Assembly (NCBI GenBank): GCA_951406725.2
Contig: OX597816.1
Span: 123,442,001 to 123,506,000, forward strand
Length of the DNA: 64,000 bases
Direction of reading: 5' to 3'
Source of the DNA: Octopus vulgaris
Lineage: Eukaryota
Shown here: in pieces, positions 1-64,000 of the stretch
Position numbering within the stretch: position 1 is the stretch's first letter
Layout: each line of letters opens with the position of its first letter
Made by a program: the position numbers and the translations under genes
The notes under the pieces: model-generated
What the model saw: only the letters and a program-made list of their open reading frames with translations
The model's database searches: none
What the model was told of the DNA's origin: nothing

Positions 1-1626
1 TTTGGTGTACCAGATATAATTGTCTCTGATAACAGAAGACAGTTTGTATCCTGTGAGTTTAAAAGATTCTGCGAGATGTTATATAAAACTATAGCAATGT
101 ATCACCCTAGATTGAATGGAAGTGCTGAACGGTTCATGGACACTTTTAAAAAAGCTTTAAAGAAAGCTAATAAGAAAGCCACGGATGAGGTCATGATACA
201 ACAATTCTTAAGGATATACAGGGTAACTCTTGTGGCAGGCTGGATAAAATATGTGATATCAGGTCGATATGATGTAGCCCACTACCAAATGTAGGAGTAA
301 TATTTAAAGGTTCTCACGTCGGAGTAACTAGTGAACATCGAAGAATCAACAACAAGAAGGAAGAAATATTATTTACATACATTTATTCATATGCCTGACA
401 GGTAATTAAAGAGATACAGCAGCAATTCTAGTGATAGTGCCAACAAGGTTGGCTTGCTGGATAGTAGTTGATAGTGTAAAACAAGGTTGTCTGTCAGTAG
501 AGAGTGAAAGAGTAAGGAATGCACGGTGCTGACTAGAAAGGATAAAAATGACATTATCTTTCTTGTGGCCAAGCTAAAGGTGAAGGGAAGTGTTGCTCTT
601 GGTCATGGATGACACAGAAGAGCAAGTTTCTCCTTGGTCTGCTGATACAAAAAAGAGGAAGAGATAGGAAGTGTTCTCTGTTATAAAGACTATGGTCAGT
701 AATGTAGGCCAAACTCTGAACATAGGACTGACCTTTCCTTGACCAGCACAGGTCCTAGGGCATCAAGTGTTTCCTCATTAATCATCTAGTGTGGAGAGGA
801 TTTCCCACTCACTTTAACAAGCAACAAGTGGGTGGATTTGGTTCCAAATATCAGGCAAGGTCAAGCTAGATCCTTACACTCCAAACCCCAAATGCATCAG
901 AAGGAAGTTCACCAGCAGAATCAATGGTTGCCAGAAAGGTGAAGTCAGTATTCGATAAACCACTACCAGGGAAGAAAAAATATGTGGTAACAAAGACATG
1001 CCAAAATTCTTTAGAATAGGTGATAAGGTATATGTAAGAATGAACAAAAATGACAAGCAATACTGGGAAGAAGGAGAAATTGTAACATACATAGGAAGAA
1101 TGATACATGGCCTAAGAAGCAGAAATGGAATGGAAAGAAGATATAGAAATCAGCTTAAGGAAAGAGTCATAGAAAAGAACCAACAAGAGTAGAAATACCA
1201 ATGGATTGGCTATGTGACACTTCAGATTCCAACACCATTACAAGAAGTTGAAACCATATATACAAGGGAAAGGAAGAACACTGGATTCCTAAAAGACCCT
1301 AAGAAGAAAAGATATTGAAAATATATATATATAAAAAAAAGGAGGTGGGGAGAATAAAAGAAATTGATTGTTAATAAAAAATGAAAAGGGGAGTTGTTGT
1401 TTAGTGAAACTGTGCATCCTTTCCAGTAAGAAGTGGTAGTAGCCAGCCATTATAAATTGACCAGTAGCTGGTCAACAGGGAGACAGTTGTGAAAGTTGAG
1501 TATACATGTAGACTGTGTTGATAGTCATATCTGTGCTGATATAATAATTATACTGTGATACTGAGTGGACATTATACTGATCCAACCTTTGGAGGATAAT
1601 AACACTGTACGACTGGAGGTCATACA
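1..1626 (+). mobile_element. Ty3/Gypsy LTR retrotransposon remnant (integrase C-terminus, PPT, probable 3' LTR 1395-1626)
   Basis: Frame 1 reads FGVPDIIVSDNRRQFVSCEFKRFC...YHPRLNGSAERFMDTFKKAL (rve). It resumes at ~879 (PNASEGSSPAESMVARKVKSVFD; FRIGDKVYVR...W..G). Purine tract gaaaaggggag precedes TGT at 1395; ends ACA at 1626. Confidence 0.85.
231..878 (-). mobile_element. Solo-LTR-like insertion inside the Gypsy integrase
   Basis: 648 bp with TG...CA termini, flanked by CTCT (227-230) and CTCC (879-882). It splits the integrase motif YRVT|P; AATAAA lies on the minus strand near 385. Confidence 0.7.
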
Positions 1627-2949
1627 GTGCCAGATAGAGCCATTCTATTGATGACTTTGGAATATAACAATATCTGTCAGAGCAACAACTGTTGTCAAAA
1701 GACAGATATAGAAGTGGTAAAAGACCACTTTACAAGTTTTACAAAGGTTTCAAATGCATTTGATAATAAAAACATGATTCCTGTCAACAAACAAAAAAGC
1801 AGGTTTGATATTTTTGGAATGCTTCAACATTAAAAATAACCACAATAGGATTAAATAAAGTGATTAGTGGACTTATTTGGGGGGTTGGCTATTGTTATTC
1901 TCAGGATGAGCAAGCAAAACTGACAACTTTTCACATACAGAGAAGAAACATGTAATGGATAATAGGATCACTTTAAAAGTGGTTCATTTGAAGATCAATT
2001 GGACAACAACAACTTCCTGTGATTTCCAGCATACTCTAAATATAACAGAGGGAATGAAAGTATAATAAAATGAAGTGGAAAAACTGTGAGATAAGAAAAT
2101 ACTTCAGATAAATTTTCTCAGTGAAGATGAGATGTTCAGAGCTATTTTGAGCTGTACAGAAAATATTTGTTAATTCTTAGCTGTACTAGAACACTTCTAT
2201 TATACATCTTCACAAAAAAAAAAAATGTGAACCTAGGTGACATTTATAATTAATCTTTAGTTCAAATCATAATAAACTTTTGTTGTTGTTGAAAGAAACA
2301 CGTAGAAAGTGATAGCATTCTAGATATATTCGATTCTAGGAAAGAAGGTTTATGCAAAACTTTTAGCACATATTAAGATTGATGTCTTAACTTTTCTCAA
2401 TTGAAATGAAATTAGAATCATGTATTGAACTTAACTTTATAGTGTTAATAAAATTGATAGCAATCTCATTGATTATAAACTTTCTAGCTTGGTGAAAACT
2501 TTGAACCAATTAGCAATAAATGAATAAATAACATAAAAATCAATATATACAATCAAGATGTGTTGTATGTATCCATTTAGATGTATTCATTTTGCTATTC
2601 TTTTTTCATTCTACTCCTTTTATTTTATTTTGCAACTAAGGGCCCAGAAACTGGGGGTGCAGGTGGTGTGCTTGCAGCTGCTAAAATCTTTTTCAGGGGA
2701 CTGCAAAATCAAAATTTGCACCTCCTGTATACTTTGCCTGATTTAGAAAATAGTGTCTAAAAGTTGATCAGTAAAAAGTTGCATGAAGTTAGGTTTCTTA
2801 TCAAATCAAGAACAAAGGGCAAAAGTAAATAAATAAAACAAAAGTCCAAAATGTTAACTGATGAACATGGTCCTAAAATTCCCAAGGGAATTCTAGAAAG
2901 ATATACTACTGTACTAAAGCATCATCAGCATCAAAACTAAAATAATATA

Positions 2950-3814
2950 AAGGTGAATAAATTATCATCTAAATTATGCAAAAATGAAAATAACACTGAC
3001 ATCTTAATTTAACAGATATATTTACCAAAATTACATAAAAATATCTTGAAATACTAAAGAGTAAATTTATTCAATAAAATTGCCATTGACTTCAAACACA
3101 GCCTCCAAATAATTTTGGAATCTCCTGCAGCTCTTCTGGATGGTCTCCTTGGTTAAGCTGCCATAATCCTTGTCTTCAGTTTATCTTTGGTTTACAAGGA
3201 GTTTTGTTGGTTTCTCTCTCAACTGCGCCCCACATGTAATAATCAAAGGGATTGCAGTCTGGGGAGTTAGGAGGCCAGATGTTAGGGGTGATGTGGTTGC
3301 AGAAATTGTCTGACAGCCATGACAGGGTTCTCCTGCTTGCATGGCATGATACAGAGTCCTGTTGCTAGACATAGGGTCTTCCAGCAGCCAACCTCTTGAC
3401 CCAGGGTAGCACTACCTCCTCCAGGCATTTGATGTAGGCTTCCATGTTGAATGAGAGGCCATGTGCGAAGATGAATGGAAGCATAATGTCGCCACCACTA
3501 ATGATCACTCCAAACACCATGATGTTGACTGGATGTTTGATTTTATCACTTTTGGTATGTTTTGGGGACACAGCAAGTCAACAGTTGTTCTGTGTGTTCA
3601 CCATTTATTCCTTTTGGAGCTTCCAGCATGAATGCCAAGCAGTACAGCATGTCATTTCCAAATTTCTGGCAGAGTGAATTGCATCATGGTGCAGTTTTGC
3701 TCACAGTATCCAACCGACCCTACTATACTGTGTAGTCGACAAAATCAAAACCAAACAATGTGCATGCACGAAATAAAAAATATAAAATGGTGACAATTTA
3801 CTCATTGCACCCTG
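2950..3814 (-). mobile_element. Tc1/mariner superfamily transposon remnant, maT/DD37D-like
   Basis: Minus-strand KHPVNIMVFGVIISGGDIMLPFIF...YIKCLEEVVLPWV, then QQDSVSCH...WPPNSPDCNPFDY. Terminus TA-CAGGGTGCAATGAGTAAATTGTCAC at 3790-3816; degenerate partner near 2950. Confidence 0.85.
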
Positions 3815-4936
3815 TATCATCATCATCATGTATATTTATATATATATATATCTATATATATTTATGTATGTATATATATATGTACACACAAACACACAAA
3901 CACACACAGATACACACACACACATATATATACTTTGTCACATACAAAAACTATCTTCCCAGTTAGCCTCCCTTTGATATTGCTGCACCTCTTATGTGTC
4001 CATAGCTTACACTGTGTATATCTTATGGAGTTTATACCTATGCTTTTTCTACAGATTGAGCAGGGCCATCTACCTGAAAGGATTTGTGGTTTATCTGCCT
4101 TCCTACTTATTCTTTCGTATTCTTTCAGCAGAGTTATTTAAAATCGAGTAGGGGAATCCGAGTGTGTGCACTAGTTTATAAAGAGTGGGGTGGTGGTGGA
4201 AGAGTTGGGAGTGTTGGCGAAGCAAGTGGTAATCAAAACAGAGAGAGAGAGAGAGAGAGACAGAGTGAGGCAGACAGAGAGGGAGACAGAGTTAGTGTTG
4301 TCAGGGAAAGAAAACGAGTAAGAAAAATATTCTTTTGGGATTTTGGGTAACATAATTTAATGAAACAGCAAATGCTGATAATAGTGAAATAGAATTGAAA
4401 AATCTTAGAATTTCCGGTCAGCCAATCTGTGACAAAATTGGAGAAATAAGTGACGATGTAACAAACTTGAATAAATAAATAAGTGACGAATAGCGACATC
4501 ATTATTACCATGCTGCTACGATAATGACTACTACTACTCTGATTAGTGAGGAATCACGTTTTTCTTTCCCCCTCCTCTCCAATATCCACCTCAATCTGAA
4601 TGTATACCTAACAGCTCCATGATAAATCTTCCAACTGGAAATAAACTAAAATTTATGAACGCATGAAACCCCAAAATATGCCAGTTTCCTCAATGCAAGA
4701 GACTATGCATACACAGTAACTGCAATATTGCTCATTTACCTGGTACAAGATGCACAATTCAGACAAGCAACATAAGCTAATGCCAAAGCACACATCTTAT
4801 ACCACCACCACCACCATCACCACCACCACCACTTCTATGCGATTTTTTTCCAATTGCTTCTTTGTCGTCCTTCTGTGAAATTTTTTAATCTGTCTATCTG
4901 TCTGTCTGCCTCACACTATGTGTTTGTATGTATATA

Positions 4937-5410
4937 TTCTTTTACTCTTTTATTCTTTTACTTGTTTGTCATTTTACTGTGGGCATGCTGGAACACCGCC
5001 TTGTAGGGTTTTTTGTCTAATGAATTGATACCAGTACTTACTTCTTTTTTTTTTAAAACCTTGGTAATTACACAATCAATCTTTTTTTGCCAAACCACTA
5101 GCTTAAGGAGAGGTAAACATACCAAAACCAATTGTTAAGCAGTAATGGGGAGGAAAAACACAGATACAAAGACACACACATATATGTACATAATACATAC
5201 ACACATACACACATGTATATATATAATATATATATATACATACATATACGATGGGCTTCTTTCTATTTCCATCAACCAAATCCACTCACAAGGCTTTTAG
5301 TTGGTCTGAGGCAACAGAAGACACTTGCCCAAGGTGTGACGTAGTGGGACTGAACCTGGAAACATGCAGTTGAGAAGCAAACTTCTTACCCCACAGACAT
5401 ACCTGTACCT
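4937..5410 (-). mobile_element. tRNA-derived SINE, family A (CORE-like domain)
   Basis: Matches the multi-copy GGCTGTGTGGTAAGAAG...CACCTTGGGCAAGTGTCTTCT...GTGGATTTGG unit with an internal TA/CA tract and (AAAAGAGT)-type tail. Confidence 0.8.
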
Positions 5411-5424
5411 GTATATAAATTCAA

Positions 5425-5845
5425 AATGGTTTAAACCAGATCATACTGGTCAAAACCAGTCCAAACTGGATCAGACGATTTGCATCCATCAAACATTTTG
5501 ATCAAACATTTTGATCAAACATCATCATCAACCAATCCAAACTAGCTGAAATCTGCCCAAACTGGTTCAAACCAGTTCAATTCAGGTCAATCCAGTTCCA
5601 ACCAGTTCAAACTGGATCAGGGAATGGTTTGAAACAGTTTGGACAAGTTTGAACCAAACCAGTTTTGATGGGTTTGAACAGGTTTGAACCAGTTTGATCT
5701 AGTTTCAATGGGTTTGGTCTGGTTTGGACTGGTTGATGATGTTTGATGGAAATATTTGATGAAAATGATTGATGGATGCAACTGGTTTGATCCTGTTTGG
5801 AGTGATGTAATAGGTTTCTACTGGTGTTGACCAATTCAAACTGCG
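5425..5845. repeat. Foldback/MITE-like palindrome built of ~10-bp AAACCAGTTC/AAACTGGTTC subunits
   Basis: 5480-5543 (ttgcatccatcaaacattttgatcaaac...atcaaccaatccaaac) is the near reverse complement of 5722-5781. Confidence 0.75.
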
Positions 5846-5849
5846 TCAG

Positions 5850-5985
5850 GACACTTTTCCATGGACTTTGCCATGCCTCCATGGACTTTCCCAGGAAGCC
5901 TCACTTTCCTAATTTCCTTTCCACGGGCTTTTCCAGGAAGTATTCTTTCCACGGTTTCTTTCATGTACCCCTGGACTTTTCCAGA
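5850..5985. repeat. Degenerate minisatellite (CCATGGACTTTTCC-like units)
   Basis: Recurring ccatggacttt / ccacgggctttt / ccctggactttt motifs. Confidence 0.55.
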
Positions 5986-7114
5986 TACACACACACACAC
6001 ATATATGACGAGCTTCTTTCATTTCTGTCTACCAAATCTACTCACAAGGCTGAACCACTTTTTACCACACAGTCACACCTGTGCAGTCATAAAAAATTTT
6101 GGACCCGGGTTTGCACACCCTAAGCAAATTTCATTCTTGGGCCCCTGCTTTCTCATAATTTTGCTACAGCAGATGGCTGACCACAAGAACTCATCACCTT
6201 TGCAGACCATCAGGGACTATTAAAATTGATGCAGTTGATATTTAACTCAAACACCTTATTTGAGATATTTTCAGGGAAAACATGCATAGGAAGAAATATT
6301 TAGAGTATTTAGAGTTGTGGAGAATAAACTTGAAGTGAAACACAGTCAGACAGAAGAAGGGGAGATAAATAGTTCAAATGGGTAGAGAGGGTTTAAATCT
6401 TACTAGCTCTTAGTAATCACTGTGGAAGAAGTCAATCTGATTGATATATATATATTATGCCTTAAACTGAATTCAAATAAATATAAATACAGTATATGAC
6501 ATGTGTGTAACAGCAGCACCATTCTATAGATAAGGAATTATAGTCAGATGTAGGCTAGGCTTGAACTTTGTTGAGGAATGTTAGCATAAATGTTTTACAA
6601 ATTTAGACATCTACACTGATAAAAGCATTTTACAGTAAAATACACTCTGTGTAAGTAAATTGAAGGCATGACATCTCCCATTAAGTCAGTTCCATGTATA
6701 TAGCATACTTTACTCAAGAGGAATTATGTAACAACTCAATCACTTCAATATTTAGATCATTATCTAATGGTATGTAATCCAGCATTTATCGCTGCACGAT
6801 TTAAATTTTTAATGAAAGCAATATGATGGATCATCTGCCAGTTTCGATGATAAGCACTCAGTCATGTGTTCTACTGAATTCCTGGTACATTACATTAATA
6901 TGCAACTGCTAGAATATTCCATAGACTTGTGTATCTCTATTTAACGAAATTCTCATGCTGAAACAGTGTGACACAATATGTAGCAAAGCTAACCCTGAAT
7001 CACACAGGGTCCCACACAGTTTTTATCAACCCAGTTTCATTTATAAAGTTTCAGTCATACTGAGGTTATGGTAAAAGACATTTGTTCTAGATGCCACTCA
7101 GTAGCAATGACATT

Positions 7115-7334
7115 CTTATTTCTTTTTTACCCACAAGGGGCTAAACATAGAGGGGACAAACAAAGGATTTAGTCAATTACATCGACCCCAGTGCATAATT
7201 GGTACTTTATTTATCGACCCTGAAAGGATGAAAGGCAAAGTCGACCTCGGTGGAATTTGAACTAAGAACGTAATGGCAGATGAAATACCGCTAAGCATTT
7301 CGCCAGCGTGCTAACGTTTCTGCTTGCTCGCCGC
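7115..7334 (-). mobile_element. tRNA-derived SINE, family B (Meta-like central domain)
   Basis: Reverse strand GCGGCGAGC...GTTCAAATTCCACCGAGGTCGACTTTGCCTTTCATCCTTTCAGGGTCGATAAA; near-identical copy at 18270-18506. Confidence 0.8.
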
Positions 7335-7555
7335 AATAACATTCTTAATCAACTGGCTATGTAACATCAACGAAAGTAAGATACACATGCATTGTACCAG
7401 TAGGGTTACTTAGGTATACTGTGCTAGGATAAACTTGACTATCATACATTATTAAAATCAACTGAAACATTATGATCACAGACTCTACATTATCATAATT
7501 CCATATCCATGTTTTCTGCTTAGTTACACATTTTGATACTGTATAATATTTGACA

Positions 7556-7960
7556 CTAGCTTGAAAACCTCGCTCCATGCAGACTTTAAAGCTACCTCCT
7601 GTGGAGGGCCAATTGAGCCTGGAGCCCAAAACTAAAGAGAACAATAATAATAAAGCATTTGTTGGTACCCTATCAATATGGTATTACTTTAAATTCAGTT
7701 TAAATGAAAAACTTGTAAGTTCACAAAGTTCTGGAGTTCTTTTAAAATTTGAATTTTCAACTGTTAGCATATAATAAATCCTCATCTAGACCTGATCACA
7801 ATGGTGAGTGTTCAAGAACTAAATGAAGGGCAGATTTTCAATCCCAAATTCATCCTGATTCCAAAAAGGTATGATATGTGTATGTAGAGCCAATGTAGAC
7901 TGAAATACAGGAGTCCTGGACAGGCAGACAGACAAAATTTCCTGTTCATTATTACGGATG
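7556..7960 (-). mobile_element. Non-autonomous Helitron-like element
   Basis: Starts at A|CTAG (minus-strand CTAG-T 3' end) and shares both terminal blocks with the helicase-bearing element at 12450-13610. Confidence 0.55.
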
Positions 7961-9009
7961 ATGTTTCATTGTATCTAACTAATATAATAGTTTGCTTAAA
8001 CAGTTTTTAAAAATTTCAGACAGACAGCCTCCTTATTGGGGAAATTTCTCTAGGTCAATATGTGTTAAAAGTACATATGCAATAGAGAACTTTATATTAA
8101 TACATACAATGAAATATTTTGAAAAGGAAAGCTTCTAAGTGACCTTGGTTTCCTTGCTAGACCAAATTCAGGAGCATTTTATGAAGAAATTCATAGCTAG
8201 CTACAGTTGTGTTTTATTAATAGTCTAGGTATACTGAACAGTCATCACATGCCAAAAGGTATTTTAATTCTTAATTTGAATGAATTGGGAATATATCATT
8301 TAATCTTTCTTAGAAGTATATAAATCAGATACCTTGTTGATACTGCCAAAGGTATTGAAATAAAATGATCAGTGAAATGTGTGAGAGAGAATATTTCATT
8401 TAAATTGCAGAAGTTTATCATTAGCATTTATCTTTACTTTTCAAACTATTTCAATGAGTATAGGAGGAGAAATATGGTTAATATTGTGACATTTATTAGC
8501 TGGAGAGAGAATATTAGGCCTAGAAAATGAAATATTCATTTTAAAGTTATAGCATAAATACTGCTCTACAGCTTCATATTTTTTAATACAATTTTCTAGA
8601 AAACTTAGGAATAACTAACTGTGTTAACTTGGAAACAGATAATAACTTAATGAAAATAACATAGAAAGGGGGAAAAAAAACTTTATATTTTCCAAAACTG
8701 TAACAGACAAGTTTGTAGAATGGAGATTAAAACAAAAACGTTTTTTAATTAAAGTCTTGCCTGCAGGTCTTTCCAAAAACAAAAGGAACAGTAACTTGGA
8801 ATTTATTATAATGGAAAATAGTAAGAGGCTGTGCCTTTTAAATTTTATTGTTTTGTTTTTAATATAATAGTAGAGATTTCTATATCATCATCATCATCAT
8901 CATCATCCTTGTTGTCGTCATCATCATCATTATCACCATAACCACCACCACCACCACCACCATCATCATCATTACATCCAAATTTAATTAGCATGTAATA
9001 GCTTTTGGT

Positions 9010-10600
9010 GACAGTAAGTTTCTGAAGAATCTTTCTTAGGATTCTTGCAGATTACAGGATGGCACTTTGTCTGCAGGCTGACAATATGTGTCTTAATTTT
9101 AATATTCTTCATAGTACAACTGCTGTGCTGAGTGCACCAATTACCACAGGAACAATTTTCACCTTTGTGTTCTGCAATTTCTTCATCTCTCTCTCTCTGT
9201 CTAGATCCTAAAGTTCTTTAATTTTCTCAGTATTTGCTCCTCTGTTGTAAAGTATTGTGATGTCTATGATTCCACACTGTTTGTTTCCTTGTTTTCTTTA
9301 TTTCTTCTGTCTTCTACAAACATCTTTAGTTTCCTTGATTCAATAGTATGGTCAGTTTTTATCACCTAAAAATCCTGTAATTATCATTCACTGTACAACC
9401 GCTGGCTCATGTGTTTCTATCACTTTTCTTCCACTTTGAAACCACAAACTTGGCTCAACTCACAAAGTGCTCTTTTACTAACATGGTCATGATTATGCTT
9501 ATTTTCTTTTAGAGTGAGCTTAGAGCATTTACTCAAGATATGGTTTATGCTGTTCTCTTCTTATCCTCCTCCTCCTTCGCATCATCATCCTTCATTCACT
9601 CATTCATTCATTTGTCCTTTTTTTTATTGCATTCTCACACTAGACCATCACTGAGCACAGCTGTAATTACAAGCAGTGTTTTTATTTGGCTTTACTATTT
9701 TTGCTGTATTGAAAGTACCTTACAAAATATGTGTATGGTGTCTAGTAGTGCTATTTTCAGTTTGTTATGCTTATGTTTTTAAATCCTAAGATTGAAGTCA
9801 TGTATTTGTCAACATAGTATCTATCATTTCCAAAGCACCTATTATCAGAGTGACTACTTTTGGGTTATCTCTATCACTATTTCTTTATATTTAGACAATT
9901 TCTTCTTCTTTTTTAAAAACACATTATCATCTGTTAGAACTTATATACCAATAATGAGGCAACTTTTTTTTCTGATGGTCCTTGACAAATTTCTTGTCAG
10001 CTACCCTTGTGTTTCTTGTCTGTGTGTATTGGTATATTACAGACTGTGGTTGTTTTATGATTTATGGAGACCTTTTCTGGTGTATGCTGTGTCATCTGGG
10101 CAGTTGCTCATGGGTCACAAGTCTAGGGGCTTAATTCTGATCTATGTATGCTTTGCCTTCCTGTCAACAAATAAATACTATAGGGTCCAGTACATTGATT
10201 TACCCAAGAGCATACAGTGCTGCTAAGACAACTCTGGGTATATATCTATAACATCTCTTTTCTCCTAGTATTTCATAGTCCTGATAAAACGACTTATGTA
10301 TATAAGTCCTAACTTAGTCATTTATCTAGATGTATTCTTTCTTGTCAAAGATTGGGCAGTCAGAGATATTGCAGATAAATGTTTCTTCACTATCTCTACA
10401 TATTCTACAAATTCTTACTGTATTTTGCTGCATGTTATGCTTTTGGCTTTTATGATGGGGAACTTTGGTCTTTTGATTTAATCGAGAAACTCTCAGTCCC
10501 TGGTTTGAGTCCTGTGCTTCTCAGCCAATGTTGGGAATTTTCTTTGTCTATTTACTTTCTGTTTAGCTTTTTCCAGTATTGGCAAGATAATTGGTAACCC
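9010..10600 (-). mobile_element. Highly degenerate non-LTR retrotransposon, R4/Dong-like (restriction-like endonuclease C-terminus)
   Basis: Minus-strand fragments HDHV..., KTDHTIESRK and KKLQNTKVKIVPVVIGAL resemble RLE-clade C-termini; many stops; upstream boundary uncertain. Confidence 0.5.
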
Positions 10601-10942
10601 GCAGGTGCTGGTACCACATAAAAAGCACTGGTTCCACATAAAATGGAGTCATGCTGATAGCATGTAAAAAACGTGTGCTAATGCCAAGTAAAAAAGCACC
10701 TGTTCTGGTGCCATGTTAAAGCACCCATGCTGGTGTCACATTAAAAGCACACATGTTCATGGCATGTAAAAAGCATCCATGCTGGTGCTGCATAAAAAGC
10801 ACCCAGAAGGGCATCTAGCTGTAGAAACTATGCCAAAACAGACAATTAAATCCTAGATCTCTGGCTAGCCAACTCCTGTCAAACCGTTCAGCCCATAGAA
10901 GCATGGAAAATGAACATTAAGTATTGATAATGATGATGATAA
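10600..10942 (+). mobile_element. RTE-clade LINE 3' tail / derived SINE with internal tandem repeats
   Basis: Repeated TGGTGCCA..TAAAAAGCAC units, then GGGCATCTAGCTGTAGAAAC...GCATGGAAAA and a (GAT)n tail. Confidence 0.65.
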
Positions 10943-11403
10943 CCATGTAAGATATTTTCATTGCACCATTTTGGTATTCTGTAGATGAATTTTAGTCTAA
11001 ATTTTATCTCTTTCATGATTTTTCTCATTACTTTTACATGTTTTTCATAGGTACCTGCTGTTATTGCTGCCTCTGTTTTATATTTGTTGTCTTCCATGTA
11101 GATAGAAAATAAATCGTTTTTTTTTTTTTTTTTGGTTCATGTTTTGTAGCAATTTGCATTAAATTTCCATGAATCTGTGCTAGGTACTTCTGTAGACCTC
11201 CTCCTCCCTCCCCCTTCCTGCTGCTCCTCCTCCTCCTCCTACTACTACTACCAGCACCACCAACACCATTAATACCACCATCCTCTTCATCATCCTCATT
11301 ATTACTACTACTACTTCTATTATTTTATTATGATTTTGACTACTACTGCTACCCCTATTATTTTATTATTACATGAAATATTTTAATTTCTTCTTTTACT
11401 CAG

Positions 11404-11575
11404 AAATAATACAAAAAGTAAAAAAACCACCACCATTAATACGGCCATCGGTCTCACCACAAGCTGCTCCACCGCACTATATTCAGCTAATGAAACAATG
11501 TTGGGCCGAAAATCCAGATATGCGTCCAGATATTGAAAGTATATATCATCAATTTAAAGAGTTTAATAATGGAAG
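11404..11575 (+). CDS. Receptor guanylyl cyclase (retinal GUCY2D/GUCY2F-like), internal exon: C-terminal kinase-homology domain
   Basis: Translates (E)[56 protein letters not shown](R), with the CW.E.P..RP subdomain XI motif. Polypyrimidine tract + CAG acceptor at 11401-11403; AG|GTAAGT donor at 11576; phase 2 end matches the next exon. Confidence 0.93.
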
Positions 11576-12449
11576 GTAAGTATGCATTTGAGTCATCCCC
11601 TATTTGTATCTGCTTGATTGCAGGGAACTGGTTTAATTAAGCCTGCGGTATACATGAATCCATAAATGCAATTGGTTGTGTGATGGAGGAAAAAGACAAC
11701 AGAAAAAGAGGTAAAAGGAAGAAAGAAATACAGAGACCTTACCTGTTGACCATGGCAGGATGAGCAATCACTGTCAACAAAAAAACACATCCTTCCACAC
11801 TGGCTGTCTCTCATCAAACTGCTCCACGTGCTTTCTGCCTATGCATACCCCTGTGGCTCTTCCACCAGCCCCTGCAGTCTTCACTTCTGTTTACCTCACC
11901 TGCAATCCTCTCCACCAACACAACATAGATCATCACAGTCCATAACACCACAAACACCACAGTAACATTTGTGTATATGTACTGCAAATGAAGTATATTG
12001 AAAATGTAAACACACAAATACCTACATGTCTCACAGCTCATTTTACTCTGTCTTTTTATATGTTAACATAAATTAGTCAAAGGCTCAAACACATTTCATT
12101 TCTCTCCTGCTCTTACAGGTCATTCTGTATTCTTATGACAATGCATCCTCTTCATACTCAATATAGTTTTCCACAGACAAAGATATTCTACATCAGCAAC
12201 AGAACTCCCTAAACTTTCTTACTTTAGTAGTTATGCTAGCATCACAACCCCTATCATCTTTAATTAGGCACACTTTCACAACAACTATTTCAAGAAGAAT
12301 GAATTAAATAAAATATTTTGCGTATTCAGAAAAAAAAAATTATAACAAGCTACATCGACATAGAATAAATTTAAAATCATAACTATTTATCAAGAATATG
12401 TTCTTATATAAATCATTTATGACAATAGATAGCTTAAATTTATGTAATA

Positions 12450-13610
12450 CTAGCTTAAAAGCCACACATCATGTAAACTTCTGCAGAAGCTTAAATGGGC
12501 CAGCGGCTCAAAACTAAAGAGAGAAATAACAATAAAACATTTATTGGTATCCTACTGTCTCAGATTTATATCACAGAGTATTTAGAGAATTTTGTACCAC
12601 AGTAACATTCGGAGATCACTGTACAATAGCAGGATAAACAATATTCTAGGTTTTACTATTTGATGTGAGTATCAAAAGATTGTTGTGATTTCTAACTCTG
12701 GGACAACCAACATAGACCTGACCATGAGAAAAGCACTGGTGCATGAAGTGAAGTCCAACAATTTTGAGTAATTGTCTTTGGCACTTGCTAATTGACATTG
12801 CAAAACTAACTCTTACTGAAAATTGAAGTCTCTTAAATTCAAAGGGTATGTCTGCTGGAATCAGTGAAATTCTTGAAATAAACACATTTTCTCCCTTTCC
12901 TTGTCCAGTGAGGATTGTTGCTTCCAAAAGATGTGGATGCATTTGCATGACACAGCCAGTCTTGTTCCATTGCACAGCTCTAGGGAATCCAGATTTCTCA
13001 AAAGCATTATTGGAACTCCTTTCTACAATATCAGTTTGTGAGAAGGCATTCCAGAAGGAGTTAAGAAACTCAGTATTATAAAAGATGTATATATATAAAT
13101 ATATATATATATCTTGGCTTTGTGTCTGTGTTTGTCCCCAACTACCACTTCATAACTGTTGTTGGAGTATTTATGTTCATGTAACTTAGCCAGTAAAAGA
13201 GCCAATAAAAAAGTACCAGGCATAAAAACAAAAGAACTGGTGTTGATTTGTTTGATTAAAATTCTTCAAGGTGGTGCCCCAGTGTGGTCACATTCTGATG
13301 ATGGAAAAAGATAAAAGAACCACTAAGTTCCTTAGTAAAACTTTAGGCTAAGGGAGGTAACTCTTGTTCACCTATCTCAATAATACTATGGTATGAAACC
13401 TCTCGTGGTTGCTTTACCTGCTAGAAGTAGTAACCCAAATGCTTCTAAATCAGATCCTAATTCTGGATGGTCAAGAACCAAATGAAGGGTAGATTTTCAA
13501 TCCCAGGATCATCCTGATTCTGTAAAGGTATAATATGTCTATGTAGAACAAATGTAGACTGAGATACAGAAGTTTCAGATGGACAGACAGAATTTTACTT
13601 TTATTGATAT
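12450..13610 (-). mobile_element. Helitron remnant with PIF1-like helicase C-terminus (12640-12975)
   Basis: LEATILTGQGKGENVFISRISLIPADIPFEFKRLQFSVRVSFAMSISKCQ...CFSHGQVYVGCPRV...NIVY is a RepHel C-terminus. CTAG end at 12450-12453; SINE A tail nested at ~13100-13320. Confidence 0.88.
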
Positions 13611-13864
13611 ATATTAATAATTAATTCAAAGCCCAGAGCACATACAAGTCTTCAATGTGTTATAATTTATATACATTTGCTAGAAAGCATGTTATGTTTA
13701 TGATTCAATATCAAAAATGCTAGCTGCAGAATGATAAATAATAACAAAAATTTTTATAATTTATAATTTTTCAAAATATTTATCATTGCTGCATGTTTGT
13801 GTATAGCACAAAACATGCTTGTGCTGCTGCACCCTGCACCCATTTTTCTTTTCTTTCTTTTTTA

Positions 13865-14268
13865 CTGTTGTACTCTCTTTTACTCTTTTTTTTTTACTCT
13901 TTTACTTTTTTCAGTCATGTGACTGTGGCCATACTGGAGCACCGCCTTTAGTCAAGCAAATCGAGCGTGGTACTTATTGTATCGGTAACTGCTCTAGTTA
14001 CGGGGACATAAACCCATCAGCTTCAGTTGTCAAGTTGGTGGGGACAAACACAGACACACAAGCATATGCACACACATACATATATATATATATATACATA
14101 TTTATGACAGGCTTCTTTCAGTTTCCCTCTACCAAATCCACTCACAAGGCATTGGTCGGCCTGAGGCTATAGTAGAAGACACTTGCCCAAGGTGTCATGC
14201 AGTGGGACTGGACCAGGAACCATGTGGTTGGTAAGCAAACTACTTACCACACAGCCACTCCTATGCCT
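13865..14268 (-). mobile_element. tRNA-derived SINE, family A
   Basis: Full head (GGCTGTGTGGTAAGTAG...CCCACTGCATGACACCTTGGGCAAG) and tail. Confidence 0.85.
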
Positions 14269-15676
14269 ATGTGCAATTTTTTCTATTTAGATTATAATCC
14301 CTCTTTATTCATTACTTTAAATTGTGAGAAAATAACAGTTAAATATAAAACATTTAACATTATTCTATACAGAGGAATCAGCTGTTAAGTATTTCTTTCG
14401 GGCATCTTGTTGTATACAGTCTTGAAAAAAAAGAATCAATTAATCAATTAATTCTGAATAGCCTCATGGATAGACACTTTCATAGTATTTAATTTTCAGT
14501 ATGTACAATGACACTAATGTCTAATCTGATACACTTTAAAGTTTTATGTGTTTGATATAGAAACCAATGACAAAACAGAAATAGCACCATTAAAATATCT
14601 TGGATAGTCTTAAACTTCCAATATATTTATAGGCATGGAAATGTGTGAGCTAACCTAGAGTACTAATTTTGCTTAATGGAGAATGTTGCTTTATACCTCC
14701 ATGTTGAAGATGGACTAAACACTGACAATGAACTTCAATGTAACTCTGTGTTAAAAGATATTAACAAGACCAAACTTATTCAAATTCATTATTTATATTA
14801 ATGCCAGGAAAGCAAACCTTGATGCATTGTAAACAATCTACAATCTAACCAAATTCTAACCAAGACAATTAACAATCTCTACGTTCATGAGAGTAAAGTG
14901 AGTGTCATGTCAGAAGAAACACAACTTAGTGATATGATAAATGTAGATTGATAAAATATATACCAGACAGAAATACATACTGTGGTTTATATTATTAATT
15001 AAAACTTTAGAAGGCAGTGTCCAAAAATGGCTACAATCCAATGATTGAAACCAATAATAGAGAAAAAGGTTAAAAAGGAAAGGTAACTTACTACAGAAAG
15101 TTATACTTAGTTAATGAAAAAGATAGAAGAAATTGTTGGGAGCTTATCCATGATTTATTCATAAAAAGCACAAAACATTCCAGCAATTTTTTGCCAGTTT
15201 AATATCCACTTTACCATGCTTGTATACCTCAGACGAAATTCCTTGAGACAGATTTTTTGTAGTTAGATGACCTCCTCTTACCAACTCTCACTTGCTTCAA
15301 AGCAAGATATTTCTCCATGGTTGAATATATCTTCACAGAAAATTGAAAATGACAGCCACCACTTGTGATGTTCATTTATAATGATCACATGATGTCAAGG
15401 CAAGGAAACACAAATGCTGAAATAGGCATACATCCAAAAGTTCAGCCACACAAACACTCATAAATATATGATGAGCTACTTTCAATTTCCCTTTACCAAA
15501 TCTACTCACAAGACTTTGTTGGTCAATGGCTATAACAAAAGACATGTCCTTGTATGTTTGAGAAACAAACCTCTTAACTATGCAGCTATATCTACACCTA
15601 TCACAATCAGACCTGTACCTATTGTTATCATTTTTATGATCAATAATATAAATGCATTGTTTATTTTCTCTTCTAG

Positions 15677-15817
15677 GAAACAAAATTTTGTTGACACAAT
15701 GTTTAAAATGCTAGAAAAATATTCAACAGATTTAGAAGACATTGTACGAGAAAGAACAATGCAACTGGAAGAGGAGAAAAAGAAAACTGATGAACTTTTA
15801 TACCGAATGTTACCATC
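15677..15817 (+). CDS. Receptor guanylyl cyclase, internal exon: dimerisation/signalling helix
   Basis: [46 protein letters not shown](S) is the typical receptor-GC coiled coil. Acceptor ttttctcttctag, donor TC|GTAAGT; 141 nt, phase 2/2, in frame with both neighbours. Confidence 0.95.
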
Positions 15818-16149
15818 GTAAGTAATCTACTCTGCTACTAAGATTTGTCTTTCTTATATTGAATATATAAATGTAATGAAGGTTGTGTCAATAGGTTTGC
15901 TGGACGACCTGCTGAGATGCTAGTGGTTTTATATCCTGCCACTGGCAATGTGTTGTGTTTATAGCCAAGATGCATAACTCTCAAATTTACCAATAGTCTG
16001 TCTAAATATAAAGAGGAACAATTTAACATTCTAAGCATAATTCTTAAGTTTGCAATATTGAAATGAACTTTTCTCCAGACTGAGACTGCTGTGTAGATGG
16101 ACATTAGTAAAGCTATTCACCATTCATGGACATCTCTGATCATATATTT

Positions 16150-16958
16150 ATCATCATCATCATCATCGTTTAAAGTCCACTTTCCATGAGTTGGACGGTT
16201 TGACTGAGGAGTGGTAAGCCACATGGCTGCACCAGGTTCCAATCTGACCTGGCAGAGTTTCTACAGCCAGATGCCATTCCTAACACCAACCACTTCAAGA
16301 GTGTAGTGGGTGCTTTTATGTGCCACCAGCATGAGGGCCAGTCAGGCAGTACTGGCAACAGCCACACTAAAATGGTGTTTTTACGTGCCACCTGCACAGG
16401 AGCCAGTCCAGTGGCACTGGCAACGACCTTGCTCGAATGTTGTTTTTCACATGCCACCGGCACAAGGGCCAGTAAGGCTACACTGGTAATGATCATGCTT
16501 GAATGGTGTGTTTTATGTGCCACTGATATGAGAGCCAGTCAGCTGCCCTGGCAACGATCATGCTTGGATGGTGCTCTTAGTGCTTCACTGGCATGGATGC
16601 CAGTCATGCGGTGCTGTCATCGAATTTGATTTTGATTTCAATTTTACTTGCCTGAACAGGTCTTCGCAAGCAGAGTTTAGTGTCCAATGAAGAAAAGATA
16701 CACATAAGTGGCTGGTTACACCACTGGCATAGGCCACGGGTTATGGTTTCACTTGGCTTGCCGGGTCTTCTCAAGCATAGTATATTTCCAAAGGTCTCAG
16801 TCACTATTCATTGCCTCGGTGAGGCCTAATGTTTGAACATCATGCTTCACCACCTCATCCCAGATCTTCCTGGGTCTACCTCTTCCACAGGTTCCCTCAG
16901 CTGCTAAGGTGTGACACTTTTTCACACAGCTATCCTCATCCATTCTCACCACATGACC
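16150..16958 (-). mobile_element. RTE-clade LINE 3' end (ORF C-terminus + repeat-containing 3' UTR)
   Basis: Minus strand GHVVRMDEDSCVKKCHTLAAEGTCGRGRPRKIWDEVVKHD, then ~60-bp tandem units and a (GAT)n tail. Confidence 0.85.
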
Positions 16959-17589
16959 ATATATATATATATGTATGTATGAGCATATATTAAGTAGAAA
17001 CTTTTCTTTTGTGGGGACATGTTATCCAAGCAGGCACCAGTTTTGCGCTATTATCAATTGATGACTCTGGATATTATTTGTGTGCTTATGTACTAATATT
17101 TTTGGTTGGTTTGTTTTACCATTTTAGCACTTTTCACTTCTGAAAGTCCAGTTGTCTGTATGGAGACTTCCTTCTTTTTGATATAGGATAAATAATTAAT
17201 AGTTTAAAGAAAATAGAAAATATACATCGAATAATCCTTTTTTTTTATCATAGTGCAGTCAGCTAATAAGTTCTTATATTTTTTCCCCTATGTTACATAT
17301 TGGCTAATTGTTATTGTCCACATTTGCACCTTTCAAATGCATTATGATGTTATAAAACACTGGCCACTTCTGGGCATATTTGACTGCTATTTTCTTCACT
17401 TCTCTCAAATGGAGAGAGAGAGAAGTGAAAAAAATAGCAGTCAAATAGCAGAAGAAGCCATTGTTTTATAACATTATGTTATAACTTTTCTCTCACTACA
17501 TAAGTGCTCAATCACACATATACACTGACACTGCACGGCCAGCAGGGCATACTATCTTCATTTCTCTCAAGTTTTCACATATCCTCTAC

Positions 17590-17820
17590 ATTCAAGGCCC
17601 ATGTCTTACTACCATTTTAACATTGCTGTTTATATAAATGCATCATACCAACTTTCATTAACTCGGAGAGCGAGACTTTTGGTTGCCACCAGGGGTAAAA
17701 GCTTGCTGAATTTTCTCCACCCTACTCTTATTCTAGCAATTATACATTCTGTACATTCTTCTAGATTGCTAATTAGGTCCCATAAGTAACAGAAATTATT
17801 CACTACCTCTAAAGAGCATA
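17590..17820 (-). mobile_element. RTE-clade LINE RT C-terminal fragment
   Basis: LEVVNNFCYLWDLIS...CIIARIRVGWRKFSKLLPLV resembles the LE.V..F.YLG / RI..GW..F..L motif. Confidence 0.75.
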
Positions 17821-18269
17821 TCACACCCACACACACACACATGTGTAAAAGGAAATGGGGATTAGATAAATCCGAGCAAATACTCCTTTAAGCACTCTAT
17901 AGAAAGGTAGAAATAAAACTTGTGAAACTAAATTGTTCAGTTATTACTCCTGCAACCAATAACTGTGATAAGTACAGTTGGTAAATCTGATGTGAAACAC
18001 CAATTAAATTTAGTCTATTAATCACATAGTATATTTGAAGAAACAAAGAATGAAGATGTATTATCAATGCTTCCTTTAACTTACATGCATTTCAAATAGC
18101 TTGGCACAATGCAAGTACTGCACATTGCAGTATGCAAATTTAATTAATCCTTCTTTTGATTGACTAAATTGCTATTGAAATAGAGCATTTAGCTGCTATG
18201 CTATTGTTTAAAAAATCAGAAGGCTTTTGCTAAATTTAGTATATATTGGGATAATATGGGAAGGTCTCC

Positions 18270-18506
18270 ATCTTATTTCTTTATTGCCTACAAGGAGCTA
18301 AACATAGAGTGGAAAAACAAGGACAAACAAAGGATTTAGTCGATTACATCGACCCCAGTGCATAACTGGTACTTAATTTATCGACCCTGAAAGGATGAAA
18401 TGCAAAGTCGACCTCGGCGGAATTTGAACTCAGAACGTAATGGTAGATGAAATACCGCTAAGCATTTTGACTGGTGTGCTAACATTTCTGCCAGCTCGCT
18501 GCCTTA
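18270..18506 (-). mobile_element. tRNA-derived SINE, family B
   Basis: Copy of the 7115-7334 unit. Confidence 0.8.
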
Positions 18507-19067
18507 AGGTCTCCATCTTATAAGATGGAAGGTGTTCATCTTATTGACCAGTATCTGTGTCATAGTTAAGAGGAGGTATGTTTATCAGATCTGCTTAGTT
18601 TATTTACTCACTGTGAGTAGTTGTAGGTATCTTCTCAAGACAACTATAATTTAATCTGTGATGTTAAGTGCAACTTAAAAGTGGAAGACAAAAGAGTTTA
18701 CTAGAACTATAAAAGAAAATTAGTATCTACTAACAAAAATATGCTTTTAACTATTGGATGAATTATAAAGTAAAATTACATTACATAAAATAGACTATGC
18801 CATATGAATGTACTTCAATGCACGCACTCTCTCTCTCTCTCTCTTGCACACTGACTGTTCGAAGAATTTATTTTGTGTAAAATTACATTACATAAAAATC
18901 AATAAATAAAAACATGTAAAATAAAGGAATAAAATGTTTTGTTCATACATGCTCACACACGTACACTCTTGTATTTATAAATGCATTCACATATGTACAT
19001 ACTTACATACATGCTTGCTCAAATACACATACTTATATCTATCTATCTATCTATCTATCTCTCTCTC

Positions 19068-19099
<32 letters not shown>

Positions 19100-19129
19100 A
19101 CTAAAGCATTGTTGTAATGAGGTGAGGCC

Positions 19130-20000
19130 CTATTAAAGATATTCAAGTTAGTTCAGAGTTTAGATATCTGTTTACAAATGCCTGAAACCAAATCTCTAAT
19201 TATAGCGGGTGGAGGGGTGAACACTTGTGGATATATACCGTTTCTTCATTGGGTTTCCTGTAGGGGTAGTATTTGCCTGTGTTCAGATGTAAGGTAACAT
19301 CCAAGAAATTGATCATCGTCAGGTTGGTAGTAACCGTTATGGACAGGCCAAATTCTTTGAATATTGTTATTGAGTCCTGCCTGAACTTGTCCATGGTGTG
19401 GCTATTCATATAGTGTATGATAATCAGGCCATCGTTGCTATAGAGGGCTGACCTATGTGGATGGGTACATCTCTTGAGGGGATCCAAAATGTATAACCTG
19501 ACGAGGTTGGCGATTTCAGCCCTGTCAAAGCTCCCCATAGAGACATAAAAAAAATGGATCACCTTCTTTCTTTACCCAGAAGGAATCATCATGGATCAGA
19601 ATTGACTTTATTGCATTCATGATGATTCTCATATAAAGCTCACTGATGCTGGTAAATTGTCCAGCAAAACTAGAGCCTTTAGGAGGAGAGGTTTAGATAT
19701 GGAAGGGTAGAAGCCAACAATGTTGAACTGGGTGAATTTGTAGGATGATGTATTCTTGATACTACAGAACCACTTTATTACAGTTGTGCTGGAGTTCCAT
19801 TGAGTCAACCCTGTAGCCCTTCTGATTTCAGAGTTGATAGTACTGAGAATATGCTTGCTATTGATACTTATCTCACTTTTAGAAGGGTTGATCAGCCTGC
19901 ATTTGGGGTTGGAATGGAAATTAGGCTTATGGTACTTAAGTGTAATATTGAAGGTGGGGGTTATGTGGTGAGGTGGTACATGCAATCCTCTGTCTTAAGG
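19130..20000 (-). mobile_element. Penelope-like element reverse transcriptase remnant
   Basis: KCRLINPSKSEI...FNIVGFYPSISKPLL...MGSFDRAEIANLV...LYSNDGL...NFLDVTLHLNTGKYYPYRKPN: PLE-type RT motifs, frameshifted, with YxDD decayed. Confidence 0.85.
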
Positions 20001-20533
20001 TGGGTAGCTTTGTGTTTATGTCATTGTATTTGGAATTACCTGTGTTTTTGTATGTTTTGGCTATGGCACTTGTGAGGAGTCTTGAAAGTGTGGAAATGTT
20101 TGTTTCATAAATATTTTTTCTTTTGTCTGTGGGTATGTGTAGATTGGGAGATTGTTTAAGGATTTAAGGATTTAAGGAAGGGGTTAAAATAACGCTGAAA
20201 TCTTACCATCTTTACAAGGTTTTTCATATGCATATGCATCTGCTCGCCACATGCATTCACACACATGTGTGCATGTGGTGTACATGTGCATGTGCATGTG
20301 CATGCATCTATATGCATGTGCATAGAGGTATAAAAAGAGAGAGGTATAAAAAGTAAAGGAGTGTCAGTTATGTAGTGATAGAGACTAAGTGATGGGGCAG
20401 AGAGAGGGGTAGTAGTATGGAATGAAGAATTTAAGAATATAGATTAGGTGGTTGGACCGGTCAGTGCTTAGTAGCAGAAGAAAAAATATATATGTGAAAG
20501 TGTATATATATGTATATATTAGACATGTATATA

Positions 20534-21145
20534 TCATCATCATCATCATCATCATCATTTAGCGTCCGTTTTCCATGCTAGCATGGGTTGGACGGTTCAA
20601 CTGGGGTCTGGGGAGCCCGAAGGCTGCACCAGGCCAGTCAGATCTGGCAGTGTTTCTACAGCTGGATGCCCTTCCTAACGCCAACCACTCCGAGAGTGTA
20701 GTGGGTGATTTTATGTGCCACCGACACAGGTGCCAGACGAGGCTGGCGAACGGCCACGCTCGGATGGTGTTTTTATGTGCCACCGACACAGGTGCCAGAC
20801 GAGGCTGGCAGACGGCCACGCTCGGATGGTGTTTTTATGTGCCACCGACACAGGTGCCAGATGAGGCTGGCGGACGGCCACGATCGGATGGTGTTTGTTA
20901 CGTCCCCAAAGCACGGAGGCCAGTCTATGCGGTACTGGCTACGGCCACGTTCGGATGATTTTCTTGTGTGCCACCGGCACTGGTCCACAGAGATACAAAT
21001 TCCATTGATGTTCATCTATTTTGATTTGTTTGATTTGATTTGATTTTCACTTGCCTCAACAGGTCTTCACAGAGGCCAGTCGATGCGGTACTGGCTACGG
21101 CCACGTTCGGATGGTTTTCTTGTGTGCCACCGGTACTGGTACCAC
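20534..21145 (-). mobile_element. RTE-type 3' UTR element with three near-perfect 62-bp tandem units (20711-20896)
   Basis: (CAT)n tail and family body as at 16150; unit TTATGTGCCACCGACACAGGTGCCAGACGAGGCTGGC...CGGATGGTGTT starts at 20711, 20773 and 20835. Confidence 0.85.
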
Positions 21146-21693
21146 AAAGATACAAATATATATATATATCTATACTGATGTTTATACATATCAATATCTA
21201 CATATACAACTCGTACTCATATGTATATGTATACATGCACACCCATATATACGAGCATCTATATGTATTATCACCCCAATACTTGCAGGTATATATACCT
21301 TGCATACATGCATAGATTCACACATACATACATGCATACACACACATGCATATACACGCACATATGCATGCACATATATACACAATAATCTAATTAGGTG
21401 GTTGTGACATTCGAGTATGAGTGAGGAATTAGATAGAGATTAAGAGTTAAAATGTAGATTTATAAGGTTATTGGGATTACCTAAGGGATATTGTGGGAAT
21501 ATACTGTATGGTCATTTAGGCATTTGGATTTGTGGTAGAATTTGAATGTGTGAAAAAAGTGGTGGTTGCATGTGCTTAGTGCCTCCTTATGTTCATTTAG
21601 CAGTGCTGGAGGATTTAGCTAAGTGCCACAGAATAGAGCTAAATTAACTAGAATAGAGCTAAAATAACTATTGCTTAACCACTTTCTCACACC

Positions 21694-21741
21694 GTCTCCG
21701 ATGAAGGGATAAAATAAATCTCTTGGAAACAGCTGTAAGAC
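21694..21741 (+). ncRNA. Minimal type I hammerhead ribozyme-like motif (family H1, copy 1)
   Basis: GTCT-CCGATGA-AGGGAT(aaaataa)ATCTCT-tg-GAAA-CAGCTG-TA-AGAC: stem I GTCT/AGAC, core with U4C, palindromic stem III ACAGCTGT. Confidence 0.7.
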
Positions 21742-22212
21742 ATGTGTAAGCATCTTCACATATATATTTTCTTCTACTACTTTCAGATTATCTTGACTGA
21801 TCACTAACTGGTACATTTTCCCTTATTATCTCTCTTCTTGTTTTTCTTTTTTCTGTATTCCTCTCTTCTTGTTTTTTTCTTTTTTTTCTTTCTTTTTTTG
21901 TCTTTTCTTTATTCCTCACTTCTTTTTTTCGATTTGGCCTTGCAAATACATTCCCTACTTTTAGGTCACTTTAAATAAAACCCTTGATTCAATAGCACTG
22001 TGTACAAACTCTATACTTGAAACAACCAATTTTAAATACTATTGGATTTTACTCACAAGGTATTGGAATCTTATATGTATACCATTCTGCCTAAATAATG
22101 GATCTACAAATGCAATATCCCTGCATATCTCACATCTATTTTCATTCCTCCACTTCACTCTCTATTTCATATCATATCTAAATTAACTATTGCTAAACCA
22201 TTTTCTCACACT

Positions 22213-22260
22213 GTCTCCAATGAAGAGATTTAATAAATATCCTGGAAACAGCTGTAAGAC
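22213..22260 (+). ncRNA. Minimal hammerhead-like motif (family H1, copy 2; core mutated)
   Basis: GTCT-CCAATGA-...-GAAA-CAGCTG-TA-AGAC inside an ~80-bp direct repeat of 21661-21741. Confidence 0.6.
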
Positions 22261-22322
22261 CTTCTATTTATAAATGTTCTAAAATTTTCACAGTCTTGAT
22301 TTTTTATCTCATTCTGGAAAAA

Positions 22323-22395
<73 letters not shown>

Positions 22396-22409
22396 CATAT
22401 ATATATAAA

Positions 22410-22593
22410 TTGATAGATCGGTAGCCACTACACACATTTTTTTCTCTCCTTGTTTCTTTCTGTGTTCCTTTCTGTGGAAGAGCGTAGGCTTGAAACGTAA
22501 AAGACTTTTTCAATTCCCAAGCATTATACTAATACATCTGTTTGTTTTCTACACCACCTGTCTTAGTCTTTTGTTTTTTTCGTGAATTCTCCC
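22410..22593 (+). mobile_element. ~190-bp interspersed repeat carrying a variant hammerhead-like motif (family H2; motif 22468-22503)
   Basis: CTTT-CTGTGGA-A-GAGC(gtag)GCTT-GAAA-CG-TA-AAAG; five copies in the window, each beside (TA)n. Confidence 0.7.
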
Positions 22594-23387
22594 TAAATAT
22601 ATATATGAACAAAAGTTAGTAACCTCAGGTCAGCTTTGAAGAGCAGATATCTGATAGAAAGCATTCTAACCTCAGACATAGCCTATTCAAAACTATATTA
22701 TGAAATGCATCCAATTTTTAAAAAAGTGGGTAACATTAAATTTTAGGAAGATTTAGTTGCTATTTCTAGTAGGTCAAAACTTCGATACATGTTTTTAGCT
22801 AAAATGATAAATTTTCTGTATTGTGTAACTATTTGTTCATGTTTGTTTGTATGTGTGTGTGTATGTACGGGTAATTTCTGTGTATGCATGTATGAATGTA
22901 TGTGTTTATCAGCTGCTTGGAAAAGTGTGGCAGGTGCAATTATAATAAGGCAAGGCATCTCATGAGTGTGTATCTATGTATGTTTTGTATATAGATTCTT
23001 GTAAGCAATATAATCTATCTATATCATTATCTTTTTATTATTGTATGTAATCTACTCGCACACATACATACACATAAACATAAGTATGTATGTATGTATG
23101 TATAGATAGATAGATAGATAGACAGACAGACACACAGACACATAGGCAATGCATTCGTGTTACATTTTTATGTTAAATTTTTGCCAGCAGCGAAACAGTA
23201 ATAAAGTGCTGATAGACAACAGTAAGAGAGAGACATTAAATTCAAATTATCTCAAAAAACAAAACATCCAAAAATAAAAACTCACAAAAGGAAACCTGAA
23301 TGTGATTGAATTAGACAATAGTAATACCAAACACACAGTTATTTAATTTAGTTAACCATCATAAACAAAAATTTTTTAAATAAAAAT

Positions 23388-23950
23388 GGCGCAGGCATGG
23401 CTGTGTGGTAAGAAGCTTGCTTCTCAACCACATGGTTCCAGGTTCAATCCCACTGTGTGGCACCTTGAAGAAATGGCACCTATAGCCTCGGGCCAGCAAA
23501 AGCCTTGTGAGTGGGTTTGGTAAATAGAAACTGAAAGAAGTCTGTTGTGTATATATATGTATATATGTTTCTCTCCTTGTTCCTTTCTGTGGAAGAGCAT
23601 AGGCTCGAAACGTTAAGGACTTTTTCAATTCCCGAGCATTATACAAATACATCTATTTGTTTTCTACATCACCTGTCTTCGTCTTTGTTTTTTCATGAAT
23701 TCTCCCTATATATATCTGTATATTTATGTGTGTGTCAATGTGTCTGTGTTTGTCCCCCCACCATCACTCGGCAACTGATGTTGGTGTGTTTATGGTCCCG
23801 GAAATTTATCATTATGGCAAAAAGTGACCAATAGAATAAGTACCAGGCTTACAAAGAATAAGTCCTGGGGTCGATTTCTTCAACTAAAGGTGGTGTTCTA
23901 GCATGACTGCAGTCAAATTACTGAAACATGTAAACGAGTAAAAGAGTAAC
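23388..23950 (+). mobile_element. tRNA-derived SINE family A with nested H2 element (23566-23706)
   Basis: Head GGCGCAGGCATGGCTGTGTGGTAAGAAGC; H2 unit (motif 23581-23619) sits in its TA tract; the SINE tail resumes at ~23715. Confidence 0.85.
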
Positions 23951-24051
23951 TTAGCCTTTGCTTAAGTTACACAAAACAGAGACATAAAAAGAAACCCTGT
24001 AACAGTTTGGGCTTCAAATTAGCCCATAGCATTTTCTGCCTTTGACGACCA

Positions 24052-24369
24052 CTTACTCTTTTACTCTTTTATTTGTTTCAGTCATTTGACTGCAGCCATG
24101 CTGGAGCACCACCTTTAGTTGAAAAAATCAATCACAGAACTTATTCTTTGTAAGCCAAGTACTTATTCTATCGGTCTCTTTTTGCTGAACCACTAAGTTA
24201 CGATGACATAGAAACACCAACATCGGTTGTCAAGCAATGGTGGTGGGGACAAACACAGACACACAAACATACACACACAGACACATACACTCATATATAT
24301 ACACAACAGGCTTCTTTCAGTCTCCGTCTACCAAATCCACTCCCAAGGCTTTGGTTGGACTGAGGCTGA
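24052..24369 (-). mobile_element. tRNA-derived SINE family A (5' truncated)
   Basis: Reverse complement of the tail and middle of 23388-23950. Confidence 0.8.
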
Positions 24370-24393
24370 TAATATTATATCAATTCAATTTCA

Positions 24394-24447
<54 letters not shown>

Positions 24448-24835
24448 CCATGTTGATATAGCCATACATTTTGAGCTCTTAAGTGTAGTTGTATTTGCAC
24501 ATACTTCAGTTTGTTACATCTAAAGTGACACATATGGTGGTTACACCATCAATGTACGTGTACATATACAGAAGGAATTATTATTGAAACAATAATTACA
24601 CACACACACACACACAAATCAAACACAAATAGTGCTTAAAAGTTACGACAGGTGTTTCGGCAAAATTTAATTAATTCATTCATAAAAAATGCATCATAAC
24701 ATAAAATCTACCATCATCAGATAATATTTTAAACAAGTCTTATTTCAAAACAGGTGATATTTCTTACATCAATCTAGACAGATCCATCTGCTGGATCAGT
24801 GTTTCATACAAAATTACCATTCAAAAATATAGGAT

Positions 24836-25002
24836 CACTACACTCACGGAGTAGTTGGCATTAGTAAGGGCATCCAGCTGTAGAAACACTGCCTGATCAG
24901 ACTGGAGCCTGGTGCAGCCTCCTGGCTTCCCAGACCCCGGTCGAACTGTCCAACCCATTCTAGCATGGAAATTGGACTTTAAACGATGATGATGATGATG
25001 AT
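24836..25002 (+). mobile_element. RTE-type 3' tail fragment
   Basis: AGGGCATCCAGCTGTAGAAAC...GCATGGAAA...(GAT)n. Confidence 0.75.
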
Positions 25003-25936
25003 AAAAAGAGAAATAATAAGCAAAGAGAGCAAACAAACATACTATCTAAATGTACTTATCTAAGTTAGTTTATGGTTTTTGATGCCAGTGGAAGGTGGAA
25101 GAGTACGAAGGAAAAAGTGTGAAGATTGGAGTTGGTAGAAGAGGTGTAAAAATGGTTGGAGATGAGAGAATATGAAGAATGTCAATAATGAGTGACCTGA
25201 GGAGAGGGAATGTAAGTGGTTGCTAGAGTCATGGAGTGGTGTTTGCTTGTGACAGACAGTGTGCGTGATGTGCTGTCAGCATAACAATAGTAAGAGAGCA
25301 GTGTCAACCAGTGTGGAGCAGGAGGAGTAATAGCAACCTATGTTGGAGGGTTTAATAGAGAAGTGTACCAGATTTGAAAAAGCCAATGCAGATTCTCATT
25401 ACTCAAGCAGCATGATGTAAGGGAAAGGTGAACAGAGAAGCATGAATGGTGGTAGGGAGTTGTGAGGACATGCTTAAAGATGTTCTCATCAAATAGGTGG
25501 TATATTATCTATACCAACAGATATCACCATTCTTTCATGATCTTTTGTCATCTCCTTCAAATGAAGCAACGTCTTGAGATCAGTATTTACCTCCTCATGT
25601 GAACAAAGCACAATTCAAATAAATATGAGCTGGTACATTTTGCTTTTATAAATTTGGCATAATATAGTTAATATTGTCATCATTTTAATGGCCATCATTT
25701 CAATATTGGCATGGCTTCGATAAATCTGCTGTGCAGTATATAAATATATGTGTGTCAGGTTTTCTGGTTGTGGTGGTCTGGTGCGTGTGTATATATATAT
25801 ATATATATACATATATATGCATGCATACATACACACATACATACATACATACATACATACATACATAGAAAGATAGATAGATAGATAGATAAAACTTACT
25901 TGGAAGAGGATACGTGGTGTTCAATCATATAATAAT

Positions 25937-25986
<50 letters not shown>

Positions 25987-26824
25987 CAGCTGCGGCCAAA
26001 ATGTTCAGAACGGCATTGTTTTCGTCAGAAAAGTAGGTATAAGTTTTTATCAAAGTTGTTTTATATTCTATAATATTCACAGACACTAAATACAATATTA
26101 ATTGATATTGTCTGAGATTTTGATGTAATTTGTGTGGATAATACAAAAGTTATGGATGATATAGTGATTTACTGCAAAACCCATGGTGGTCAAAATGATC
26201 AGAACGGTTGAAAAAATAACAAAATAATCAAAAATGACAGAGAATGCTGGAATTATTTCATATTTAGTGTGAAGCCCTTTAGCCTCAATCAAACTTTGAC
26301 ATCTTCGACTGCATGAGGAAATTAAATTTTCAAATTCTTGCTGGGTGATCTTATTCCATTCTTCCTGAAGGGCATTCCATAATTGCTCAGTTGTTTTAGG
26401 ATTTCTGGCTTTCGAACGTTCTCCAGGAGACCTGGATGTTGTCTTTCCGACTCCAGCACATGTTTTCAATAGGATTGAGATCTGGGCTTTGAGCAAGCCA
26501 ATCCATAATAATAACCTTTTCAGCCTTGAGGAAGTTCATGACCACCTTAGCCTTGTGACATGGGGCATTGTCCTGCATGAATATGGGTGGTCGCTTAGTT
26601 GAATTTCTCAGCACAGGCAAGACATGATCTTTTACAAGTTGTTTATAAACTCCTGCAGTTACCTTTCCATGTAATCGCACCAAAGGGCCCACACCATCTC
26701 CAGATATCATCCCTCAAACCATGACACTTCTTCCACCGAATTTAACATTAGTCTTAAGGCATTTAGGCGACAATTTTTCACCTGCTTTTCGACGAACATA
26801 CCTTTACTCATCTGAGCCAAATAA
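25987..26824 (-). mobile_element. Tc1-like (DD34E) transposon, 3' part with IR/DR-type terminal repeat
   Basis: FMQDNAPCHKAK...DWLAQSPDLNPIEN...LQEEWNKI...IEAKGLHTKY. Terminus TA-CAGCTGCGGCCAAAATGTTCAGAACGG with an inner repeat GGTCAAAATGATCAGAACGG at ~26188. Confidence 0.92.
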
Positions 26825-28135
26825 CATAGGAAAAAAAGATAATGTAGGGCACAGACATGTCACCTCGGACATGCTAGAAAGAAGAGGTAAAGGACAGGAT
26901 GTCTGAAAAACTTCATTTTAAGTTTATATCGAAGATCAGGATTTTAAACATGCTCATCACAACCACAAAATACACAATAGAAAAAGATAATATCAATTGG
27001 GTTTGAGCTGTAAATTTGCATGCGTACACTGCAAGAATTAGCATAATTCACGCAGAGTGTGAATATGCATGTATGTGTCTGTCAAAGGAAGTTATTTTAT
27101 GGCATTTTTTCATTTGAAGGGACAAAGCTGTCAACTTGACATATATGGGATCATAAGATTGTTCGTTAATTTCTATAAACTTGTCTTATTTTCTATATGC
27201 TTCGAAGGGACCAGAAACTGAAAGAGAGGATGAAGGGAAAAGGTGACATTTGCTTTGAAGTGAGAGGAGAATGTAAAAGAAGGGAAAGTGTAAGATGTAT
27301 GTGTATATAAAAATGGACGTGTGGGTGAGAGAGAGAGAGAGAGAGAGAGAAAGAAAGAGAGAGTGAGTGAAGGTGTGTGTTGTGATGTATGAATTTTTTG
27401 CATGTATGTGCAAGTGGCACTCTCTGTCTCTCTCTCTCTCTCACACACACATCTTTCATATACGTGTAAATAAATTGGCAGAGGTAAAGAATACGCACTC
27501 CACACTCTAACCCTAAACACTGAGAGCTCGTATTCTTGACCTTCGCCCATAAATACATATGCATGCATCTTTTCTGTGCATGTGAAAGAGAGGGTAGCTC
27601 TATTTCCTCATAACATATTTAAAAATGCATATCTTTTAATGCAATGTTTTTTGGTTGTGGCTTATTTTCATAGAATATTTATGTATACATTTTCATAAAT
27701 GTTTGTCTGAGTAAAATTCTACACATGTGTGAAACATCGGACAAAAGTGATACATTAAAAACAAATCAAAATATTGTCCGAAAATGACCTCAAAATTGTG
27801 CAACCCAACATTGTTACCGAGGTTATTTTAGTTATAAAAAAATGTTGTTGAGTCAAAGCATAGTGTATTTGGCAGATAGATAATAATCAGCTTTCTTTAC
27901 TATAATACACATGTGATTAATTCGGAGAAACATTACTTTCATTATTTACATATCGTAAAGCAATACTTCGTAATTTTGGTTCAAATCGGAGGTGGGAAAC
28001 TACTTCCATTTTCTAATGAAACCTGTTCGTTCTAGAGAAGTGTATTTGAAATAACTACAGCTGGTTATTGAAAGAATGTAGAAAATATGTAAATGAAAGT
28101 TTAGTTGACATGTGTAACCGATTTGATTGTTCTGG

Positions 28136-28351
28136 AAGGCAGTGAGCTGGCAGAACCGTTAGCATGCTGAAAAAAATACTTGAGCTGTATTTCGCCTGTC
28201 TTAACATTCTGAACTCAAATGCCACTGTGGTCAACTTTGCCTTTCATCCTTCAGGGTCGATAAATTAAATACCAGTGAGGCACTGGAGTTGATGTAATCA
28301 GCTGGTCCCCTACCCTGAAATTTCAGGCCTTGTGCCTATAGTGGAAAGGAT
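28136..28351 (+). mobile_element. tRNA-derived SINE, family B
   Basis: GGCAGTGAGCTGGCAGAACCGTTAGC...GCCTTTCATCCTTCAGGGTCGATAAATTAAATACCAG. Confidence 0.8.
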
Positions 28352-28960
28352 TTGATTGTTCTGGTCTTAACATTAGCTGATAAGAATAGAAATCATTTGA
28401 CAACACCCTTTTGTTTGTAACTGGCTATCCTGCTGCAGGTTCAATCTGAGGAATATTGAAATAATACCCATCTTATCCATTCCACAGAATAAGAGTATAC
28501 TGGAGAGCAGCATAAGAGAGATGAGTCTGTGAAACATGTTTAAGGTTGTTATCTCAAACACGAACGAGTGATGGTGTGTTGCCAACTTAATATGGTAGTC
28601 TCATGAAAGGGAAGAATGCTACTGCTATTTAGCCCTAGGAAACACCATTTCCATTTGGCTATGACACATTTTGTGTCCTTATGTTTTCAAAGAGGAGATA
28701 AGCACCTCCACCCAGCAAAGTCAGCAGCCAGAGACTAGTTTCAGAGTCATTGCTCAATCATCACTTTATCGTGCTGCTACTGTATAAATTTCTCTGAGAG
28801 ATTTAGAAATGTAATATTTCTATTTACAAATGAAAATATCATGATTTTCAATGGAATCACTAACCATAAGGATGGCAACTTCATTAAGTAAATGTGGGCT
28901 CATTAAAACAGCGTAAAATGTTCTTTACTATAGTTTACTATAGACATAACAAATGCAGAA

Positions 28961-29016
<56 letters not shown>

Positions 29017-30269
29017 ATAGAATCGATAATATTGCAAACAGCAAAACGCACACACCCGAAGTTCAAGCAAAACGAAATGTAGACAATATGGGTGTAAAAC
29101 AGACTTTCTGTAGCATAGTAATGCTATAAAAAATAGAACATCACTAATTTAACAAAAGTTAGTATGTAAGAAAGTACAGAAAGTCAACATTTATTTGGAA
29201 CATTTATTTATTGATCGAATGGATGTCACGGTGAGGAAAGTGAAAGTCCAAGAAAATTCAAAAACCTCATAATTCAATTTTTTATACAAAAATAATTTAT
29301 TTTACAATTTTGAAATGAATGAACCAAGTGTATAAAAACGAAGGTGCTGTTGTTGTGAACATTAATTTAAAATATTTGCTGAAGGATGTATGTAGGAAGA
29401 TATAAATTAATTTGACATTACTATATATTTTTGAAATGTGTGATGTTATAAGCTGTAGAATAAATACTGAGTAACACAGTAAAAAGGTTGTGCAACGCTG
29501 ATACTCACAGTGGTGAAGAATACATGGACTGTTATAAAAACATTTTCTCGAAACTGGTTAGAAGGAGTGGAAGAACATTTCTGTAATTATATTGAAAGAG
29601 CAGCTGAGGCTTTCTACTTCACCAAGATTCTGAATTTGTTATAATAACCAGAATAACATTTTATTTTCAGATATATTTGTGAGTATTGAAAGTGCTGTTC
29701 AATCAGCCTAATCTTCATATTGGTAGTACTTGAAAGTGAACGTTGTTGTTTGTTTGAAATCCAGGCCACGAGTAAACTTTCGATATCGGTGCGTATCACT
29801 GCAAGGGGTGGGAAGTTACATACATAAACTATGTTTCACAGACACACAGGTACATTAACGTACACCTGAAGCCTATCTATGTTCCTGTGTGTGTCTGTTT
29901 CTGTACTTAGATGTATGTGTGTGTGTGTCGTCACAAAAATGTATGTATAGTGACAGACAATTACACCGTCACACATATATACTTGTCAGTCATTGGCATA
30001 ACGTAGACAACAAACGTGTAAAGACACTCATAGAAAATGTGACGTGATCGTTGTTGTGGTGGTGATATAAAATGTCGTTTAGGTGACTAAAAGAAAAATG
30101 ATATTGTTAAATTTTTGTAATGCAAATATGTGAACGAAAATATAGTTTAGTTGATAGGCAAAAGCTTACTGAATCATTTCATACCTCTTACATGAAAATT
30201 GACAACTCAGTTTTGGAATGCACAAGGAACATATGCACACATACAAACTCTCTTTTCACTAAACCTCTT

Positions 30270-30425
30270 TCTATTTTCTCTCCCTGTTTATTTTTGTTTT
30301 CCTTCCTGTTGAAGAGTGTAGGCTCGAAACGTAGAAGACTTTCTCACTTCCCTAGAGTTAAACTAATACATCTCTTTGTTGTTTACACACCTGTCTTGTC
30401 TTTTGTTTTTTTGTAAATTCTCACT
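30270..30425 (+). mobile_element. Family H2 repeat with hammerhead-like motif at 30302-30337
   Basis: CTTC-CTGTTGA-A-GAGT(gtag)GCTC-GAAA-CG-TA-GAAG. Confidence 0.7.
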
Positions 30426-30689
30426 ATATATATATATATATATATATTATCCGAATATTTTCCTGATTTATGGACTCTCAGACGACCCATGCGAAAATAG
30501 TTCTTGTATTTTGACAATGAGAAAGTGCATTATATTTTATGCAATACTTAACTGAAGCTACTAGATGATAGGATGATTACACTGGATAAGTATGTAATAA
30601 GAGTATATCCTGAAATACAAACACATCTACACATGCTTATGTACATAATATACTTGCAGACATACATATATGTACATACATACTTGTAC

Positions 30690-30721
<32 letters not shown>

Positions 30722-30728
30722 ATATATA

Positions 30729-31268
30729 TAACTTAGAATAACTTATAAAAGTTTTGGCCAGTATTGGCCCAGGCCATGTCTAACTTAATAGCACCACCTG
30801 GTGAAGTCTTTCAGTTCAGGATTTGGGCACCAAGGCCCATTCGAGCAGAGAGTTATTGTTTGCGGAGACATATCCGGGTGTGGGTGGTTTGTCCGGTACT
30901 GTTTGAAGGAATTTGTCCAAAGACTTCTTGAATTTTGTGTGGTCAGTTTCTTTTTTGACGTGTCCTGGTGTAATGTTGAAGAGAGCGGGTCCAATTGAGG
31001 TGAAATAGTTGTGCCATATTGTCGTTATGTGATGCGATTTAGATTTTTGTTGTGGACTGATGGCACGTGGTCCAAGCCTTGGATGTATTTTGAAGGTGAT
31101 GCCAACATCATTCGGACAGTGCTGATGGAATATTTTCCACATCATACAGATAATGTAGCGTTCATGGCATTGTTGGAGTGAATACAATTTCAGCTTCTCT
31201 AGTCTACCCTAGTAGTCAAGGTCTGACATGCCATCTATCTTTTTTGTGATTGACCTTTGGGGAGCTTC
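30729..31268 (-). mobile_element. CR1/L2-group LINE, 5'-truncated copy
   Basis: Near-identical reverse complement of 42073-42613 (YSLQ..ERYIICMMWKI...LLEWALVPKS), flanked by (TA)n. Confidence 0.9.
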
Positions 31269-31379
31269 ATATATATATATATGTATATATATGTATATAT
31301 ATATGTTTATATATATGTGTATATATATATATGTATACATATATACATATATATACATATATATATATGTATATAAAAG

Positions 31380-31713
31380 GGGTAAAGACCCCCTTCGGTC
31401 ATGAATGACCATGGGATTGCACCTAGAAAGTTACCCTCCTAGACACAAGTCCGGGCAAGGTTGTTTATGGAAGGCTAGCAGTCGCCCATGCATACCAGCC
31501 TCCCCTCTCCACGCCACCAGTGTTATCCAAGGGAAAGACAAAGGTCGATACAGCTTGGCACCTGTGACGTCGCAACTCATTTCTACAGCTGAGTGAACTG
31601 GAGCAACGTGAAATAAAGTGCCTTGCTCGAGAACACAACACGCAGCCCGGTCCGGGATTCGAGCTCACAACCTCACGATCGTAAGCTCGACGCTCTAACC
31701 ACTGAGCCATGCG

Positions 31714-31716
<3 letters not shown>
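31380..31716 (-). mobile_element. tRNA-derived SINE, family C (CORE-like), well-preserved copy
   Basis: Minus strand GGCGCATGGCTCAGTGGTTAGAGCG...GAGCTCGAATCCC (A and B boxes)...GTTCTCGAGCAAGGCACTTTATTTC. Confidence 0.85.
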
Positions 31717-31756
<40 letters not shown>

Positions 31757-31831
31757 GTATATATATATATGTATATATATATGTGTATATGTATATATAT
31801 ATATGTGTATATGTATATATATATATGTATA

Positions 31832-31898
<67 letters not shown>

Positions 31899-32005
31899 GT
31901 ATATACATATGTATATATATATATATATATGTATATACATATGTATATATATATGTATATATAGATATGTGTATATAGATATGTATATATAGATATATAT
32001 ATGTG

Positions 32006-32052
<47 letters not shown>

Positions 32053-32207
32053 ATACATATGTATATATATATGTATAACTTAGAATAACTTAGAAAGGTT
32101 TTGACCAGTATTGGCCCAGGCCATGTCTAACTTAATAGCACCACCTGGCAAAAGTTACGAAGATGCGTCGGCCGGGAATGAGATGCGTCAGGTATGTATA
32201 TATATAG

Positions 32208-32274
<67 letters not shown>

Positions 32275-32290
32275 TATATACAAACACACA
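31717..32290. repeat. (TA)n/(TATG)n microsatellite with embedded LINE 3' tail (32077-32155, minus)
   Basis: Direct inspection; the tail equals the reverse complement of 42533-42612. Confidence 0.9.
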
Positions 32291-32314
32291 CACATGCACA
32301 TATATATGTATATA

Positions 32315-32693
32315 CGAGCAAAACGCCCCCTTGTCCAATGGACGGTGCTGAGTTATCAAACATTTAAACCAAATTTTCTCAAAATATCTTGTCCGACCGT
32401 CCCATAGGCCTCCCCTTTGAGAAACACTGATTTAACCTAAATTTGAGACACCAGCAAAAGAAATAAAGATAGACTTTTTTTCTATTCCAAGAAAAACGAT
32501 TTTACAAATGCACATTCCCACGGCTTTATCGATCGCATTCTCACCTGGAATCGATTTTTGTAATTTTTGCAAGACTTATACATGGCCTGATACCATTGGT
32601 ATCTACATATCAAATTTGAGCAATATCGGATGGAGGATGCCTGAGATCCTAGAAGACACACAAAGACAGACAGAACAGATTTTATATAATAGA
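32315..32693 (-). mobile_element. Non-autonomous Helitron-like element
   Basis: Inverted copy of 48869-49235; minus-strand 5' A|TCTATTATATAAAA, subterminal hairpin and 3' CTCG|T. Confidence 0.7.
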
Positions 32694-34189
32694 TATATCA
32701 GTATATATATATATATATATATATATATCACTATATAACATATATGGGAGTGTGCATGTGTGTGAGTATATATATCATCATCATCATCATTTTAGCACCT
32801 ACTTTTCCATGCTCGAATGGGTCAAACAAAATTTACTAAGACAGATTTTCTACAGCCAGATGATGCTCTTCATGTCACCTATTGTCATCTCTTTCCAAGC
32901 AACATAATAATTCCTGTCATGCTTTCAATATGAACAGTACAGCACAGTGACCATTCATATTATCATGGAAGATTTGCAAGCACATCACCCAGTGTCTGTG
33001 ATTGTCATTGTCATCATCATCATCATCTCATTTAAAGTCCTTGTTTTTTCATGCTGGCATAGGTTAGATGGTTTTACATGATCTGGCAAGCTGCAGGGCT
33101 GCACTGAGCTTCATTGTCAGCTTTCTACAACTGGATGTTAGTTTCTTCCACTTTCAGCCTCTATTAACAATACACCTTCATACTTTAACTTGTCAACACA
33201 AACCAAAAATCACCACCCTTCCTCTTGCTTTCTCACATTTCTCTCTCTCTCTGTATCTTTCTATCTATGTATCAAACTTAATCTACACATCCTGTTCATA
33301 AGCCAGTTACAGAGGTCCTTGTCCTTGGATACTATCACTTATGAGCATGCTATGTTAAAAACACAATAAACATCAGTGTGAGATGAAAATTCATCCAAGC
33401 AACAGCCAAACAAGAGTACCAAATGCATTCTGGCCTTTTTGGGGATTTTTGAAACTTGCATACTTGCAGCCACATCAGGCTCCTATGGGAATTAATTCTC
33501 TCAGATGTAGGAAAAAGGGAACAAAACAATCACTGATGTTTCAAATAGTGGTCTGGTTAACTGATAATCTGGTACATGTAAAGGAGGCAGAATTTAATGA
33601 AAATAGCATTGTACGTATCATCTTTGACATACACATGCCATCAACTGGCTAGTTACTACAATATTTGTCTTCGGATAACATTTCTTATGAGCTTGCTCTG
33701 TTAAAAATGCAATAAATATCATTAAAAAAAATTGTTCCAGCAGCATCAAGCAAGATTTATTTTTGCCTTTTTGAGTTTACGTATGCATATATACATCTAC
33801 ATGTATGCATGGATATAAATGTGTTTATATGTATGTATATCTATATATATGTATCTATCTAATATCATCATCATCAAATGAATTTAATATCTGTTTTCCA
33901 CAGTGGTATGGGTTGGATGGTTTGACTGCAATTGGTAACATTGGGAGCTACACCAGGCTCCATTCTCAGTTTTGGAATGGTTCTTATGGCTGGATACCAT
34001 TCTTAAAGCCATCCACTTTACAGAGTGCACTGGGTGCTTTTTACATGGTGCCAGCACCAATGCTTTTTATGTGTCACCAGCACCAGTGCTGTTTATGTAT
34101 CACCAGTGTTAATACACATATATATATATATATTCTATTTCATCATCACCATCCTCTTACATCTGTTCTTTGAAATTTAAGTAGGTTCA

Positions 34190-35000
34190 ATGGGTGCTGG
34201 CTCTTTGTCATCTCCTTTATGCTGTTCAGCCTTATGAGATCAGCCTTCTTCACTTCTTCCCATATCTTTCCTTGTCCTCCTCTTTTGCCAGCTCCTTTAA
34301 ACCAAATCACTCACAACATCTTTACTCATCTCTCATCCTCCATATGTATCCATGTCTCTACCAACACAGTCTTCTATTTTGCACATTATATTCATTTATT
34401 TTTATACTCAGTTTTTATCTCAACACATTTTTGTCTTGTCTTTCACCCTAACAAAAATTACACATGCAGTGGAGAATACTTGCTTCATTTCTTTCCAATT
34501 GTTGCACATCTTGTGCATTCAGTATTTATGTTTCACTAATATACTACTTGTATTTCATGTGCAACTATCATACAAGCTATCTTCACCTAGAAATAGAAGG
34601 AATAGGATCCTTTGGCTGTCAACAAAAGTAATATCTACTTGAATTTTTCCCCACTCTATTCTTACTTTGGCTATTACGCTTCACTCTTAATTAAGTCGCA
34701 TAGGTTACACAAGCTATCAACAACTTCTAGAGAGTAGCAATAGCAATAGCAGCACTAAATGTATTTGATCAAAATTCTGTTTATTTTGAATTGGTTTTTT
34801 ATATCCATTTTATTCAGATTATCATGTACATTTAGAGAAAATTGTTCAATCATTCCCAAATGTTATTTTCTGTGGTTCTTTTGCATCCATTATTTTCTTG
34901 CTACCATTTTTTCTTTTACTACAATAGACACTTTACACAATGTTGCAGCACTTATGTTTACTGCTGGAACCCCTTCTGAGTACTAATTACCTAGTTTATT
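34190..35000 (-). mobile_element. Degenerate RTE-clade LINE fragment
   Basis: Resembles 16840-16958 and 17590-17820 (e.g. ccccactctattcttactttggctatt); heavily decayed. Confidence 0.45.
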
Positions 35001-36716
35001 GACACTAGCTTGAACAAATACAGTTCACTCCTTTTTATCAAGTCTTTAACACAACAGCTTAATTATGAAAGAGTTGAACTCTTGATTTTGTGGCCTACTT
35101 TAGCTCACAAACTTAACTTTATGTCTGCTGTAATTTAATTTACTAGAGTCAATGTTTAACTAGAAGCTCATATTATTGCTTCTTAGCTATAAAGTAAAAT
35201 AACTATGAACCAATTTCTCTCTTTTATTTTTTTAATTTATAGATTTTACAGTTAAGCCATCCACCTAACAAGGATAAAAGCTAGTGACATTAATGGATAA
35301 AGACACATCTAGTAAAGTTTTAAGAAATTCTTGGGATTGTTATGCCTTTTTGACCATGGATCTCCTAGATTAGATTTGATCTGGGACTAGACAAGACTCT
35401 CCTCTATATTTGTTACCTTATGCCAATGCCTTGTAAAAATATAATCTATGTGTGATGCAATTAGTAATGTATTTAGCCACGTAAATCTCTTAGTGCTACT
35501 CTTAACTGCATATTTTAGTAATCTCTGTCTGACTAATGCTGTGTGTTACTGAACGATAAGATATTGTATTTCTGCATGTATTAAGTATTTAACTTTATAT
35601 CATCATATTCGCTTGACACACCAAGATAATAACTACAATTATCTGGATACTTTCTTTATGTTAATCTAGTTTTATTCCTAGCATGAATAATTCCAGTACC
35701 AACAAGATATGGCCCACACAGAAAATATAATCCTACAGCAGTATGTAGAATGATATTCAGTTTAGAATTTAGTTATTGCTAGCAACAAGGAGTCAACATA
35801 AAAAATGTTGACAATTCTAAAGGCATTTCTTTATCAATGTTATTTTATTTGTCTTATTTTTGGTAAATTTATTTTAGAAAATTTCTTTGGTGCCTTCAAG
35901 TATAATTCTTATGAAAAGGGCTTCTTGCTTGTCACTTTTAAATATTTTCCTCAGTAAACATGCCAGCTTTAAACTGACAGATATGGTATTAGCAGAAATA
36001 ACTCTAATTCCAAATTACAAGTTTTTATTGGAAATTTTTTACAGCCATGTTTTCTTCAAAATGAAATGTGTTCTGGATAATTCTGATATTTGTTTGTATA
36101 GTTATCAACTGTGAATGGCCTTCTTAACACTAAATATTCAAGCATGAGTTGGAAGTAGTCGTAACATGTATTGAAATCAATTGTTTTATTTTGTTACTTT
36201 ATTTTATCATTGAGTAAAAGTGTGCCCAAAGGGATTAGGTTTCTTAGTGACATTGAAAAGAAAGAGACTAGGACATGCATATCCTTTATTCTATTAGGGA
36301 TATAAAGGTTATGAAGATAGGAAAACCTGAAGATTGTTGCTAAGATGCTAAAAACACCTAACTGGATAACGATGACAGTCTACTTGCTTAGTTGATGTAG
36401 TTACTTTTTAGCTCTGGGCATTCAGTGACCATCCTCTTTTTTATTCAGGTGTAACATGCTTACAAATATATAGTCCATTGTATCCATTAGAGTTTGCAGC
36501 TATTTCTTGCAAGATGAGCAACTACATAAAGGCTAACTCATTGGCTTGTAGTTGATGAGGCTTATCTCCAATCTTTGTATATAAAAGCTTTATCACCAAT
36601 GGTTAATTTAGCAGCATCATTATCACTGTCAGCATCTACCCAAACACATGCTGGTATGGACTGCACTGTTTTGGCTTTACAAATCTTTAATCATATATAT
36701 ATGTGTGTGTGTGTGA

Positions 36717-37020
36717 AGGAGCAATGGCCCAGTGGTTAGGGTAGTGGACTTGCGATCGTAGGATCGCGGTTTCGATTCCCAGACCGAGCGTTGTAAGTGT
36801 TTATTGAGCAAAAACACCTAAAGCTCCACGAGGCTCTGGCAGGGGGTGGTGGTGATCCCTGCTGTATTCTTCCACCACAACTTTCTCTCACTCTTTCTTC
36901 TGTTGGCCTGCTTGCTTAGCCAGCGGGATGGAATCATTGAAGGCTAAAACAATGTGAAGCGCATTGTGACCAGCGATGTGTAGCAACATCTGATGGCCTA
37001 GTTGGTCACGTAATCACGTG
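36717..37020 (+). mobile_element. tRNA-derived SINE (distinct family)
   Basis: A box TGGCCCAGTGG, B box GTTTCGATTCC, CORE-like GTGTTTATTGAGCAAAAACAC. Confidence 0.75.
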
Positions 37021-37045
37021 ATAATGCCTCAATAAAATTATGCCC

Positions 37046-37590
37046 ATCATCATCCTTATCATCATCATTATTTAACGTCTGTTGTCCCGCTAGCATGGGC
37101 TGGATGGTTTTATCAAAGTTGGCAAGCTGGAGAGCTGCACCTGATTCAAGTCTGATTTGACACGGTTTCTACATTCGGATGCCCTACCTAAAACCAGCCA
37201 CTTTACAGAGTGTGCTGGGTGCTTTTACATGACACTGCATGGATGCTTTTATGTAGCACAGCACGGGCACTTTTGCATGGCACCACACAGGCACTTTTAT
37301 GTAACCCCACATAGTTGCTTTTATACAGCACCGCATGGGTGCTTTTACATGGCACCAACATGAGTGGTTTTTACATGGCACCTGCACAGAACTCTTGCAG
37401 GTCAATACTCTCCATCAGGAGAACTGGCCTTATACTTCTGTTGTGGAGCATGGGTCTTCTTGAGTACAGCAAGTTGTCAGACATCTTGGTCATCTTACTC
37501 GAAAGGTTCAGTATCCTGAGGTTGTTCTTCAGTACTTTGCCCATGTCTTCCTGGGTCTCCCACTTCTATATGTTCCATTTACTTTGAGAG
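37046..37590 (-). mobile_element. RTE-clade LINE 3' end with ~23-bp tandem repeats
   Basis: (CAT)n tail, GCTTTTACATGGCACC units and RPRKTWAKV-like coding remnant. Confidence 0.7.
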
Positions 37591-38597
37591 ATCAGTACAG
37601 GGTAAATCCTAGCTATTTCCTTTTGAAGCACATATGCTTATTTCCTTATTACAATCAATATTTATCTACATTTGTTGCTCATCCAAATGTATTTTCTGTG
37701 TTATAAAAGATTTTTCCTCTTCCTGACAAATTTCTGATAGGCAATTCCTCACATGTCTATTTAACATGTAAATCTTTGTAATTCCTATTATCAAATCAAA
37801 CATGTGTAATGGAAAATAGATAATACCAAAAAACATTTCTGTTTTCCTGTTTTGTTATACTATTCTAATATATATGTATGAATAGTGTTGTAATTTAAGC
37901 ATGGTAGTATAATTTTGTCTATTGAGAATACACTTTCCAAGTTACATATTGAGCATTAGTTTTAAAAGCACTAAGACACAAATTACATATTCATTGAATG
38001 TGAAAATGAGATTCTGTGACAATCATGTTTTACTAAAGAAGAATTGCATTATCAGTGGAAAATATCGGCTGACATGATTCTGTTGTTATGAAGTTTAGTT
38101 TACAACTTTCAAACCTTATTTCAATGCTCATTATCTTGGGCAAGTATTTTCTACAGTTGCATTGAGTTGACCAACAGCTTGTAAGTAGAATTTGAAACAC
38201 AGAAACTGTGGAAAGCTGCTCCTTATATGTATATATTTATGTATGTAAGCCATCTTTATTCTGCACAAAGTTCTTATATAGCAGCTAAGTATTCTGTGTT
38301 ATAAGCTTGTGACAGAGTTTGGGAATGTCATCTCTAACAAGTAGCTGAAAAATCCAGAATCACTTTGCCAAGAGGCTACTTTGCATCTTTTTTTGCACAT
38401 CAAAACAATATGCTTACATTCTTATAGTTTACTATCACAGTTAAAGGCATTCTGATATGTATAATTGATCTCAATCCTTCTGATTGATAGTGTTGTGCAT
38501 AATGCATGCATACACCCACCCACCCATCCATCCATCCATCCATCCATCCATCCATCCATCCATCCATCCATCCATCCATCCATCCATCCATCCATAA

Positions 38598-38915
38598 AAA
38601 GAGCAAAGAACCCTTTCAGTCATGAACGACCATGGGATGCCCCTAAGAAGCTCTCCTTCGAGGCACAAGTTGGGGCAAGGTTGTTTATGGAAGACTAGCA
38701 GTCACCTATGCATACTAACCTCCCCTCTCTATATACCACTGATGTTATCCAAGGGAAAGTCAAAGGCCGATACAGCTTGGCACCAGGGATATCACAACTC
38801 ATTTCTACAGCTGAGTGAAATAAAGTGTTCTGATCAAGGACACAACACAGAGCCTGGTCTAGGAATCAAACTTACTACTTCATGACTATGAGCCTGATGT
38901 TCTAAACACTGATGC
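38598..38915 (-). mobile_element. tRNA-derived SINE, family C
   Basis: Diverged copy of 31380-31716, adjacent to (CCAT)n at 38524-38594. Confidence 0.75.
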
Positions 38916-40522
38916 ACCTCTACTATTACATACAGCAAACATGCTCATGTACAACAATATACATTTCTTAATTATTAGTTTCTAGTAGTTACTACAATTC
39001 TTCCCTATTCTATCTTCAATTCCAATTCTAATGCTACCCCATCTCTTCAAGCATGCTTTTTTCTGCGTCTTGACCACAAATGTTTCCCCACCCTCTTCCC
39101 ACCACATTGCCTTTTTTTCAGATACCACTTCCCTTGAAAATCTCTATGACTTGGCCAAAATATCCCTATTGAAAATTACCAATCAAACGACCTTGCTTAA
39201 ATTCCTTAAATCTCCCACTCCCTTACATTTTTGTTCCTTTTATTCTTTTCTGTTTTCTTTCTTATATTCCTAATTTCTTTCCACATTTATATTCTCTGCT
39301 CTTACCATGCTCTCTGCGTATTCTGATCAAATCTTCCATGTGTTAACATTACCTCCTTGTGATAATGTAAACACCTCACTTGGATAATTACCACTTCCAA
39401 GATTCTGCTTACTATGAAACATGTAGCCCAGATCTTATCTACTCCATTCCTTAACTCTTGTGTGTGTGGGTGTGTGGGTGTATTTACTTATATATACATA
39501 CATTCATTTATGTATATATGTATAATACACACACATACACATGCACATATGATTGGATGCATTTAACATGTGACAGATTATTCAGATTTTGGCTCTAAAG
39601 TTAACTGCATTAATCTCTCACCATCACATGTACACACAAGTCCTTTTCTGTTGGAGATGAGCTAAGATGTAATACAAAGAGCACAGCAATAATATGAGAA
39701 AAGGAACTTCAGTATTGATTTGGTAATCCTTCATTCTATCTGTTACGTGTGTTTCAGTATTCTGCAACAGATGCACACTATAGATGTAATATAGTAGATG
39801 CGTCCAATAGGGCCATTATGGAAAGCAAACATATCATCAACAATTACCAGATCAATGCTTATGTTCCCTCTTATTATATATGTATATGTGTATATGTGCA
39901 TGCATGTGTGTGTGGTTTTAAACATTAGAGTTTTAAACATAAGTATTCTTCTTTTTTCCCTCATTCTTCTACATCTTCTCTCTCCATTTTCTCCTTTCTC
40001 TTTTTCTGCTTCTTTATCCCCTAACCATACTTTCATTTACTTTGGCATTAACACTGTACTCGCTTTATTCATCTTTACACAGTCTATTTACATTTTCATC
40101 ATTATTTACTTTTTGTTTCCTCCCAACATAAACCTGGCAGACACAGTGTAAGAGTACATGTTTGATTCAGGTCTGAAGGTCTGTCACTCTATTGTTTAAA
40201 ACCACAAATATTACATAAATTTTCACTTAAAAGTTTGTGTGCACTAACATGGAAAGCTGAGGCATTACAGAGACAATTGTAACTGATCATCAAAGATGTT
40301 TTGCTTTGTCTTCTCATTTGGATTACATTTTACTCTTCACTAAACCCATACAACAGTTTTACCATTGTGAAACCTGAAGAATTTTTATTTAAATTCTGGA
40401 ATCTGACAGTGTAGATAACCTAAAGCTTGGATTGCTGCATTGGAACTACCCTATCTTTCTACTATCCCAATACCTTATATACATATATATATATGAAAAT
40501 AAAACTGAATAGAGATCATTAA

Positions 40523-40727
40523 CCCTTTCATTACTGTATTTATTTTGAGATGCTCTGTGTTTCTTTCAATTACTTTAAATATAACAAAGAATTTAGTAAA
40601 TCAAATTTATCTATCATTCTACTAGTGTTAGGAACATAAATTGAGACTAAGGTTCGCTGGAAGATTTTAATTCAAAACTTATGAAAACAAGCCAGAGCCA
40701 GTTTCAGCCGAGTTGGAAACAAAAGGG
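40523..40727. mobile_element. piggyBac-type MITE
   Basis: TTAA-CCCTTT...AAAGGG-TTAA: TTAA duplication and CCCT termini; 205 bp, non-coding. Confidence 0.8.
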
Positions 40728-40848
40728 TTAATAGACAGCTTTTTAACAATATGGTAGTGGGGAATGCATGTACATGTGTATATATATATATATATGTATA
40801 TATATATGTGTATATATGTATAAGTATATATGTGCATGTATGTATATA

Positions 40849-40889
<41 letters not shown>

Positions 40890-40893
<4 letters not shown>

Positions 40894-41080
40894 AGAATTC
40901 ACAAAAACAATAAGGGGCGAAGACAGGTGGTGTAGACAACAAACAGATGTATTTGTATAACGCTCAGGAAGTGAAAAAGTCTTTAATGTTTTGAGCCTAT
41001 GCTCTTCCACAGAAAGGAACACAGAAAGAAACAAGGAGAGAAAATAAAGAATGTGTAGTGGCTAGCGATCTATCATGGTG
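40890..41080 (-). mobile_element. Family H2 repeat (hammerhead-like motif decayed, 40981-41016)
   Basis: Reverse complement of 22410-22593; GAAACG has become AAAACA. Confidence 0.75.
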
Positions 41081-41089
41081 AAAACATAA

Positions 41090-41090
41090 A

Positions 41091-41172
<82 letters not shown>

Positions 41173-41252
41173 TGTATATATATATATGTATGTATATATA
41201 TATGTATGTATATATGTATGTATATATATATGTATGTATATATATATGTATG

Positions 41253-41288
<36 letters not shown>

Positions 41289-41409
41289 TGTATGTATATT
41301 TGTATGTATATATATATGTATGTATAAATATATGTATGTATAAATATATGTATGTATATATATATGTATGTATATATATATATATTATGTATATATATAT
41401 ATATGTATG

Positions 41410-41489
<80 letters not shown>

Positions 41490-41536
41490 GTATATATATA
41501 TATGTATGTATATATATATATATATGTATATATATA
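41090..41536. repeat. (TA)n/(TATG)n microsatellite
   Basis: Direct inspection; continues at 42614-42899 beyond the LINE. Confidence 0.95.
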
Positions 41537-42613
41537 GTCAGCAGTGGTGTCCCACAAGGCACTGTGTTGGGCCCACTTCTCTTCATCATCTACATAAATG
41601 ATATTACTGACACCATCAAACACAGTAACATCAGAACCTTCGCTGATGATTCCAAGCTCCAGAAGGTCATCAATGGCGTGGATGACCGAATAAACCTTCA
41701 GTCAGACCTACTGGCTGTTGTCCAATGGGCGGAAAAGAATAACATGTTGCTAAATGAAGACAAATTTGAACTGATCCACTTTGGAAGGGAGGACGCTCTG
41801 AAACTCCCATACTCTCTTCCTTCTGGAGAAATTCTCATGGCATCCAACAACATCAGAGACCTGGGAGTAACAGTGGACAACAACATAAGCTGGGCTACAC
41901 ATATAAGCAGTAAAGTTGACATGGCCCGCAGAATGTGTTCCTGGATTCTCAGAACCTTCCAGTCGAAGATTCCCACGCTATTATCCTTCTCTTCTCCACT
42001 TTTGCCCGACCCCACCTTGAATACTGCTGTCCACTGTGGTCTCCCTACACAAAACAAAATATTATGAGAATTGAAGGTCCCCAAAGGTCAATCACAAAAA
42101 AGATAGATGGCATGTCAGACATTGACTACTGGGGTAGACTAGAGAAGCTGAAATTGTATTCACTCCAACGACGCCGTGAACGCTACATTATCTGTATGAT
42201 GTGGAAAATATTCCACCAGCACTGTCCGAATGATGTTGGCATCACCTTCAAAATGCATCCAAGGCTCGGACCACGTGCCATCCGTCCACAACAAAAATCT
42301 AAATCGCATCACATAACGACAATACGGCACAACTATTTCACCTCAATTGGACCTGTTCTCTTCAACATTACACCAGGGCACGTCAAAAAAGAAACTGACC
42401 ACACAAAATTCAAGAAGTCTTTGGACAAATTCCTTCAAACAGTACCGGACAAACCACCCACACCCGGATATGTCTCCGCAAACAATAACTCTCTGCTCGA
42501 ATGGGCCTTGGTGCCCAAATCCTGAACTGAAAGACTTCGCCAGGTGGTGCTATTAAGTTAGACATGGCCTGGACCAATACTGGCCAAAACCTTTCTAAGT
42601 TATTCTAAGTTAT
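41537..42613 (+). mobile_element. CR1/L2-group LINE, 5'-truncated, RT C-terminal half with one frameshift (~41965)
   Basis: [20 protein letters not shown]...FADDSKL...LQSDL...RDLGVTVD; second frame [13 protein letters not shown]...LYSLQRRRER; stop at 42525; short UTR and TTCTAAGTTA repeat tail. Confidence 0.95.
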
Positions 42614-42669
42614 TATATATATGTATGTATATATATATGTATGTATGTATATATATATGTATGTATATA

Positions 42670-42710
<41 letters not shown>

Positions 42711-42877
42711 ATATATATATGTATGTATATATATATGTATGTATATATATATATAAATGTATGTATATATATATATATGTATGTATATATATATATGTAT
42801 GTATGTATATATGTATGTATGTATATATATATATATGTATGTATGTATATATATATGTATATATATATATATGTATG

Positions 42878-42930
<53 letters not shown>

Positions 42931-43172
42931 CAGGATGTTAACGAGAGATGTTAATGAGTAGGGATGGCTTTTTTGAGGGAATAATTTTTATGTTAATCTT
43001 GATAATAATGAGAACAGAACAGGTGACCTCACCACACAGGTCAACTTTTGACAAGAAATCAAGAATAGTGATTTTTCTATTTGGTTATTCTATTTGGTTA
43101 TTCTTGATAGACTTAAATCTTCCCCCCACTGTTCTTAATTAGTATTAATCTTATTTATTATTTTATTATATA

Positions 43173-43678
43173 CTAGCAGTATCGCCCGGCGTTGCTCGGG
43201 TTTGTAAGGGAAATAACTATATAAGCATTTTTAGAGAGTTACTTCCCTTATAAATTCGGGCTTTCTTAGCCATTTCTGTTTTGGTGTCTTCAAGCCATGA
43301 AGTCGTTGTTTTAAAAGAACGCTGGTTTCCTTCACAATGCATTACGACGTTGATTTCTTTACACTCCCTTCCCCACAGCTTCACGAGGGAGGGAAGGGGG
43401 AGAAGCAAACAGGTGCAGCTGTGAGCGTGGACGCCAACTCCGTCGCCATCGACACACGATGCATTTTATGCATTAAAATGGAATAAAAAATGATGTTAAA
43501 TTATTTTTAAAATCGTAGACTCATCGTTGACGCGCGCTAATAGTCAGACGGGCTCGATATGAATCACGACTATAAGATACCCGAATTTGGTTAAACTGCA
43601 CCGCAAAATGTGGGAGGAGTTAGGAATCTAAATCGAAGGGGACAGACACTCACACAACTAGAGTTTTATATATATAGA
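43173..43678 (-). mobile_element. Complete non-autonomous Helitron
   Basis: Minus strand A|TCTATATATATAAAAC ... CCCGAGCAACGCCGGG hairpin, then CTAG|T; inserted in AT with no TSD. Confidence 0.88.
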
Positions 43679-43832
43679 TATATATATTTCGTTTTTCTTG
43701 ATTTCATTTACTTTCTTCTCCTTCCCCTTCTTTGCCTCCTTTCTTCCTTCATTTTGTTGTAGTGGTGGTTCTTCTTCTTCACACATGTTTTTGTATTCTT
43801 TATATATATATATGTATATGTATATGTATATA

Positions 43833-43980
43833 TAGTTGGAATTTACAAGAAAACAAAAGACGAAAAGAGGTGTGTAAACAACAAACAGGTGTATTAGTTG
43901 AATGCTTGGGAAGGTGAGAAAGTCTTTTATGCTTTGAGCCTATGCTCTTCAACAGAAAGGAATATGAGAAAATAAACAGA
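43833..43980 (-). mobile_element. Family H2 repeat (hammerhead-like motif decayed, 43924-43959)
   Basis: Reverse complement CTTT-CTGTTGA-A-GAGCATAGGCTC-AAAGCATA-AAAG. Confidence 0.7.
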
Positions 43981-44339
43981 TATTATTTAAAAAATTTTTT
44001 ATTTCATTTTCTATATTTTTTAATATCCTTTTTCCTTTTCTGTGAATATTTTTTGTATGTATATTTGTAAGAAAAAATCTTTTTACTAGTTAAGCAACCA
44101 GTAAAACATATATTTTTCAGTTTGAAAATTGTCATCAGAGTTGTCGAATGTGTTTTTACTACTGTTGTTGAATTCTTTACACTGTTGTTGAATTGTTTTT
44201 GTGGAACTCTTCTGTTTTTGTGTGTTTCTTTGAAAATACTTTTGTTTTCTGCATGTAGCAGATTTGTTTATTTTTCTTTCCCCTTGTTTCAAGGGGGAAA
44301 CTTAACTGAATTTCTGTTTTTTTGTTATTATGAGTGCTT

Positions 44340-45290
44340 CGTCTTCTTTGTCTGATGAAGAACTTCATTTTAAAAGGACTTTAGAAGCCATGTTGAACAA
44401 TATACCTGTTGAACAGGCAGAACGTTTAGAAAAAAAGTAATGAAAACCAAAGGAAATGAAAAGGATACCACAAAGAAAAACAAAGAAAAACAATACAGTT
44501 AACTTTGCAGCTGCAGTCTCAGTGGCAAAAGAGGGCTTAAAAATCGTTAAATACAATGGACTACTGCAAAAAGAGGGATATGATATAAATTAGTCCTTCC
44601 CAGTGAACTTACACATACAACCCAAAGACAAACAAAAATATATAAAATCTTTCATATAAAAAACAAAAAAATGACTTTGTATCATGAGATGCAATTGAAA
44701 TATGTTTACCACTTATTTGGCAAGAGACTACATACATAGCAAGGGGGAGAAGATTTGGGACAGGAGAAGTATGTTTCTCTAATGAAGAAGAAGCCAGGCA
44801 ACACTCTACAGCTTCACTTAAGTTGAAAGAGGTGGTTCTCCTGTTGACATACCTTGGAAGGCACACTTCCAGAGTAAGAGTGGCAGAAATTCTACCTGAG
44901 ATAGAAGTGGCCTGGCTTGTAGCAGTTTTAATACTGGGATTGGAGGATAAAATTATTATCCTCCAAGCTACCAAATTCCATCAACAAAATTGGATTGGTT
45001 AAGCATCGGAGTTGATTATTCAAGCCACCTCCCCTTGATCTTGAGGAGATTCCTACCTTACCTCCATATTAACAGGAGAAGATGTAAACCTCAGGATCTT
45101 GGTGGAAGGACAGAAGCCAAGATGCTACAAGTATAAGGAAAAAGGTCACCTACGCTCTGATTGTAAAGCAGGCAAGGAAAATCCACCAAAATTGAGGAAG
45201 ACTCTACAGCTGAGGAAACTACACGAGGCGAGGGTTGCAGTGCCTCCACCAGCCATGAAGCAACTGGAACAAGCACCACCTGAAGATGCA
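44340..45290 (+). mobile_element. L1/Tx1-like ORF1 (gag-like, zinc knuckle) remnant
   Basis: Broken frames ...YLGRHTSRVRVAEILPEI... and VEGQKPRCYKYKEKGHLRSDC (degenerate CCHC preceded by a GQ.P.C motif). Confidence 0.6.
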
Positions 45291-45294
45291 GCCA

Positions 45295-45870
45295 CCAATT
45301 CTTCCGTGGTATACGTGTGGCTTGGAGGACCATCTACCTCTGGAGGGATTTTTTCCACCCTCACCCTGGAAGCATGTCTTTCCAAGTAAATGGGAAGAAG
45401 AACCACTTCGTCTGTCTTGAGGGAAGTTACGGAATGCTGCCTGGCTATTGCCTCAGTTGTAAACCACCCCTCTACCGTTACATACTTTCTTCCTCTGCCA
45501 GATGAGTCTCAGCTCTTTTACAATTTGAGCCTTTGTTGCTATTTCTATCCTTTGTAATTTCTGGTTGTACGTTTTGTACATTATTGTCTTTTCTTTCACT
45601 TGTTTTGTAGTCTTACTGGGAGGGGGTCACCATTACTTCGTTTCCCTCCCTCTTCAACATTGTCTTGAATTTTTAAAATTCTTCCCTCTTGATACATAAA
45701 TCTTCCTTTTCGCCTCTAGCTACATTCGCAAAATTCTTCTTTCTTTCCTCCTCCATTGCATGGTCAATTATTTTTATTCTCTTTATCAACTCCTCCTCAG
45801 ATGATGTCATGTCTGACGAGCTAACATTATTGTACATCATTTTGATAACAGTGCTTCCCATTCAAACAAG
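45295..45870 (-). mobile_element. Second, inverted fragment of the same ORF1 family
   Basis: Minus-strand VLLPIYLERHASRVRVEKIPPEVD parallels plus-strand VLLLTYLGRHTSRVRVAEILPEIE. Confidence 0.55.
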
Positions 45871-46189
45871 GGGTAAAGCATCAACTATACCACCGCAAGG
45901 CAGCAAAACAAGGTATTGTTAAACACAAAACAAATAGAATCAACAGCAATTCAACAATTAAGCTATAATTTTAACGGTGTGACTTACAGGGAATTACAGA
46001 TCATTGAACAAACATTCGTAGTGTACAACTACTAAGAAAATTACAAAAAAAAAAATGCAAAATTTATACGTTTAGCTAGTCCATGAAATATGCATGAATA
46101 TAACCTAGGATGAGTTCAAAATTTGGAGGGTTAAGACAATTTGAAGTGTATAGATTAATTATTATACTGAGAAGAATTTAAAAGTAGAA

Positions 46190-46935
46190 AAGTACTTATG
46201 TTGACATGAGATCAAATACCCAGAGATATTGTTAATCAATAATTCTTTTATTCTTTCATAGTATGTTAAGGGTTTCCTTAATGCATAATTTGCAAACTTT
46301 TGTATTATATGGAATGGATTCACTAATAGACCATTTTAAAAAGTATTCATTATTACTATTTTTTAATTTATTGATATAAATGGCCAGGGCTGTTTTAGTT
46401 TTAGATTCCTTATTTATGAACGAGTTTAAATGCGACCTATACCTGACTTTGAAATCAATAGTACTCCCTATATAAACTTTCTTAGGGTCCTTTAAGGTGC
46501 TTACTTTGCATTCATATACAACGTTTCTATGTAGACACTGACCATTTAAAGGAATGGTGTTTCAGGATTGGCAGGTGCATCTTTTATCCCTGGAACAATC
46601 ATTTTCCTTATTATACCCAGCTATACTAACTCTATTATTAACCATATTTCACAATTTAAATCTATTATTCATTGCTATAATCGACCCCAAATTTGGCATC
46701 GTAGAATAAGATAATTTCAAAGATGATCTATTAAATATAGGAAGATACTTATGTTCTAAGGGGATGTTCTTATCAATTAAGCTAAAACAACATCTTAGGA
46801 GTTTCCTAAGATGGAAGGGAAATAGAGTGGTAAACCAGATTATATCCGGTTTTTGAGATGTTTTACAACCAGATTGTCTGCTCAAGTTTGGGTTCTCTGT
46901 GATCTTATAGTTCAAATGATAGCTATTCCTATTAT
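46190..46935 (-). mobile_element. Penelope-like element linker + GIY-YIG endonuclease remnant
   Basis: IIWFTTLF...IFNRSSLKLSYSTMPNLGSII...PLNGQCLHRNVVYECKV...YIGSTIDFKVRYRSH. Confidence 0.8.
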
Positions 46936-47716
46936 GTCTATATTTGTGTGTATGTGTGTGTATGTGTGTGTGTGTGTGTGTGTAGATAGATAGACACAGG
47001 CATATATACACTTACATTCATATACACATACATGAATTACACAAATACACATCTACACTGAATGTTTACATGCATAAATATTTTATTTTGTAATAAATTT
47101 CACTGTAACTGGCTGAGTTTCCATGTGGAATTCAGCTGTATATTGTAAATTTGCAATTAGTAAACTGCAGTTGCTCTGTATAATGTGACAGTTTTTCAGA
47201 AAATCGAGTCAATTGTTAATGAACATGCAATATATTTTTACATAAAATTTATGTTCAAAAATAACATCTCCAAATGTACCTTAGAATGGTATTGTAATTT
47301 AGTGCAATACTAAAATTAAATTCCACAACATGATTTACAGCATCACTTATCAAAATGTGAAAAATACTTTTTTTTTCTTTGAGGATGTAAAATTAATTTC
47401 ATGTTTATTATATTTCTTTAGAGATACAACATGTACATTTGTTTTTGTATCATTTTTCATCAAGGTATAACAGAAAATTTATTCAACTAAAAATAGAGAA
47501 TAGTCAGGTTAAAGTTAATTACAATTGCAATATTGTTTCCCACCCTTGTACAAACTCCATTACCTTCATAAAAGTTAAAGAGAAATGATATTTATATTTC
47601 TGAAATGGTTGTTTTTCTCTCTCACACACATCTATAAGCATGCACTTTTTAACTTAAAGTCTATGATAGCTTGACAGATATGCAATAAAATATTATAAGA
47701 ACAAAATAAAGAGAAA

Positions 47717-47752
<36 letters not shown>

Positions 47753-47814
47753 TATGACTAATATAAATAATGTAAGTAATATATGTGTATGTGTGTGCAT
47801 GTATATGTATGAAG

Positions 47815-48425
47815 TTGCATGGCTCAGTGGCTAGAGTGTCAGGCTCACAATCATGGGGCAGTGATTTCGATTCCTGGACCAGACTATGTGTTGTGTTCTT
47901 GAGTAAGACATTTTATTTCACGTTGCTCCAGTTCACTCAGCTGTAGAAATGACGTCACTGATGCCAAGCTGTATCAGCCTTTTCTTTTCTCTTGGATAAT
48001 ATCGGTTGCATGGAAAGGGGAGGCTGGTATGCATGAGCTACTGCTCATAAAACATCCTTCCCTGACTTGTGCCTTGGAGGGTAACTTTCGAGGTGTAATA
48101 TGCCCATGGGCATATGGCGTAGTGGTTAAGAACATGGGCTGCTAACCCCAAGATTCCGAGTTCGATTCCAGACAGTGACCTGAATAATAATAATAATAAT
48201 AATAATAACAACAACAACATTGAAAAATACCTTAGGAACGAGAACCCAGGTTTGAAATTTCCCCAAGACACCTGATGAAGGCTGGAGGGTATATCAGCCG
48301 AAAAATTGTGTGAACAACAAACAAGATGAGGACAAATATCTGTCAAATGTACATAATTCCTCATCTCTTAAATATAGAACTGTGTAATCATGTTGTCATT
48401 CATGACTGAAAGGGTTTTTTACCCC
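47815..48425 (+). mobile_element. tRNA-derived SINE family C, interrupted by the H3 element
   Basis: Head GCATGGCTCAGTGGCTAGAG; body to 48099; tail resumes at 48382 (gtcattcatgactgaaaggg). Confidence 0.8.
48100..48381 (+). mobile_element. H3 element: tRNA-like head + (AAT)n + hammerhead motif (48268-48311), 7-bp TSD
   Basis: A box TGGCGTAGTGG 48115-48125; B box GAGTTCGATTCC 48158-48169; ACAC-CTGATGA-A-GGCTG...CAGCC-GAAA-AA-TT-GTGT; GTGTAAT at 48093-48099 and 48382-48388. Confidence 0.8.
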
Positions 48426-48499
48426 ATATACATATAGTAATACATGCACACACACACACATTATAATGGAATAGTTAGTATAAAGCATTATGTTGAATA

Positions 48500-48869
48500 T
48501 ATTATATAAAATTCATGGGTGAGGCCGGAACAATGTGAAATAAATCCAAGGCATATCACAAGAAAACCGGCATATGAATTGATAGTGACTTACCCTACAT
48601 TCAGTATTTTATGATTATGACCCCCACTTCAGGAATTAGCAAATGTTGCAAATGTAACAACCCTCCTCAGGAAATAGCGAATGTTGCAGATGTGACATTT
48701 GCTAATTCCAGAGGAGGATTACATTTGCTAATTCCGGAAGAGTGGGGTCATAACCCTGAAATATTGAATGCAGGGTAAGTCACCATCAATTTATATGCCG
48801 GTTTTCTTGTGATATGCCTTGGATTTATTTCACATTGTTTCAGCCTTACCCACGAATTTTATATAATAT
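48500..48869. mobile_element. Palindromic MITE with ~150-bp inverted arms
   Basis: tattatataaaattcatgggtgagg...gaaataaatccaaggcatatcacaagaaaaccggcata is mirrored at 48790-48869; internal GGAATTAGCAAATGT repeats. Confidence 0.85.
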
Positions 48870-49235
48870 CTATTATATAAAATCCATTCTGTCTGTCTGT
48901 CTGTGTGTTTTCTAGGATCTCGGGCATCCTCCATCCGATTGCGCTCAAATTTGATATGTAGATACCGACTGTATCAGGGCATGTATAAGTCTTGAAAAAA
49001 TGACAAAAATCGATTCCAGGTGAGAATAGGATCGATAAAGTGAATAAAATCGTTTTTCTTTGGAACAGAAAAAAGTCTATCTTTATTTCTTCTTTTGCTG
49101 GTATCTCAAATTTAGGTTAAATCAGTATTTCTCAAAGGAGAGGCCTATGGGACGGTTGGACAAGTTGTTTTGAGAAAATTTGTTTAAATGTTTGACAACT
49201 CAGCACTGTCCATTGGACAGGGAGCGTTTTGCTTG
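48869..49235 (+). mobile_element. Non-autonomous Helitron-like element
   Basis: A|TCTATTATATAAAA start, CTGTCCATTGGACAG hairpin, CTTG|T end; second copy at 32315-32693. Confidence 0.7.
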
Positions 49236-49444
49236 TATATATATATATATATATACAGTGGTTGGGAAAAAGAGACCCATAGAATAATTATTAGGTTTTC
49301 AAAAATAAGTCCTGGGTCAATTTGTTCAGCAAAAAAAACTTTCAAGGCAGTGCTCCAACCTGGCTTCAGTCAAATGACTGAAAGAAGTAAAATTATAAAA
49401 GAATGAAAGATTATACATAGGGACAAATATACAGACAGATATTT

Positions 49445-49803
49445 ATTTTATCTTTTACTTGTTTCAGTCATTAGATTGTTGCCATGCACTGCCTTGAAGA
49501 ATTTTAGTGAAACGAATTGATCCCCAGTTCTTATTTCATTTAAAACCTGGTACTTCTAGCAGTCTCTTTAGTCAAACTCACTACGTTATGGGGATATAAG
49601 CACACACACACAAAGACCACCCTCCAACACACATGTATACAATGAAATTCTTTCAGTTTCTGTCTACTAAATCCGCTCAAAAGGCTTTGGTTGGCCCAAG
49701 GCTAAAGTAGAAGACACTTGCTCAAGGTGTTATGCAGTGGGACTGAACCCAGAACCATGTGGTTAGGAAACAAACATCTTACCACACAGCCACACCTGTG
49801 CCT
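49445..49803 (-). mobile_element. tRNA-derived SINE, family A
   Basis: Family head and tail present. Confidence 0.8.
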
Positions 49804-51211
49804 ATATATGTAATTAAAGTCACTATTTTTTAATTATTATGTAATAATCGCTATTAGTTTTTATCTTTCACCATTATATGAGATCTTTGATTACACTTCT
49901 TGTTTTATCTTTTGTCTTTTACATGTTTCAGTAAATAAGTGGTTGGGAAACAAACCACACACCACACAGCCACGCCAACATTTTGATAAAAAATAAAATG
50001 TTTCCCAATATAAATTGACCTCAGAAGGACAGAAGATTGTATAATTTGTAAACTACTGTACAAAATACCTTCTGGAATTTGGTTTTATTCATTTAGGTTC
50101 TGGATTCTTGGCATTGTTTCCTTTGCTTTTAATCTTTCTGCTGTCAATAAACTAAGAAGCAGTTTAACAAATTGAGATTAATTGAATGTTTCTTACTCTA
50201 TTCTCTCTCACAAGAGAGTTCTTGTCAGTTTATCATCTGCGTTCCCAATCGTCCATGAATTTGTACCTTTATGCTTGACACCTTAGGCTAACATATGGTT
50301 AACTAATTAAAACCCTAATATTGGTTACTTAGATTAAGTGTAAGGTCAATACTTTTGCAGGGGCACAAATGCAATCAACTGAATACATCAATGTTTCTTA
50401 TTGGTCCTTGTCCATTAGTTTCTATCATTGAAAATCAAGCTTATATGGATCTTGATCACCTCCAAGCCCCTCAGTGGTCAGTTTGAATCATAATGATTGA
50501 GGTTTTGCAGTGCCTGCAACATGATTATTTGAAAATTCCATCATTTTGTGTCACAACAAAAATGCCATGAAATAAGTATTGGTCCTTGTTTATCAACTCC
50601 AGACAGACAAATCTGACATTGGGAGAATTTGAACAAAGAAATAAATAAGCCAATATTAAAAGTAATGTAAGCTATATTTTATTTGGCAATTAATCATGAA
50701 GGTCTTCTCATCACCATGTAGTTGTACAAGACTGAAATGTAACACTACCTGTCAGTGAGAGTAGAATTTAGAAGAAAAGTTTATTTAAAAACATTATTAA
50801 AAAGAAAAACTACCAGTAATTATATTTCATATAAGTGAGTTGAAGGATTAGATTAGTCTTTAGATGCAAGCAAAATGATGTGTGATATAATAGCAGCTTG
50901 CAAGATTTATGTGAAACTATTCATCCTTAACAACTAAAAATATTAAATCTTCTCCTGTTTATTATACCATTTGCCACTTATTTCTCAGATTTCATGCATC
51001 ATTCAAATCTGCTTATCATTTTGCCATACAATTATTCTTCACTCATCAAATCACATCCTTTATGAAACGAATTATAGTTACCTTAAAGTTTGAAGTATTG
51101 CTGTCAGTTTGGTTAGCAAATTTTCACAAGCAGAGAGAATAACATGTCAATATATATTATATGAACATGTGTGTGTCTCTGTATATAAGTGTATATGTAT
51201 AATATATACAT

Positions 51212-51272
<61 letters not shown>

Positions 51273-51311
51273 TGTATGTATGTATGTATGTACGTATGTA
51301 TGTATATGTGA

Positions 51312-51627
51312 AGGCACATGGCTCAGTGGTTAGAGTGTCAGGCTCACAATCATGAGCTAGTGAGTTCAATTCTCAGATCAGGCTCTGTGTTGTGTATTTG
51401 AGCAAGACACTTTATTTCAGCTGTGGAAATGAGATGTGATGTAACTGGTGCAAAGCTGTATTAGCCTTTGCCATTCCAGTGGATAACATCGACGACATGG
51501 AGAGAGGAGGCTGGTATGCATGGGAAACTGCTGGACTTCCATAAAACAACCTTGCCCAGACTTGTGCCTCAGAGGGTAACTTTCTACGTGCAATCCCATG
51601 GTCATTCATGACTGAGGGGGGCTCTTT
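51312..51627 (+). mobile_element. tRNA-derived SINE, family C
   Basis: GGCACATGGCTCAGTGGTTAGAG...GAGTTCAATTC...; uninterrupted tail GTGCAATCCCATGGTCATTCATGAC. Confidence 0.8.
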
Positions 51628-51634
51628 GTGTGTG

Positions 51635-51681
<47 letters not shown>

Positions 51682-53189
51682 TTACATATATGTGTGTGTG
51701 TGTGTGTGTGTTTGTATGTATGTATGCATGCTTATATCATCTTGAAAGTATGTGGCCTGGCTGTTTAGATGTTGCACCTATGATTGCAAAATCATGGTTT
51801 CAATTCTCACACAGGTAGTGAGCTGTGTTCTTGAACAAAGCATTTCATTCAACATTGCACCACCCTATTTATAGCAATATATCTTTTATATAAATTTATA
51901 GGCATGTAATGAAGGTAGTTCTTCTACATGATCTTATCTGTTATAGACAAAACAAACTAAGGAATATATATATTATAGCCAAAGCAATATGCATTTTGTA
52001 CAAAAAAAAATTGAATAACTCTTGTATACTCTGCATTTAACATGGAATACTTTCCATTGGTATTCCTTACTAAACAATTAGACTTTTAATGTTACATGTA
52101 TGTATGTATGTATGTATGTATGTATGTATGTATGTATGTATGTATGTATGTATGTATGTATGTATGTATGCATGCATGCATGCATGTATGTAATGTATGT
52201 ATATGTATGCATGTGTGTATTTATGTCTACACTTTATGCTTATATTTTTAAATGGCCATACGCCAGCATAGCTACTGCCCACCGGCTGGAATAGTGAAGA
52301 ATACTGTAGTTATTTTGTATATAATGAGCATTTGAATATATTATTCATCTTTAATTATAGAGAAATAACTCTTATTTTAAATATCGTTGGCTTTCATATT
52401 GGTATTATAGAACTGATATATAGTATTGATATATAGAAAAAGAAGTGTTTGGTCAGATTTATTATAATTGCTGGCTAATGTACACTGAAAGTTCACGCTT
52501 CACTAAGGAAAAAAAAAGCAACTTTGTAAGTGTCCTTTCTACTTCACTAGTTTAGGCAGTAAATCTGTATCTGCACTAAAATTAACCAGTAGAAACTTAA
52601 TAACTTTGCAAGATTTTTGTTCGCCATTTGTGCTAAACATTTTTAATATGAAAAATATGACATCACTACAGAGATTTTACTTTTTCGTTGTTTATCACAA
52701 TAAATATAACAAGCATTATCATATAACAAATTCTTATCATATTAAATATAATAAATATATAATATTTATATAATAGATATAACAAATTCTTATTATGCCA
52801 TCCCAAATATAGTGACATACATCACTAGGTAAAATTGAGTAAGTTTTATTTTCTTGTATAATGTGAAATCCTGGTATTTACATTTAAAATCTGAGAAAAA
52901 GTGTGTATATTTTCTGTATATAATGATATTTTATATATATATATATATATAATGCATACATACATATGTACTCACACATACATACATGCATAAATGAATT
53001 AATAGATTCAGCAGATGAGTACAGAGAAGCTCAATGTAGAAAGCACTTAGTTTGAACTTACACACCAAAATCTTTATTGAGGATGAAGTCAGCGGAGTAA
53101 AGAGTGGCTATAAGAGGAATCCAGGGGAATGGATATGGAGATTATGATGCAAATAAACAAATAAACATGCATGGGCTTGATATATAAGA

Positions 53190-53206
53190 TACACACACAC
53201 ACACAT

Positions 53207-53284
<78 letters not shown>
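53190..53284. repeat. (CA)n microsatellite
   Basis: Direct inspection. Confidence 0.95.
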
Positions 53285-53290
<6 letters not shown>

Positions 53291-53556
53291 GTAAATATAT
53301 ATAAGGATATTTACAGAGAGAAACAAAAACTAGATTTATGGTAATGTTTTTATGTATCCGCTACTAGTTGCATATTCTCGACTTTTTCCACACTCCATCT
53401 TCCAACATTACAATGTAATTCTGAGTCACCAGAAACAGCTGTTGGGCATGAAATAACATGCCCTCTCCTCTTAGTTTTCTGTATCTTTCATACTCCATGT
53501 AAGCTTGTTCTGGAAATATATATATGTGTGTGTGTATATATATATCTATATATATA

Positions 53557-53587
<31 letters not shown>

Positions 53588-54414
53588 ATGTATGTATGTA
53601 TGTATGTATGTATGTATGTATGCTTGTGCATAAATGGTTATCTTCTGCATACTTTCAGTTTTTATTTCTCTCTATATATCCCTATATAATTACCTGTGCA
53701 TGTTTTTTCTATATATCAAGCTCAAGCATGTTTATTTGTTTATTTGCATCATTATCTAAATAAACAACTATTAATATTAGAGCTCTGGTGTATCCCATGG
53801 TTTACTAATGCTTTCAACTTTCTTTATTCTATACATTAATAACCAACTTGCTGTCACTTCTAACCATATCACAGTCTGATATTGATAATATTGCCTTTTG
53901 CTGCTCTTTAAACTTTCACATACAAGTATCATTCACATTAAACAAACTGAGATTCAAAATATTCTTCAAATAGAAACTACCAAGAACGTAGGATCCTTCC
54001 TGTGCACCAAGGTTTATACATATGTGTCAAACATATGCACACACACACACTCACACACACACACGCACACATACACACACACACATACAGAGGCATACAT
54101 ACATATATTTGTTCCTTTGTTTAATCATTGTTTTTCTGTAGTAGCATGAGCTGAATGAATACATATTATTCAGATATTATTTAGAGCTAGATGTTTTTCC
54201 TGTCACTAACCTGACCTGCTATTCAAACTAGAGACTTTTAATTTCATATGCCTTCAAAAGCACAGAACTAGTAGTCAAAATGTTGGCAGATATTTGGGCA
54301 ACACACATCACTGTCAGTAACTTAATATGCTCCAGATGAAGCAAGGACTCTAAATGTTCCTCAGATGCAAAAAACATGAACACATGCACATACACACACA
54401 CACAGAGTAGACAT

Positions 54415-54815
54415 AGGTGCAGGCATGAGTGTGTGCTAAGAAGCTTGCTTCACAATCACACGGTTCTGGGTTCAGTGCCACCGTGTGGCACCTTGGGCAA
54501 ATGCCTTCTACTATAGCTTCAGGCTGATCAAAGTCTTGTCAATGGATTTGGTTGACAGAAACTGAAAGAGCCCATCATATATATGTGTACATCTATGTGT
54601 GTATGTCTTTATGTCTGTGTTTGTCCCCCACAACCACTTGACAACTGGTGTTGGTATATTTACATCCCAGTTAACAGTTCAGCAAAAGAGACCAATAGAA
54701 TAAGTACCAGGTTTTAAAATAGTTAAATAGTTCTGGAGTCGATTTGTTTGACTAAAATCCCATCAAGTTGGTGCTTCAAATAACTGAAACAAATAAAAGA
54801 TAAAGCATGAAAGAT
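54415..54815 (+). mobile_element. tRNA-derived SINE, family A
   Basis: GGTGCAGGCATGAGTGTGTGCTAAGAAGC...GGCACCTTGGGCAAATG. Confidence 0.8.
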
Positions 54816-55272
54816 ATAAAAATCACAAAGTAAAAGCTCCCATACAATTTCCATCTACCAGATTCACTCACAAGGCATTGGTTAACCCAAGGATACAGTG
54901 GAAAGTAAGAAAATACTTGCTTCAGGTGCCATACCACAAGATAGACCTCAAAGCCATGTAGCAACAAAACAAATTCTGTAGCACCCATCACATACTGACT
55001 ACTTGTCTAGACAAACCACTTGGAAAGATTTTCTGTGAGCTATTATCATCACTTACCATCTTGTACCACATTTAATAAAGCTCTCTATCATCCTTTACTA
55101 TTTACTGAATGTAAGACGGCACCAAATATCTAACCCTTGCCATCCATAGTTTCCCACTTCAATTTACACTTCTTATTTTCCTTCTTCCCCATATCACCCT
55201 TTTCACCACCTCATATTTACCTACATAACCTCGTGGTACATTCTATCTATATATCTTCCTCTTTAGATTTAG

Positions 55273-55499
55273 CCCTTTAACATTTAAACTGGCCATGTTT
55301 GGCCAAAATATTCTGTCTGTTTTATCTTCAAAATGGCCAGATCTGGCCTCTCACATTTACCCTATAATAAAATAACTTTACCCTAAAATAAGCAATCATT
55401 ACATTGAAATCTCAAAGCTATGAGATAATGCATGATTAATTGAAAATAATGTGAACAAACCAGTGTTACATTTGACAGAGTAATCTCAATGCTAAGGGG
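55273..55499. mobile_element. Degenerate piggyBac-type MITE
   Basis: ttag-CCCTTTAACATT ... AATGCTAAGGGG-ttat imperfect TIRs with decayed TTAA sites. Confidence 0.55.
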
Positions 55500-55880
55500 T
55501 TATACCATTGATATTTCTGTCTCTCTATTCAGACTTTAGTTTTCCTCTGATACTATAACCATTATTCTTCTAGTGCTGAGATATGTTGCTACAAACCTTT
55601 CATGCTGCAAGAAACGTTAGTACGCTGGGCGAAATGCTTAATGGTATTTTGTCTGCTGAAATAATAGTATTCTTTTATGAGCAGTTATATTAACCAATGG
55701 AAAAACGACAATAATATTTCTTCGGCAATACAACATTACGTCATATTGCCAGCTACCACAAATTGGCGCGTTATTTTAAAATGGCTACTTGCTACAAAAG
55801 TAATATATAACTGAAGATAGGAGGTCTATAATGAACTTTCCAATAATTATTTATTTCTGTCATTTCTTTTATCTTTACAG

Positions 55881-56073
55881 ATCAGTTGCTGAGTGCTTAA
55901 AATGTGGAAGAAGAATTGAAGCAGAAAACTATAGTGATGTCACAATCTACTTCAGTGATATTGTAGGTTTTACTTCCATCTCAGCAATGAGTACAGCCAT
56001 GGAAGTTGTTAACATATTAAATGAACTTTATACAATGTTTGATGCGACCATAGACAACTACGATGTATATAAG
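55881..56073 (+). CDS. Receptor guanylyl cyclase, internal exon: N-terminal part of the cyclase catalytic domain
   Basis: [64 protein letters not shown] contains the class III cyclase [12 protein letters not shown] motif. Acceptor ttttatctttacag; joins exon 15677-15817 as RMLPS-SVAE; homology stops at AAG|GCAAGC. Confidence 0.95.
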
Positions 56074-56599
56074 GCAAGCATGTCTTTTTCCTTTAATATC
56101 AATATCGTTTGAGTGCTATGGCAGGGCAAGTGAATTGTGTGTGAGAGATTATTTATTATCCAAAGGTTGATGGTTTGTATTTTGTTTCTTTTACATCATT
56201 GCAACCATGAAAAAAGCTCTGTTCACATTATTCAGAGTAACTGAATATCATATATAAATTAAGCTTTTTGTTAAATGAAACAGGTATGATTTATAGTTAA
56301 CAAGTAGTATAGGGTGCTATACACTCGGTTTGCTATAACACATTGCCTTTCAGTTCGAAACATTTCATGCTTTTAATTTCCCTGATTCCAGTCACCAGCA
56401 AATATCCTCTTTCCACCTTCCCTCCACATCAAATATACATGTCATCTCACTTCTCTTTGAGTGATATGATATTTCTTTTTGTTATTCCCATCGTTCCATT
56501 CTTTCCAGACCTGCTTTTTTTTTTTTTAGATTCTGTAAAATCTTTATCCACAGAGGTCTTGATCCAGTCACAACTCTGATCTATATCTATCAGCAAATT

Positions 56600-57120
56600 A
56601 TCATGTAGGAGAACAGCAGCATAAAGTGCATATGGATGAGGACAGTTGTAATAAAGAAGTGTTGAGTTCTAATTGTAGAGGGAACCTGTGGAAGGGGTAA
56701 AACCAGGAAGATGTGGGGTGAAGTGATGAGAAAGGATTTTCAGACACTGGGCCACCCTGAGGAAGTGACAAGGGACTGAGAATTGTGGTGATTAACTGTA
56801 TTTAAGAAGATGTGTCAAGCCAAGTAAAATCACTGTCATCCATACATACATGTTTGTCCTTTACAGGTGTCAGTGCCATGTGAAATGCACTCGTGCCGGT
56901 GGTGTGCAAATACATCTATGCCAGTGTCATATAAAAAGTACCCAATTCACTCTGTAAAGTGATTGGCATTAAGAAGAGCATTCAGCTGTAGAAACCATGG
57001 CACAACAAACAATTTGGAATCTGGCCAGCTCCCTGGCAAGCCATCTCCTGTCAAACCATCCAGTTCATACTAGCATGGTAAATGGATGTTAAACAACGAT
57101 GATGGTGATGATGATGATGA
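56600..57120 (+). mobile_element. RTE-clade LINE 3' end
   Basis: MDEDSCNKE...VEGTCGRGKTRKMWGEVMRKD, then family UTR and (GAT)n tail. Confidence 0.8.
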
Positions 57121-57268
57121 CACTACCAGTTACCCTCTCAATTATAGGTCTCAGGAATATTATCCTGTTGTGTCGATGCCCCCAGATGATGAAGTAGGCT
57201 AGCCCAATACGTAGATATAGAGGGAGAAGTCTAGATGTCAAGGAGTTGAGTAGAGGTCATCCGAACGT

Positions 57269-57381
57269 GCGATATAACAGTGGTGATGAGGATTTTGTAG
57301 CTCACACAGCCATTGTGTAGTATTGTGATATAACAGTGGCGACGAGGATTTCGTAGCACACACAGCCACTGTGTAGTATTG
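57269..57381. repeat. 56-bp tandem duplication
   Basis: GATATAACAGTGG.GA.GAGGATTT.GTAGC.CACACAGCCA.TGTGTAGTATTG at 57271 and 57327. Confidence 0.85.
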
Positions 57382-57500
57382 CAGTATTACATATCCCTTT
57401 CGTCATATTCATAATCTAGGATTGCTCTGAGTTGAGTATATATTTAGCAGAGGGCTCTTTCAGTTTCTACACCTTCCTCTTCAAGACAGCATTTTATTTC

Positions 57501-57645
57501 TGTTAAGGTCATCTTTACAGATTTTCTGTAAAAATTATAACCAGCACTGATTTTGTTATGATGTTTTGTATTAGATACGAAATGTTGTGACAAAATCAGT
57601 GTTGGCTATAATTTCTACAGAAAATCTGTAAAGATGACTGTAACA
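57501..57645. repeat. 145-bp near-perfect hairpin (~70-bp arms, 3-nt loop)
   Basis: gtcatctttacagattttctgta...gtat-tag-atac...tacagaaaatctgtaaagatgac. Confidence 0.9.
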
Positions 57646-58053
57646 CGTGATTTAATGGCACTGCTAACACAGTTACACATAGTATTGACTTATAATTTGT
57701 AGTATATTATGTTTACATAATGTAATAGCATATGCCTACAAAGCATTAGTATAATATCTGTCAGTCCTTCTAAATCTTATTCTGAAACCACTGATTATTA
57801 GCTTATTAGCTTATGTACATACTTCACCAGGAAAGGACTTGGTATTTGCAGCCATTTGTCCTTCCTGATTCCTGATAAAAATACAGTGTATTATGTTCAC
57901 TTGATCAGAACGTAATCAAACAGCTTGTGTAATATTATTTAGGAAGGTATTTATATATGGAAAACACTAGCATTGAAAAGCTATAAAAATATGTAGGAAA
58001 TGAAGTATTCAGATCGAAGATTAAAAGCCCCCTACTGGAATAAAATAGATTTA

Positions 58054-58095
<42 letters not shown>

Positions 58096-59149
58096 TGTAT
58101 GTATCGGTCTGTCTGTCTATCTATCTATATTTATGTGTGTGTGTGTGTGTGTGTAGAATTAGGAAAATGAATTCATTATATCCACAACTATTTATATGCA
58201 TACATAAAATATAGACAGAATATGTATGTTGGGAATGGGGGGAGATAGAAATAATGTAAATCTGTTCAACATAAGGATTCTAGCCACTTTGACAATTAAC
58301 AGGCCAAGAACAAGAAGGAAAGACATGTTATTGATAACAACATGTGTGTATAGAGAAAAAGAACATATATACACATACATGCATACACATATATAAATAA
58401 ATATATATATATACATACATGATATGTATATATATATATATTTATATATACAAATATATACACTTATATATTTATGTTTGCGTGTGTGTGTGTGTGTGTA
58501 TGTATATATATATATATATATATATAAATGTATACATTGTATATACATTGATTTGAATTAATTTGCCTTAGTTTATATTAATTATGCAATTATGGAGCTA
58601 ATGATGTGTGTGTATAGAGGAACATTTTTTATATACACATGATATATATATACATATGCAAATATATATATATCATCTGTATGTAAATGATTTTCATACA
58701 TATCTACTTGTCATTAATTCCATTACTACTTAATTGATATACATAAGTAATTAATATAAATCAATGCAAATTAAATGTATTTAAAACTATGTTTATCCCA
58801 AATTGTCATCATGAAATAGGAAATGGAATATTATCAAGTATAACTTCCCATTTGCAAGATCTGTCAAAATGAAAATTGCAGACTTATTCCTTAAAATTGT
58901 TAAGGAAAATTTCTGTTCCATTTACTACCAAATATTAAGCAAGACTACCATTAAACTTTCTTATACTGCTACACCTAATTTAGCCTCTGTTGAAGCAACA
59001 GCAAATTGCTCTTTATAAAATAAGTATTATATCAATTCTAAACAGACCTTTGAATATATTAGTTAATATAATTAAATTATCAATTATAACCGTGACTATT
59101 ATAAAGGTGTGAGCTGTCATATTAATAATAATAGCAGAAATAGTAATAA

Positions 59150-59642
59150 GGGTTTGAAATTTTGGTATGGGCCAGCAGCTTTTGAGGGAGTGGGGAAGTC
59201 AACCACATCGACCCCAGTACTTCATTTTGTATTTATTTTATCAATTCCAAAAAGATGAAAGGCAATGACTTTGCTAGAAGTTGACTTAAGAATGTTAAAA
59301 CAGAGGAAATGCTGCTAAACATTTTGTCCAGCAAGCTAACAGTTCTGCCATTTCATCACTTTCTCACTAACAATAATAATACTATAAGTAATAGCTACAA
59401 CACTTATTGTCCTGATAAAGATAATAACAATAATAATGGTTTCAAATTTAGGCTCAAGTTCAACAATTTTGAGGAGGAGTTAATTATATGAATCCAAATA
59501 CTCAACTGGTACTTATTTTATTAACCTTGCAAACATGAAAGACAAAGTCAACTTCTGCAGTATTTGAACTCAGAACATATACAGCCAGCAGAAATGCTAC
59601 TAAGCATTGTCTGGTGTGGTACATTTCTGTCAGCTCATCACT
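59150..59642 (-). mobile_element. Two degenerate family B SINE copies
   Basis: ATGAAAGGCAA / ATGAAAGACAAAGTCAAC and GAAATGCT..TAA.CATT blocks at ~59150-59350 and ~59435-59642. Confidence 0.65.
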
Positions 59643-59746
59643 TAAAAATGGTTGTAACAATGTGTGCAATAATGCTAGTATTAACAATATCGAATACAGA
59701 AAGACAAACTATGAAAATGATGAATGCAACCTGGTTGATTCTTGTA

Positions 59747-60672
59747 TAATGTAGTATCAAAATGTTCCTAGACTAGTTATGTTTAATAAAAAATAACTTA
59801 GTTACCTAAGTTTTAACATCATCTTCTTTGAAATAGTTACCTTGTGCAGTGATACACCAGTCACAGTATTCCTACCATTTTTTGAATCCATCCTGGAAGT
59901 TGTTTGCCATAAGTGAGTCAAGGACCTTCTACAGTTTGATCTGAGTCTTGACAACAGTGTTAAAACGACAGCCTCTGAGCTGCATCTTCATTTTGGGGAA
60001 GAGATGGAAGTCCACAGGAGCTAATTCTGGTGAATAGGGTGGGTGCAGAAGTGATATCATGTTGTTTTTGGTGAGAAACTTATAGGTAAGGAGAGCTCAG
60101 TGATAGGGTGCATTGTCATCACAAAGAATCCAATTCTTCACACTCCACAGATCCTGTTGTTTTCACCGAATGTCCTCCCTCAAACACTTCAAAAAGTTGC
60201 AGTAGAACTCTTGATTGATCTTCTGGCCATGGGGGTGGGGGATGAATTCACAATGCATAACAGCACATTTCCAGGGGTGATGCTTGTGGTAGGTCTTCCA
60301 AATCACTCATCATCTTCCAGGGATGTTCTTCTGCTTTTGAAGCTCCCATGCTACTTGAAACATTGTGCACAATCCATTGCCTCATTGCCATAAGCTTGCC
60401 CAGGCATACTCAATGTCTCTGTAGCAGGCTTCCCAAGTTTAACACAAAATTTCACATTGCCTCTTTGTTCCTTTCCATGACAAGATCGCAGACTACAGCA
60501 GACACATGATCACAAAAACACAAATTTCACAACTTGTGAAGTAAACACAGTGATGTCACTCAGCACACTGCTTCATAAAGATCACTGTTAGGTCTCATTG
60601 CACACATAACCATCTGCTGCCATTTGTTGGTCTGCTACAGAACTAGTCTGGGAAGTTTTTGATACTACCTCG
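59747..60672 (-). mobile_element. mariner (DD34D) transposon, internally deleted, both TIRs recognisable
   Basis: Minus strand DDNAPYH...HPPYSPELAPVDFHLFPKMK...CITAQGNYF. TIR TA-CGAGGTAGTATCAAAAACTTCCCAGACTAGT with partner gtagtatcaaaatgttcctagactagt at 59751. Confidence 0.88.
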
Positions 60673-60759
60673 TACCAGTTGCCGAGTAATAAGGATGAAG
60701 AAGAGAATAATAACAAAATTTCTTCAAACATTAATGCTAGCAATATTCTACCTGCCTCA

Positions 60760-60972
60760 AGATGGTGAGCTAGCAGAATCATTAGCATGGCAGGCAAAAT
60801 GCTTAACAGAATTTCGTCTGTTTTTATGTTCTAAGTTCAAATTCCACCAACATTGACTTTGCCTTTCATCCTTTCAGGGTTGATAAAAGAAGTACCAGTT
60901 GAACACTGGGGTCATAGTAATCAACTTACCCCCTCCCTTGAACATGCTGGCCTTATGCCAAAATTTGAAAGC
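60760..60972 (+). mobile_element. tRNA-derived SINE, family B
   Basis: GGTGAGCTAGCAGAATCATTAGC...GCCTTTCATCCTTTCAGGGTTGATAAA. Confidence 0.75.
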
Positions 60973-61009
60973 AATATTCTACTTGTCTCAAAGAATTCTT
61001 CTTTGCCAA

Positions 61010-61345
61010 ACCCTGATAAAAATGCATGCAGTTGTTTTGTGAAAGAAAAATTTCCTTCTCAAAGGTCACAGCAGTATAGTAATGTAATTCATGAATATAC
61101 TTTTAAAACCTATAATTCTACTGAATTCTACATTGGTTCCACTTCTAATATCAAACAAAGATGTGATAGACGTTACCATTGATTTTCTAGTGAACTTTAG
61201 TTCTCCTGCTGAAGATATCTTTTATTTGAAAGTCAAAAACATTCCCTTTGACTTGGAATTGTTCATATTGAAATCTGAAAATTCTTAGCAAGGTACCAGA
61301 AAGATGTGCCAGTTTTGTATAGGCAAAGTTTTAGAAATTAAAGCT
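61010..61345 (+). mobile_element. Degenerate Penelope-like GIY-YIG fragment
   Basis: ACSC...NVIHEY...FYIGSTSNIKQR...H and downstream CQFC, parallel to 46190-46600. Confidence 0.5.
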
Positions 61346-62049
61346 GACAATGTTTTTCACTTAACTTCACAAATATATTAATAATTGTGAAATGCTGTCA
61401 TTTGAACTCCTTCCTTTTCACTAAATATATTAAGTGTGCTTTTCATTAAATAGCAAGTAATCATTTAGAACAATAATATTAATATATGTATAATAATGTG
61501 ATTTATTGATTTCCTTCATAGATTTAAACAAGTTTTAACACTTGAACATCATTTTAGTTTGGATCATTGTGCATGTATATGTATTTTTTTTATTTAAGTG
61601 TGCTTTTATGCTCATACATATACATCCATGAATATGATTATGTGTATGTGTGTCTATATATTTTTCTTTATGCATATCTAAGTTTATGTGGTTATTTTGG
61701 CATGTGCACATGTTCGTAATTGTATATAATTTTATGAGTATTATATGCATGTAGATATATTCGTATGTAAACTTGTATATGTTTCAATGTATATACGTAT
61801 GTTTAAGTGTGAGAATATATATATGTATACTTAAATGAGTCTATGTATATATGATTACTTATTTTTTATTTGCACTTTATTTTCCTCATCCAAGTCCCCA
61901 TTTTATTTTGGCAATTGGACACTGGACACTTGTATAATTTTTTCCATTTGTCTTTGTGGTATATTCGGCTTTTAGACTCACTTTTCCTATGTCTTCATTA
62001 TTTATAAATATATAACTTTGGTTGTTTTTTCATCTCTCGCTCTCTCTGA

Positions 62050-62092
<43 letters not shown>

Positions 62093-62444
62093 CACACACA
62101 CATGTTTGTGTGAGAGAGAAGAAAAGAGAGAGAGTTGAAGAGTGATAAGGAGGACAATGGATTGGGTTGAGCAAGAGGAGTTTCAAGGCTACCCCATTTG
62201 AAATATGAGTGAGTGAGGGTGTATGAAGTGGTGCAAGAAAAAGAGATAAAAATGATATTTAGCAAAGAGTCAGAGCATACACCTTAAGGCGTTGAGCATA
62301 TGTTCTGGCTCTTTGTCCAAGGAGATGAATAGAAAGTGGTGACAGAAGGATCAGGGAGCATAAGTAAGAGTTGTAAGAGTGTATGTGTTGTGTGGGAAGA
62401 GAATGAATAATAGATAAAATGGAAGCCGTCAATGATAAATAGAT

Positions 62445-63010
62445 GAAGGTAGTCAGTATCTATTAAGCATCAACTACCCCAAAAACATACTATCCACTCC
62501 AATTATGAAGAAAAGAGAGGATGAAACCAATAAACTGTCCACAGTCTGTCTACCCTATGTGAAAGGCCTCTCCGAAAAGTTACAAAAGATATGTGGCCTA
62601 TATGACATCAGGACAGTATTCAAGAGTAATACAATACTTCACAAATATCTCCTTTGAGTAAAACCATCAATAGAAGAGAATATGATCAAAGACTACGTGT
62701 ACTCCATCTCATAAAGTAATGGTAGGTTATACAAAGGCGAAACATGCTATCCCTTCAAAATAAGGGTAGACAAATATCGCACAGCTGTGACGTGAAGAGA
62801 TATTGATAAATCGGGTAGAGCTGATCATGTGTGGAAACATGGAGATCACATCTCTCTGTGGGATGAAGTTAAAATAATAGACAAACACTAATGGAAAATA
62901 CGAAAACTAAAGGATGCAGCACGTATGCTAGGACACAACAACCTCCTAAGCAGACCGAGTGCAGATATGAGCAGCATATGGGAACTGGTATTAAGGAAGG
63001 ATAGGAAAAT
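62445..63010 (+). mobile_element. Penelope-like element 3' ORF remnant (GIY-YIG endonuclease)
   Basis: VCLPYVKGLSEKLQKICGLYDIRTVFK...YVYSIS...LYKGETCYPFKIRVDKY...KSGRADHVWKHGDH...WDEVKIIDK: Penelope/Poseidon-type; several stops. Confidence 0.88.
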
Positions 63011-63045
63011 ATTATATTTATAAGCCCTAAAATTCACTCCGTAAT

Positions 63046-63315
63046 TGCCCACGGGCATATGGCGTAATGGTTAAGAGCATAGGCTACTATCCCCAAGATT
63101 CCGAGTTCAATTCCAAGCAGTGGCCTGAATAATAATAATAACAATAATATTAATAATAATAATAATAACATCAAAAAATACCTTAGGAATGAGAACCCAG
63201 TTTCGAAATTGCCCCAAGACACCTGATGAAGGCTGGAGGGTATATCAGCTGAAACGTTGTGTTAACACAAACAGGATGAGGACAAATATCCGTCAAATGT
63301 AAATAATGTAAATAT
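63046..63315 (+). mobile_element. H3 element (tRNA-like head + hammerhead) forming the probable pseudo-LTR of the adjacent PLE
   Basis: Close copy of 48100-48360, starting ~35 bp after the end of the GIY-YIG homology. Confidence 0.8.
63218..63263 (+). ncRNA. Minimal type I hammerhead ribozyme motif (family H3, intact core)
   Basis: GACAC-CTGATGA-A-GGCTG(gagggtatat)CAGCT-GAAA-CG-TT-GTGTT: canonical CUGAUGA and GAAA, UH = UU, palindromic AACGTT stem III. Confidence 0.8.
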
Positions 63316-63642
63316 TTCACTAGTATACTTTATTTTTAAGGTCTGAAAACATTCTAGTTCAAGTCTACCTTTGTTATAATGACAATTTGTGCAATCATTC
63401 CTGTTAATATCATTCAGATACTTTCATCTCCCATGGCAATGTACATATTTTTGAACAGCTGATGAGGATATAGGTGTGATACCTTCCAGACGGATATAGC
63501 ACAATTAACATTTTTATCACAATGTGTATGATTAGTGGCTCCCTTATCTCTCTTGTTGACCAAATAATTTGTAGTTGTCTTGTGTTCTTTCTTGGTGAGA
63601 TTTGATGTGTTTCAAGAGAAGCTATTTTTCCTATCAATACTC

Positions 63643-64000
63643 TATGTATGTATGCATGCATGCATTATGTATGTATGTAGGCATGCATGCATGTTTGCAT
63701 GTATGCATGTATGTATTCATGTATACATGCATTTATGCATGTATGTATGCATGTATGTATGTATTCATGTATATATGCATAAATGCATGTATGCATATAT
63801 GTATGTATATATTGTGTATGTATATATGCATGCATGCATGTGTGCATTTATGTATGCATGCATGTATGTATCATGTATGCATGCATGCACATATGTATAT
63901 ATGCATGTATGTATGTACATACATACACATGTGAGTGTGAATGTATGCATGTATGTTTTCATGTATGTATGCATTTATGTATGTATGCATGCATGTATGT
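63643..64000. repeat. (ATGC/ATGT)n compound microsatellite
   Basis: Direct inspection. Confidence 0.95.

Follow-up and report, generated by a model that had tools for sequence, protein, structure and literature searches.

A 282-base insert that splits an older SINE in Octopus vulgaris is almost certainly the pseudo-LTR (pLTR) of an autonomous Penelope/Poseidon-type retrotransposon (PLE). The insert lies in the window, the whole 64,000-nucleotide stretch of DNA analysed here. The pLTR unit, composed in order of a tRNA-like head, an (AAT)n tract, an ATG, a hammerhead and a tail, sits downstream of the ORF stop; tandem copies also have it before the ORF and in frame with it. New here are a pile-up of 5' ends at the head and a consensus of the coding PLE that is free of TTTT. 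We tentatively propose an autonomous coding retrotransposon that would be wholly transcribed by Pol III, with every terminator purged from its 2.5-kb frame and its RNA translated without a cap, and of which the SINE-like units would be by-products.

Insertion site and anatomy of the element

The host SINE at 47813-48425 (+) carries a different tRNA-like head and is interrupted by the insert, which is flanked by GTGTAAT at 48093-48099 (+) on the left and 48382-48388 (+) on the right. Because GTGTAAT is single at the empty site in five other host-SINE copies, the pair is a true target-site duplication (TSD), and the 282-bp insertion with its own 7-bp TSD described in an earlier, sequence-only reading of this DNA is confirmed. 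The first G of the right GTGTAAT may be the element's own last base; a G directly follows the element end in 81 of 88 copies. A 5' leader or fold-back stub, which is the putative transcription start region, precedes the head at 48100-48107 (+; family positions -6 to 0) and, like the target site, contains CCCATGG. In the family numbering, u1 is the first base of the tRNA-like head (window 48108) and the unit ends at u280; the 5' end of the window copy falls at u-6/-7.

The tRNA-derived head occupies 48108-48182 (+), with decayed stems and retained boxes: an A box at 48115-48125 (+) and a B box at 48160-48168 (+), located by an A- and B-box pattern scan. Both boxes, 45 bases apart, and the (AAT)n tract lie where the sequence-only reading had placed them. 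A+B pairs number three in the window (split-SINE insert, second PLE copy and one host-type SINE head) and zero in 60 simulated windows. Read from the family consensus, the boxes are perfect and likewise 45 bases apart, while the acceptor stem retains 2/7 pairs and the T stem 3/5. The head is closest to tRNA-Arg (Arg-TCG z=8.0, Arg-TCT z=7.0, Ala z=6.9, others lower) within a set of 10 host tRNA sequences that lacks Arg-ACG and in which Ala is nearly level with Arg. The anticodon-like arm reported earlier is present, but its loop CTGCTAA is a variant of the window copy (the family has CTACTAA), the arm has only 3 pairs, and ARAGORN finds no tRNA. Rfam, the check suggested for the hammerhead, matches neither tRNA nor hammerhead at the gathering threshold over the whole window or by E-value over 47800-48700. 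The head forms no cloverleaf and folds no better than shuffled sequences, so a structural stall there is unlikely.

Downstream of the head, a (AAT)8(AAC)4 spacer at 48183-48218 (+) forms part of the 5' leader and varies in length between copies. The whole (AAT)n(AAC)n leader, which precedes the ATG (48183-48237, +), is a site of expansions and nested insertions in many copies, and resembles the CAA-rich translation enhancers of viruses. The family's in-frame ATG corresponds to 48238-48240 (+), where the window copy has ACG; the frame stays open through hammerhead and tail, and the last 150 bases of the unit code for the ORF N-terminus. Within the ORF start, a second B-box-like/T-arm-like motif with a 5-bp hairpin (48241-48262, +; u131-152) may be left over from a previous head.

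The minimal type I hammerhead at 48267-48312 (+) is built from stem I (48267-71/48308-12), CTGATGA (48272-78), stem II (48280-85/48294-99) and GAAA (48300-03), with a predicted cut after 48307. Its core with a 5-bp stem II (48272-48303) occurs in none of 60 simulated windows, and N17 is U. The family consensus has all features of the minimal type I class of Cervera and de la Pena 2014, namely the core, an extra base after position 9, G10.1-C11.1 and a palindromic 15.2-16.2; the window copy does not. Since the palindromic GAAA-CG-TT of the family has become GAAA-AA-TT through mutation of 48304-05, the window copy lacks the pair-forming positions 15.2/16.2 (palindromic dimer pairs). The earlier assignment of a minimal hammerhead thus stands for the core and the family, not for the pairing of this copy. 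GAAACGTT is kept in 74/205 copies and both core boxes in 49/205. The family ribozyme may be active; minimal hammerheads cleave poorly (PMC4209133).

At the inner pLTR 3' end, a 9-base motif (48336-48355, +; u233-256) is present in one to three copies, always with the reading frame kept. The PLE tail (48358-48381, +; about 25-33 bases) belongs to the direct arm only, codes for the ORF N-terminus and has a sharp 3' end without poly(A); in 30/30 best copies this end is sharp, non-repetitive and without poly(A). TTTT is absent between head and ribozyme, as first noted, and from the entire insert; the next T run lies downstream at 48415-48420. A second window copy (62437-63318), 91% identical to consensus positions -618..258, consists of the last ~600 bases of the ORF (62437-63023, +; the GIY-YIG end, broken by stops, with the ORF stop at 63021-63023) followed by head, (AAT)n and a hammerhead that keeps GAAA-CG-TT (63053-63318, +); the tail is absent.

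The head follows the ORF end in 29/30 loci, the 30th (L115) being rearranged. The sequence-only reading was right about Penelope machinery. From its ATG, the single consensus ORF encodes 835 aa with a YVDD-bearing RT plus, at the C-terminus, a GIY-YIG-like motif. Pfam matches RVT_1 on a real copy (E=5.5e-10); two C-terminal ORF fragments have no Pfam match, GIY-YIG being recognised as a motif, and homologues carry PF00078/PF26215, 2/120 of them also PF01541. One full-length copy (L271) was recovered, and the tandem junction occurs in at least 10 distinct loci. Many copies are preceded by an inverted partial copy without the last 25-30 bases: an inverted arm was assigned in 64/88 insertions, with inverted arms beginning at u244-256 and direct arms at u280-283. 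This pLTR-plus-tail pattern is known for PLEs (PMC8557442).

The family is large, with 2633 candidates at first look, 3023 candidates for the ORF stretch of the second copy, and 5134 exact genome-wide occurrences of the last 23 bases of the unit (control 0). Its copies differ from the consensus by a median of 4.6% (120 alignments), so extinction of the family is possible. Near-identical sequence is present in sequencing runs of five organisms, with no RNA run among the matches listed. Three loci fetched in a search for other Poseidon families in the host genome belong to this same family. A quick tree, whose set holds no named Poseidon or Penelope reference, places it apart from two families that we take to be Neptune-like from their motifs, and groups it with barnacle and other proteins. 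In relatives P0007 and P0173 the hammerhead motif is translated in the same frame, and their alignment extends through the tail. Those at 60-72% protein identity (the P0020 cluster, P0001-P0030) include a barnacle, and the spread of relatives may hint at horizontal transfer among marine invertebrates.

Truncation at the tRNA-like head

The distribution of 5' ends was read from 88 insertions (88 direct arms, with inverted arms assigned in 64), the first 88 of 100 listed places out of 5134, all on C1, selected with the exact tail as sole criterion; in the first 30 loci the flank was limited to 1.5 kb. Sixty-seven arms extend at least to u22; the ends of 51 of them fall from u-19 to u22 (binomial p=4e-30), and 16/67 continue past the head. 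Elsewhere, arm loss per 40 bases is 8-21% downstream and 0-15% upstream to u-800 (background about 12%), the 21% bin containing the AAT tract, in which an interruption of the arm was scored as its end. Exact 20-mers number 5148 genome-wide at u30-49, inside the head, versus 865 at about u-32..-13, upstream of it. Truncation is non-random and concentrated at the head. The earlier concern that solo copies might be only truncated PLE ends is right insofar as they are PLE ends, but their truncation is heaped at one place.

Given internal RT priming, we read the pile-up as run-off at the RNA 5' end. It marks where transcription starts, not which polymerase is used. Run-off cDNA pile-ups offer a genome-only way of mapping PLE start sites. 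The RNA ends predicted from the letters, near 48108 and 48307, agree with a probable Pol III start near 48102-48108 and the predicted cleavage after 48307.

In the mechanism that we propose, Pol III would start at the head and, with no TTTT terminator, transcribe all 2.66 kb of the unit, the coding frame included. The RT would prime within uncleaved RNA, at two sites in the first 125-155 bases of the ORF, by analogy with Poseidon of Anolis in vitro. Priming near the 5' end would run off at the RNA 5' end and yield solo units such as the window insert, which would be one such run-off copy, now dead, its ribozyme mutated; ORF-bearing copies would come from priming in the downstream repeat. Inverted arms would form from two cDNAs joined head to head, or by fold-back on the 5-bp hairpin at the start. 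Of the readings considered we prefer, at close to even odds, a tRNA-Arg-like Pol III promoter that was captured and drives the coding PLE, with solo units as its run-off cDNAs. Translation of the uncapped RNA would not need a cap; as in R2, the A-rich leader or the ribozyme may help. Ribozyme-linked initiation has been reported for viral type I hammerheads (PMC13725137).

Polymerase and competing explanations

The consensus coding strand contains 0 TTTT in 2664 bases. Expected counts are 2.9 with the element's own codons permuted (P=0.029), 4.5 with Phe codons freed (P=0.003) and 4.8 by base composition (P=0.006); a dinucleotide Markov null gives 2.6 (P=0.075) and a trinucleotide one 1.6 (P=0.195). 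Control ORFs contain 5 and 16 TTTT (two other host PLE families) and 12, 8 and 8 (Poseidon-like metagenome ORFs), or 2.3-7.4 per kb; two short LINE fragments have one each, and none of these controls falls below its own null. Real copies carry 0.41 TTTT per kb, with no shared site above 4/40. GGGG is likewise absent, though only 1.0 is expected, and the low Phe content (2.0-2.5%) is common to the closest relatives. The TTTT deficit is moderate and based on one family. Among host tRNA genes, 13/16 have a T4+ run within 40 bases.

The head is probably a working Pol III promoter, and that Pol III would also make the coding RNA is plausible to a near-even degree. RNA-seq gives no support for Pol III use: across three runs, depth tracks the copy-number gradient, is similar on both mate directions (0-18 per direction over the ORF 5' half), and no heaping of starts or ends at the head or the ribozyme is listed, such reads having been proposed earlier as a check; these libraries are of the long-RNA type, in which short or non-polyadenylated/Pol III RNAs are invisible.

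Duties may instead be split between polymerases, a possible but rather unlikely arrangement in which the Pol III head makes most RNA templates and the protein comes from Pol II transcripts, through host read-through or an upstream start. Such a division would explain the pile-up, the solo units (as a SINE mode built into the element) and the box conservation without translation of uncapped RNA, and it accommodates both the arms that pass the head and RNA-seq that resembles passive read-through. Head-passing arms, however, are also expected from downstream-repeat priming on a Pol III transcript, and the absence of TTTT from the 2.5-kb ORF is left unexplained.

A SINE head captured into the pLTR might also be a mere passenger, at which a Pol II internal promoter happens to start, with the lack of TTTT a by-product of an A-rich, low-Phe ORF. 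Known PLEs do have Pol II-type internal pLTR promoters (PMC2377424; Chlamys, PMC8557442), and the Markov nulls weaken the TTTT result; yet the start lies within a few bases of the tRNA +1 region, and a motif scan finds no DPE, Inr or TATA near it, which leaves this explanation unlikely. The tail contains a GT..AG stretch of 38+9n bases that may be an intron; Pol II would then be implied, and a passenger head favoured. This candidate is weakened, since no such joint is among the 15 listed, with 239 more beyond the listing, and the residues within the stretch align with P0007 and P0173. Eight metagenome loci, several of them partial, contain no tRNA box pair.

The ends themselves bear on whether a longer or circular RNA gave rise to the pile-up through processing or template switching, by hairpin fold-back of cDNA or a nuclease acting at the tRNA-like part. 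Thirty-two head-ending arms were classified, 21 as plain and 11 as folding back on the 5-bp hairpin, with 19 more not anchorable. Plain, non-palindromic ends fall mostly at u-6..u8, and 13/15 short copies aligned over -8/-7 have no native bases there. The fold-back junctions would suit this origin, as would the head start, which is the exact RNase P cut position of a tRNA, but 21/32 arms are not palindromic, a similar 5-bp hairpin at u131-142 gives only 14% per 40 bases, and acceptor stem and cloverleaf are both absent; we regard it as very unlikely.

Solo and ORF-linked heads share the same consensus at u1-76 (86 vs 57 copies), with no diagnostic position in the head to separate them. TSDs of at least 7 bases flank 31/88 insertions (one is a TA repeat; shuffled pairs give a mean of 1.4 and a maximum of 7) and occur at every truncation length, contrary to the possibility raised earlier that solo copies lack them. 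Because the heads are identical in consensus and TSDs occur at all truncation lengths, neither TSD nor sequence supports a separate SINE, and a separate SINE subfamily was rejected. Among 209 head matches in the fetched loci and the window, the 7 below 84% identity were inspected: 6 belong to the PLE family and the seventh matches another SINE weakly at the B box, leaving a head on another body unsupported among them.

The hybrid first proposed from the letters, an independent, self-processing, non-autonomous Pol III SINE/retrozyme moved in trans by Penelope proteins, is scarcely credible. Solo units are the commonest form, many with TSDs, and some of them, with boxes kept, could be transcribed, but the unit forms the end of an autonomous coding PLE, in frame with its ORF, solo and ORF-linked heads do not differ, copies run across the ribozyme site uncut, the 88 insertions hold no hammerhead monomer arrays (two partial direct copies at most), and solo units fall about 20 bases short of the counterpart of the 172-nt ORF stretch required by Anolis Poseidon. 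With tRNA-derived SINEs the unit has in common a 5' tRNA-derived head with A and B boxes, but it belongs whole to a coding element and ends sharply (30/30) with neither poly(A) nor a simple-repeat tail; the non-coding tandem hammerhead-monomer arrays of non-LTR retrozymes are absent from the 88 insertions.

Known systems and neighbouring features

Octopus tRNA-derived SINEs named OK, OR1 and OR2, tRNA-Arg-related short repeats, were reportedly described by Ohshima and Okada in 1994. The octopus pLTR unit may be one of them. R2 is co-transcribed by Pol I. It uses the rDNA promoter and an HDV ribozyme, whereas the octopus PLE would have a hammerhead and a tRNA-type promoter of its own. Ribozyme-bearing non-LTR elements, R2 among them (PMC6765202, PMC13725137), are like the octopus PLE in a coding RNA that would be capless and whose translation would be linked to a 5' ribozyme.

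Poseidon of Anolis carolinensis (PAc, PMC11167929) resembles the octopus PLE in its single RT plus C-terminal GIY-YIG ORF overlapping a minimal hammerhead, in two internal 3' ends that define the tail, in tandem and inverted pLTRs, and in AT-rich targets. The PAc ORF starts inside the hammerhead, and its RT primes at two internal tail-defining sites on uncleaved RNA (PMC11167929); the octopus ATG lies 34 bases before the hammerhead core, and the octopus pLTR begins with a tRNA-like head, whereas no promoter of tRNA or Pol III type is reported for PAc. The Penelope element of Drosophila virilis (PMC2377424) likewise has a promoter within the pLTR and an internal start site, but that promoter is LINE-like and TATA-less with a DPE, and the element has a 75-nt intron; no such motif was found in the octopus PLE.

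Short repeats offer a second set of parallels. Sm-alpha and Sj-alpha of schistosomes (PMC6765202) combine a Pol III-type promoter and then a hammerhead in one short repeat, as does the octopus unit; they are non-coding SINE-like tandem repeats with a canonical ribozyme, whereas the octopus unit is a coding PLE end with a minimal one. Cassandra, Helenus and Ajax (PMC10886601) carry a small-RNA-derived Pol III promoter in the terminal repeat, but are non-autonomous LTR elements, and the octopus PLE encodes its own RT and endonuclease. Pol III ordinarily serves to make short non-coding RNAs. The usual division assigns coding retroelements to Pol II and SINEs to Pol III (PMC10886601). No PLE with a tRNA-type promoter and no Pol III-run coding retroelement was found in the parts of the openly available literature covered, repeat databases and subscription papers being outside its scope. 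A 2026 preprint ties retrozymes to PLE pLTRs, with no match for Pol III, promoter or molluscs in the portion covered (10.64898/2026.07.22.740005). Likewise, the text and one supplement of a 2026 octopus repeat paper, its sequence library being outside this scope, have no match for hammerhead or pLTR (PMC13282606). If wholly Pol III-transcribed, the element would be a natural example of a Pol III-made mRNA, would give poorly active PLE hammerheads a testable role in cap-independent translation, and would provide a route from PLE ends to Sm-alpha-like tRNA-head plus hammerhead repeats. Thousands of such PLE termini are likely annotated as SINEs.

Elsewhere in the window, an exon of a guanylate-cyclase-type gene lies at 15426-15821 (+; Pfam HNOBA, E=5.6e-6), and the window repeats may lie in introns of this gene. 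Two LINE 3' fragments, 92% identical and with an RVT_1 match, occupy 41500-42525 (+) and 30615-31269 (-). Decayed Neptune-like PLE fragments lie at 19100-20000 (-) and 46200-46900 (-); as partners of the insert, these (19.2-20.0 and 46.2-46.9 kb) were dropped as a different family. Related host families look young because their frames are open (>700 aa) and their copies 98-99% alike. Outside the window, seven tRNA-Cys-like genes cluster in 3 kb (L216, G000:C12:25267077-25270148). In one Neptune-like family, a hammerhead-like CTGAAGA...GAAA lies ~150 bases before the open frame (L241 near 2088, G000:C4:75251500-75258000, and sister loci).

What the first reader, a model, noticed from the sequence alone, without database searches (positions are those of the whole stretch)
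62445..63315. Penelope ORF ends directly in the tRNA-headed hammerhead unit, identifying the likely autonomous partner
Seen: a GIY-YIG remnant is followed within ~35 bp, same strand, by a second H3 copy with an intact core (CUGAUGA...GAAAC-GUU, palindromic AACGTT). Established: such one-base-pair stem III hammerheads in PLEs cleave as dimers. Inference: this PLE's pseudo-LTR contains a captured tRNA-like Pol III promoter, giving a route from PLE to SINE-like element.
Basis: partly seen in the sequence, partly recalled or inferred. Interest (0 to 1): 0.75.

Follow-up and report, generated by a model that had tools for sequence, protein, structure and literature searches.

The report
Penelope retrotransposon with tRNA-type promoter
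A Penelope-like jumping gene in an octopus-type genome carries, as a fixed part of its terminal repeat, a tRNA-derived promoter signature in front of its ribozyme and likely start codon, and an unrelated-host Penelope lineage shows the same layout, which suggests these protein-coding elements are likely transcribed by RNA polymerase III rather than II.

Summary
Observation confirmed: a 5'-truncated, decayed Penelope-like (PLE) GIY-YIG remnant (62452-63023) is followed 29 nt later by a tRNA-like head (A box 63060, B box 63104), (AAT)n and a minimal type I hammerhead (cut site after U63258). It is no chance neighbour: contigs of other copies (81-91% alike) from four runs cross from ORF into head, and none of the 11 listed pieces reaching the stop leaves before the head. 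The unit's 3' half translates like the N-terminus of full-length PLE proteins, so the unit is the element's own pseudo-LTR, not a separate SINE with a 'partner'; a free SINE burst is not shown. New: a second, distant PLE lineage (3 of 10 distinct metagenome loci holding a 3' end) has the same stop-head-(AAT)n-ATG-hammerhead order, a different tRNA source, an invariant A-box block, and both lineages lack TTTT runs (0 in 2.4 kb ORF; head-less relatives 62 in 11.2 kb). Best reading: a captured Pol III promoter drives the tandem element. Transcription, cleavage and full-length T-run absence are untested. Ten paper searches found no description; Repbase/Dfam could not be checked.

The parts
62452..63023 (+). 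5'-truncated, decayed PLE ORF: RT-EN linker and GIY-YIG endonuclease, four internal stops, stop codon 63021-63023; left edge approximate (62452-62458)
   Evidence: other copies continue upstream of 62458 (loose ends)
63024..63052 (+). Linker between stop and head, part of the repeat family; its 3' end is a short imperfect inverted copy of the head's first bases
   Evidence: site 63041 covered by 125/118/124/60 contigs (counted to 128) in X1/X8/X12/X15; hairpin
63053..63125 (+). tRNA-derived head with A box 63060-63070 and B box 63104-63114 (33-nt spacer); no longer folds as a cloverleaf
   Evidence: consensus spacing 30-35 nt in PMC8969392; tRNA profile E 2e-4; fold z-score +1.25
63128..63169 (+). 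(AAT)n tract between head and start codon
   Evidence: sequence; same tract at the same place in L003, L005, L006
63189..63191 (+). Candidate start codon of the PLE ORF as it would be read in a tandem (pLTR-ORF) copy; ACG in the 48100 copy
   Evidence: in frame with the hammerhead-spanning peptide; in-frame ATG at the same place in L003, L005, L006; inference
63219..63263 (+). Minimal type I hammerhead, core 63223-63229 and 63251-63258, palindromic 15.2/16.2, predicted cut after U63258; lies inside the predicted coding start
   Evidence: covariation across 7 sequences, 96.8% of cells paired, 8 of 9 pairs with two-sided changes, 0/500 shuffles
63259..63318 (+). 3' end of the element = first codons of the ORF body; copies end at 63310-63318, some with a further ~25-nt tail
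   Evidence: heterogeneous loose ends behind 63310/63314, common tail behind 63318; translation matches PLE N-termini
48100..48381 (+). Stand-alone copy of the unit with the optional tail, inserted into another SINE-like repeat; 7-bp target duplication at 48093-48099 and 48382-48388; starts 8 nt upstream of the head, 15 nt upstream of the A box

Best explanation
The locus is the decayed 3' end of one Penelope-like retrotransposon whose pseudo-LTR contains a tRNA-derived A/B-box head, and that head likely serves as an RNA polymerase III promoter for the whole tandem element. Shown: ORF, linker, head, (AAT)n and hammerhead travel together in other copies, and the unit's 3' half is the start of the ORF. 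Inferred: in a tandem copy Pol III would start just upstream of the head of the upstream pLTR, read about 150 nt of leader to the ATG, and run through a T4-free ORF into the next pLTR; the hammerhead, predicted to cut only as a dimer or with protein help, would sever the start codon from the rest of the frame; the element's RT/endonuclease would prime near the tail, giving many short 5'-truncated copies such as the one at 48100, some of which may come from head-initiated transcripts.
For: Linkage: of the 32 pieces listed (of 74,439), 11 reach the stop; 8 carry 31+ nt on both sides of it, 5 run 31+ nt into the head (X1 rec 8, X12 rec 16, X15 rec 24, X8 recs 31, 32), all with 13-38 other letters, and none leaves the stretch between stop and head; depth is continuous over the linker and near zero outside the element. 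pLTR: five unit translations align best to residues 6-66 of the 861-aa PLE protein P0170 (shuffles reaching the score: L003 0/1000, L006 0/1000, L005 4/1000, 48100 copy 31/1000, 63053 copy 84/1000) and the tail peptide matches P0009 residues 13-23 (2/400); published PLE pLTRs include the first codons (PMC3846280, PMC11167929). Recurrence: L003, L005, L006, 40-45% identical to the query protein and 71-78% to each other in DNA, show the same order; their A-box block is invariant in 22 of 22 columns and the B-box region in 25 of 31, against 46 of 157 third codon positions and 10 of 22 in the intron-like stretch. T-runs: 0 TTTT in 2424 nt of headed ORF and Phe TTT/TTC 0/11, against 62 in 11,226 nt and 113/59 in 11 head-less loci, each of which has at least 2; the element lies in the second-longest T4-free stretch of the window. 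Oligo-T as exclusion test for Pol III is used in PMC4494074.
Against: No transcript evidence. Only the last fifth of the ORF is in hand for any headed element, and no tandem pLTR-ORF copy of this family was read as DNA. Headed ORFs are T-poor in general (other NNT/NNC codons are also shifted); against their own base make-up the absence of T4 is weak (window P=0.105; four elements jointly 0.007 but three are related), CpG decay inflates T in the window copy, and an A-rich retroelement remnant at 148-1736 is T4-free over 1589 nt. The four headed loci are only two independent lineages. For the window family the N-terminal match is modest and partly forced by the ribozyme core. The one PLE promoter tested is of the Inr/DPE type (PMC2377424). 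How an uncapped Pol III RNA would be translated is unexplained.
Confidence: 0.55

Rival explanations
1. The head is an active Pol III promoter but only for short unit-length RNAs (head to tail), which the PLE enzyme mobilises as SINE- or retrozyme-like copies; the ORF is transcribed by Pol II or read-through.
For: The 48100 copy starts 15 nt upstream of the A box, has a target duplication and no ORF; no T4 within either unit; Pol III plus hammerhead SINEs exist in Schistosoma (PMC6765202); retrozymes derive from pLTRs (bioRxiv 10.64898/2026.07.22.740005).
Against: Summed depth at 63067 (A box) versus 63041 (linker) is 0.88, 0.76 and 1.07 in the three DNA runs, and no loose-end pile at the head start is among those listed (1675 rows not shown; depth is no copy number). 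It does not explain the T4-free ORFs.
Confidence: 0.17
2. A SINE head once inserted into the 3' region of a master PLE copy and has been carried along as a passenger; it has no role in the element's expression.
For: tRNA-headed SINE-like repeats are common in this window (further tRNA-profile hits at 31711, 36722, 47819, 51317), so capture is easy; the linker's inverted copy of the head start looks like an insertion junction; in the window family selection on the boxes was not measured.
Against: Box-specific conservation over 22-29% DNA divergence in L003/5/6; the same position, between stop and (AAT)n-ATG, in two distant lineages; T-run depletion.
Confidence: 0.14
3. The module is functional but not as a promoter: it acts as a TFIIIC-bound boundary in chromatin or as an RNA structure cut by tRNA-processing enzymes to define transcript ends alongside the hammerhead.
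For: Would also keep the boxes conserved; earlier unverified scan notes describe tRNA modules in hammerhead-free PLE-type repeats.
Against: Acceptor and T stems are poorly paired, no tRNA fold is predicted; does not predict T4-free ORFs.
Confidence: 0.11
4. Chance adjacency of an independent SINE-like unit and an unrelated PLE fragment at this one locus.
For: A copy of the unit exists without ORF at 48100.
Against: Diverged contigs from four runs bridge ORF and head; linker is multi-copy; unit encodes a PLE N-terminus.
Confidence: 0.02

Closest known systems
Canonical EN+ Penelope-like elements of the Penelope/Poseidon type (PAc of Anolis, PMC11167929; Adineta Penelope families, PMC3846280; D. 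virilis Penelope, PMC2377424)
   Same: Single RT + C-terminal GIY-YIG ORF without a Zn-finger linker (relatives); 5' truncation; pLTR holding a minimal hammerhead and the first codons; optional 3' tail; target duplication.
   Different: Described pLTR promoters are Inr/DPE or TATA/Inr-like; none of the passages read mentions a tRNA-derived A/B-box head or T4-free ORF. Start codon here lies about 34 nt upstream of the ribozyme core.
Minimal hammerheads of metazoan PLEs (Cervera and de la Pena 2014, PMC4209133)
   Same: Type I, long stem II, extra base after A9, palindromic 15.2/16.2, short stem I, mostly dispersed single copies from truncated PLEs.
   Different: Nothing different in the ribozyme; U at position 17 and a G-U closing pair in this copy. 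Activity not assayed.
Schistosoma SM-alpha/Sj-alpha SINE-like hammerhead repeats (as reviewed in PMC6765202)
   Same: Pol III-type promoter followed by a hammerhead; upstream unit transcribes the downstream one.
   Different: Non-coding tandem repeats with canonical hammerheads; here the same pairing is the terminus of a protein-coding autonomous element.
Animal non-LTR retrozymes (PMC7229834; bioRxiv 10.64898/2026.07.22.740005)
   Same: Hammerhead units related to PLE pLTRs.
   Different: Tandem, non-coding, reported to lack recognisable promoters (PMC7761336); the unit here is not tandem in the window and has A/B boxes.
R2 retrotransposons (HDV-like ribozyme; Pol I co-transcription recalled, ribozyme in PMC6765202)
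   Same: Functional analogy: a protein-coding retroelement expressed without a Pol II cap, with a self-cleaving RNA near its 5' end.
   Different: Different polymerase, ribozyme, enzyme family and target.

Membership tests
EN+ Penelope-like element | C-terminal GIY-YIG endonuclease in one ORF with RT | tested here: met
   Remnant 56% identical to C-terminus of RT-bearing P0002/P0009/P0017; RT itself is absent from this truncated copy
EN+ Penelope-like element | Hammerhead near the 3' end, in the pLTR | tested here: met
   linkage
EN+ Penelope-like element | pLTR includes the first codons of the ORF, optional 30-40 nt tail | tested here: met
   (window family modest: 31/1000 and 2/400 shuffles); tail and at 48357-48381
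EN+ Penelope-like element | Tandem pLTR-ORF-pLTR copies of this family seen as DNA | not testable with these tools
   No genome held; loose ends limited to 30 letters
Penelope/Poseidon clade (versus Neptune/Nematis) | [quoted passage not shown] | tested here: met
   No C-x2-5-C-x2-C in P0170, P0009, P0017, P0073, P0130, P0001; no reference clade sequences were in the tree
tRNA-derived SINE | A and B boxes at tRNA spacing | tested here: met
   33-nt spacer
tRNA-derived SINE | Non-coding, amplified independently from a start at the head | tested here: inconclusive
   One such copy (48100); no step in depth at the head in three DNA runs; unit's 3' half is coding sequence
Pol III transcription unit | No T4+ run on the sense strand of the transcribed region | tested here: inconclusive
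   Met for all 867 nt in hand and for L003/5/6, but four fifths of the ORF unseen and composition explains part
Pol III transcription unit | Pol III-dependent initiation | not testable with these tools
   needs 5' RACE, ChIP or reporter
Minimal type I hammerhead | Conserved core, stems I and II, palindromic stem III positions | tested here: met
Minimal type I hammerhead | Self-cleavage as a dimer | not testable with these tools
   not assayed; unconstrained co-fold did not give the dimer
Non-LTR retrozyme | Tandem non-coding hammerhead repeats | tested here: not met
   Both window copies are single; unit is linked to an ORF

The most novel reading that the evidence does not exclude
At least two distant lineages of autonomous Penelope-like retrotransposons have independently captured tRNA genes (one intron-less, one intron-bearing pre-tRNA) as pLTR promoters and purged Pol III terminators from their ORFs, so that a 3-kb, 850-codon message is made by RNA polymerase III and translated without a cap, with the hammerhead acting as a switch that removes the start codon; such pLTRs are a ready source of tRNA-headed, PLE-mobilised SINE-like repeats.
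Probability: 0.38. Interest if true: 0.88.

Novelty: new variant of a known kind. Interest (0 to 1): 0.72.

Why it matters
PLE promoters have been dissected in essentially one element, and the role of PLE hammerheads is an open question in the papers read. A natural protein-coding retrotransposon run by Pol III would be unusual, would explain how tRNA-plus-hammerhead repeats such as the schistosome SINEs and other tRNA-bearing PLE-type repeats arise, and makes sharp tests available: T-run content of full-length copies, box mutants, Pol III inhibition. It also means that some repeats annotated as tRNA-SINEs in octopus may be truncated PLE ends. If the head is only a passenger, the locus is an ordinary decayed PLE.

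Tried and rejected
Whole genome not held. Rfam and ARAGORN gave no tRNA or hammerhead call on any unit; MFE folding gave no cloverleaf and no significant z-score. No RNA holder listed; run X15 is RNA only by guess, and its relatively higher depth over head and 3' part is not used as evidence. Scans of viral contigs and prokaryote genomes for relatives or for the unit were empty. A profile of the L003/5/6 3' region ranks the two window units first but only at E 0.012 and 0.04 with (AAT)n bias, and linker+head alone gives no hit: sequence homology of the two heads is not shown; their best tRNA matches differ (intron-bearing Tyr/Val-type versus intron-less), so I rejected 'one conserved head' in favour of probable separate captures, while the tree leaves one gain plus one loss open. 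tRNA isotype of the window head could not be fixed (best hit a viral suppressor-type tRNA); the tRNA set was chosen with head-derived patterns, so those scores are partly circular. A second hammerhead-like core downstream in L006 was set aside because the same bases encode a peptide shared with P0170. BLASTP of the 48-aa unit peptide against P0170 gave only E 0.086. No convincing target duplication for the 62452-63318 copy. Searches of earlier findings by place and sequence were empty.

Full report
What is there. The window is AT-rich animal DNA; the closest named relatives of the protein are from Octopus sinensis (68%) and O. vulgaris (73%), so I call it octopus-type. 62439-63023 reads in one frame with four internal stops and matches the last 180 residues of RT-bearing proteins at 56%; a GIY-YIG-like motif is present though Pfam gives no hit on the remnant. 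Other copies continue upstream of 62458 (loose ends), so this copy is 5'-truncated. After the stop (63021-63023) come a 29-nt linker, a tRNA-like head from 63053 with A box 63060-63070 and B box 63104-63114, an (AAT)n tract, and a minimal type I hammerhead 63219-63263. The A+B pattern occurs 3 times in the window and never in 100 shuffles; the 33-nt spacer fits the consensus quoted in PMC8969392. Patterns taken from the heads retrieve tRNA genes in 85 of 86 and 119 of 120 viral loci, and a profile of 159 such tRNAs hits both window heads (E 2e-4, 6e-5) as well as other SINE-like heads; this is partly circular. Rfam, ARAGORN and folding see no intact tRNA. A second copy of the unit, 87% identical, lies at 48100-48381 inside another repeat, with a 7-bp target duplication, a tail, no ORF and a broken stem III palindrome.

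Is the unit part of the PLE? No genome was held, so I laid contigs of four runs (three organism labels) on 62400-63360 at 80% likeness. Depth is near zero outside the element and continuous across the linker; site 63041 is covered by 125, 118, 124 and 60 contigs (counted to 128). Of 32 listed pieces (74,407 more not shown, the longest kept), 11 reach the stop codon, 8 have 31 or more letters on both sides, 5 run 31 or more letters into the head; they differ from the window at 13-38 letters, so they are other copies, and none of the 11 leaves the stretch between stop and head. Heterogeneous loose ends pile up behind 63310-63314 and a shared tail behind 63318: the element's 3' end. The listed loose ends near 63267 show that other copies keep the palindromic core and a G-C closing pair. 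Chance adjacency is refuted.

Is it the pseudo-LTR? Published PLE pLTRs contain the first codons of the ORF, the tail adding more (PMC3846280; PMC11167929, where the hammerhead cut lies 26 bp after the start codon). The frame through the hammerhead core aligns best to residues 6-66 of the 861-aa PLE protein P0170 for all five units tested (shuffles reaching the score: 31/1000 and 84/1000 for the window copies, 0, 4 and 0/1000 for L003, L005, L006), and the tail peptide matches residues 13-23 of the sister-family protein P0009 (2 of 400 shuffles). An in-frame ATG lies between (AAT)n and the ribozyme at 63189 (ACG in the other copy) and in L003, L005 and L006. Part of the match is forced by the ribozyme core, and BLASTP alone gives E 0.086. 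I conclude that in tandem copies the head lies about 130 nt upstream of the start codon, where PLE promoters sit; no such tandem copy of this family was read as DNA.

A second lineage. A metagenome scan gave 26 loci; 14 hold the ORF's end, 10 of them distinct. Three (L003, L005, L006) show stop, 15-45 nt, tRNA-like head, (AAT)n-like tract, ATG, minimal hammerhead; L003 was missed by my regular expression and found by eye. The tRNA profile confirms these three (E 6e-9 to 6e-5) and finds no head between stop and ribozyme in the other seven. They are 71-78% identical in DNA, with the A-box block invariant in 22 of 22 columns and the B-box region in 25 of 31, against 10 of 22 in the intron-like stretch, 19 of 43 in the spacer and 46 of 157 third codon positions; the stop-to-head linker is also well kept (29 of 34). 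Hammerhead stems covary across 7 sequences (96.8% paired, 8 of 9 pairs with two-sided changes, 0/500 shuffles; structure named by me). On an endonuclease-domain tree (56 rows; 30 near-duplicates dropped) the window protein sits in a 100/100 clade with P0010 and P0017 families, L003/5/6 in a separate 100/97 clade; the head label needs two changes, starred branches force only one, and five head-less rows share one clade, so two gains or one gain and one loss both fit. The heads resemble different tRNAs and are not detectably homologous, which favours two captures. The 3' regions of the window's nearest protein relatives are unknown.

Pol III terminators. Headed ORFs have no T4 run in 2424 nt and use Phe TTT/TTC 0/11; 11 head-less loci have 62 runs in 11,226 nt, at least 2 each, and 113/59 (seven duplicate loci and three without a 3' end left out, L022/L025 gave no aligned segment). 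The window element lies in a 1302-nt T4-free stretch, second longest of either strand, in a window with about 9 runs per kb; TT is depleted (30 versus 48.7, P<=0.0005). Against: headed ORFs are T-poor throughout, so relative to their own composition the absence is weak (P 0.105 for the window, 0.007 jointly for four elements of which three are related); CpG decay inflates T here; the longest T4-free stretch (148-1736) is an unrelated A-rich remnant; only the ORF's last fifth was seen. The signal is suggestive, not decisive.

Mechanism. Shown: linkage, order of parts, boxes, ribozyme motif, recurrence, box conservation in the second lineage. Inferred: Pol III initiation at the upstream pLTR head, read-through of the ORF, cap-independent translation from the ATG after (AAT)n, dimer- or protein-assisted cleavage (PMC4209133 reports no monomer activity and low dimer activity; PMC11167929 protein-assisted cleavage not needed for insertion in vitro), priming near the tail. 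I give 0.93 to 'the unit is the element's own pLTR' and 0.55 to the whole reading.

Literature. Ten full-text searches returned no paper describing a tRNA-derived head in an autonomous PLE. Seen: parts 1-2 of 4 of PMC4209133 and of PMC11167929; part 1 of 5 and passages of bioRxiv 10.64898/2026.07.22.740005; passages of PMC8557442, PMC6765202, PMC7761336, PMC7229834, PMC8969392, PMC8967140, PMC2377424, PMC4494074, PMC3846280. Lunse et al. 2017 was not held and is known only through the review. No supplements were read; Repbase, Dfam, SINEBase and the older octopus SINE papers (recalled to exist) could not be checked, and the unit may be catalogued there as a SINE or a Penelope end. Three earlier scan notes on tRNA-bearing PLE-type non-coding repeats in other animals are unverified leads that would fit a PLE pLTR source.

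Verdict. A new variant of a known kind: ordinary PLE anatomy plus a tRNA-type promoter module, in two lineages, with a testable Pol III hypothesis. Interest 0.72.

Noticed in passing
window 63036-63062 and 48098-48115: Short palindrome formed by the head's first bases and an inverted copy just upstream; resembles the palindromic junctions reported for PLE insertions and may record how the head was captured.
   Followed up: partly
window 63200-63212: A second B-box-like word between (AAT)n and the hammerhead, clearer in other copies (loose-end cell at 63212); it overlaps the predicted coding start.
   Followed up: no
L006 895-930; L003 and L005 same place: Second hammerhead-like core about 57 nt after the first, complete in L006, with a U3-A8 variant in L005; may only reflect coding constraint.
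   Followed up: partly
L003 853-866, L005, L006 equivalents: Small hairpin just upstream of the hammerhead with compensatory changes among the three loci.
   Followed up: no
L003/L005/L006 heads: Extra 17-20 nt where a pre-tRNA intron would lie; best matches include intron-bearing tRNA-Tyr genes.
   Followed up: partly
window 63027-63045 versus L003 653-672: The stop-to-head linkers of the two lineages look alike by eye in the alignment but a profile search does not support it.
   Followed up: partly
window 55804-56112: Guanylate cyclase catalytic-domain exon on the + strand (Pfam PF00211, E 2.5e-14); the PLE copies may be intronic.
   Followed up: no
window 59800-60640 (- strand): Decayed mariner-like transposase by eye (family label recalled).
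   Followed up: no
window 30728-31269 and 42072-42613: 542-nt inverted pair, 97% complementary, 10.8 kb apart.
   Followed up: no
window 1-1736: A-rich retroelement remnant with integrase-like reading at its start; longest T4-free stretch of the window.
   Followed up: partly
window 31647-31711, 36722-36785, 47819-47880, 51317-51374: Other tRNA-headed SINE-like repeats.
   Followed up: no
L001 2089-3009: Head-less relative showing the standard tandem layout directly: hammerhead followed by the start of a second ORF copy.
   Followed up: partly
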